A DNA stretch of 44,952 nucleotides, taken from the NCBI GenBank assembly GCA_035349995.1, contig DAOPTN010000001.1:1-44952 (forward strand), given 5' to 3'. The stretch's first letter is position 1; each line of letters begins with the position of its first letter. The notes beneath the pieces were generated by a model. The model made no database searches, was not told the DNA's origin, and saw nothing but the letters and a program-made list of their open reading frames with translations. The position numbers were made by a program, and so were the translations under genes. This stretch comes from Candidatus Pacearchaeota archaeon. Lineage in GTDB: Bacteria > Patescibacteriota > Minisyncoccia > Minisyncoccales > GCA-002788555. Shown here piece after piece: positions 1-44,952 of this stretch.

Positions 1-117
1 TCCAATAGAAAGAGACATAGCAATTTAATTTTAAATTTTTAATTTCTAATTTTTAATTTTAAAATTCTATAAGGCATTTATGCCGAATGTTTTGGTTTCG
101 GGGAATATTCCTCAAAA

Positions 118-315
118 TTATAAAATCTTTCCAAAAAACGTAACAAAATAACTTCCTTTACGACCAACATATCTTCCAAAAGGAACCCACAAGACATTAT
201 AATCGCAAATTAAAGTGTATTCTTTTGTCCTATCCGGTTGAATTAACCAACCCATCGTTCCGTCTTTGTATGCTTTCTGCTGAAATACTTTATCATAAAT
301 GGCTTTATTATTCAT
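118..315 (-). CDS. Small hypothetical protein. An in-frame upstream segment (316..387) encodes a signal-peptide-like MRKKNKIILIVSLLILVLFMWAP and is separated from it only by TGA.
   Basis: 65-aa ORF in the track. I translated 316..387 on the minus strand: ATG at 385..387, a hydrophobic leader, then TGA at 316..318 immediately before the ORF's ATG, all in frame. Confidence 0.3.
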   Translation of the reverse strand: MNNKAIYDKVFQQKAYKDGTMGWLIQPDRTKEYTLICDYNVLWVPFGRYVGRKGSYFVTFFGKIL

Positions 316-446
316 TCAAGGAGCCCACATAAATAAAACTAAAATTAGCAACGAAACGATTAAAATAATTTTATTTTTCTTTCTCATATTTGCGAATTTC
401 TTTTTGGCGGTAAATTCTTAATTGATTATATACTGAATCAAAACTC

Positions 447-475
447 TTGACAAGTAATTATTTTGAATATATACT
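447..475 (+). promoter_or_regulatory. Sigma70-like promoter TTGACA-N17-TATACT upstream of the DUF5320-like gene
   Basis: TTGACA at 447..452 and TATACT at 470..475, with a 17-nt spacer. It is followed by a hairpin (GATAGCC...GGCTATC) in the ~60-nt leader. Confidence 0.55.
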
Positions 476-540
476 CAAAACAGATAGCCAACAAAAGGTC
501 GAGGCTATCGGTAAAAATTTAAAAAGGAAATATAAAAACT

Positions 541-774
541 ATGCCAAGATTTGACGGAACTGGTCCTTGGGGTTATGGTCCCGGCACTGGCTGGGGCTTA
601 GGTCCTTGTGGTGCTGGAATGAGATGTGGTTGGGGTGGCTCTGGTTACGGATTTAGAAGATTCGTTTCACCTAAAAACGAACTGGCCGCTTTGGAAGAAG
701 AAGAAAAAATGCTTGAAGAAGAACTGGTCGCAATTCGAGAGGAAATATCTGCTCTAAAGGATCAGCAAAAATAA
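541..774 (+). CDS. DUF5320-like protein (Gly/Pro-rich N-terminus, coiled-coil C-terminus)
   Basis: N-terminus MPRFDGTGPWGYGPGTGWG and an acidic coiled-coil tail, matching my recollection of the DUF5320 family. It lies next to a DUF134 gene, its usual partner. Confidence 0.65.
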   Translation: MPRFDGTGPWGYGPGTGWGLGPCGAGMRCGWGGSGYGFRRFVSPKNELAALEEEEKMLEEELVAIREEISALKDQQK

Positions 775-898
775 AAACCCGAAGCAAAACAAGTTTGCAA
801 CGGGCAAGAAAGGCGAGGAACCGGCCTCTTTGCAAAAAGGGGCTGGGTATCCTTCTTTCAAATATAATTTATCATAAAATATAATAGTAATCAATCTT

Positions 899-1183
899 AT
901 GCCAAGACCAAAACTTTGTAGAAAAATTAGATTTAATCCAAATATAACTTATTTTAAGCCTCAAGGCGTGCCGATGAAGTTTTTAGAAGTTGTTAGTTTA
1001 TCGCTTGAAGAAATAGAGGCCTTAAGATTAAAAAATATTGAAGGATTAGAGCAAATAGAGTGCGCTAAAAAAATGAATACCTCGCAAAGCACCTTTCAAA
1101 GAATTCTATCTTCTGCTTATAAAAAAATTTCTGATGCCCTAATTAACGGAAAAGCAATTAAGATTATTAATGAAAAAAAATAA
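899..1183 (+). CDS. DUF134 (UPF0251) family predicted DNA-binding protein
   Basis: MPRPKLCRKIRFNPNITYFKPQGVP N-terminus followed by a sigma-70 region-4-like HTH (LSLEEIEALRLKNIEGLEQIECAKKMNTSQSTFQRIL). Confidence 0.75.
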   Translation: MPRPKLCRKIRFNPNITYFKPQGVPMKFLEVVSLSLEEIEALRLKNIEGLEQIECAKKMNTSQSTFQRILSSAYKKISDALINGKAIKIINEKK

Positions 1184-1240
1184 AAAGTAAAAATCAAATT
1201 GGCGGTATGCTTTGGTTAAAATCCGAACCTATTTTATTAG

Positions 1241-1296
1241 CGGGCTTGGCGGGCAGAAGGGCAAAAACCAAACCCCCTTTCCGCCCGCCTCGCCCG
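1241..1296. repeat. GC-rich imperfect long hairpin between convergent genes
   Basis: CGGGCTTGGCGGGCAGAAGGG (1241..1261) pairs imperfectly with CCCTTTCCGCCCGCCTCGCCCG (1275..1296). It is followed by GCGAAAGCGAAAGCGAAAAG, which resembles the GC-rich repeat modules elsewhere in the window. Confidence 0.5.
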
Positions 1297-1409
1297 AAAG
1301 CGAAAGCGAAAAGGACGATTTCAAGTTTGGCAGCAAATTCTTTCGGAAATAAAATTACATGTTTCTATAAAGATGTTTTATTCTTTGTTCTGTTAAATCA
1401 TTCTACTTT

Positions 1410-2324
1410 TCATTCAAAAATTTCTTTGAAAATTGTTTTCAGTTTTTGATCCACGTTTTGCGGTAATGTGCCGCGTCGAATTTTCAAATTATCAAGTACA
1501 GTCTCGAATCTTTGGAACCTACTATTACTTCTTAATTCAACCCATTCAACGCCTAAACTATCTAGCTGCCTCTTATTTGTTTCTGAAAGCTTATCAGCTA
1601 CAAATACCTTACTATCTCTCGCTATAACAGCATCGGCACTTTCTGGATTTCCTCTTCCCATTAATTTAACTTCGCATTTGTATAAGTTTTTACCTTCAAC
1701 TAAATAAAAGTCAACCTCTCTCTCAAAGTCAGTATCTTCTATGACTTTACCTTTAATTTTTATAACATAATTGCTCTCGTCCACATCGTACAACTTGCAC
1801 AATGTTTGCATAAGTGGTTTTTCTACTCTTTTACCGGCAGTACTCCATAAGCCACCCCTTAACTCTGCCCGTTTTACTGCAAGAGTATTTATTACTATTA
1901 AACTTTCGCTTATATTTAAATCAACACTTACCCCCTTAAATTTAATGGTTAATGTGAGATCAAGGTCGTATTCTGTTTCTACAAGATTTTTAATTGATTC
2001 ATACAAAGAATCATAATGTTCATTTGATGCATCTATAACTATTTCCTTTGTTGAAGAATTAAACATATTATGAATCGTTTTTTTATTCAATCCGGCATTA
2101 ATGGCAATATCTCTAGCTGGTAGTTCTGGATTAAGAAATTCTTTTTTATACCAGTCAACAGTTATATTTTGGTTTTTTAATTTTGCATCAACAACTCTTT
2201 TAAAAAAATCTATTGCAAACTGTAAAAATTCGGCGTTAATTAAAGTAACTACCTCTATTCTGTAGTCTTCTCCTTTTAATAATTTCCTAATTATGTTTTG
2301 TGCGACTTGTTCGGTTATTGTCAT
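1410..2324 (-). CDS. Type II restriction endonuclease (PD-(D/E)XK-like)
   Basis: 304-aa ORF whose ATG overlaps the methyltransferase stop (ATGA at 2321..2324). Candidate catalytic motif EREVDFYL...YKCEVKL (D...ExK). The operon context is C-M-R. Confidence 0.6.
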   Translation of the reverse strand: MTITEQVAQNIIRKLLKGEDYRIEVVTLINAEFLQFAIDFFKRVVDAKLKNQNITVDWYKKEFLNPELPARDIAINAGLNKKTIHNMFNSSTKEIVIDASNEHYDSLYESIKNLVETEYDLDLTLTIKFKGVSVDLNISESLIVINTLAVKRAELRGGLWSTAGKRVEKPLMQTLCKLYDVDESNYVIKIKGKVIEDTDFEREVDFYLVEGKNLYKCEVKLMGRGNPESADAVIARDSKVFVADKLSETNKRQLDSLGVEWVELRSNSRFQRFETVLDNLKIRRGTLPQNVDQKLKTIFKEIFE

Positions 2325-3733
2325 ATTTTTCTCTTTGTTAAAGTAATAAATTCTTGAAGGCTAACAAATTTTGGTTGGCCTACTTGATTAAATAAATTAC
2401 CCAGCTTATTTAATTCCTCTTTAATTCTATTTATATATTTAGATTCTTTTTCTGTTAAAAAGAAATTTCTATTTAGATTCAACGCTGCTTTGCCTAATGT
2501 TCCGCTGCCTGCAAATGGATCGAAAATCAAATCTCCTACAAAAGAATAAAATTTAATAACTCTGTTGCAAAGTTCGAGTGGAAAAACAGCAGTATGAATT
2601 TTATCAAACGTCGGATCTATACGCCAAACATTTGTAGTTTCGTATTCTTCAAGCACCTTACTTTTTTCAATCTTATCCCAGTCATATTGTCTTATATTCC
2701 AATCAATCAATTTATCTGTTTTCTTGCGATAGACCATTAACATTTCAGTAACAGCATTTGGTTTATAGGCCAGTGGCTTTCTATGTTGTAAAAATCCTGC
2801 ATTTCTATTTTTTACACTTGCCTCAGGTTTAACCCATACAATATCATCAATAAATTCCCACCCCATTTTTATTAATAATGAATGTACGTCATATGGTATA
2901 GGGTACCTTTTACTAGCGTGTTGCCTACTAATTCTTGGAATAATGATTGGCGATGTATTGAGGACAAAAAACCTACCTTCTTTGGTAATACGATGAACTT
3001 CTTTAAAAACTCGTTCTAAAAAATCTAAATACTCATCATAACTTTGATAAATTGAATAATCCCTTGCATTGTAATAAGGTGGCGACGTAAAAGTTAAATG
3101 AACGGATTCATCCGGCACATATTTTATTATTTCTTGCACATCTCCATGAACTACTATATTTTTTAGAAACTTGGGGAATTCGTCGTGTTTTTGTTGACTC
3201 TTTGATTGGTATTGAACTCCGTTGACTTCTTTATTAATAACTTCTCTGATTAACTCGTTAGGATGATTTAGCAGTTTCTTTAATTCATTCTTTATGTTTG
3301 ATTTATAAGAAAATACAAGCAAACCTCTTATTGCTTGCATTACAACCTTTGGATCTTTATCTTTTAAAAAATTAATTAAAGCAGGAATGGCTTTCTCATT
3401 TCTAAGTCTCCCTATGGCAGAAACTGCTTCTCTCCTTACAATTGTACTTTCATCGGCGCTTGCGTATTTAATGAAAATGGGTAAAAGGTTAATATCTTTA
3501 ATTTTTGCTAAATTTTTTATTGATAAAGCTCTAATATTTTCATTTGAGTGATTTAGTAAATTTTGTAATGGTTCTTTACTATAATCATTTTCTAATCTAC
3601 CAAGTTTTTCTAAAACATAAATAATAACTCCATCACTTTGGTTTTGTAAAAAAGATAAAAAAGCTTTTGAATCATTTTTAAGCTTATCGATTACCTCTAC
3701 ATTTATTTGTTTGCTTAAAATAGCTTTGTTCAT
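2321..3733 (-). CDS. DNA methyltransferase (beta-class, N4-C or N6-A) with an N-terminal HEAT/PBS-lyase-like repeat domain
   Basis: Motif IV TSPPYY precedes motif I FDPFAGSGT near the C-terminus, which is the beta-class order. Residues ~40-170 show repeated helical HEAT-like units (NIRALSIKNLAKIKD..., STIVRREAVSAIGRLRNEKAIPALINFLKDKDPKVVMQAIRGL). Confidence 0.85.
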   Translation of the reverse strand: MNKAILSKQINVEVIDKLKNDSKAFLSFLQNQSDGVIIYVLEKLGRLENDYSKEPLQNLLNHSNENIRALSIKNLAKIKDINLLPIFIKYASADESTIVRREAVSAIGRLRNEKAIPALINFLKDKDPKVVMQAIRGLLVFSYKSNIKNELKKLLNHPNELIREVINKEVNGVQYQSKSQQKHDEFPKFLKNIVVHGDVQEIIKYVPDESVHLTFTSPPYYNARDYSIYQSYDEYLDFLERVFKEVHRITKEGRFFVLNTSPIIIPRISRQHASKRYPIPYDVHSLLIKMGWEFIDDIVWVKPEASVKNRNAGFLQHRKPLAYKPNAVTEMLMVYRKKTDKLIDWNIRQYDWDKIEKSKVLEEYETTNVWRIDPTFDKIHTAVFPLELCNRVIKFYSFVGDLIFDPFAGSGTLGKAALNLNRNFFLTEKESKYINRIKEELNKLGNLFNQVGQPKFVSLQEFITLTKRKI

Positions 3734-3734
3734 A

Positions 3735-3941
3735 TTATCTTATTAAGTCTTCAATATTTACTCCCAACGCCTTAGCAATTTTCGCCATAGTTTGAACGTT
3801 TGGCTTATTAATTGCTCCACTTTCGACCTTCATAAGTATGGTGTATTTAATATCCGCCTTCTTGGCTAAATCGTCTTGCGTTAAGCCGAGTTTGTTGCGA
3901 AGTTTCTTAATATTTTCGCTGATAATTTTTCCACTTGTCAA
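3735..3941 (-). CDS. XRE-family HTH protein, probably the R-M controller (C) protein
   Basis: 68 aa with a typical XRE HTH (LRNKLGLTQDDLAKKADIKYTILMKVESG). Its stop is 1 nt before the methyltransferase ATG. The start appears to be TTG. Confidence 0.7.
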   Translation of the reverse strand: MTSGKIISENIKKLRNKLGLTQDDLAKKADIKYTILMKVESGAINKPNVQTMAKIAKALGVNIEDLIR

Positions 3942-3951
3942 ATAAAGTTTC

Positions 3952-3998
3952 AGTAGTATTGTAGTATATTAGAATTTTGTCTCTAATGTAATAGTACC
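3952..3998 (-). promoter_or_regulatory. Candidate promoter (TTACAT-N17-TATACT) and imperfect inverted repeat (possible C-box) upstream of the controller gene
   Basis: Minus-strand -35 at 3986..3991 and -10 at 3963..3968. Arms GGTACTATTACATTAG and CTAATATACTAC flank a ~10-nt centre and match only partially. Confidence 0.3.
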
Positions 3999-4127
3999 AA
4001 ATGAAATGAATTTAATCAATAAAATTCGAAAAAACCCGCTTTTGGCGTTCCGCTTCACGAAACAAAGACAAAAAATTCAATTTTGCGCCTAAAATCGACT
4101 GGCGAGCCAGCAACATCTTTTTATGAT

Positions 4128-4216
4128 TGGCGGTGGGGACAGGACTCGAACCTGCAAACCTCTTTCGAGGTTCACGCTTTCCAGGCGTGTGCCTTGCCAA
4201 TTCGGCGCACCCCACC
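4128..4216 (-). tRNA. tRNA-Ser (anticodon GGA), CCA encoded
   Basis: The reverse complement GGTGGGGTGCGCCGAATTGGCAAGGCACACGCCTGGAAAGCGTGAACCTCGAAAGAGGTTTGCAGGTTCGAGTCCTGTCCCCACCGCCA folds as a cloverleaf. It has a long variable arm, anticodon loop CTGGAAA, and a GGTTCGAGTCC T-loop. Confidence 0.9.
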
Positions 4217-4631
4217 AGTAAATAAATTTTACTCTAAATTTCAATTTTAAGCAAACATCAACAATTATTTAATGATTTGGAAAGTAACAACATTATTACT
4301 TATCTAGGCCTCTAATTATTACCTCTAATTATTATTAGAAAAAGTTAACGATAAAAATAGAAGCGGATCCCTATGTCTATTGGGATATAAATCGGATCCA
4401 ATTATAACCTTTATTTATTTAAATTATAAAAATATCTTGAGCATGATATAAAAATGCTCATTTTTATTTTGCTTTTAAACATAAATTTGATATAATAAAA
4501 ATTAGGAAAGATTTGTGAAATTAACTCAAAAATTTAAAAACTATAATTTATTTCCTTCTTTGTATTGATAAATTGCAAACAAAAAGAAGAGTAAAAAGAA
4601 TACGAAGTATTTTGGAAGTAAAATAAATTTT

Positions 4632-5633
4632 ATGTTTAAACTTCAACGTTATTCTAAAAACCCAATCTTAACACCAATAAAAGAACATCCCTGGGAATCA
4701 AAGATGGTTTTTAATCCAGCTGCAGCTTTAAAAGATAATAAGGTGCACCTTATTTATCGTGCAATGGGTGAAGACGAAATTGATGGGTATCCTATTTCAC
4801 GATTAGGAGCGTGTGTGTTAAAAAATGATGGCGTAACAATAGAAAAAAGGTACGAAAAACCAATTTTAGAACCAAAAAAATGGTATGAGCCAGCAGGATG
4901 CGAAGATCCTAGAATTACTGAAATCGATGGTAAATATTATCTTTTATATACTGCTTATCTTGGCTATAATGCTCCCCCGTTATTTAAAGAAGAGAAAACC
5001 AATATTGCTATGGCTGTAAGCGATGATCTTTTTCATTGGAAAAGATTTGATCATCTTTTATTACCAGATGTTTTTGAACCAGAAAAGAACGGCGTTTTGT
5101 TCCCCAAAAAAATTAATGGATATTACGTGCTTTTTTATCGCATTGAACCATCAATATATGTGGCTTATACAAAAAATTTAACACCTTTCCCACCTAAATG
5201 GATTGGCCACAAAGTAATAGCAACTCCCAGGGAAAATTCTTGGGACTCTTGGAAAATTGGAGCAGGCGCTCCTCCTATTGAAACAAAAGATGGTTGGCTT
5301 TTAATCTATCATGGTATAGACAGACGAGGAGTTTCTCGAAGAGAAAAAAAGAAAAAAGATGGGAAAAAAGAAGAACGTATTTATAGATTAGGCGTAATGC
5401 TTCTTGACAAAGAAGATCCTGAAAAAATTCTCTATCGTTCAAAGAATTGGATTTTAGAACCGGAAGAGCCTTATGAGAAAGAAGGAGCTGTCCCTAATGT
5501 AGTTTTTACTTGCGGTGCTGTAGTAATAAAAGACACTCTTTTTGTTTATTATGGCGGAGCCGATACTGTTATTGGAGTTGCTACCTGCAGTTTAAAAGAA
5601 TTGCTTTCTGCTATTAAGAAAGGAGAAGTTTAA
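4632..5633 (+). CDS. GH130-family glycoside phosphorylase/hydrolase (PH1107-related)
   Basis: NPILTP...WESKMVFNPAA, GCEDPRITEIDGKYYLLYTAY and YYGGADT motifs are typical of the beta-mannoside phosphorylase family. Confidence 0.8.
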   Translation: MFKLQRYSKNPILTPIKEHPWESKMVFNPAAALKDNKVHLIYRAMGEDEIDGYPISRLGACVLKNDGVTIEKRYEKPILEPKKWYEPAGCEDPRITEIDGKYYLLYTAYLGYNAPPLFKEEKTNIAMAVSDDLFHWKRFDHLLLPDVFEPEKNGVLFPKKINGYYVLFYRIEPSIYVAYTKNLTPFPPKWIGHKVIATPRENSWDSWKIGAGAPPIETKDGWLLIYHGIDRRGVSRREKKKKDGKKEERIYRLGVMLLDKEDPEKILYRSKNWILEPEEPYEKEGAVPNVVFTCGAVVIKDTLFVYYGGADTVIGVATCSLKELLSAIKKGEV

Positions 5634-5647
5634 TAATTTTTTAAAAA

Positions 5648-6520
5648 ATGTTAAGCGCTAAAAAATACAAAGGGAATCCAATCATCGTCCCCTCTTTAGA
5701 AAAAAAAGAGTCCTCGATTTATAACCCCACAACTGTTGTTCGAAAAGAAAAGGTTTTTTTGCTGGGTCGAAGTGAGTTTGGACACGAAAATAAAACCATA
5801 TCTAAAATTAATCTTTTTTCAAGCCAGAATGGCTTTTCTTTTAAACCATTCCCCAAAAACCCAGTAATAAAACCAGAAAAAAAATACGAAAAAATGGGAT
5901 GCGAAGACCCAAGAGTAATAAAAACAGATAAGAATAACTATTTTCTTACTTACACTGCCTACAAAGGAAAAGATAAAAATGGAGATTATAAAATAAAATT
6001 AATGGGGGCCCTTTCAAAAGATTTGATTTCCTGGCAAAAATTCCCGCTAATTGACAATGAAAAATCCGGAGCGGTTGTTCAAAATTACAAACACAAAGAC
6101 CAATATGTAATGTATTTTGGAGGTAAAGAAATCAAAATTGCCTTTTCTCGAGATTTAAAAAAATGGAAATTTGACGCTAAACCAATTTTTACTGCAAGAA
6201 AAGGAAATTTTTTTGATAATTATTTGGTTGAGCCTGGCCCGCCTCCCATTTTAATCAAAAAAGGGATTCTTTTAATTTATAATGGTAAAAATGCTGCTGG
6301 AAAATTCTCAGCAGGTTGGGCTATTTTTGATAAAAACAACCCTGCGAAATTATTGAAACGCTCTCGAAAACCAATTCTTGAGCCAATAGAATATTGGGAA
6401 AAATATGGAAAAGTAAATAATGTAATTTTTGCTACCGGTCTTGTATTTTTTAAAGGAAAATGGCTTTTATATTATGGTGGAGCTGACAAAAGTACGGGCG
6501 TAGCAGTACTTAATTTCTAA
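5648..6520 (+). CDS. GH130-family glycoside phosphorylase/hydrolase, second paralog
   Basis: Same motifs as the neighbour (GCEDPRVIK...YFLTYTAY, LYYGGADKSTGVA). It starts 15 nt after the first copy. Confidence 0.75.
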   Translation: MLSAKKYKGNPIIVPSLEKKESSIYNPTTVVRKEKVFLLGRSEFGHENKTISKINLFSSQNGFSFKPFPKNPVIKPEKKYEKMGCEDPRVIKTDKNNYFLTYTAYKGKDKNGDYKIKLMGALSKDLISWQKFPLIDNEKSGAVVQNYKHKDQYVMYFGGKEIKIAFSRDLKKWKFDAKPIFTARKGNFFDNYLVEPGPPPILIKKGILLIYNGKNAAGKFSAGWAIFDKNNPAKLLKRSRKPILEPIEYWEKYGKVNNVIFATGLVFFKGKWLLYYGGADKSTGVAVLNF

Positions 6521-6556
6521 TTTTTAATCATTTATAATTTTTTAATTTAAAAACAT

Positions 6557-7741
6557 ATGAATAAAAATTCTTTAGGAATATGTATTGTATCAAGCTATTC
6601 GCCAAGAAAATGCGGCATCGCTACTTATACTTCTAGTTTGAAACAAAATATCTTAAAAATTGCTCCTGACACAAATATCAAAATTGTGGCTATCAATGAT
6701 CCTCAAAAAAAATATCATTATTCTAAAAGAGTAATAGCAACAATTTCACAAGAAAAAAAAGAAACATACATAAAAGCAGCAAATGCAATAAATAAAAACA
6801 AGGAAATAGATGTAGTAAATCTTCAACATGTCTTTAGTTTGTTTGGAGGAAAAAATGGAGAATTTATTATTGATTTTCTTAAACATTTGAAAAAACCTGT
6901 AGTTACTACAATGCATATGATTTATTCTGCGCTGGAAAAACCAAATTCTCTTGAGGTTGTAGATAAAAGTTATAAAACTATAACAGAAAAAATCATATCC
7001 TTAAGCAGCAAAATAATAGTAATAATTCAACCGATGGCAGATATTTTAGAATCGCAATACCATTGTTCTTCTGAAAAAATTGCCGTAATCCCTCATGGGG
7101 TACCAGAGGTTAAAAAAGAAAATCCTAAAAAATATAAAAAATTAATCGGCCTTGAAAACAAAAAAATTATTTCTACTTTTGGATTAATAAGACCAAAGAA
7201 AGGACTCGAATATTTAATTTGGGCGATGCCAGAAATTGTAAAGAAATATCCAGAAGCTATCGCTTTGATCTTAGGTGAGTCACATCCTAATAGGCCAAAA
7301 GAATATTATAATTTTTTAAAAGAAGAGGCAAAAAAAACCGGTCTTTTAGATAAAAATATATATTTCAATAGCCACTATTTAAAATTTAAAGAAATTATTA
7401 CTTATCTCTTGGCAACTGATGTTTTTATTACTCCTTATCTTGTACCAGAACAAACATCAAGTGGGGTAATCGCTTATGCTCTTGGCTGTGGCAAGGTGGT
7501 TGTTTCTACGCCTTTTTTGTACGCCAAGGAAATGTTAAAAGACGGAAGAGGAATATTTATTAATTTTAAAGATTCTCAAAGCATTTTTTCTGCTATAGAT
7601 TTTATATTTTCCCATCCTGAGGAAAGAAAAAAAATTGAAAAAAGGGCCTATACCACTGCTCAAAAAATGCTTTGGAGTAAAGTATCAAAAGAATACCTCA
7701 AAGTTTTTAAAGATGGTATAAAAAACTATGAAAAAAAATGA
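6557..7741 (+). CDS. GT4-family glycosyltransferase
   Basis: N-terminus SSYSPRKCGIATYT and a C-terminal GT-B / EX7E-type region (EQTSSGVIAYALGCGKVVVSTP). Confidence 0.8.
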   Translation: MNKNSLGICIVSSYSPRKCGIATYTSSLKQNILKIAPDTNIKIVAINDPQKKYHYSKRVIATISQEKKETYIKAANAINKNKEIDVVNLQHVFSLFGGKNGEFIIDFLKHLKKPVVTTMHMIYSALEKPNSLEVVDKSYKTITEKIISLSSKIIVIIQPMADILESQYHCSSEKIAVIPHGVPEVKKENPKKYKKLIGLENKKIISTFGLIRPKKGLEYLIWAMPEIVKKYPEAIALILGESHPNRPKEYYNFLKEEAKKTGLLDKNIYFNSHYLKFKEIITYLLATDVFITPYLVPEQTSSGVIAYALGCGKVVVSTPFLYAKEMLKDGRGIFINFKDSQSIFSAIDFIFSHPEERKKIEKRAYTTAQKMLWSKVSKEYLKVFKDGIKNYEKK

Positions 7742-8900
7742 TCTTAAGGTTTTATATCTTTCTTCTTTCCCGCCACGACAATGTGGAATAGCCGATTTTA
7801 CTCAAAACACTATTAATGCAGTTTATAAAGTAAACCCTAATATAGATCAAAAAGTAATTGCTATTAATGAAAAAAATGCACCAAAAAGAGATTACCTAGC
7901 TACAGTAAAATGGGAACTAGAACAAGAAGATTTAGATTCTTATCAAAAAACTGCAAATTATATTAATGAGTGCGGAGCTGATGTTTTATTTTTACAGCAT
8001 GAATATGGCCTTTTTGGAGGATTTGATGGCATATTCGTTTTAAAATTATTAGAAAAATTGAAGGTTCCTATTGTTTCTTTTTACCATACAATCCCTCTTA
8101 TACCTACCTCAAAAAGAAGAGAGTTTCGTTTAAATATTATAAAAAACATTGGTAATATAAGTAAGCATATTATTACTACCACCCAAAGTGGCAAAGAAAT
8201 CTTGGAAAAAGAATGTAAAATTCCTGTAAGAAAAATTTCTATCGTTCATCATGGCGGATATGATATTCCCTATCCCAAGCAAAAAGACAAGGAAGAATTA
8301 AAAAAGAAATACGGTTTTCAAGGAAAATTTATTGTTTTAACTTACGGGCTTATTACAAAATCAAAAGGAATTGATTATGCCATAGAAGCAATAGCAAAAT
8401 TGAAAGATAAACATCCAAATATACTTTATATTATTGCAGGCACTTCTCATCCAGTCAAAATTAAATTAGCAGAAAAAGATTATTATAGCGATCTTCAATT
8501 AAAAACAAAAAAGGCAAAAGCCGCAGACAATGTTAAGTTTGTTAATAAATATTTTGAGGAAGAGGAACTTATCGATTATCTAAAAATGGCTGATCTTTTT
8601 TTAATCCCTTATCTAGTAAGAGAACAAATTTCAAGCGGAGTCCTTGCCAATGCCGCTACTACTGGAAACTGTATTTTAAGCACACCATTCCCCTATGCCA
8701 AAGAAATAATCGGCGAAGACGAAGAAAGAGGATATTTTATAGATTTTGAAAATAGTGATTCTATTGCTCAAAAAATTGCTTTTTTAATAGAAAATCCGAA
8801 AATTATTGAGAAAAAAAGAAAAGAAATGTATCAATTCGGTAGAAATTTTACTTGGCAAAAAATGGCAGAAGAGTTTATTAAAATTCTTCAAAAAAAATGA
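7728..8900 (+). CDS. GT4-family glycosyltransferase, paralog
   Basis: SSFPPRQCGIADFT N-terminus and REQISSGVLANAATTGNCILSTP. It overlaps the previous gene by 14 nt. Confidence 0.8.
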   Translation: MKKNDLKVLYLSSFPPRQCGIADFTQNTINAVYKVNPNIDQKVIAINEKNAPKRDYLATVKWELEQEDLDSYQKTANYINECGADVLFLQHEYGLFGGFDGIFVLKLLEKLKVPIVSFYHTIPLIPTSKRREFRLNIIKNIGNISKHIITTTQSGKEILEKECKIPVRKISIVHHGGYDIPYPKQKDKEELKKKYGFQGKFIVLTYGLITKSKGIDYAIEAIAKLKDKHPNILYIIAGTSHPVKIKLAEKDYYSDLQLKTKKAKAADNVKFVNKYFEEEELIDYLKMADLFLIPYLVREQISSGVLANAATTGNCILSTPFPYAKEIIGEDEERGYFIDFENSDSIAQKIAFLIENPKIIEKKRKEMYQFGRNFTWQKMAEEFIKILQKK

Positions 8901-8954
8901 TTTTTAAAAGGTAACTTTTATCTTTAAAAATAACTTTAAAAAATTTAAATAATC

Positions 8955-8985
8955 AAAAACGGCCCTTTTAAGGGCCGTTTTATAA
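8955..8985. terminator. Bidirectional rho-independent terminator between the GT4 gene and groEL
   Basis: AAAAACGGCCC-TTTTAA-GGGCCGTTTTAT hairpin with A/T runs on both sides, between convergent genes. Confidence 0.8.
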
Positions 8986-8999
8986 AAATATCCTACTTT

Positions 9000-10646
<1,647 letters not shown>

Positions 10647-10679
10647 TTAAACTTTTTTAAAAAGTTGCAAGCTAAGAAG

Positions 10680-10970
10680 CTATTCTAAAATTGCTAATAT
10701 ATCTTCTTCTTTTGCAATAAGATATTCTTTGTCATCGACCTTTATTTCGTCAGGACCATATTTTTTAAAGAGCACCTTGTCTCCTTTTTTCACATCTGGT
10801 GTCAATATTTTACCAGATGATAATTTTTTGCCTGGTCCCACGGCAATAACTGTTCCTTCTTGCGGTTCTTCTTTCTCAGCGGTTTCGGGTAATAAAATCC
10901 CGCTTTTTGTCTTTTCCTCTTTTTTTATTGGCTCAATCAAAATATAATCTGCAAGTGGTTTAATGTTCAT
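10680..10970 (-). CDS. groES: Co-chaperonin GroES
   Basis: MNIKPLADYILIEP...GILLPETAKEK-like sequence, 96 aa, directly upstream of groEL. Confidence 0.95.
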   Translation of the reverse strand: MNIKPLADYILIEPIKKEEKTKSGILLPETAEKEEPQEGTVIAVGPGKKLSSGKILTPDVKKGDKVLFKKYGPDEIKVDDKEYLIAKEEDILAILE

Positions 10971-11065
10971 AAAACATCTCTCGAATAAGGCTCGAATTAA
11001 TCGAATGTTTCTCGAATGTTCGAGATTTATTCGGTTTCATTCGTGGAAAATTCGAGAATTATTTA

Positions 11066-11092
11066 TTAGCAAACTCGACCTTTGATTGCTAA
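11066..11092 (-). promoter_or_regulatory. CIRCE-like HrcA operator
   Basis: TTAGCAAAC-N9-GATTGCTAA against the consensus TTAGCACTC-N9-GAGTGCTAA. It lies a few nt downstream of the groES -10 box. Confidence 0.75.
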
Positions 11093-11095
11093 TCC

Positions 11096-11124
11096 ATTTT
11101 AGCAAAACAAATACCCTCTGTCAA
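11096..11124 (-). promoter_or_regulatory. groES-groEL promoter TTGACA-N17-TAAAAT
   Basis: Minus-strand TTGACA at 11119..11124 and TAAAAT at 11096..11101. The -35 sits inside a CCCTCT/AGAGGG hairpin that may terminate the upstream gene. Confidence 0.65.
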
Positions 11125-11215
11125 GAGGGGTTTGATAATATATTTAAGGTAAATTTTTTAATTAAAATAATTTACTTAACAGCACAGCTAGATGTAAACG
11201 AATCATTAAAAATAT

Positions 11216-11758
11216 CTATTCTATACAGCAATCAATTGCTTTTTTAACCAGTTCTCCTAATTTTCCCAAAAATCCCTTTTTTTCTTTATCGTGTTTATTT
11301 AACGCCTTATCATCAATTTTCTTTACATCACCAACATCAATCAATTTTAAATTCAATCCCCAAAAAAGAGAATATAAATCATATGCCTTATCAAAAAGAT
11401 TATATGCCTCATCTTTTTTCCCTTTTCCCAACTGTTTTGTGCCAACCTCCATTAAACGCATTGAAGATGCAAGCAAATGCTTAGAAATACACCACAGTTC
11501 TCCCTCTGGTTCTTTAACTATTTTTTTCAAAAGTTCCTTTCGCATCTCACGAACATCTTTTATCATATCATAATATTCAGGCTTTTGAAGTTTGGCTCCA
11601 GTGAAAAAGAAGTGCTCCTCAATGCTCACCAAATTCATTATTGCAATACTCAAATCCTCATCAGACGATAAATCAAACTTATCTTTTTTTTTCATCTCAT
11701 CCACTTTTTTAATAAATTCATCAACATTTTTTATCGGATTTTTATCATTATCTTTCAT
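11216..11758 (-). CDS. Hypothetical cytoplasmic protein
   Basis: 180-aa ORF with coding-like composition. I recognise no family. Confidence 0.55.
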   Translation of the reverse strand: MKDNDKNPIKNVDEFIKKVDEMKKKDKFDLSSDEDLSIAIMNLVSIEEHFFFTGAKLQKPEYYDMIKDVREMRKELLKKIVKEPEGELWCISKHLLASSMRLMEVGTKQLGKGKKDEAYNLFDKAYDLYSLFWGLNLKLIDVGDVKKIDDKALNKHDKEKKGFLGKLGELVKKAIDCCIE

Positions 11759-11762
11759 ATAT

Positions 11763-12278
11763 TTATTTTGTTAAAAAATAATAAAGAACACTTAAAATTA
11801 TTAAAGGCAAAATAGATATTACAACTTTTTGAAAAGGAAAATAAACATGGCCGTTATTTTTTTCTTTCAAGTAATAATGCCAATTTGCACCACACCAAAA
11901 AGCTATACTCCCTACAATAATTCCAAAAAGCAACTTGTCTAAATGGCAGAAACATAAAGCATTCAAAGGATTGCCTATAATTCCTGAGTAAAAAAGAGGA
12001 ATTATTACTAACGCAAAATAAGCAATAACTACTAAAACAGTCCTTCCCCAAAAATGAATATTTTTCTTCGCAAGCCATCCATCTGTCCAAATAATTAAAG
12101 AAACAATTAATCCACCAATCCATAATCCTGTTATGGTATCATCAATCCCTAACCAACGAGAAAGGCCAACTCCTGCGCCCACAGCAATAGTACACAATGG
12201 ACAAACAGCCAATGCTTTATTGCCAAAAAGAAATCCAGCCACTAAAAAAGAAAAAAGAAAAATAAGTGTCTTTTTCAT
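11763..12278 (-). CDS. Polytopic membrane protein with CPLC and CFC cysteine pairs
   Basis: Signal/anchor segment, then AVCPLCTIAV, about five hydrophobic segments, and a second cysteine pair ALCFCH. It is adjacent to the thioredoxin-like gene with a 2-nt gap. Confidence 0.6.
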   Translation of the reverse strand: MKKTLIFLFSFLVAGFLFGNKALAVCPLCTIAVGAGVGLSRWLGIDDTITGLWIGGLIVSLIIWTDGWLAKKNIHFWGRTVLVVIAYFALVIIPLFYSGIIGNPLNALCFCHLDKLLFGIIVGSIAFWCGANWHYYLKEKNNGHVYFPFQKVVISILPLIILSVLYYFLTK

Positions 12279-12280
12279 AT

Positions 12281-12700
12281 TTATTGCCCCTCAGCCATTT
12301 TTTGTTCAAAAAATTTGATAATTTCCTGTTCGCCCATCAAACAGTTTTTTCCATCCCAAAGAAATGGTATCCCAATAGAATCGCCTGACAAACCACAATC
12401 TTCCGCTCGCATCTGAAGTTCTTTTAAATTTAAATTATTATAATAAACCTCTTTTCGAGTAAAAGAAACTTTTTCTTGAACATTATTTTCTTCAATATAT
12501 TCTTCTATAATTTTACAATGAGGACAATCATCGCTATAAAAAAGAACAACATTATTCATTGACTGTTGCATTGCTTCTTGATTTTGCTGCGAGGTCTCAT
12601 TGTTTTCTATTTTATTTGCATTTTCTTCAGACAGAACAAAGATTGAAAAAATAAAAATTGCAATAAAAACAATAGTAGAAAAAACAATTTTTTTGTCCAT
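12281..12700 (-). CDS. Membrane-anchored thioredoxin/glutaredoxin-fold protein (CPHC active site)
   Basis: N-terminal TM helix, then VVLFYSDDCPHCKIIEEYIEENN, typical of a Trx-fold CxxC oxidoreductase. Confidence 0.7.
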   Translation of the reverse strand: MDKKIVFSTIVFIAIFIFSIFVLSEENANKIENNETSQQNQEAMQQSMNNVVLFYSDDCPHCKIIEEYIEENNVQEKVSFTRKEVYYNNLNLKELQMRAEDCGLSGDSIGIPFLWDGKNCLMGEQEIIKFFEQKMAEGQ

Positions 12701-12706
12701 ATATAA

Positions 12707-12735
12707 ATAATATTAAATCTCTTTTAATCTGTCAA
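12707..12735 (-). promoter_or_regulatory. Promoter TTGACA-N17-TATTAT placed 6 nt from the ATG, predicting a leaderless mRNA
   Basis: Minus-strand TTGACA at 12730..12735 and TATTAT at 12707..12712. TTATAT follows, then the ATG at 12698..12700. Confidence 0.55.
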
Positions 12736-12884
12736 ATAAATTTATCCATCTTCCTTTGTGACAATAAATTATCCTTGCGAAAATTCTGACATCATTAATA
12801 ATTGAGTTTTTTAAAAAAACAGGATAAGACAAATAAGATTAAAATTTTTTATCTTATAGCAAATTTAAAGTAAAAAAAGCTTAA

Positions 12885-13010
12885 GGTCTGTATAGGGCAA
12901 CGATCTACTTTCGCAGCAAAAGCTACTATCATCGACCCTGAAGGATTTCACTTCTGTGTTCGAAATGGGAACAGGTGGAGCACCTTCGGTATCGTCGCCT
13001 TATACAAACC
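12885..13010 (-). rRNA. rrf: 5S rRNA
   Basis: The reverse complement contains CCACCTGTTCCCATTTCGAACACAGAAGTGAAA (conserved loop B/helix III region). The terminal helix is GGTTTGTATAAGGC/GCCCTATACAGACC. Confidence 0.85.
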
Positions 13011-13274
13011 TCAAGCTTTAATTGATATGGAATATGTTTTTAAATTTAATCCCAAAAACAGTTTCATTCTCTATAATCATTCAATAAACTTAAAACTTAA
13101 AAGTAAATAAAAATAGAAGTTTGAATCTGTTTATCTTTTTTAAATTGCCTTTTAAATTGGAGACTACAGTAAATGGTTTATTAGTACTGCTCGGCTTAAC
13201 CCATTACTGAGCTTACACCTGCAGCCTATCAACCTCGTCGTCTTCGAGGAACCTAAGAGTCCTAATCTTGGGAG

Positions 13275-13313
<39 letters not shown>

Positions 13314-13477
13314 AAACATAGCTACCCAGCGATGCCCTTGGCAGGACAACTGGTACACCAGAGGTTTGTCCATCCGGGTCCTCTCGTACTACGGACGGCT
13401 TCCCTCAAGACTCAACGCCTACGACAGATAGAGGACTAACCTGTCTCACGACGGTTTGAACCCAGCTCGCGTAAGAT

Positions 13478-13526
<49 letters not shown>

Positions 13527-14304
13527 ATCTTGAGCCGACATCGAGGTGGCGAACAGGGCCGTCAATGTGGACTTTCGGGCCCTACCACCCTGTTATCCCC
13601 GGGGTAACTTTTGTCTGATGATCTTCTCACGTTCTATAAAGATGAGTCGGTTCACTAAGCTCTGGTTTCCCAACTGCGCGGCTTTCCCGCCTTGCAGTAA
13701 AGCCAGCTTTTGCCTTTGTACGATCGTTCCGATTTCCATCCGGAACTAGCTGACCTTAATAGACTTCTCCGTTACCTTTTAGGAGAATAGCGCCCCACTA
13801 AAACTACCCGGCACCTACTGTCCCCTAAACAGGGTTAGAATTATCCTTTTGAGAGATGGGTATTTCACTGACGGCTCTGCCCTGACCGGAATCAGGGCTT
13901 CAAAGCCTCCCCACTATGCTACGCACCCAAAAAAATAATTCAATAAGAACCTATAGTAAAGCTCCCGGGGTCTTCCCGTCTTGTCGCAGGTAGAGAGCAT
14001 CTTCACTCTCACTGCATTTTCACCGGGCTCCTCATTGAGACAGTTCTCTGGTCGTTACGCCTTTCATGCGGGTCGTAACTTACACGACAAGGGATTACGC
14101 TACCTTAGGACGGTCAGAGTTACCGCCGACGTTCACTAGGGCTTCGCTCCCTCAGCCACTTCATATCTGAAATCAGATACAAAGCAACCGGGAAGGTTAA
14201 CCTTCTAGCACTGGTCAGGCGTCAGCCCCTATACTTCCTGTTACCAGTTATGCAGGGACCTGTGTTTTTGATAAACAGTCGCCAGAGATACGTTAACTGC
14301 GACC

Positions 14305-14465
14305 CACCTCGCGCTCCGCGCGAGAAAATCCCAAATCACAAATTCCAAATAACAAACAAATCTTAAATTCCAATGACTAAAATTCAAAACAGTTTTGAAT
14401 TTTAGTGCTTGGAGATTGTTTGAAACTTGGTGCTTGGAATTTCCTTGTGCGAAGCACAAGGCAGG
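14305..14465 (-). repeat. 23S insertion 1 (helix 63 region by eye) carrying the shared hairpin module
   Basis: It lies between the conserved AAACAGTCGCC...GACCC block and AGGTCTTATTGCGAACTTACG. It starts with CCTCGCGCTCCGCGCGAG and ends with CCTTGTGCGAAGCACAAGG. Confidence 0.8.
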
Positions 14466-15083
14466 TAGGTCTTATTGCGAACTTACGACCACTTTTTTGC
14501 CGAGTTCCTTAATGAGGAATCACCCGTTCACCTTGGTGCTTTTACACCCATCTACCTGTGTTGGTTTGCGGTACGAATACTTTGCTAATAAATCCTACGA
14601 AGTTTTTCTCGGAAGCGAGCTCATTTGAATTTTCAGACAATTCTGAATTTTCTCAACTTTTGAAGTTGTTCCTCATCGAAATGAGAAACTGTCTTACGGA
14701 TTTGCCAATAAGACCTTCTTAAGCAAAGAACGGAAATCCAATAATCCGCTCAAACTACTTCACTTCGTTGCTCCTTCAGAATTAGCAAAGAAGGGTCGGA
14801 ATATTAACCGACTACCCATCCCCCGACACTTTTCAGTGACGAAGTTAGGATCGCCTAACCCTTGGTTGATATCCATTGCCAAGGAAACCTTAGATTTTCG
14901 GTGCTCTGCTTTCTCAGCAGAGTTGCGGTTACTCATGCCAACATTCTCACTTCCCTTCGCTCCACCAAAGCTCACGCTTTGGCTTCAACGCAAAGAAAAC
15001 GCTCCTCTACCATCCTTGTGCTAAGCACAAGGATCCGTATCTTCGGTATTTTGTTTGAGCCCCGTTAAATCTTCAGCGCTCCT

Positions 15084-15143
15084 CTGCCCTCAAAGAGAAC
15101 AAGTTCTCTTCTCGCGCCTCGTCTCATAAATGAGATTTGGCAG
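15084..15143 (-). other. 23S insertion 2 (helix 45 region by eye), ~45 nt extension
   Basis: A CTGCC...GGCAG extended hairpin sits where E. coli has the short GCAGGCCGAC tip. Confidence 0.55.
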
Positions 15144-15703
15144 TCGAATAGTGAGTTGTTACACACTCTTTAAAGGATGGCTACCTCTGAGCCAACCTTC
15201 TATCTGTCTTAGCAGAGAAACTTCTTTTTCCACTTAACAAAAATTTAGGGACCTTAGATGACGGTCTGGGCTTTTTCCCTTTTGACTACGGAGCTTAGCC
15301 CCCGCAGTCTAACTACCTATTTTAATTTTCCAGCATTCGGAGTTTGGTAAGAATACCTACCCGAAGGCACAGTATTCTTTCCAGTGCTCTACCTCCAGAA
15401 AACATAATAGGCGCTAGCCCTAAAGCTATTTCGAGGAGAACCAGCTATTACCAGACTCGATTAGCTTTTCACTCCTTACCACAGGTCATCCCACCGTTTT
15501 GCAGCGCGGACGGGTTCGGGCCTCTCTCTGTATTTCTACAGAGTTCACCCTGCCCATGGTAAGCTCGTCTGGCTTCGGGTCTTTATTTGCCAGTTATTAA
15601 TCGCGCAATTTCACACTTGATTGCTCTATGCCTACACCCTAAAACGGGCTTAGACAAACTGACAAAAAAACTCGTTGGCTCGTTATGCAAAAAGCACGAC
15701 GTC

Positions 15704-15896
15704 ACCTCGCGCTCCACGCAAGAAAACTCTAATTTCTAAACTCTAAATAATTTCAAAGTTCAAATTTCAAAACTCAAAAACTTTTTTGAGAGAAGAAAGG
15801 AACTTCGTTCTTTGATCGCTTTATTTTACTTAAAAAAGATTCAGCTTTAGAGTTTAGGGTTTTAAGTTTAGAGTTTGCTTGTGTGAAGCACAAGGC
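15704..15896 (-). repeat. 23S insertion 3 (helix 25 region by eye), ~190 nt
   Basis: It lies between GCAAAAAGCACGACGTCA and CTCCGTCTCTTTGTAGGTCTATGGTTTCAGGTTC. It starts with CCTCGCGCTCCACGCAAG, ends with GCTTGTGTGAAGCACAAGG, and contains AAAGGAACTTCGTTCTTTGATCGCT, which is shared with the intergenic repeats. Confidence 0.75.
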
Positions 15897-15953
15897 TCCG
15901 TCTCTTTGTAGGTCTATGGTTTCAGGTTCTATTTCAACGGGATCACCTCCCTG

Positions 15954-15992
<39 letters not shown>

Positions 15993-16159
15993 GAGATTAA
16001 GTATTTAGCCTTAGCTGATAGTCCAGCCAGGTTCCCTCGGGGCTTTCGTTTCCCGAGGTACTCAAGAAAGATGGCAAGAAGCATAAAGTTATTTTTATCT
16101 ACTGGACTTTTACCTTCTATGGTTGTCCTTTCCAGGAACATTCGATTAATAACTTTACC

Positions 16160-16341
16160 TAAATATTCTTCCTCAGCAATTTCTCAATTTAAAAAATTGA
16201 GAAAGTTCTGATACCATCTCCTTACAACCCCCAGCCGCACCTCGCTATGCTCGGGCGGAATTTCTAATTTTCAATTTTAAATTTCTAAAAATTTTTGTTT
16301 GAAAATTTGTAAATTCCGTGCCAAACGCAGTGAGGTACGGC
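16160..16341 (-). other. 23S insertion 4 (domain I, near E. coli ~270 by eye), two hairpins, ~180 nt
   Basis: CTCAATTTAAAAAATTGAG hairpin, plus GCCGCACCTCGC...GCAGTGAGGTACGGC enclosing the AT-rich TTTCTAATTTTCAATTTTAAATTTCTAAAAA. Confidence 0.6.
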
Positions 16342-16386
16342 CAGGTTTGGGCTCCTCCCTTTTCACTCGCCGCTACTCAGGGAATG

Positions 16387-16527
16387 TCCTCGCGCTCCGC
16401 GCGAGAAAATCTCAAATCACAAATTCCAAATAACAAACAAATCTTAAATTCCAATGACTAAAATTCAAAACAGTTTTGAATTTGGTGCTTTGTGTTTGTT
16501 TGAAATTTCCTTGTGCGAAGCGCAAGA
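16387..16527 (-). repeat. 23S insertion 5 (domain I) carrying the shared hairpin module
   Basis: 16388..16483 matches 14307..14402 over 96 nt with one mismatch. It ends with CCTTGTGCGAAGCGCAAG. Confidence 0.85.
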
Positions 16528-16577
16528 TTGTTTTCTTTTCCTCCGCTTACTAAGATGTTTCACTTCAGCGGGTGTGC

Positions 16578-16743
16578 CCCTCGCATTCTGCTCAAAATCT
16601 CAAATCACAAGTTCCAAATAACAAACAAATCTTATAAATTACAATGACCAAAATTCAAAACAGTTTTGAATTTTGAATTTGGTGCTTTGTGTTTGTTTGA
16701 AATTTGGTGTTTATGATTTGGTGCTTCAAGCAAAATGCGAGGT
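16578..16743 (-). repeat. 23S insertion 6 (domain I) carrying a diverged copy of the shared module
   Basis: AAAATCTCAAATCACAAGTTCCAAATAACAAACAAATCTTATAAATTACAATGACCAAAATTCAAAACAGTTTTGAATT, closed by CCTCGCATTCTGC/GCAAAATGCGAGG. Confidence 0.8.
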
Positions 16744-16954
16744 AACGAGCATTTTGTGCTCGCTGGGTTTCCCCATTCGGAAATCCCCGGATCAAAGGTT
16801 GCTAAACACCTCCCCGAGGCTTATCGCAGTCACGCCACGTCCTTCATCGCCTTAATCTCCCAAGGCATCCTCCATAGACCCTTATTCTGTAGTCTCCAAA
16901 TCAAAAAGCAAGTTAATGAAAATAAATTCATCTTCCTACTTTTAATGTTTGAAG

Positions 16955-16983
16955 AACTTATTTTTTTCCTCTTAAATTGTCAA
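16955..16983 (-). promoter_or_regulatory. Candidate 23S-5S promoter TTGACA-N17-TAAGTT
   Basis: Minus-strand TTGACA at 16978..16983 and TAAGTT at 16955..16960, ~60 nt upstream of the 23S 5' stem. Confidence 0.4.
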
Positions 16984-17020
16984 AGAACTATCCTTCTCAA
17001 TCATTTCTTTTTTTATATTT

Positions 17021-17042
17021 AAAAAACCGCTTGGAAGCGGCT
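17021..17042 (-). terminator. Rho-independent terminator after aspS
   Basis: Minus-strand GCCGCTTCCAAGCGG followed by TTTTTT. Confidence 0.7.
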
Positions 17043-17202
17043 TTTCAAGATAATTTAAAGCACAGGCATATTAGCCACTTCCAAATATAAAAAAACAATT
17101 CTTATTATACATAACCTTATACATTCTACTATTATTCTATAAAAAAAATAAAAAAAGTCAAGACCCCCTATAACTCCTAAAAGATAAGAAATAACAACAT
17201 TG

Positions 17203-18540
17203 TTATTTCTTGAACGAAGTTGAAGAATTATTAATAAGACGTGTATCAATTCTTGTCATGTCCCGAGGAAATAAACTAGCTTCGCGAATATTCTGAAGGC
17301 CTAATATTTGTTTTGTTACTCGTTCTGCGCCAAAAGCAAATCCACCCTCAGGTGGCATACCATATTTAAATGCCTGTAAATAGAATTCAAAATCCTCTAT
17401 CTTATTTCCCCATTTTTTTATATTATCAACTAATTTTTGGTATTGATGGATTCTTTTTCCGCCAGTCACCACTTCTAATCCTCGAAAAAGCAAATCAAAA
17501 CTTAAGGTATAATCAGAATTTTCAGGATCAGGATAAGTATAAAACGGTCGCTTTTTTGTTGGATAATGAGTAATAAAAACCAAATCTGATTGATATTTTT
17601 CTTTTACAAATTGACAAATTTCTTTTTCGTCCTCTGGATCTAGATCCAATTCTTGTCGCCGGTTTCTGCCGGTCCTTTTTGAAATAATTTCTTGGGCTTC
17701 ACGCATTTTTAAACGAGGAATATTTTTTTCTATTAAAGGTAAGGAGGCATTATGTAATTTCAATTCTTTTGAGCAATTTTTCTCAATTTGAAGGAATATT
17801 TTTTTAATCACGTTTTCGCAAACATCCATTAATTCTTCCCAAGAATCAATAAATCCCATTTCAGCATCTAAACTAATATATTCTGTCAAATGACGTGTAG
17901 TAATACTGGGTTCTGCCCGATATGCCTTTGTAATTGTAAAAACTCTTTCAAACACCGGCACTAATATTTGTTTATAAAGTTGTGGGCTTTGTGCTAAATA
18001 AGCATCATTTTTAAAATAATCGATATGAAATACTTCAGCTCCTCCTTCAGCACAAATGGGCACAATAGCCGGTGATTCAAATTGAGTAAATCCCATTTCC
18101 TTAAGAACACTACGAAAACTTGCAATAATCTCCTCTTGGACTTTAAAAATAGCTTTTATCTTATCATTCCTTAAGGTCAATGGCCTATAATCTAATAATT
18201 TTGGCAATCTGCATTTAAGGTCTTTAAAATCAAATGGTAAATTTTCAGCAGTATTTAAAATTTTTACTTTTTCAGCTTTCATTTCTATTTCACCGGTTTC
18301 TATTTCGGAATTTGACATTTTGGGCGGTCTTTTTTTTATTTCACCTTCTATTTCCACCACATACTCATCTTTCACGTCTGTTACCAAGTCAGGCACACAA
18401 ACTACTTGTAAGACACCAGACCGATCTTTTACATCTAAAAAAACAACTCCGCCATGATCTCTGCGAGAGTAAACAAAACCGCAAATTTTAATTTTTTCTC
18501 CAATTAAATTTGGAGAATTTTTTATAAGCGTTCTTTGCAT
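17203..18540 (-). CDS. aspS: Aspartate--tRNA ligase, short form without the GAD insertion domain
   Basis: N-terminal OB-fold RRDHGGVVFLDVKDRSGVLQVV and class II motifs YRAEPSITTRHLTEY and GGFAFGAERV. It is 445 aa against ~590 in typical bacterial AspRS. Confidence 0.8.
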   Translation of the reverse strand: MQRTLIKNSPNLIGEKIKICGFVYSRRDHGGVVFLDVKDRSGVLQVVCVPDLVTDVKDEYVVEIEGEIKKRPPKMSNSEIETGEIEMKAEKVKILNTAENLPFDFKDLKCRLPKLLDYRPLTLRNDKIKAIFKVQEEIIASFRSVLKEMGFTQFESPAIVPICAEGGAEVFHIDYFKNDAYLAQSPQLYKQILVPVFERVFTITKAYRAEPSITTRHLTEYISLDAEMGFIDSWEELMDVCENVIKKIFLQIEKNCSKELKLHNASLPLIEKNIPRLKMREAQEIISKRTGRNRRQELDLDPEDEKEICQFVKEKYQSDLVFITHYPTKKRPFYTYPDPENSDYTLSFDLLFRGLEVVTGGKRIHQYQKLVDNIKKWGNKIEDFEFYLQAFKYGMPPEGGFAFGAERVTKQILGLQNIREASLFPRDMTRIDTRLINNSSTSFKK

Positions 18541-18573
18541 AAATACAAAAGAATAAAAAACTATCTATTAATA

Positions 18574-18753
18574 TTAATTGTTTGGTGTTCCGTTTTGACT
18601 GGGCGGTACTGTTTTATCATCTTGAGAATTTCCCTCTGTTGGCTCTTCTTTTTTCTCCTCTTTTTTGTTTTCTTCCGGCTGCCTCAGATAATAAACGATA
18701 AAACCCACCACGACAACAATAACAATAACCCAAACCCATGTTATTGCATCCAT
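18574..18753 (-). CDS. Possible 59-aa single-pass membrane protein (below the ORF-track cutoff)
   Basis: My translation is MDAITWVWVIVIVVVVGFIVYYLRQPEENKKEEKKEEPTEGNSQDDKTVPPSQNGTPNN. It looks more protein-like than the 75-aa plus-strand ORF at 18535..18762. Confidence 0.3.
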   Translation of the reverse strand: MDAITWVWVIVIVVVVGFIVYYLRQPEENKKEEKKEEPTEGNSQDDKTVPPSQNGTPNN

Positions 18754-19034
18754 ATATTATAAAAGGAGCTTTAAACATCAAACCCATCTTTTACGTTTTA
18801 AACTCATTAATTAAAATTTAGAAACTCCTTTTTTAAATTTTGACCTTTTTCCTTTTCAACACAGAAAAGGATTTTTTAAAATTGATATGTATAATTAAAA
18901 ATGCTGAACCCTTTTTAAAACAGCTTAAGATTATATCCCATCAATTAATTTTACAGCTTCTTTCTTTTCTGTTAAGCCCGCAAGCACAACAAGTAAACCA
19001 TTTTTTCCTTGTCCAAAAATTTGCAAACTCTTTT

Positions 19035-19109
19035 TGGTGGACGGTGCAGGGATCGAACCTGCGACCTCTTCGATGTGAACGAAGCGCTCTACCGCTGAGC
19101 CAACCGTCC
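19035..19109 (-). tRNA. tRNA-Val (anticodon CAC), CCA encoded
   Basis: The reverse complement GGACGGTTGGCTCAGCGGTAGAGCGCTTCGTTCACATCGAAGAGGTCGCAGGTTCGATCCCTGCACCGTCCACCA is a canonical cloverleaf. Confidence 0.92.
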
Positions 19110-19718
19110 TTAAAGAGTAACTCCTAATTTATCAATAATTTTTTTATGATTATGGGAAAAAATATCTTTTAAGAATCGATCATTGATTTCAAACCGATAA
19201 TGAAATTCTTCTACCGTCATCATTGCCCATCTGATTTCTTTGCCTGCTTGACTTTCAATTTTTTTTATTATTTTGAGCAGTTTTGCCTTTTTTGGTTTTT
19301 TACTTACAATTAAAACATCCACCGGTGCCTTTTCTTCTTTTAAAAGAACACCACTTATCACTACTAACTGCACCCCTGATTCTCTTTTAAAGAGTATAGT
19401 AATGTCTTTTAAAGGAACTACAGGTCCTGCTAAAATCAATGCTCGTAATTCTGAAAAAAGAGAAAATTTTGGATTTAAACCATAAAAATATTTACTCCGT
19501 GATGATTCTGAGATTGTTTTTGATTTTTCCTTCCGGGTCTTTTTTTGCAGAAGATTAATTTTTTTTAATTTTTCCAATTCTTTTTTAACTGTGCTAATAT
19601 TAATTTGACATCTTGCTGCAACTTCCCTTGCGTCAAAAATTTCTCCTTCATTTTGAAAAAATAATTTAAGAATGCGGGGCCTTATTTTTGAACCAAATAA
19701 TATTTCTAATTCTTCCAT
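19110..19718 (-). CDS. Winged-helix (ArsR/MarR-like) DNA-binding protein with a C-terminal domain of unknown function
   Basis: N-terminus RILKLFFQNEGEIFDAREVAARCQINISTVKKELEKLKKINLL resembles a wHTH. 202 aa. Confidence 0.55.
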   Translation of the reverse strand: MEELEILFGSKIRPRILKLFFQNEGEIFDAREVAARCQINISTVKKELEKLKKINLLQKKTRKEKSKTISESSRSKYFYGLNPKFSLFSELRALILAGPVVPLKDITILFKRESGVQLVVISGVLLKEEKAPVDVLIVSKKPKKAKLLKIIKKIESQAGKEIRWAMMTVEEFHYRFEINDRFLKDIFSHNHKKIIDKLGVTL

Positions 19719-19893
19719 ATATTTTCTTTTAAAAATTTAATAAATTTTTATATTAAATTTTTTAAAAATTATAAAATTTATTATTTTCTATATATAATAA
19801 TAAAAAAAAACTTACATATTGTCAAAACCTGTAAAAAGAGTTATTATATAATAATAAAAATAAATCTAAAATTTTAACTTTAAAATAATATTT

Positions 19894-21957
19894 ATGCGCA
19901 TTAAAGAACTATTGTTTGATGTAAAAGAACTCACTGTTTATTGTGAAAGCTTTGTTTACGAACCAAGCAATGTTGAAGAAGAAAAACTAGGCCATCTTTT
20001 TATGCTTGGCAGAATAAGAAATAGCGATGAATCATCTTTCTATTTAATAAATCTTTTAGCTTCACGCATTAAAAGAGAATACTACAACTCACTTCGTCGT
20101 TCTGCCAACGAGGCCTTTGAACTAGCGCTTAAAGAAGCCAATAAGGTTTTAAAAGACAACGAGGATAGAATTAATTGGTTGGGCAATCTTGATTTTTTTG
20201 TAGCCAGTGTAGTGCAAAATCGCATCTATTTTACTCTATTGGGAAAAATGCGGGCTTTTATTTTGCGGTCTAATGAAGTAGTAGATCTAGTTCAAAATTT
20301 AATTCCCGAAAGAGATGTTTTATTTCCATTCTCTACAGTAATTCAGGGAGCACTTAAAAAGGATGATGTTTTGATCTTTTCCACTTCTAATATTTTTTCC
20401 AAAGAAAAACTTCTTACTCAGGGCGCCCAATTATTTCCACTTGAAGAAAAAAAATTGAAAGAACTGATTGAAACTGATGAAAGTGGGGTTGCCTTGGTGG
20501 TAGAAACAGGTAAAACAGCTGAAGTCATTGAAAGATTTACTCCAGCCCTCTCTCCTCAAAAATCTCTTTTAAAGGTGCCTTCCCTCTCTCCTGAAAAAAA
20601 AGAAAAAATTGCTACTAATTTTCAAACCCTTTCTCAGAACTCTAAAATATTTTTTAAAACAGCTGGTGAAAAAATAAAAAATTTCTTTGTAAAGATTCCT
20701 ATATTGATAAAAAAATGGCGCAAGCCCACAACGCCCAAGCAAAAAGAAACCATACCCAGTATTACTCTTGAAAAAGTAGATACCGGCATAAAATTTAACT
20801 GGCCAAAGATTAAAAGAACTCTTTTAAAAAAAGAAGTGATAATTCCATTTTGTTTTTTAATTATTGGACTTATTGGGTTTGGAATTGTCCAAAATCAAAA
20901 AAATTTCCAAATCTCTTCTGCTGAAAACACCATCTCAACCGTAGAAGAAAAAAAACAGGAAGCAGAAAATAAATTAATTTACGGAGAAAAAGAAAATGCG
21001 CTGTCTTTATTTGGAGAGGCACTGGAACTATTAAATACAGATGAATATTTATCGTGGCCTGCAGAACAAAAAGAAAAAGCTGATTTATTGAAAAAAGATC
21101 TTGAAAACAAAATTAGTGAATTAACAGGAAGAAAAATTTTATCTGATATTTCTCCTCTTTTTGAAATAAAAGAGGGAGTTGAAAAATGGGAACCTCAGGG
21201 CATAATAATGGTGGAAAATAATATTTATATTTTCTCAAATGTTTCTAACCTAATATACAAATGGGATACAAAAACAAAAAAAGAAATATTTTTTCCAGTA
21301 AATGCTGAAGGAGTAATAGGCGCTACAGTAGTAAATAATGTGCCGATCTTTTTATCAAATGTAAAAAAAATTGCTCTTGAAAATGAAAAAACTTTTGACC
21401 TTTCTTTCCCTTATGAAATAAATCTTCAAGATAATCCAGCAATTGAATTAGATAATTTTCAAAATAACTTTTATATTTTTGATCAAAGCCAAGGTGAAAT
21501 TATCAAATATCCATTTTCTGAAAATGAAGTGGGCAACAGCACTCTTTGGTTTAAAGAACGAAAAGCTGGAAAAGAAGGCGTCTCTGTTGCTATTGATGGA
21601 AACATTTATTTATTACAACAAAATGGCATTGTCAAAAGATTCTCTGCGGGGTCACTTAAAGAAGAAATTGCTTCTCCTAACGTTTTTCCTAAAATCAAAA
21701 ACGCAACAAAGATTTTTACTTCACCAAACAATAATTATCTTTATATTCTAGAACCAGAAGAAAAAAGAGTAATAGTTACCAATAAAAAAGGAGAATTAAT
21801 TGTGGAATATCAAAGTGAAAAGTTTGAAGATCTAATAGATCTTTGGGTAACCCCTCAAGATAAAAAGATTTATTTGCTTTCAATAAATAAAAAAGCAGAA
21901 GATCAATTATCTTCTACTATAAGTCAAGTATTTGAGATAGAAGTTGAAACAAAATAA
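19894..21957 (+). CDS. Large hypothetical membrane protein: N-terminal cytoplasmic domain, one TM, C-terminal repeat (beta-propeller-like) domain
   Basis: 687 aa, with a TM near VIIPFCFLIIGLIGFGIV. The C-terminus has repeated blade-like units (NNIYIFSN..IYKWD, NFYIFDQSQGEIIKYP, GNIYLLQQNGIVKRF, NYLYILEPEEKRVIV, KKIYLLS). Confidence 0.6.
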   Translation: MRIKELLFDVKELTVYCESFVYEPSNVEEEKLGHLFMLGRIRNSDESSFYLINLLASRIKREYYNSLRRSANEAFELALKEANKVLKDNEDRINWLGNLDFFVASVVQNRIYFTLLGKMRAFILRSNEVVDLVQNLIPERDVLFPFSTVIQGALKKDDVLIFSTSNIFSKEKLLTQGAQLFPLEEKKLKELIETDESGVALVVETGKTAEVIERFTPALSPQKSLLKVPSLSPEKKEKIATNFQTLSQNSKIFFKTAGEKIKNFFVKIPILIKKWRKPTTPKQKETIPSITLEKVDTGIKFNWPKIKRTLLKKEVIIPFCFLIIGLIGFGIVQNQKNFQISSAENTISTVEEKKQEAENKLIYGEKENALSLFGEALELLNTDEYLSWPAEQKEKADLLKKDLENKISELTGRKILSDISPLFEIKEGVEKWEPQGIIMVENNIYIFSNVSNLIYKWDTKTKKEIFFPVNAEGVIGATVVNNVPIFLSNVKKIALENEKTFDLSFPYEINLQDNPAIELDNFQNNFYIFDQSQGEIIKYPFSENEVGNSTLWFKERKAGKEGVSVAIDGNIYLLQQNGIVKRFSAGSLKEEIASPNVFPKIKNATKIFTSPNNNYLYILEPEEKRVIVTNKKGELIVEYQSEKFEDLIDLWVTPQDKKIYLLSINKKAEDQLSSTISQVFEIEVETK

Positions 21958-21985
21958 TAGTTTTGAATTGCTTTTAAAAATAAAA

Positions 21986-22027
21986 TTAGTCCGCCATTGG
22001 ATAAAATAATAGGCGGACTAATTTTTA
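21986..22027. terminator. Bidirectional terminator between the 687-aa gene and rplL
   Basis: TTAGTCCGCC...GGCGGACTAA stem (10 bp) followed by TTTTT and preceded by AAAA. Confidence 0.75.
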
Positions 22028-22037
22028 TTTTAACTTT

Positions 22038-22478
22038 TTATTTTATTTCAACTGTTGCACCAGCTTCTTCAAGTTTTTTCTTTGTCTCTTCTGCCTCTTC
22101 CTTTTTTGCTCCTTGCATCAGTGTTTGAGGTTCTTTCTCACTAGCATCTACCAAATCCTTTGCTTCTTTTAAACCCTTCCCTGTTATTTCCTTTACTATC
22201 TTTATCACAGCGATTTTTGAAGCACCAGGATTTTTAAGAACTAGATCAAAAGCGGTTTTTTCCTCTTCGGCAGCTGCGCCTGCTGATGCTGCGCCTGCTG
22301 CAACTGGAGCGGCCATCATTGGTGCTTGAGCTGAAATATCAAATTTCTCCTCCAACACCTTTACCAATTTTGCCAAATCTACCACTTTTAATTCCTCGAT
22401 CTCCTTTACAATATTTTTCAGATTCTCTGGTATTTCTATTTCTTTTTTTTCTTTTTGATCTTCTTTTTTCTCTGCCAT
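22038..22478 (-). CDS. rplL: Ribosomal protein L7/L12
   Basis: Ala-rich hinge, then the [36 protein letters not shown]-terminal domain. It has a ~20-aa acidic N-terminal extension. Confidence 0.95.
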
Positions 22479-22563
22479 AAGTTTAATTAAAAATGTAAAG
22501 TGTAGAAACGCGGCTTTTGCTACTTTCTACCTCTACTTTTCAATTTTAAATTTTTGGACCTTT

Positions 22564-23085
22564 TTATTCGCGAACATTCGCAAATATATATACCAATTTT
22601 TGTAAGTTCCCTTTCAGAGCATAATTTAATTTTACCATCGGCGCTTTCAAAATATTTACCACACTTGCCAAAATTTCTTCTTTCGTAGGAAGAACTGCCA
22701 ATTCCTTTAATTCATTAGAACTTAAAATCTTATATCCAAATTGATCTTTTAACAAGCCACCAATAAATTCCAATCGTTCTTTTTTCCCTTCCTTTTTGAA
22801 ATTAAAAATAATTTTTGCTGGTAAAATTTCATCATTGCTAAAAATAGCTATTACTGACCCTGAAATTTCTGGAAAATCAATCTTCTCTTCTGAAAGCGCT
22901 TTTTGAAGCAATCTTCTTTTTACAACAAAAACATCGGCTCTTGCTTCGTTCTTTAGTTGTTTTTTTAATTCCCTTTGTTTCTCCATTGATAGTCCCTCAA
23001 AATTACAAAAAACAGCTAATTTATTTTCTCTTAATTTTTTTTCAATTTCTTTAACAAGTTCTCTTTTTTGTGCTTTTTTCAACAT
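22564..23085 (-). CDS. rplJ: Ribosomal protein L10
   Basis: 173 aa, directly upstream of rplL, with an L10-like N-terminus (KRELVKEIEKKLRENKLAVFCNFEGLSMEKQRELKKQLK). Confidence 0.9.
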   Translation of the reverse strand: MLKKAQKRELVKEIEKKLRENKLAVFCNFEGLSMEKQRELKKQLKNEARADVFVVKRRLLQKALSEEKIDFPEISGSVIAIFSNDEILPAKIIFNFKKEGKKERLEFIGGLLKDQFGYKILSSNELKELAVLPTKEEILASVVNILKAPMVKLNYALKGNLQKLVYIFANVRE

Positions 23086-23338
23086 AAATTAATTATTATA
23101 AAAATCTGCGGAAATTTTTACCGCAGACTTTTTTATTTTTATATCCTGTGTTCCAATAATTATTTTTCCTCGGAAGGACTTATCACCTTGTACTTTAAAC
23201 AAGATCTTAGAACATATGTCATTTTCAAGCAATTACACAGAAAATAATCAGTGCAGTTCAGCGAACTTGTCCAAAGCACAAGATTGTGCCTTCTGTCTAC
23301 GGTAATAGTATATTATAAAATTTTAAATCTTTTGTCAA
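23086..23338 (-). promoter_or_regulatory. Long structured rplJ leader with a terminator-like hairpin just before the ATG, and a candidate TTGACA promoter
   Basis: Minus-strand TTGACA at 23333..23338 with TATAAT 15 nt downstream (short spacing). Hairpins GGCACAATCTTGTGCC and GTCTGCGG-N9-CCGCAGA + TTTTT (23105..23127) lie ~20 nt before the start codon. Confidence 0.4.
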
Positions 23339-23406
23339 ATGCCTGATCAAAGTAAAGGGCGACAGATGAAGAAAGACTCCAAAATAGGAAAACCTCATCG
23401 ACTATT

Positions 23407-23982
23407 TTACAAATTTTCTAATATCTTTTGAGAAAATTCTTCAGCAGCGCTGGGACCATTGGCAGTAATAATCTTACCATCTCTCACCACATTTTTATCT
23501 ATATATTCTGCACCATTGTCTTTTAAAATCTTAATAGGTGTTGTATCTAAAGGACTTGTCCAAACTGTTGCTTTCTTCTCTTTTAATACTCCTGACCTTG
23601 CTAAAATCACAGGAGCAATACAAATAGCTGCTAAAATCTTTTTTTGAAATACTGTCTCTCTTGCCAAACGATAAGAATCATCATTGTCTAAATTCTGCAA
23701 ACAACCAGGTCCTCCAACAAAAATCACTGCATTAAAATTTTCCGGTTTTACTTCGCTTATTAAAAAATCAACCCGCGCTTCCCCTCCGTCATCTCCTAAT
23801 GCAATTCCTAATTTGGTAGAAGCGGTTTTTACTTCAACACCGGCACTCTCCAAAATTTCCTTTGGCACAAAATATTCTTCATCTCTAAATCCCTGGAAGG
23901 CAATAACCATTACTACTCTCTTTTTTATTTTGGGCTTATCAATATTTATCTTTATTGCTTCTTTGGCAACAACTTGTTCCAT
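23407..23982 (-). CDS. DJ-1/PfpI family protein
   Basis: Nucleophile elbow AAICIAPVILARSG and VIFVGGPG. 191 aa. Confidence 0.8.
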   Translation of the reverse strand: MEQVVAKEAIKINIDKPKIKKRVVMVIAFQGFRDEEYFVPKEILESAGVEVKTASTKLGIALGDDGGEARVDFLISEVKPENFNAVIFVGGPGCLQNLDNDDSYRLARETVFQKKILAAICIAPVILARSGVLKEKKATVWTSPLDTTPIKILKDNGAEYIDKNVVRDGKIITANGPSAAEEFSQKILENL

Positions 23983-24032
23983 ATTTTTATTTTATAACAA
24001 TTTAAATTGAAAAGCAATAAACAAACAAAATA

Positions 24033-24920
24033 CTAGATATTAAAAAGTTGCTTTGCATTTTGAGTTGTAATATTTATTACTTTTTCCACGCTTACCCTTT
24101 TTATATCAGCAATATTCTCAGCAATAAATCTAATAGAAGCGGGCTCATTACGTCCTGGTTTTATTGCACTTTTTGTAAAAACAGGCGGCATTAAAAAAGG
24201 ACAATCACTCTCGATTAAAATTTTATCCAAAGGTGTTATTTTTATATTTTCTATAAAATTAATTCCTTCAATATTTTTAAAAATAATCCCATTAAAACCA
24301 ATATAAAAACCCATCTTAAGATATGCTTCTAATTCCTCTTTTTTACCAACAAATCCATGCATCACTCCTTTTCTTCTTTTTTTAAATGATAAATATTTTT
24401 GAGACAATAAAATTTCAATAAGATCTTGATGGGCCATGCGACAATGAAAAATTACTGGAAGGTTTAATTCACTTGCCAATTTCAATTCTTGAAAAAGCAA
24501 ATCTTTTTGCTTTTTTTTAAATATTTCTTTTTTCTTTGTTGTTTTTGGCTTCCAATAATAATCCAACCCCACTTCACCAATTGCTACCACTCTTTGATTT
24601 TTACTAAGTTCCTTGTATTTTTGATAATTAAATTTATCTTCTGTTAAATCTTCCCAATTTTTACATTTTGATTTTTGATTTTTGATTTTTATCAATCCTG
24701 TATCCAAATTAATAGGATGGAGTCCGATCGCTGCCCAGGCCTTTCCTTGGTATTGTTGAGCTATTTCAATCGCTTTTTTTGAAGTTTCAAAATTCGTACC
24801 AATATTAATCATTGAAACCTTATTTTCAAAACATCTTTTAATCACCTCATTTCGATCTTCTTCAAAATCACTAAAATTTAAATGACTATGAGTATCTATT
24901 AACATATTTTTAATTTTCAT
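24033..24920 (-). CDS. tatD: TatD-family metal-dependent hydrolase
   Basis: IDTHSHLNF N-terminal motif, AIGEVGLDYY, IFHCR, and ESDCPFL. Confidence 0.85.
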   Translation of the reverse strand: MKIKNMLIDTHSHLNFSDFEEDRNEVIKRCFENKVSMINIGTNFETSKKAIEIAQQYQGKAWAAIGLHPINLDTGLIKIKNQKSKCKNWEDLTEDKFNYQKYKELSKNQRVVAIGEVGLDYYWKPKTTKKKEIFKKKQKDLLFQELKLASELNLPVIFHCRMAHQDLIEILLSQKYLSFKKRRKGVMHGFVGKKEELEAYLKMGFYIGFNGIIFKNIEGINFIENIKITPLDKILIESDCPFLMPPVFTKSAIKPGRNEPASIRFIAENIADIKRVSVEKVINITTQNAKQLFNI

Positions 24921-24968
24921 CAGCCAGTCTTTATTTAATTTTTTTCTATTAATATTTAAATTTACTTA

Positions 24969-25122
24969 GGTTCAAAAATTTAATGCAATATTTACAAATA
25001 ATTAAATAATAAATAGAAAGTGAAAAGGAAGAGATTCCGTTGTGTAGTTGTAAGCTTCGCCCGAGATTGCTTAGCTCATGTTAAATACAAAAGAGAGTTG
25101 TTGCGTTAAAAACTTAAACCTG
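24969..25122. mobile_element. MITE-like element, copy 1 (imperfect ~22-bp terminal inverted repeats)
   Basis: Left end AGGTTCAAAAATTTAATGCAA. The right end, reverse-complemented, is AGGTTTAAGTTTTTAACGCAACAA. The interior CCGTTGTGTAGTTGTAAGCTTCGCCCGAGATTGCTT matches the reverse complement of 44318..44356. Confidence 0.6.
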
Positions 25123-25143
25123 CCTTTTTAATTAAATTAGAAT

Positions 25144-25800
25144 TTAAATGATAAAGTTGTAAATTCCCCAAAAATGACAAAACGTCCCTAAAATAGTTAA
25201 GATATGAAATATTTCATGAAAACCAAACTGTTTACAAAAATTGGGCTTTTTTTGAGCATATATATAAGCACCAAGGGTATAAAAAAATCCTCCTAAAAGC
25301 AACCATCCAATAAAGGAAACAGAAACCTTCTGGCTTAACGGATAAAGCAAAACAACGCTTAGCCAACCCATTACAACATAAATAGCTGTAGCTACCCACC
25401 GAGGAACATTAGTCCAGAATTTTTTTAAAAAAACCATTGAAATACCAAAAATAGCTAAAGCCCAAATTAAAATTAGAGAATACCATCCCCATGGGCCCCA
25501 AAGAGGAATAAGACAAATTGGTGTATAAGTTCCTGCAATCAAAATGTAAATCATTGCATGATCTATTTTTCTAAAAATATCTATTTCCTCTGGTGAATGT
25601 CCGAAAAGATGATAAATTGTGCTCGAGGCATAAAGAAAAATCATACTCAATCCAAAAACAGAAAAAGAAATTATTTTAATAGACGACTGTTCTTGAACAG
25701 CTGAGCTTATTAAAATAACTGTACCAAAAACAGACAGCACAGCGCCAATTAAATGACTCAGCCCGCTCACAGGATCTTTAATTTTAATTTTTAATGCCAT
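25144..25800 (-). CDS. Hemolysin III / PAQR family membrane protein
   Basis: Seven hydrophobic segments and the motifs DHAMIYILIAGTYTP and HEIFHILTILG. Confidence 0.85.
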   Translation of the reverse strand: MALKIKIKDPVSGLSHLIGAVLSVFGTVILISSAVQEQSSIKIISFSVFGLSMIFLYASSTIYHLFGHSPEEIDIFRKIDHAMIYILIAGTYTPICLIPLWGPWGWYSLILIWALAIFGISMVFLKKFWTNVPRWVATAIYVVMGWLSVVLLYPLSQKVSVSFIGWLLLGGFFYTLGAYIYAQKKPNFCKQFGFHEIFHILTILGTFCHFWGIYNFII

Positions 25801-25835
25801 AGTAGTTTTAAAATCATTACAATTTTCATTTTACA

Positions 25836-25867
25836 GCATTATTACATTCTTAAGAATGTAATAATGC
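25836..25867. promoter_or_regulatory. Perfect 32-bp palindrome upstream of the hemolysin-III gene
   Basis: GCATTATTACATTCTT|AAGAATGTAATAATGC has 16+16 nt with no mismatch and no loop. On the minus strand it is followed directly by TGTAAAAT (extended -10-like). Confidence 0.5.
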
Positions 25868-25878
25868 CCAACAAAAAA

Positions 25879-26298
25879 CTAACCTTGATTATCGCCAAAA
25901 ACATTATTAAAACTTTTTAAATAATCTTTAATTAATTTTATGTCTTCAAGGTCTTTTGGACGGCCCAATTTTGTTTTCCATTCTATCAAATCTTCCAAGC
26001 ATACAAACCTTAATCCTTGAATTTTCTCAGCTTTCTTTATCATTTTAGTTAAATCTCCAAATTTAGACCTCCAGCCATTTGCTGAAAAAATTTCTATTTT
26101 CCCTAATTTAATTTTATCATTTTGAGAATATTCTTTTTGAAGTTTTTTATACAAATCATCTGTCACTATTATATCCAAGTCTCTAGCTTCTCGAATTCCT
26201 CTTACCGCTAATGGTCCACTTCCCAAAATTGCATATTTTCCATCGGGCAAATCTAACTTCCTCAATTCATCTAATAACTTTTCAAACTTTTTATTCAT
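25879..26298 (-). CDS. Small nucleotidyltransferase-fold protein (putative)
   Basis: AILGSGPLAVRGIREARDLDIIV resembles the G[SG]...D.D motif of minimal nucleotidyltransferases. 139 aa. Confidence 0.45.
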   Translation of the reverse strand: MNKKFEKLLDELRKLDLPDGKYAILGSGPLAVRGIREARDLDIIVTDDLYKKLQKEYSQNDKIKLGKIEIFSANGWRSKFGDLTKMIKKAEKIQGLRFVCLEDLIEWKTKLGRPKDLEDIKLIKDYLKSFNNVFGDNQG

Positions 26299-26324
26299 AA
26301 AACTAAATTATTTTAATATTAGAT

Positions 26325-26370
26325 TAAACAGAAATCAGTTATCAGAAATCAGAAAAAGGAAATCAGAAAT
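26325..26370 (+). repeat. Fragment of the CAGAAATCAG repeat (5' part of the 168-bp unit)
   Basis: TAAACAGAAATCAGTTATCAGAAATCAGAAA matches 39978.. and 44615.. with one mismatch in the first ~30 nt. Confidence 0.7.
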
Positions 26371-26408
26371 GAGGCAATCCCTTTCCATCTTCCACCTTCT
26401 GTTTATTT

Positions 26409-27386
26409 TTAATATCCAAATCCGTTTTCTAATTTTTCTACATCGCCTGTGGTTGGGTTTACTACACGATAATAACCAGAACCAGATGGTCCTGTCTCCC
26501 ATTTTGAATCCAAGGGTGCCCAATAATGATCGCCTGTACTGGGAGAATAAACATTTTCATATCCTAGCATTCCTTCTGACCATTCACTGCTTGCTTCGTC
26601 TAAAGTTGACTGTCTTTTTTCATAAGAATCTATAATCATATCTGAAACTTCATCATTGGAAGAAGCAGAAGGAGAACTAGAGGGCTGTAATTTTGCTGTG
26701 CAACGCATTGAAAGAGAAACATTAAAAGCCAAAGCAGAATTTTCTTTCCATTTATCAGAAGTAGTAATAGCTGATCGAAGAACAATAATAAATCCACCAT
26801 CTGAAAGATCCCATGTTCTATATAAAAAAATACCGGTAACTGGTCTGTTTTTTTGCGGCTCAATCGCCTTAAATGTTCTTGTTTTATAATCATTACCAAC
26901 ATCAATCGCCTCACTAAGCCAAGAAAAATTAGTATATCCTAGACTTGAGAGATCAACCTCAATAAACTTTTCAGCAGAATTAAGACCATAAAAAGTAGCA
27001 AAGTCACCTGTCAAGCCAACCATTCCGTAAGAAGCCATTGATGTTTCATCGGGACTAAAAGCATCATAACCAAAACCGACTGATTGCATGCTTTCTATGT
27101 TTGCCCAGCCAGCTGGAGCAAAAGCATAGCAATTTTGAGTGGAAATTTTAGTAAGATTAATAGCATCAGAATCAATCGTTTTTGTTACTGCCATTAATTC
27201 TTTTGTTTCTTCAGAAGAACTTGTTGAGCTTTCTTTTTCTGATGGCAAATAAGGTAATTTTTCATCTTGATTTACTTCTCTATTGGTTTCTTTTCTTTCA
27301 TTGTCTGATTTGTTTATAAGTTTAAGGATCCCTGTCATCGCTAAACTAATTGATATTATTAAAATAATTAAATTTTTTTTATTCAT
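26409..27386 (-). CDS. Hypothetical exported/anchored protein
   Basis: 325 aa with an N-terminal hydrophobic anchor, a Ser/Glu-rich linker, then a globular region. I recognise no family. Confidence 0.5.
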   Translation of the reverse strand: MNKKNLIILIISISLAMTGILKLINKSDNERKETNREVNQDEKLPYLPSEKESSTSSSEETKELMAVTKTIDSDAINLTKISTQNCYAFAPAGWANIESMQSVGFGYDAFSPDETSMASYGMVGLTGDFATFYGLNSAEKFIEVDLSSLGYTNFSWLSEAIDVGNDYKTRTFKAIEPQKNRPVTGIFLYRTWDLSDGGFIIVLRSAITTSDKWKENSALAFNVSLSMRCTAKLQPSSSPSASSNDEVSDMIIDSYEKRQSTLDEASSEWSEGMLGYENVYSPSTGDHYWAPLDSKWETGPSGSGYYRVVNPTTGDVEKLENGFGY

Positions 27387-27459
27387 AAAAACAAAAAAAG
27401 AATATTTTAAAATTGATTAGACATTAAAACATCTTTTTTAAATTAATATAATTTTGGAT

Positions 27460-28716
27460 TTAATTTTTGATCTTACAAATAATGGGCGGATTTGTTCTAG
27501 CAGGGCTATTCTTTTTTCTCTTAATAATTTCTTTTACTATTTCAAAAGAAACATCTGTTAAAAAGGAAATCTCTTTTGCACTAAAATTACCTTGATCTAA
27601 AAATTTTAAGATGGTATCTAACCGCTGATAAGAAATTATTAACGACTGCTTTTTGCCGCGATCCCTTGCAAAATCAATGATAGGTATTGTTTCAATAATT
27701 TGCTGAGGTAATTTTAATCTTTTTGCCATCTCAATTACTTCAGTTTTGTATAAATCTCCTAAGGGGAAAATGTCTACTCCCCCATCTCCATATTTTGTAA
27801 AAAATCCTGATTCTAACTCTGATTTATTTATTGCTCCTATTACCAATAATTGTGACTCTTCAGCAAAATAATAAAGGGTTGTCATTTTTAAACGTGACTT
27901 AAGATTCTCTTTAGCAATTTCGCTTGTTTTTGAAAAAACCCCAAGAAAACTCTCAAAAACATCTCCAAGATAAACCCTTTTGGTGTTAATTGAAAGATGT
28001 TTTTTTAAAAGATCCGCATTGTTTATTAAGGGACAGGTCTTAAAAAATGGCATTTGGACAAAAACAATTTTTTCTCTTAGCGCCTTTTTTGCTAAACAAG
28101 CTGTGACCGAAGAATCAATGCCACCAGATATACCCATTATTGCTCCCCTTGCCCCAGCATTTTTGATTTCGTCTTTAATAAAAGAAACAATTTTTTTCTC
28201 TGGTAATACGCTGTAAGATTTAATTCGCTCTTTACCCTTATTTTTTTTTAAATATCTTAATACTGGCTCGGGCACTAAATTCTGCCATTTTTTATTGGCG
28301 ACAATTTTTTTCCTAATCATTGTGCCTGATAAACCATTTAAAAATACAGGGTGAAGAGTTACCTTAGCGCCTAATTTTTTGAAACAGTATTCTGTCCAGG
28401 CATTTCGGGTAAAAACTTCTATCTCTTCTGGCTTTGACTTTGTTATTTCTAAAATTTTTTTTACCCACAATGTATCGTCCTCAATAAAATCTGGCACTCC
28501 AAAAATACTGAATTTTTTAATTCTGGCTTTTAAAAGAGCATTTTGCACCATTGTTTTTCTTTCGTTAAAAGAAAAAGGATTCTCTTTTGTTGCAAATTCT
28601 TGAGCACTGCCAATTACAATAACAATCTCTCCGTTATTTTTTGCAATCCATTTTACAGCCTCTAAGTGTCCTTTATGAAATGGCTGGAATCTTCCTATAA
28701 AAATTTTCTTTTTCAT
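27460..28716 (-). CDS. Fusion of an archaeal-type NMN adenylyltransferase (NadM-like) and an NAD+ synthetase (NadE-like)
   Basis: N-terminus IGRFQPFHKGHL (HxGH nucleotidyltransferase). The C-terminal half has the PP-loop GISGGIDSSV. 418 aa. Confidence 0.8.
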   Translation of the reverse strand: MKKKIFIGRFQPFHKGHLEAVKWIAKNNGEIVIVIGSAQEFATKENPFSFNERKTMVQNALLKARIKKFSIFGVPDFIEDDTLWVKKILEITKSKPEEIEVFTRNAWTEYCFKKLGAKVTLHPVFLNGLSGTMIRKKIVANKKWQNLVPEPVLRYLKKNKGKERIKSYSVLPEKKIVSFIKDEIKNAGARGAIMGISGGIDSSVTACLAKKALREKIVFVQMPFFKTCPLINNADLLKKHLSINTKRVYLGDVFESFLGVFSKTSEIAKENLKSRLKMTTLYYFAEESQLLVIGAINKSELESGFFTKYGDGGVDIFPLGDLYKTEVIEMAKRLKLPQQIIETIPIIDFARDRGKKQSLIISYQRLDTILKFLDQGNFSAKEISFLTDVSFEIVKEIIKRKKNSPARTNPPIICKIKN

Positions 28717-30167
28717 ATTTTTGGAAATAAAATTTCACTTTTATGGGTCTTCAATTGTTTTAATATCTTATCTGCTGTTTGGGGTAAAATTGGTTGGAGC
28801 AAATAACTTATTTGTTCAATCGCAAATAATAAATCACTAATAACTTTTTGATCTTTCTGTTCCCACGGTCGCTCTTTCTCAATGTATTTATCACAAAAAC
28901 CAATCAAATCCCATACTGCTATCAAAGCTTCATTAAACTTAAAATTTTCTAATGATAATTGATATTTTTTTGAAGTATCGCTGATTGTTTTTTGAAAATT
29001 TTTATTTTGAAACTGTTTAGAAATTATTTTAAACTCCTCTGCGGGCCGAATTAGAGAAAATCGAAAATGAGAAATTTCAGCAATCTTCATCACTCTTGCC
29101 GTTAGATTGCCCAACCCCGCTGCTAAGTCACTATTATATCTTTTTTCAAACTTTTCATAAGTAAAATCCCCGTCTTCGCTAGGTGGAATTTCACGCAAAA
29201 GATAATAACGAACTGCATCAGTACTATATTTATTCACTAAATCAAAAGGGTTAATAACATTCCCTAAGCTCTTTGACATTTTCTGACCATTAGAGGTAAT
29301 AAAGCCATGAATAAAAACTTGACGGGAGGGTGATAGCCCAGCTGACATTAACATTGCTTGCCACATTGATGTCTGCTGGCGCAGATTGTCTTTGCCAGCC
29401 ACTTGTAGACCAGGCCAAAAATCATTGAATGTTTTTAAATCATCTGGCCAACCAAGACAAGAAATATAATTAACCAAAGCATCGAACCAAACAAACATTA
29501 CTTGTTCCTCATCGCCTGGCACTGGAACACCCCAGGACATTTTTTCTTTCACTCGTGAAATGCTAAAATCTTTTAACCCTTTTCTGGTAAAATTAATAAT
29601 CTCGTTCATTCTTTCTTTCGGTAAAACAAATTGTGGATTTTTCTGATATAGATTTAAAAGTTTTTTTTGGTATTTTGAATAGCGGAAAAAATAATTTTCT
29701 TCCTCAAACACTTCCAGATCTTGATTGGGATGAAGAAAACATCTTCCATTTACCAAATCAGAATCTGTTTTTTCCATTTCACAACCCACACAATATTTTA
29801 TTTTATATTTTCCCTTATAAATATCATTGTTTTTAGCACATCTTTTCCAAAATTCCTGAGCGGCCTTAATATGTTTTGAATCAGTGGTGCGAATAAAACT
29901 ATTATAACTTAAACAGAGAGCATCTTTTAATTTTCTAAATTTCTCTGAATAAATATCGCAGTATTCCTTAGGATTTAAACCAAGATCATTTGCTTTGCGA
30001 AAAATCTTCAAACCATGTTCATCAGTGCCTGTGTTAAAAAATACCTCATATCCTTTTTGCCTATAATAGCGCGCAATCACATCAGCCTGAACAATTTCCA
30101 GCGCAAACCCCAAATGAGGATCACTGTTTATATAAGGCAAAGTAGTAGTAATATAAAACTTGGACAT
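28713..30167 (-). CDS. metG: Methionine--tRNA ligase (short form, no C-terminal tRNA-binding domain)
   Basis: PYINSDPHLGF (HIGH-like), KMSKSLGN, and a Cys knuckle CVGCEME...GRCFLH. 484 aa. Its stop overlaps the downstream start (ATGA). Confidence 0.92.
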   Translation of the reverse strand: MSKFYITTTLPYINSDPHLGFALEIVQADVIARYYRQKGYEVFFNTGTDEHGLKIFRKANDLGLNPKEYCDIYSEKFRKLKDALCLSYNSFIRTTDSKHIKAAQEFWKRCAKNNDIYKGKYKIKYCVGCEMEKTDSDLVNGRCFLHPNQDLEVFEEENYFFRYSKYQKKLLNLYQKNPQFVLPKERMNEIINFTRKGLKDFSISRVKEKMSWGVPVPGDEEQVMFVWFDALVNYISCLGWPDDLKTFNDFWPGLQVAGKDNLRQQTSMWQAMLMSAGLSPSRQVFIHGFITSNGQKMSKSLGNVINPFDLVNKYSTDAVRYYLLREIPPSEDGDFTYEKFEKRYNSDLAAGLGNLTARVMKIAEISHFRFSLIRPAEEFKIISKQFQNKNFQKTISDTSKKYQLSLENFKFNEALIAVWDLIGFCDKYIEKERPWEQKDQKVISDLLFAIEQISYLLQPILPQTADKILKQLKTHKSEILFPKI

Positions 30168-30283
30168 AAAAATATTTAATTTTTAATCTTTAAAACATAT
30201 TCTAATTAATTTTACTTAATTTTCTCTCAAAAATAAACCCCCCACCTTTAAGGGTGAGGAGTTATAAATCCTGTTTTTAGGAA

Positions 30284-30454
30284 TTAGCGTTGAAAACGCT
30301 CGTCTCTTTTCTTTTTCCAACAGTCCCTGCAATAAAGAGGCCTATCAGGAGCGGGCTCAAATGGAAGTTCAGTAATTTTTGCTCCGCATTCACTGCAAGC
30401 CCAATCACCTTGATGCATTTTTCGTTCAAAATTCCTTTCTTTATCGAAAGCCAT
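30284..30454 (-). CDS. 56-aa zinc-ribbon protein (CxxC-N17-CxxC), below the ORF-track cutoff
   Basis: My translation is MAFDKERNFERKMHQGDWACSECGAKITELPFEPAPDRPLYCRDCWKKKRDERFQR. The 62-aa plus-strand ORF at 30290..30478 is its antisense. Confidence 0.5.
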   Translation of the reverse strand: MAFDKERNFERKMHQGDWACSECGAKITELPFEPAPDRPLYCRDCWKKKRDERFQR

Positions 30455-30694
30455 AAATTTAACTTTTTAGCTTTTTAGAATCTTTATATAGATTTAAAAA
30501 AACTACAAACTTATTATATTGGCGACCTTTCTCCGTAGTAAAAATTTACCACGGCATTACTTAAGTCGCTTTCTTAATACAAGGGCCTTCGATATAAATA
30601 TCTATTTGCCGTAGTTTAAGATACGCTGACTTAATAAATTATCTAATAATTTTAACAAATTATTGTTAAAAAATCAAACTTTAAAAATTTGCTT

Positions 30695-30718
30695 TTAAGT
30701 AGCTTTGTCGAACCAGCC
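30695..30718 (-). other. 3' arm of the pre-16S processing stem (pairs with 33427..33451)
   Basis: The reverse complement of TTAAGTAGCTTTGTCGAACCAGCC matches GGACTGGTTCGACAAAACTACTTAA at 33427..33451 with 2 mismatches. Confidence 0.7.
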
Positions 30719-30985
30719 CCAAGTGATCAATCTTTAAGGATCTTTGATCAACTCCTTTTATTTTTAAAAGCAGAATTCTCAGCTTTTAAAAATAGTCGAC
30801 AAAATTTAAAAAGATTTATTCCATCGACAGGTTCCCCTACCGATGCCTTGTTACGACTTCACCTTGGTTGCCGACCTTACCTTAACCCCTCGCCTAATTA
30901 GCGACATTTTATTAATTTGCGCATAAGCGCTTCGCTAATTAGGTGAGGGGCTTTGGGTACTGCCGACTTCCCTGGTGTGACGGGC

Positions 30986-31870
30986 AATGCAATAATTGAA
31001 AGCTAATTTTGCGTTCCCACTACGCAAGCGGATTTCCCGCACGCAGCGGAGCCCTATATTTATGCATCTGCAATTTTAACTCTTTTATCTGCTTTAACTC
31101 TTTTTCCGTTATGTGCTTTCCCTTTTTATCAGAAACAATTTCAAAAATTTTACAGAATAAATCAAAATCATTTTTCCTTCCTATGCTACGAGGATGATGC
31201 TTCTGAAAAAATGGGATAACTACTTCAGAAATTTTTTGATAACTGCTAATTTCAAACCTATAACAGTTTCTATGGTTCAATCTTTTCTCTTTTTGCAAAT
31301 AAATACTTCCACAACCAAAGAAATTTTTTACTTCTTCTAGCAAGGATAATTCATCTTCTCTTAATTTAATATAATAGCGACACTCTATCCGAGGATATTT
31401 GCTTAATCCTTTCCGAAACGGATGTATAAATACAGTAAAACTACCCTCTCCATCAGTTAATCCAACTATATAATCTGCAGATAACATAAATTATAGGTAG
31501 AGTCCTTCCCTGCCTAGATTTTACTTTTCAAAATTTTGGCAGGTACTATAACTCAGCTGACTCCCAGTATTTTCGATGTAATTTTTTTACATCAATGCTT
31601 TCTTTTAAAAATACTGGGTCTCCTTGGGTCACTTTTAAAACTTTTCCTGACATCCCAACTGAGGCGGTAAATTAATCTTCTCTACCTCACCGCCCAAATC
31701 GTAGATCGATTACCTCTTTTCTAAATTTGGTTGGGCTATCATTTGTCTTAAGATCCTTCAGTCTTAACCTTGCGGTATAAGACCTATCTTTCAACTACCT
31801 TTCTGGCAGACTACCAGAAGGAATGGATTTTAACCATCTAGCTTTAAAAGCTGCCAAGCGCATTTATTAA
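30986..31870 (-). mobile_element. Intron-like insertion in the 16S 1400 region (probably group I) carrying a homing endonuclease gene
   Basis: In RNA sense the exon sequence reads CCTTGTACTCACC | 885 nt | GCCCGTCACACCAGGG, which splits the universally conserved GYACACACCGCCCGT block. GC-rich pairings flank the ORF. Confidence 0.85.
31020..31487 (-). CDS. LAGLIDADG homing endonuclease (single-motif, I-CreI-like size)
   Basis: 155 aa, N-terminus LSADYIVGLTDGEGSFTV (LAGLIDADG motif), same strand as the 16S, entirely inside the insertion. Confidence 0.85.
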   Translation of the reverse strand: MLSADYIVGLTDGEGSFTVFIHPFRKGLSKYPRIECRYYIKLREDELSLLEEVKNFFGCGSIYLQKEKRLNHRNCYRFEISSYQKISEVVIPFFQKHHPRSIGRKNDFDLFCKIFEIVSDKKGKHITEKELKQIKELKLQMHKYRAPLRAGNPLA

Positions 31871-32186
31871 GGTGAGTACAAGGTTCGGGGACATATTCAC
31901 CGCGGCGTGGCTGATCCGCGATTACTAGCGATTCCAGCTTCATGAGGTCGAGTTGCAGACCTCAATCCGAACTGAGACCGGTTTTGATGAGATTAGCTCC
32001 GTCTTACGACTTGGCAAACCCATTGTACCGGCCATTGTATCACGTGTGCAGCCCAGGACGTAAGGGCCATGCGGATTTGGCGTCATCCCCTCCTTCCTCC
32101 TTGCTATTGCAAGGCAGTCCCCTATGACATTTAAAACATAGGGAAAGGGTTGCGCTCGTTACCCCACTTAAGGGTACACCTCAGGG

Positions 32187-32218
<32 letters not shown>

Positions 32219-32347
32219 CCAGATTCCGAATTGACGGTCCTCTTCGATTTCTCTTAGAGTACATTCTGGCATGTCAAGCCCTGGTAAGGTTCTTCGCTTG
32301 TCGTCGAATTAAGCCACGTGATCCACCGCTTGTGCGAACCCCCGTCT

Positions 32348-32379
<32 letters not shown>

Positions 32380-33074
32380 TCCCAGACGGCTGACTTAACG
32401 CGTTAGCTTCGCCACTTAGAGGGTCGACACTCCAAATAGCTAGTCAGCATAGTTTAGGGCGTGGACTACTGGGGTATCTAATCCCATTCGCTACCCACGC
32501 TTTCGTCCTTCAGTGTCAGGAATGCTCTGGTTGGCTGCTTTCGCTTTCGGTGTTCCCCACGGTATCAACGGATTTTACCCCTACACCGTGAGTTCCACCA
32601 ACCTCTAACACCCTCAAGTCCTATAGTTTTTCTTGCGATTCTTTGGTTAAGCCAAAGGATTTAACAAGAAACTTATAAAACCACCTACGGACGCTTTACG
32701 CCCAGTAATTCCGGATAACATTTGAGGCACTCGTATTACCGCTACTGCTGGCACGAGTTTAGTCACCTCTTATTCAACTGGTACTCTCATCCACTAAAAG
32801 TGGATTGCTCCCAGTTAAAAGCGGTTTACAATCCGAAGACCTTCTTCCCGCACGCGGCGTCGCTCGATCAGGCTTTCGCCCATTGTCGAAGATTCTCGAC
32901 TGCTGCCTCCCGTAGGAGTGGGAACCGTGTCTCAGTTTCCCTGTTGGGGGCCGTGCTCTCACACCCCCTACCCGTCATTGCCTTGGTGGGCCATTACCTC
33001 ACCAACAAGCTGATAGGACGCAGACCAATCATAGAGTGATTTCTTGCGAAATCTTTACTGATAGCCGATTGCTT

Positions 33075-33195
33075 ACCACAAGAAATCACTCTAAATTCAA
33101 AAAGCAAAAAGCAAAAAGCAAAATTTGGAATTTTTCGTCTTTTATTTTGACTTTTACGTTTTGAATTTTGAATTAAATCCTTGCGATAAATAATC
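33075..33195 (-). other. 16S V2-region insertion (~120 nt extended hairpin)
   Basis: The stem CTGATAGCCGATT / AATCGACTATCAG encloses AT-rich low-complexity sequence (GCAAAAAGCAAAAAGCAAAAAGCAAAATTTGGAATTT...TTTTGAATTTTGAATT) that is absent from the E. coli sequence as I remember it. Confidence 0.65.
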
Positions 33196-33494
33196 GACTA
33201 TCAGACCATTTGGAATTACCTCACCTTTCGGTGAGCTATGCCAAACTCTATGGTATGTATCTACGTGTTACTAACCCGTTCGCCACTATTCAGTTCTTTC
33301 TTGCGAAAAAACTGAACCGTTCGACTTGCATGCCTCATCCACGCCGCCAATGTTCATCCTGAACCAAGATCAAATTCTCAGTTATAAAACCCGTCTGCTA
33401 TTGACAATTGCCAAAAGCATACGGGTGGACTGGTTCGACAAAACTACTTAAAAATTCATTTGTTCAATTGTTAAAGAACAACTTATTCTTTTTA

Positions 33495-33523
33495 TATATA
33501 TCAAAAAATAAAAAAAATGTCAA
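33495..33523 (-). promoter_or_regulatory. Candidate 16S promoter TTGACA-N17-TATATA
   Basis: Minus-strand TTGACA at 33518..33523 and TATATA at 33495..33500, ~45 nt upstream of the processing stem. Confidence 0.5.
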
Positions 33524-33584
33524 CCTTATTTACTGTATTTTAAAAATAAACCCTTTTTTTCTATTTTTGGGCTTTTGTTTATAA

Positions 33585-33965
33585 TTAATAATTATTTTTT
33601 TCCAATCGCTCTTTTATCAACTCTCCTACCTCTCGTGGTGTAATACTGGTTTTTAAAACATATTTTTCTGCTCCTAATCTTTGTCCTTTTTCTCTTTCTT
33701 CGGGTGCCTCATAATTGGTAAAAATAAATACTGGAATATCTTTTGTTTCTGGATCATCTTTTAGGGTCCTTAAAACCTTCATTCCTGACATCCCTGGCAA
33801 AAGAAGATCAAGAATAATTAAATCAGGCCTTTCTTCTTTAGCCGCCTCAAGACCATCTTCTCCGTCTAAAGCATATTTAACATTAAACCCTAATCTCTCC
33901 AACTCTACTTTGTACATATCTACTAACACTTCCTCGTCTTCAATAATTAAAACTTTTTTGGACAT
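33585..33965 (-). CDS. Single-domain response regulator (CheY-like receiver)
   Basis: KVLIIEDEEVL, DLIILDLLLPGMSG (phospho-acceptor Asp), and a conserved Lys in YVLKTSITP. 126 aa. Confidence 0.9.
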   Translation of the reverse strand: MSKKVLIIEDEEVLVDMYKVELERLGFNVKYALDGEDGLEAAKEERPDLIILDLLLPGMSGMKVLRTLKDDPETKDIPVFIFTNYEAPEEREKGQRLGAEKYVLKTSITPREVGELIKERLEKNNY

Positions 33966-34166
33966 AAACTTTAATCAAAAAACAAAATGGAAAATTTTTA
34001 TTACTGATTTAATCTTCCTATTTGTTTATTATAGACATTTTATATTTGTAATTCAATACTATTATAAAAATTTATTTATCTTGACAGGTTTAATTTTTCA
34101 GCAAGATAACCCCAAGAAAAATAAATGTGTATATGTAAAATTCTAAACTAAGTTAATTTAAATTAG

Positions 34167-35303
34167 TTATTTCTTTACTGGCAACTCAACATAAAAAGTA
34201 GAACCCTTACCTTTTCCGGGTGATTCTGCCCAGATCTTGCCTTTATGAACCTTAACAATTTCTGATGAAAGGTAAAGCCCTATACCAATTCCAGAAGGAT
34301 AAACAGAGGTTGCTTCTTCTGATCTTGAGAACAGTTGAAAGAGTTTTTCTTTTTCCTGAGACATCATACCCATACCTGTATCTTGAACAGAAATTTGAAT
34401 GCTTGAAGGGCAAGGTTTAAGATTTACCGTAACTCCACCTTTGCTTGTATACTTTAAAGCATTATCAATAAGATTTAAAATAACTTGACGTAACTTTTGA
34501 GGATCAGCTGTAATCTTGGGCAAGGGCTGCTTTGGCTTATTAAAAACAAGATAAAGACCTTTCTGTTGGGCCTCAGCTTGAAATTCATTAATTATTTCTT
34601 CAATAATATCCTCTAATTGAACATCATCTCGAAAATTAAATTGAAGTTTTCCGGTTTGAAGTTTATTAAGATCCAAAAGATCGTTAACAAGCTCTATTTC
34701 TCTTTCATTAGAACGATAAATAGTTTTTATAAATTCTTTTTCTTTTTCTCTTGGATAATTACCATCTAGGATCATTGATAAATATCCTTTCATTGCTGAA
34801 AGCGGAGTCCTTAATTGATGAGAAGCAATATTAAGAAACATCGTTTTTGCTTCATCTAGATTTTTATACTCATTAACTAACTTCTCTGTTCTTTTTCTTA
34901 GCGCTCTTTCTTGAACAGCTAATTTTTCAGCTTCCTCTTTTGAAATTTTTTCTCTTAAAGCTAATTCCTCTGCTTTTTTGCGTTTAAAATTAGTTTCAAT
35001 AATTTTATCTGTGCTTTTGCTGAAAAAATAACCATAAACAATCACTAAAGCAAAAACAGAAAAAATTATTGTTTCTGAAATTCTTCCTTCCATTATAAAA
35101 GAAAGAACAAAAGAAAAAACAATCAAACCCAAACTAATTATTTGATATTGTAAAAAAATACAATTAGAAAAATTTGACTCGCAATACTGACAACGTTTGT
35201 AGGGAGAGTGCCCAAGGGAATTAGCTAATAAACAATTTTTATTAAGATAATTAGGTTCTCCTAATTCTATTTTTGTTTTTTGAGATGGTTCGCTTTTTTC
35301 CAT
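34167..35303 (-). CDS. Sensor histidine kinase (membrane-bound, Cys-rich N-terminus)
   Basis: H-box ASHQLRTPLSAMKGY, N-box NLIDNALKYT, G-boxes DTGMGM and GIGIGL, two or more TM segments, and N-terminal CQYCESNFSNC. Confidence 0.9.
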   Translation of the reverse strand: MEKSEPSQKTKIELGEPNYLNKNCLLANSLGHSPYKRCQYCESNFSNCIFLQYQIISLGLIVFSFVLSFIMEGRISETIIFSVFALVIVYGYFFSKSTDKIIETNFKRKKAEELALREKISKEEAEKLAVQERALRKRTEKLVNEYKNLDEAKTMFLNIASHQLRTPLSAMKGYLSMILDGNYPREKEKEFIKTIYRSNEREIELVNDLLDLNKLQTGKLQFNFRDDVQLEDIIEEIINEFQAEAQQKGLYLVFNKPKQPLPKITADPQKLRQVILNLIDNALKYTSKGGVTVNLKPCPSSIQISVQDTGMGMMSQEKEKLFQLFSRSEEATSVYPSGIGIGLYLSSEIVKVHKGKIWAESPGKGKGSTFYVELPVKK

Positions 35304-35327
35304 TTTTAGTTCTTTTAGTTCAGAGTT

Positions 35328-35834
35328 TTACTTTTTCTGCTTTTTAAAAATTTTCTTGAAAAAAACATACATTAAAGTAGCTACGCAAAAGCCAACAAGA
35401 GCAGCTAAAAACATTAACAAATCTATCATTAAAATAAATATCCAAGCAAAATCGACAAATTTATTAAAATAAATAAGCAAAAAACCAATTAAAAGAAGAA
35501 TTGCCATCATACCAAAAACAAAGTTCAATTCACTTTTTTCTTTCATAACTGGTTTTGATTTATCTTTTAGCAACTTTCTTAAAAACAAAGCATGAAATTG
35601 ATAAGGAAGATCAAGCTTAACAGAAAAAAGACGTAGAAACATTAAAACAATGGTTGCCAATAGTAACCACTGATTACGAAATAAAAAAGAAATCAAAACC
35701 AAAACAGCATAAAATGTTCTGCAAAACTTCAAAGAACTTTCATAAACCAAAAAATGTTTAGAATTGGGTATTGGGCATTTTGTTTGATTAATATCATCCA
35801 TATTTTTATCAATTATTTTGTGTTGTTTGACCAA
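35328..35834 (-). CDS. Hypothetical polytopic membrane protein (the start may be the internal Met at ~35801)
   Basis: 168 aa with four hydrophobic segments. The annotated start overlaps sufE by 22 nt, and an in-frame ATG 11 codons downstream removes the overlap. Confidence 0.5.
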   Translation of the reverse strand: MVKQHKIIDKNMDDINQTKCPIPNSKHFLVYESSLKFCRTFYAVLVLISFLFRNQWLLLATIVLMFLRLFSVKLDLPYQFHALFLRKLLKDKSKPVMKEKSELNFVFGMMAILLLIGFLLIYFNKFVDFAWIFILMIDLLMFLAALVGFCVATLMYVFFKKIFKKQKK

Positions 35835-36244
35835 AAATCAGCATCTGCTTTTATTTTATTCACTAATTTAAAAAGACTATTGTCTTTAAGTGGTGAAAAT
35901 TGATTCCTTAATCCTATTTTATCAATAAAATAAAATTCAGTGTTTTTTATATCTTCTGGCGTCTGAGCAGAACAAATTCTTAAAAGCAGAGAAATAAGCC
36001 CCCTTGTTATTAATGAAACACTATCAATATTATAAAACATTTTTCCATCTTTGCATTCAGAATGATACCACGTATTTACTTGACATCCTCTAATAAGGTA
36101 ATTATCTGTTTTATATTTTGAATCAACTGGCTTTAATTCTCTTCCCAGTTTAATTAAATAATTGTATTTCTTAAGATCGTCATCAAGATTTTCAAATTCT
36201 TTAATAATTTCATTTTGTATTTTTTCTATTGTCATATTTATCAT
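35813..36244 (-). CDS. sufE: SufE/CsdE-like sulfur acceptor protein
   Basis: LIRGCQVNTWY (conserved Cys loop; GCQS.VW in SufE), 143 aa, inside the suf/cys cluster. Confidence 0.8.
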   Translation of the reverse strand: MINMTIEKIQNEIIKEFENLDDDLKKYNYLIKLGRELKPVDSKYKTDNYLIRGCQVNTWYHSECKDGKMFYNIDSVSLITRGLISLLLRICSAQTPEDIKNTEFYFIDKIGLRNQFSPLKDNSLFKLVNKIKADADFWSNNTK

Positions 36245-37146
36245 TAAAAAATTTCACTTAAATATCTTTCTCCTCTGTCTGGCAAGACCGTAACTATATT
36301 CTTAAATCCATACTTTTCCTTTATTCTTCGTGCTGCTAAAACATTAGCGCCTGAACTTATTCCAACTAAAATTCCAAATTTTTCTGCCAGTTCTTTTGAA
36401 GTATCAATTGCTTCATTGCTGCCAATCATAAGAACCTCATCAATAATAGCTATATTTTCCTGAACTAATTTTGGAATAAAACCCTCGCCTATTCCCTGAA
36501 TTTTATGGAGCCCTGGTTTTTTGCCAGATAAAATTGCGGATTCTGCTGGTTCTACAGCAATAATTTTTATTTTAGGATTGATTTTTTTTAAGGCCTGGGC
36601 TGTGCCTATTAAAGTACCGCCTGTGCCAACACCAGCAACAAAAGAATCTATTTTTCCTTTTGTTTGTTTTATAATTTCTTTCCCCAAACCTTCTCTATGA
36701 GCAGCTATATTATCTGGATTCTCAAATTGTCTGGGTAGCCAAGCATCTGGATTTGCTTTTATTAGTTTTTGATATTGTTCTACTGCCCCAGCCATATCTT
36801 TTTTAGCCGGTGTTAAAAAAATTTCTGCTCCAAATGCTTTTATCATTTTTCTTCTTTCTACACTCATTGATTCTGGCATTATTGCTGTAAATTTATATCC
36901 CCTTACAGCAGAAATCATTGCAAAAGAAATACCCGTGTTCCCGCTGGTGACCTCAATAATTTTATTCCCCGGTTTTAATTCTTTTCTTTCCTCCGCTTTT
37001 TTTATCATATACCAAGCCATTCTATCTTTTACACTTCCGCTGGGATTAACTGTTTCTAATTTAGCAAAAATATCTCCTATTTTAATTAAAGGAGTATTGC
37101 CAATTAACTCTAAAACTGAATATAAATTATTTTGTTTTTTTGTCAT
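36244..37146 (-). CDS. cysK: Cysteine synthase-family PLP enzyme (CysK/CysM-like)
   Basis: PSGSVKDR (PLP lysine), TSGNTGI Asn-loop, and GVGTGGT. 300 aa. Confidence 0.8.
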   Translation of the reverse strand: MTKKQNNLYSVLELIGNTPLIKIGDIFAKLETVNPSGSVKDRMAWYMIKKAEERKELKPGNKIIEVTSGNTGISFAMISAVRGYKFTAIMPESMSVERRKMIKAFGAEIFLTPAKKDMAGAVEQYQKLIKANPDAWLPRQFENPDNIAAHREGLGKEIIKQTKGKIDSFVAGVGTGGTLIGTAQALKKINPKIKIIAVEPAESAILSGKKPGLHKIQGIGEGFIPKLVQENIAIIDEVLMIGSNEAIDTSKELAEKFGILVGISSGANVLAARRIKEKYGFKNIVTVLPDRGERYLSEIF

Positions 37147-37150
37147 ATGA

Positions 37151-38128
37151 TTAAATTATTTTAATTTGTTTTCCTAGTTTTTTCTTCTTGGCTAAATTAT
37201 AAACTATATTGGCAGTATATAAATCTTGTACTGCCAATCCAGTTGAATCAAAAATGGTAATTTCTTTATTATTTTTCCGACCGATCTTTTTGCCACAAAT
37301 AATCTCGCTTAAATAAGCATAAACATCTTTCTTTTTTAATATCCCTTTTTTCAAAGGAACATTAATCTCTCCTGAATGACTTGCTTGCGCCCAATCATCA
37401 ACTATAATTTTTGCTTTTTTTAAAATCTGGGGATCTAATTCTTCTTTACCAACTGCATCAGCGCCAATCGCATTAATATGAGTTCCAGGTAAAATCCATT
37501 CTTTTTTAATAATTGGTTTTTTAGCCGGAGTGATAGTTACCAGAATATCTTTTTGGGCAGTTTCCTTTAAACTTGCTTTTTTAATTTTAATTTTCTCATT
37601 GGCCAAAATTTTTTCTAAATTTTTAATCGCTTCTTCGTTAATATCGTAAACTAAAATTTCACTTAATTTTCTCACTTGAGCAATAGCAAGAATTTGAGTA
37701 ATCGCTTGCGAACCAGCACCTATCACCCCCAAACTTTTTGCTTCTTTTCTAGCTAAATATTTGGTAGCGACGGCTGAAGCCGCACCGGTTCGCAAAGCAG
37801 TAATATAAGTACCATCCATTAAAGTTAAAGGCAAACCGGTTCTGGCATCGTTCAAAACAATCACTGCCATTATTGATTTCAATCTCTTTTTATAATTATC
37901 TGGATGAACATTTACAATCTTTGTTCCTGCCAATTTCAGTGTTTCTGAAAAAGAAGGCATTATTCTTAAATCACCATTAAACTCCTTAAAATATAAATAG
38001 AGTTTAGCGGGCATCTGAACTTTATTTTGACCGTAATCAGAAAATGCTTTTTGGACAGCATTGATAACTATATCAATCTTTTTCAAGGGAAGAATTTTTT
38101 TGATTTCTTTTTGGGTCAAAATAAGCAT
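37151..38128 (-). CDS. Ornithine cyclodeaminase / mu-crystallin family NAD(P) enzyme
   Basis: 325 aa, Rossmann motif GVIGAGSQA, and family-typical TALRTGAASAVATKYLA. Confidence 0.8.
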   Translation of the reverse strand: MLILTQKEIKKILPLKKIDIVINAVQKAFSDYGQNKVQMPAKLYLYFKEFNGDLRIMPSFSETLKLAGTKIVNVHPDNYKKRLKSIMAVIVLNDARTGLPLTLMDGTYITALRTGAASAVATKYLARKEAKSLGVIGAGSQAITQILAIAQVRKLSEILVYDINEEAIKNLEKILANEKIKIKKASLKETAQKDILVTITPAKKPIIKKEWILPGTHINAIGADAVGKEELDPQILKKAKIIVDDWAQASHSGEINVPLKKGILKKKDVYAYLSEIICGKKIGRKNNKEITIFDSTGLAVQDLYTANIVYNLAKKKKLGKQIKII

Positions 38129-38173
38129 AAATTTATTCTGTTTAAATAAAATCAGATTTTATGTTTGGTAGAA

Positions 38174-38300
38174 TCAAGTTTTTAACGCAACAATATGTAA
38201 CGAGATTGTTTCGTCGTCCCGGACTCCTCGCAAGGACAGACTTATTTATTATTATCGCGATGACAATCCCGTTGTGGTGTTGCATTAAATCTTTGAACCT
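38174..38300. mobile_element. MITE-like element, copy 2 (inverted relative to copy 1), between sufS and the OCD-family gene
   Basis: Ends CAAGTTTTTAACGCAACAATATGTAACGAGATTG and CAATCCCGTTGTGGTGTTGCATTAAATCTTTGAACC form imperfect ~35-bp inverted repeats. The interior is GC-rich (CGTCCCGGACTCCTCGCAAGGAC, TCGCGATGAC). Confidence 0.65.
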
Positions 38301-38347
38301 ATGTTTGTTTATCAAAACTCATCAAGCTGCTTAGTTCGGTGATGTTT

Positions 38348-39574
38348 TTATTCAAACATTTTTTGAACTTGTTTTAATGTTTCGCAAAAATAATCTATTT
38401 CTTCAAAAGTATTATAAAAAGCCAAAGATGCCCTTGCTGATCCCTCAACCTTGTAATGATCCCAAATAGGTTGAGTGCAATGATGCCCTGTTCTAACAGC
38501 AATACCCATTTTGTCTAAAATCATTCCTGTGTCATAAGCAGGAATATTATTTAATAAAAAAGAAAAAACACAAGTTTTATCTTTTGCCATACCATATATT
38601 TTTAAACCATCTATCTCTTTTAATTTGTTTGTTCCATACTTCAATAATTGTTCTTCGTATTTATAAAGATTATCCAATCCTATACTGTTTAAATAATCAA
38701 GTGCAGTTCCCAGTCCGACAGCGCCAATATAATCAGGAGTACCTGCTTCAAATTTAGCGGGCAGTTGGGCATAAGTAGTTTTTTCAAATGTTACCCGATC
38801 AATCATATCCCCACCACCTTGATATGGCGGCATTTCTTTTAACCAATGTTCTTTCCCATATAAAATTCCTATTCCTGTTGGCCCATATATTTTATGTCCT
38901 GAAAAACAATAGAAATCACAATCCATATCTTGAACATCAATTTTTCTATGCTGTATCGCTTGAGTTCCATCTATTAAAACCGGAACATTATTTTTGTGAG
39001 CAATAGAAATAATTTCTTTAACCGGATTAACAGTGCCAAGAGAATTTGAAGCGTGCACAACAGCCACTAATTTTGTTTTTGAATTAATTAATTTTTTATA
39101 TTCATCTAATAATAGCTCCCCGTCATCATTAAAAGGAATCACCTTCAGGTAAGCTCCTTTTCGTTGACACAACATCTGCCAAGGAACAATATTACTGTGA
39201 TGTTCCATTTCAGAAACAATAATTTCATCACCCTCTTTCACATATGCTTCTCCAAAAGAAAATGCCACTGCGTTAATAGAATCAGTGGTCCCCTTGGTAA
39301 AAATAATTTCGTGAGCATATTTAGCATTTAAAAAATTTCGCACTTTCTCTCTTGCTGCTTCATATCTTTCTGTCATTTTTTCACTTAAATAATGAACTCC
39401 ACGATGAACATTGCTATTATATTCGGAATATGATTTATTTATAATATCTATTACTACTTTAGGTTTTTGAGTGGTTGCCGCATTGTCAAAATAAACAAGG
39501 GGCTTATCATAAACCTTTTGATTAAGAGCTGGGAAATCATCTCTTATTTTTTTTACATCAAAAGAAAAATTCAT
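38348..39574 (-). CDS. sufS: Cysteine desulfurase SufS (class V aminotransferase, group II)
   Basis: SGHKIYGPTGIGILYG (PLP Lys) and RTGHHCTQP (catalytic Cys loop). 408 aa. Confidence 0.92.
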   Translation of the reverse strand: MNFSFDVKKIRDDFPALNQKVYDKPLVYFDNAATTQKPKVVIDIINKSYSEYNSNVHRGVHYLSEKMTERYEAAREKVRNFLNAKYAHEIIFTKGTTDSINAVAFSFGEAYVKEGDEIIVSEMEHHSNIVPWQMLCQRKGAYLKVIPFNDDGELLLDEYKKLINSKTKLVAVVHASNSLGTVNPVKEIISIAHKNNVPVLIDGTQAIQHRKIDVQDMDCDFYCFSGHKIYGPTGIGILYGKEHWLKEMPPYQGGGDMIDRVTFEKTTYAQLPAKFEAGTPDYIGAVGLGTALDYLNSIGLDNLYKYEEQLLKYGTNKLKEIDGLKIYGMAKDKTCVFSFLLNNIPAYDTGMILDKMGIAVRTGHHCTQPIWDHYKVEGSARASLAFYNTFEEIDYFCETLKQVQKMFE

Positions 39575-39680
39575 ATTATTAAACAGAAAGACAGATCTTT
39601 TAAAAACAGAGAAAATCTATTTTTAAAAGTTGCCTTTTTTAGCTGGATTGATTTTTATAATAACTTTTTAAAACCAACAC

Positions 39681-39706
39681 AAAAGGGCTCAGAATGAGCC
39701 CTTTTA
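39681..39706. terminator. Terminator-like hairpin (GGGCTCA-GAA-TGAGCCC) flanked by A and T runs
   Basis: AAAAGGGCTCAGAATGAGCCCTTTT. A second hairpin, AGTTTGC-N6-GCAAACT + TTTTT, lies at 39722..39748. Confidence 0.6.
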
Positions 39707-39977
39707 AAAATCTCTTAATTGAGTTTGCCCTTGTGCAAACTTTTTGCTTTGAAAATTAATATATCCAAAATTGACAAACATAATAAATAAAAATTTTACT
39801 TTAATAATAAAATATTAACATATCTTTAATAAAAAGTCAAAAAATCAGAATCTTTAGAAAGGACTCAAAGTGTAAGATTGCACTTAAGAAATAAGGATAG
39901 ACACAAAATACAAACAAATACCAAATCACAAATTCCAAATTCCAAACAAATCCTAAATTCTAAATTCTAAACAATAT

Positions 39978-40145
39978 TAAACAGAAATCAGTTGTCAGAA
40001 ATCAGAAATCAGTAGAGAAAACAGAAATCAGAAATTATTATTACATAAATTTCCAAGCTCCAATAACCAATGACCAATCAAATTCTAATGTTCAAAATTC
40101 TAAACAAAAGTGTACAACACCATTGAACATTAGGATTTAGAGCTT
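39978..40145 (+). repeat. 168-bp repeat unit, copy A
   Basis: It aligns to 44615..44782 without indels and with a handful of substitutions. It contains CAGAAATCAG tandem motifs and an 11-bp stem, CTAATGTTCAA...TTGAACATTAG. Confidence 0.9.
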
Positions 40146-40321
40146 AAAGAACTTCGTTCTTTTCGCCCTTCGCTCGGCTTCGCCGAGCTTGGAAATTGAA
40201 AATTGGAATTTATTCACTGTCTTTGCAACGAGCGAAGCGAAGTGTCGAAAAGAAGGCAAACTTCTTTGAGAACACGAGCGCAGCGAAGTAATTTCTCCAC
40301 TATTGTCATTGCGAGGAACGT

Positions 40322-40401
40322 TCAAAGAAGATTTTATCTTCTTTTCAACGCTTCGCCCCGTGCGAAATCAAAGATTTCTTACGGGGCTCGCGTGAGCGAC
40401 G
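40322..40401 (+). repeat. 80-nt GC-rich module, copy A (inverted copy at 44411..44490)
   Basis: TCAAAGAAGATTTTATCTTCTTTTCAACGCTTCGCCCCGTGCGAAATCAAAGATTTCTTACGGGGCTCGCGTGAGCGACG matches the reverse complement of 44411..44490 with one mismatch seen. This explains the identical peptide strings in two spurious ORFs. Confidence 0.9.
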
Positions 40402-40521
40402 AAGCAATCCCGAGGAACGTTTGTAGACGTGCCACGAGATCGCCACGCCCGCCTGCGGCGGGCTCGCGATGACAGAGGGGGGGGAAATTTGGAATTTGTG
40501 ATTTGGAATTTGTTCTTAATT

Positions 40522-42366
40522 CTAAATTATTGTTGCCTTGATACGTCGCACACCAGCGCCCGAACTTTCTTCTTTTTTGATTTTAAATTTACCCAAGACA
40601 CCGGTTCTTTCAATATGTGGCCCAGCACAAATTTCTTTTGAAAACACTTCATTAGTTTTTGGATTAAAAATCTTATATACACTTACCTTCTCTGGATATT
40701 GCTCTCTAAAAAAAGCTAAAGCACCAGAGGATAAAGCATCTTCTAGTTTCATTTCTTCTCTTTCTACTTTCAAATTTTCTTTAATCTTTTGATTTACCAA
40801 ATTCTCAATCCTTTGAATTTCTTCTTTAGTTAATTTTCTGGGAAAAGAGAAATCAAACCTTAGTCGTTCTTCATTAATATCAGAACCCATTTGTTTAACT
40901 TCAGGACCCAATACTTGACGCAAAGCTGATTGCAAAAGATGGGTAGCAGTGTGAAGTTGAACAACTTTCGAATTTTGAGATTTGAATTTTTGATTTTGAA
41001 TGATTCCATGACCACCGAATTTTTTTTCAGCGCCAAAACGAGATATTTTCTGATGTTCCTTTAAAGATTTTTTAAATCCTAATTTATCAACAATAATTCC
41101 TTTTTCTTTTGCCATTTCTTCAGTAAGTTCCAAAGGAAATCCATAACTCTCATACAAATTAAATGCCTCTCTGCCAGAAATAAGGTTTTTTCCTTGCCTT
41201 TTTTCCCTTTCAATTAATTTTTCAAATTCTTTTAAACCACGTGACAGTGCCTTTGAAAATTTTTCTTCTTCATTCTGCCACACTGTTAAAATTTTCTCCT
41301 CATTGCTTTTTAACTCAGGATAAACAACACTATATTTTGTAATAATTTTTTCTGCTGGGTTTTTATACCACAAATCTTTTAAATTCAAAATTCGAGAATA
41401 ACGAACTGTTCTTCTAATAAGACGCCTTAATATATATCCTCTATCTACATTGCCTGGAATTATTCCCTCGCTAATTAAAAAACAAGCTCCTCGCAGATGA
41501 TCAGCAATAATACGACAGGCCTTAGGGTTCAACTTATAAGCGTTGGGAAATAACTTTTCAATTTCTTGAATAACCGGTAAAAGCAAATCAGTTTCATAGG
41601 CCGAGGATTTTTTCTCTAATACCGATAATAATCGCTCAAAGCCAATACCAGTATCTACATTTGTCTGAGGAAGTTTTTGATAATCTCCTTTCTCATCTTT
41701 CCAATATTCCATAAAAACCAAATTCCACAATTCCACAAAACGCTTGCATCTTTTACAATTCGGCCCACAATCAGGTCTGCCACAGCCAAATTCCTCTCCC
41801 CTGTCATAGTGAATCTCAGAGCAAGGCCCACAAGGACCAGTTTCACTCACTGGTCCCCAAAAATTATCCTTGCCAAATTCAAATATCCGTTCTTTTGGAA
41901 TGCCATTTTTTTGCCAAATTTTTAAAGATTCCTCATCCCTTTTTATATTATTTTCTCCTTTAAAAATAGTAATATAAAATTTATCTTTATCTAAACGAAG
42001 CGTGTCCGCAAAAAATTCTAAAGCATAGCCAATAGCTCCTTCTTTAAAATAACCATCTTCATCTTGGCCAATCGACCAATTGCCCAGCATTTCAAAAAAT
42101 GTATGATGGGTATCATCACCTACTTCCTCAATATCATTTGTTCGAAAACATTTCTGGCAGGAGGTTAAATGGCGGGTACTAAAATCTTGAATCGGATCTT
42201 TTTTTCCGCTCAAATATAAAGAAAACTGCTGCATTCCAGCAGTGGTAAAAAGAACTGATTTATCTTCGGGAATAAGTGAACTTGAAGGTACAATTAAATG
42301 TCCTCTTTTTTTAAAAAAATTTAAAAATTTTTCCCGCAATTCATTTGATTGCATAAAAGAATACAA
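40522..42366 (-). CDS. alaS: Alanine--tRNA ligase, short form lacking the C-Ala domain
   Basis: N-terminus ELREKFLNFFKKRGHLIVPSSSLIP, FTTAGMQQF, and editing-domain motifs HTATHLL and CAGPH. It is 614 aa against ~870 in E. coli. Confidence 0.92.
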   Translation of the reverse strand: MYSFMQSNELREKFLNFFKKRGHLIVPSSSLIPEDKSVLFTTAGMQQFSLYLSGKKDPIQDFSTRHLTSCQKCFRTNDIEEVGDDTHHTFFEMLGNWSIGQDEDGYFKEGAIGYALEFFADTLRLDKDKFYITIFKGENNIKRDEESLKIWQKNGIPKERIFEFGKDNFWGPVSETGPCGPCSEIHYDRGEEFGCGRPDCGPNCKRCKRFVELWNLVFMEYWKDEKGDYQKLPQTNVDTGIGFERLLSVLEKKSSAYETDLLLPVIQEIEKLFPNAYKLNPKACRIIADHLRGACFLISEGIIPGNVDRGYILRRLIRRTVRYSRILNLKDLWYKNPAEKIITKYSVVYPELKSNEEKILTVWQNEEEKFSKALSRGLKEFEKLIEREKRQGKNLISGREAFNLYESYGFPLELTEEMAKEKGIIVDKLGFKKSLKEHQKISRFGAEKKFGGHGIIQNQKFKSQNSKVVQLHTATHLLQSALRQVLGPEVKQMGSDINEERLRFDFSFPRKLTKEEIQRIENLVNQKIKENLKVEREEMKLEDALSSGALAFFREQYPEKVSVYKIFNPKTNEVFSKEICAGPHIERTGVLGKFKIKKEESSGAGVRRIKATII

Positions 42367-42429
42367 AAAATAATTATCATTAGAAATACTGCTACTTTAA
42401 AAAGCAGCTTCAAAAATAAGTAAACATTT

Positions 42430-42858
42430 TTAAATCCCTGTACCAGTACCAGGCCCCATAGGTCCCATTGGTCCGCTTGAACCGTGAGAAGAATCATTGT
42501 CATTGCCTCCGCGAGGAGGTATGCCATATCTCCGGATAGACGAACCACCTTGGGAATATTGACTTCGTTGTTTTGCTTTTGCCTCAGTTGATCTTTTTTC
42601 CCATAATGAAATCTCCCTTTCTTTTTGACTTAATCTTGACGAAGCATTAATTCTATCACTGCGAAGTTTATCTATCTGACGCTCCAGATCGTCTATTTGA
42701 CGAGCATAAGCAGCCGCTGATTGAGGTGATCGTTGTTGAGCTATCTGATACTGACGAATCTTTTGCGTTAAAATATCCTCTTGATAATTAATCCTTGAGA
42801 TGTCCCTTTCAATAGATTGGGATTCTCTTTTTAATCTTTCTATTTGATCTTCGTACAT
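42430..42858 (-). CDS. Coiled-coil protein with a Gly/Pro-rich C-terminal tail
   Basis: 142 aa with heptad-rich Q/R/E sequence and the tail GSSGPMGPMGPGTGTGI, which resembles the N-terminus of the DUF5320-like protein at 541..774. Confidence 0.5.
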   Translation of the reverse strand: MYEDQIERLKRESQSIERDISRINYQEDILTQKIRQYQIAQQRSPQSAAAYARQIDDLERQIDKLRSDRINASSRLSQKEREISLWEKRSTEAKAKQRSQYSQGGSSIRRYGIPPRGGNDNDSSHGSSGPMGPMGPGTGTGI

Positions 42859-43019
42859 AATTTTTATAAATAAATTAATACGACCTTTCCCAGAATAAAA
42901 ATTTGATAAATTTCACTGGGTTCTATTAAGATTTTAACAAAAGTTGCTTTATAATTCAAATTATTTTATCATAAAAACATAAAAGCAATTAATATAAAAA
43001 ATATTAAAAATACTAATCT

Positions 43020-44090
43020 ATGTTTATTCTTTCTATTGATACATCTTGCGATGATACTTGTATAAGCATAATAAAAAGCAAAAATACTAATTTTGAAATT
43101 CTTTCTAATGTAGTTTCTTCACAGGTGAAAGTTCATGCAAAGTATGGTGGAATAGTGCCGTATCTTGCAAAAAGAGAACATCAAAAAAACCTGGCAATGG
43201 TGTTTAAAAAAACATTGGCAAAATCAAAAATTCAAAATCCAAAGATAATCGATTTTATTGCAGTAACAATTGGCCCAGGCCTTGAACCCTGTCTTTGGCA
43301 AGGAATTAATTTTGCCAAAAATTTGGCAAATGACCTTAAAAAACCCATTGTGCCAGTTAATCATTTGGAAGGACACATTCTCGCTAATTTTCTAAAACCA
43401 ATTAACAAAAGCCTTAAATCCAAAACTCTTAAAATCTTTCCAGCGGTGGGATTGGTGGTTAGTGGTGGACACACTGAACTTTTTTTGATGAAAAATATAG
43501 GTAAATATAAACTTTTAGGAGAAACACGCGACGATGCGGCTGGTGAATGTTTGGATAAAATAGCAAGAATTTTAAATCTTGAATATCCAGGAGGACCGGC
43601 CATTGCTCAGCTTGCTGATCAATGGAAACTCAAAACTCTAAACCCTAAACCTTCCATTAAGTTGCCCCGGCCGATGATTTATCAAAAAAATTATGATTTT
43701 AGTTTTAGTGGATTAAAAACTGCTGTGCTTTATTTAACAAAAAAAATTGGTCCTACAAAATTAAAAGACCCAAAAATAAAAGCCAACATTTGCTTTGAAG
43801 TTCAACAAGCAATTATTGATGTTTTAATTTCAAAAACAATAAGAGCAGCAAAAGAATATAAAGTAAAATCAATACTAATTGGAGGGGGTGTTTCGGCAAA
43901 TAAAGAATTGCGGAAACAATTTAAATTAAAATTAACAATTAATAACTTACAGCTAAACTTTTTGGCTCCGCCCAAAAAGTTCTGTACTGACAATGCAGCA
44001 ATGATTGGAATAGCAGGATATTTTGGTTTCTTAAGGAATAAGCAAAAACCACCAGAAAAAATAAAAGCAAAAGCAAACTTGATGCTTTAG
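43020..44090 (+). CDS. tsaD: tRNA N6-adenosine threonylcarbamoyltransferase TsaD (Kae1/Gcp family)
   Basis: ILSIDTSCDDTC, VNHLEGHI, and SGGHTELF. 356 aa. Confidence 0.92.
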   Translation: MFILSIDTSCDDTCISIIKSKNTNFEILSNVVSSQVKVHAKYGGIVPYLAKREHQKNLAMVFKKTLAKSKIQNPKIIDFIAVTIGPGLEPCLWQGINFAKNLANDLKKPIVPVNHLEGHILANFLKPINKSLKSKTLKIFPAVGLVVSGGHTELFLMKNIGKYKLLGETRDDAAGECLDKIARILNLEYPGGPAIAQLADQWKLKTLNPKPSIKLPRPMIYQKNYDFSFSGLKTAVLYLTKKIGPTKLKDPKIKANICFEVQQAIIDVLISKTIRAAKEYKVKSILIGGGVSANKELRKQFKLKLTINNLQLNFLAPPKKFCTDNAAMIGIAGYFGFLRNKQKPPEKIKAKANLML

Positions 44091-44410
44091 CATTTATATT
44101 TTTCAAGTTTTTAACGCAACAATGCCACGGGATCGCCACCCCTCACCTTCACAAAGGTGAGGGGTCGCGATGGCAATAATAATACGTCTTTGACACGAGC
44201 CGCAGCGAAGTGTCGAAAAGAAGGCAAACCCCCTTTCTTTGTCATTGACGCGAGCCCGCTGAAAGCGGGCGAAGCGTTGAAAAGAATACGCAGTATTCTT
44301 TGAGACGAGCGAAGCCCGAAGCAATCTCGGGCGAAGCCCGCAACCATACAACGGGATTGCCACGTCCTACTGCGGTAGGACTCGCAATGACAGTGGAGAG
44401 GGAATCGCCA

Positions 44411-44490
44411 CGTCGCTCACGCGAGCTCCGTAAGAAATCTTTGATTTCGCACGGGGCGAAGCGTTGAAAAGAAGATAAAATCTTCTTTGA
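44411..44490 (-). repeat. 80-nt GC-rich module, copy B (inverted relative to 40322..40401)
   Basis: Its reverse complement matches 40322..40401. Confidence 0.9.
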
Positions 44491-44614
44491 TCGCTCTTCG
44501 CGATGACACTAATAATATGTTTTGACACGAGCGTAGCGTAAAAATTCCAAGCACCAAATTCCAAATTCCAAATTCCAAATCCCAAACAAATACCAAATAC
44601 TAAATTCAAAACAC

Positions 44615-44782
44615 TAAACAGAAATCAGTTGTCAGAAATCAGAAAACAGTAGAGAAAACAGTAAACAGAAATTATTATTACATAAATTTCCAAGCTCCAA
44701 TAACCAATGACCAATCAAATTCTAATGTTCAAAATTCTAAACAAAAGTGTACAACACCATTGAACATTAGGATTTAGAGCTT
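44615..44782 (+). repeat. 168-bp repeat unit, copy B
   Basis: Direct repeat of 39978..40145. Confidence 0.9.
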
Positions 44783-44952
44783 GATTGGAATTTGGAATTT
44801 GGAATTTGGAATTTAATAGTTTACGCGCAACGCCAACGTTTACCGTATCACGTTAAACGGTAGCGCAGCGAAGCGAACGACGAAGCAATCCCATTGTATG
44901 TTTGTGGACGTGCAACGGGATCGCCACGTCGTCCACTCACCTTTTACTAAGG

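Follow-up and report, generated by a model that had tools for sequence, protein, structure and literature searches.

[quoted passage not shown]

Ribosomes that lack the anti-Shine-Dalgarno (anti-SD) sequence have been described in several bacterial phyla, and the closest case is found in Parcubacteria. Tsurumaki et al. (2022, RNA 28:1041; PMC9297842) detected CCTCCT in just 48% of these organisms, in overlap with the group lacking uL1, and protein bS21 is often missing from them as well (PMC9297842). Across bacteria, Amin et al. (2018, PMC6107228) examined 20,648 taxids and missed CCUCCU in 128, for the most part certain Flavobacteriia, Mycoplasma and Carsonella, and the anti-SD-less organisms were also devoid of SD motifs. 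Nikolaeva et al. (2020, PMC7782861) found the loss to be recurrent in tiny genomes. Era, which binds GAUCACCUCC in the 16S tail, is absent from most CPR bacteria (PMC10582724). Two further systems dispense with SD pairing by other routes. In Bacteroidia the mRNAs are SD-less, and low structure and A-rich upstream bases tune initiation, but the canonical anti-SD is kept and is hidden under bS21, bS18 and bS6 (Baez et al. 2019, PMC6847099; Jha et al. 2021, PMC7797042). The mammalian mitochondrial 12S rRNA keeps helix 45 and has no anti-SD (PMC10582724), and the mRNAs it reads are leaderless. The phenomenon has therefore been reported before, in Parcubacteria as well as in other phyla, and the locus described here adds detail rather than a discovery: where Tsurumaki et al. 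give a detection rate and the uL1 overlap only, we examined SD usage, start context and tail variation around one 16S gene. The DNA analysed is a stretch of 44,952 nucleotides, called the window below.

The three rRNA genes all lie on the minus strand of the window, with the 5S at 12892-13002, the 23S at 13160-16894 and the 16S starting at 33385 (Rfam scan). The 16S gene is split, and its parts are as follows.

31871 to 33385, minus strand: 16S rRNA 5' exon, model positions 1 to about 1390 (Rfam RF00177, 1291 bits)
30986 to 31870, minus strand: 885-nt intron-like insertion in the decoding-centre region of the 16S; its flanks join as CACC followed by GCCCGUCACACC
30809 to 30985, minus strand: 16S rRNA 3' exon, comprising the helix 44 3' strand, helix 45 and the tail (RF00177, 85.5 bits, E 5.5e-25)

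Read on its strand, the 5' exon ends in ...CCUUGUACUCACC at 31871. The insertion separates ...CUCACC from GCCCGUCACACC, and the 16S continues at 30985. Within the insertion, an open reading frame at 31020-31487 encodes a LAGLIDADG endonuclease (Pfam PF00961, E 2.5e-16). The group I models of Rfam gave no match to the 885 nt, and group II D1-D4 fragments appeared only below threshold. A relative with 88% 16S identity (locus L010) does not carry the insertion. When the scan was restricted to 30650-30986, RF00177 positions 1391-1533 aligned to 30986-30809 as a truncated match; the two exons combined match the bacterial SSU model over its full length, helices 44 and 45 included. A different 3' end, at 31822, was returned by Rfam for the whole window and for 30600-32250. 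This end is false because the insertion splits the gene: the whole-window match claims model positions 1-1533 within 33385-31822, forces the last 150 model positions onto unrelated sequence and ends inside the insertion, and the scan of the 3' exon alone overrules it. For rRNA annotation, this means that the full-length Rfam match gives the wrong 3' end for the split 16S of the window. Another 16S insertion, of 126 nt, was noted near model position 188.

The original prediction had stated that no CCUCC follows helix 45 in this RNA. The 3' end of the gene was examined with the covariance model, which placed the two elements below.

30821 to 30847, minus strand: helix 45, GGCATCGGTAGGGGAACCTGTCGATGG = GGCAUCGGUAGGGGAACCUGUCGAUGG, with the conserved GGAA loop (RF00177 alignment and strand reading)
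30809 to 30822, minus strand: 16S 3' tail GGAAUAAAUCUUUU, homologous to GGAUCACCUCCUUU (gap-free covariance-model alignment)

Directly 3' of helix 45 the RNA reads AATAAATCTTTTTAAATTTTGTCGAC. With the 3' exon scanned alone, the model tail GGAUcACCUCCUUu and the window tail GGAAUAAAUCUUUU aligned with zero gaps, and the five anti-SD positions (30816-30812, minus strand) read AAUCU in place of CCUCC. The Era-binding GAUCA has likewise become GAAUA. The tail is thus of normal length and in its normal position, and its bases alone differ from the canonical ones. A canonical SD-using ribosome carries CCUCC in the single-stranded tail after helix 45, and the window 16S has none there. The anti-SD of this 16S is lost, as had been predicted, and since its CCUCC became AAUCU the ribosome cannot form the SD helix. 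Unlike the Bacteroidia type, in which a canonical sequence is masked, the sequence itself is gone here. We infer that the mature 16S 3' end lies near 30809.

One reading would save the anti-SD by placing it elsewhere, in a second rrs copy or beyond a further insertion that is removed from the RNA, or would make the observed tail an assembly error. The window 16S does have at least one large insertion, and CPR rRNAs often have several. The tail, however, aligns gap-free straight after helix 45, and downstream of it CCTCC was not found in the whole 655-nt trailer that runs from helix 45 to the metG start (30822-30168, minus strand); the original prediction had made this claim for the shorter interval up to the processing stem. 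The first three of the following elements are in the trailer, and the third pairs with the fourth, which is in the leader.

30795 to 30800, minus strand: GUCGAC spacer landmark, 20 nt past helix 45 (comparison with relatives)
30761 to 30792, minus strand: spacer hairpin UUUUUAAAAGC / GCUUUUAAAAA with loop UGAGAAUUCU (strand reading and relatives)
30692 to 30720, minus strand: 3' strand of the pre-16S processing stem, including the GGGG of the look-alike GAUCACUUGGGG (RNAduplex)
about 33427 to 33454, minus strand: 5' strand of the pre-16S processing stem, in the leader (RNAduplex)

The landmark, as GUCGAY or GUUGAC, is common to many relatives at about the same distance, whether their anti-SD is kept or not, and with its distance from helix 45 thus fixed there is no space for a hidden insertion. 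Nor is an assembly error at issue, because the same tail, identical base for base, was found in five assemblies from different samples (ERZ795029 NODE_505, an ENA contig that in its entirety is the window, JGI Ga0116145, JGI 3300010340, ENA ERZ27257473 and Logan SRR8351384). As for another gene copy, the CCUCC-tailed sequences recovered from GTDB through their helix 45 are all at most 84% identical to the window 16S, in a scan that takes one genome per species and to which a second copy is invisible. We give a concealed anti-SD or a faulty assembly next to no credence. The locus is instead a clean and well-replicated case of a bacterial ribosome unable to use the SD mechanism. It corresponds to the definition of Amin et al. 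(2018), a 13-base tail after helix 45 without CCUCCU in a sequence that is not an error.

Two CCUCC look-alikes pointed out earlier are real strings, GATCCTTAAAG at 30742-30732 and GATCACTTGGGG at 30728-30717. We rejected both as displaced anti-SDs since their positions belong to the spacer hairpin and the processing stem. The GGGG of the second forms part of the stem between leader and trailer, which has 28 contiguous base pairs (-45.2 kcal/mol by RNAduplex), is of the RNase III type and, on this modelling, would be removed in pre-rRNA maturation.

We then asked whether the genes carry SD sequences. GGAG, GAGG or AGGA occurred at -20 to -4 upstream of one of 34 long open reading frames of the window, compared with 1.4 in shuffled sequences and with 13% of intragenic windows. 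The sample was extended with about 35 kb of flanking DNA, joined through identical proteins, to some 80 kb in total and 52 genes with starts taken from the source databases. SD 4-mers preceded 3 of these 52 called starts, against 2.0 expected, so that the enrichment of SD motifs 5-12 nt upstream of starts that marks canonical SD users was absent; the same script recovered 21 of 36 annotated E. coli genes against 7.8 expected. The mean duplex energy with the canonical tail was -1.95 kcal/mol for the 52 genes and -6.2 in E. coli. The predicted lack of SD sequences in front of these genes was therefore upheld, and the comparison of hybridisation energies with shuffled controls that had been proposed alongside it, run on 34 to 52 genes, gave no convincing enrichment for the organism's own tail. 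One gene of the same species outside the window (L061, 11347-12204), situated among T4SS-pilin-like genes, has a clean GGAGG at -10. In the relatives L026 and L049, whose tail GGAUCAUACAUUUUUUUA is also without CCUCC, a strong AAGGAGG lies 6-10 nt before 2 of 3-5 open reading frames. Such GGAGG and AAGGAGG motifs may be remnants of former SDs, may have arrived by recent transfer or may stem from mis-called starts.

Loss of the old pairing does not by itself exclude a new one, in which the tail AAAUCUUUUUAAAU would pair with an A-rich element such as AAAGAU, so that the SD was altered and not lost. AAAGA, the best 5-mer complementary to the tail, was present in 8 of 34 upstream regions where 4.6 were expected (z 1.9), AAGAU in 5 of 34 against 2.5, and upstream complementarity to the 18-nt own tail reached z -1.9. 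No value survives correction for multiple testing. A stronger own-tail signal obtained with mononucleotide shuffles (z -2.8) dropped to between -1.5 and -1.9 with dinucleotide shuffles and was discarded, as it equals the intragenic level: the mean duplex energy with the own tail was -3.11 upstream of starts and -2.98 within genes. AAAGA has no fixed spacing and preceded merely 6 of the 52 called starts. A search for enriched 5-mers upstream of starts returned none above z 2.6, and none above 1.9 among those complementary to the tail (34-52 genes). In this respect too the window resembles the anti-SD-less organisms of Amin et al., with no upstream motif complementary to its own tail, the power of the comparison being limited by the 34-52 genes. 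Among their 128 organisms those authors saw no variant SD/anti-SD pair with perfect complementarity (PMC6107228). A functional partner, moreover, would not vary as the tail does among relatives (below). We therefore regard a co-evolved pair as highly unlikely, though own-tail complementarity a little above the dinucleotide shuffles leaves some slight probability for a weak A/U-rich pairing.

To place the 16S and its tail, GTDB was scanned for the exact helix-45 pattern with one genome per species, which gave 16 species, and metagenomes were scanned for non-canonical tails only, which gave 40 further loci. The titles of the MAGs sharing helix 45 name the Parcubacteria group, Paceibacterota and Nealsonbacteria, besides evidently automatic labels. 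Thus L002, L005, L007, L008, L010 and L012 include the titles Saccharibacteria, Gammaproteobacteria and Pacearchaeota archaeon in spite of a Parcubacteria-type helix 45, and these titles probably reflect automatic labelling or mis-binning. Among GTDB representatives the highest 16S identity was 88%, to a mislabelled record. From the titles of the helix-45 relatives and a 16S identity of at most 88%, the organism, an uncultured low-GC CPR bacterium, is probably a member of the Parcubacteria (Paceibacteria). It has in common with the anti-SD-less parcubacterial subgroup (PMC9297842) CPR membership, small ribosomes, a 16S 3' end without CCUCCU and rRNA insertions. Eight of the 16 species with the same helix 45 have GGAUCACCUCCUUUCUA and eight are without CCUCC. 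The earlier statement that loss of the anti-SD itself is uncommon therefore holds across bacteria (128 of 20,648 taxids, PMC6107228) but not within this lineage, in view of these eight species and of the 48% of Parcubacteria with CCTCCT (PMC9297842).

The nearest relatives found were the following.

L010: 88% 16S identity to the window, tail GGAACAAUUCUUUU
L047: 87% 16S identity to the window, tail GGAACAAUUCAUUU
L039: 82% 16S identity to the window, tail GGAACAAAUCAUUU

The tails of these relatives at 82-88% identity are as degenerate as that of the window, yet different from it, at 4-5 of 20 positions; in other relatives the tail is unrelated. Among wider relatives the anti-SD positions form a graded series, UCUCC, UUUCU, UUCCU, UUACA, UAACA and AUUCU, to be set beside AAUCU in the window, and no replacement motif is shared among the degenerate tails of the relatives. 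Since the close relatives are degenerate but different, the anti-SD's loss is old in the clade and the tail is still drifting. Judged from the sequences, this variation is what relaxed constraint would be expected to produce, and not the adoption of a new pairing partner. Relatives that keep CCUCC had SD motifs in 7 of 40 genes against 4.6 expected, in a small sample with crude start calls. Because these relatives also show few SDs, disuse of the SD seems to be independent of anti-SD loss, and the order appears to have been SD disuse followed by decay of the rRNA tail. A neighbour-joining tree of the 16S 3' regions proved unreliable, since sequences are put in the wrong place by unspliced insertions (L017 matches the window and yet groups elsewhere), and losses were not counted from it.

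How starts may be chosen was approached through the sequences around them. The regions upstream consist of 44-45% A, 39-41% U, 8-9% G and 6-7% C, that is about 85-87% A+T, in agreement with the A/T-richness noted before. The predicted minimum free energy of 40-nt segments was -1.7 kcal/mol at starts and -3.6 in gene interiors (Wilcoxon p 0.001), and the GC content was 18-20% around starts versus 33-35% inside genes. With a start energy about half that of gene interiors, these low-structure starts fit initiation on unstructured leaders, one of the options named in the original prediction. Fifty-one of the 52 start codons are ATG. The base before them is U in 47 of the 52 genes (binomial p 1e-14; background 39%), as at the starts 10616, 23085 and 30167 (-) and in L057, L061 and L066. 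This preference is not an artefact of the gene callers, because a naive first-ATG rule also gives U at -1 in 28 of 32 cases. In relatives sharing helix 45 it is found at 52-72% of starts against a background of 32-35%. Positions -3 to -1 are U-rich as a whole, and from -4 to -6 the preferred base is A. U at -1 can reportedly form a pair with initiator-tRNA A37, and it might do so in this species; an initiator tRNA gene was not found in the window or its flanks.

The start context also separates the window from the described systems. Bacteroidia favour A at -3 and -6, and the window species has U-rich positions -3 to -1 with U(-1) in 90% of genes. Flavobacteriia, Mycoplasma and Carsonella (Lim et al. 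2012; PMC6107228; PMC7782861) share with it a 13-nt tail without CCUCCU, the absence of SD enrichment, AT-rich or reduced genomes and repeated loss, but they belong to unrelated phyla, and the window has in addition the GAUCA to GAAUA change, the UAUG context and the A at -4 to -6.

The anti-SD would be equally dispensable if most mRNAs were leaderless and 70S ribosomes loaded on 5'-terminal AUGs. The AT-rich upstream regions do hold many TATAAT-like hexamers, and in 5 of 51 genes one ends 7-8 nt before the ATG. In a leaderless organism a -10 element lies about 7 nt before most starts; by this sequence proxy the hexamers were instead spread from -6 to -75, and their position histogram had no peak at leaderless spacing. 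Many genes, besides, follow one another closely on the same strand, 0-100 nt apart or overlapping, and in such tightly packed runs many must initiate internally on polycistronic RNA. On this sequence evidence leaderless starts are not the rule, the window species shows no sign of the spacing expected from mitochondria-like mRNAs, and we consider mostly leaderless translation improbable.

Taken together, the absence of CCUCC, the absence of SD enrichment and the A+T-rich, unstructured starts support the SD-independent initiation proposed at the outset. By far the best account, and one we hold with considerable confidence, is an SD-independent ribosome whose 16S tail decayed by point substitution, with no SD helix possible. 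The lineage would already not have been using SD sequences before the tail decayed. Constraint on the tail would then have been relaxed, possibly once proteins that bind it, such as Era and bS21, had been lost, and in an AT-rich genome CCUCC would have been erased by C-to-U and C-to-A drift. Initiator tRNA and initiation factors would pick starts on an open A/U-rich stretch, probably aided by bS1, and the strongly preferred UAUG context, with U at -1, may contribute to the choice. A bolder version, in which the SD helix was replaced and not merely lost, is less likely than not, and we hold it as a tentative idea: starts would be marked mainly by the four bases UAUG within open, A/U-rich sequence, through U(-1):A37 pairing, and the remaining tail would be kept only for a pre-rRNA 3' hairpin. 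If it were true, the UAUG rule would be a form of bacterial start selection distinct from both the SD type and the A(-3) type of Bacteroidia. In practice, gene callers that weight ribosome-binding-site motifs will mis-score starts in such genomes.

The hairpin in question joins the 16S tail to the opening bases of the spacer, and its arms change together across relatives. Read from single-sequence folds only (L001, L006, L012, L048, L007, L030, L056, L010, L047 and L039), the arm pairs include CUCCUU/AGGGAG, UUCCUU/AGGGAA, AUUCUU/AGGAAU, AAUUC/GAAUU and AAAUC/GAUUU. In the window the hairpin has nearly vanished (30809-30801), with AAAU/AUUU at -0.2 kcal/mol. The folds suggest that the tail sequence has a role in the pre-rRNA. 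This covarying hairpin and the U(-1) context are the parts of the locus that might repay further work.

Beyond the tail, a spacer module follows the 16S (30761-30800, minus strand), composed of GUCGAY, then the hairpin with the GAGAAUUCU loop motif, which is kept in relatives, then a GGUGUUGAUCGA-like sequence. It is conserved in L005, L008, L009, L010, L013, L014, L016 and others, with or without an anti-SD, and may be a processing signal. A 56-aa zinc-finger open reading frame (zf_Tbcl_2, Pfam in the source annotation) is located at 30284-30454 on the minus strand, between the processing stem and metG.

The overlap of anti-SD loss with uL1 loss reported by Tsurumaki et al. led us to the L1 stalk of the 23S rRNA as a proxy for the protein. 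The stalk RNA is intact and well conserved (13800-13990, minus strand; model positions 2100-2210) and was set aside as uninformative. Similarly, rplJ-rplL occur without adjoining rplK-rplA, which, in some 80 kb of genome, says nothing on uL1 either way. The 23S gene measures 3735 nt against 2925 nt for the model and has insertions of 100-145 nt in several places. The rRNA genes are unlinked: the 16S end at 30809 and the 23S start at 16894 are 13.9 kb apart, with 13 protein-coding open reading frames and a tRNA-Val between them, and the 23S and 5S are adjacent. Further along the window, a restriction-modification pair was found at 1410-3733 on the minus strand, consisting of a CfrBI-type endonuclease of 304 aa and an N6/N4 methyltransferase with HEAT repeats of 470 aa, with a 4-nt overlap; the endonuclease sequence is present in 55 blocks of the public collection.
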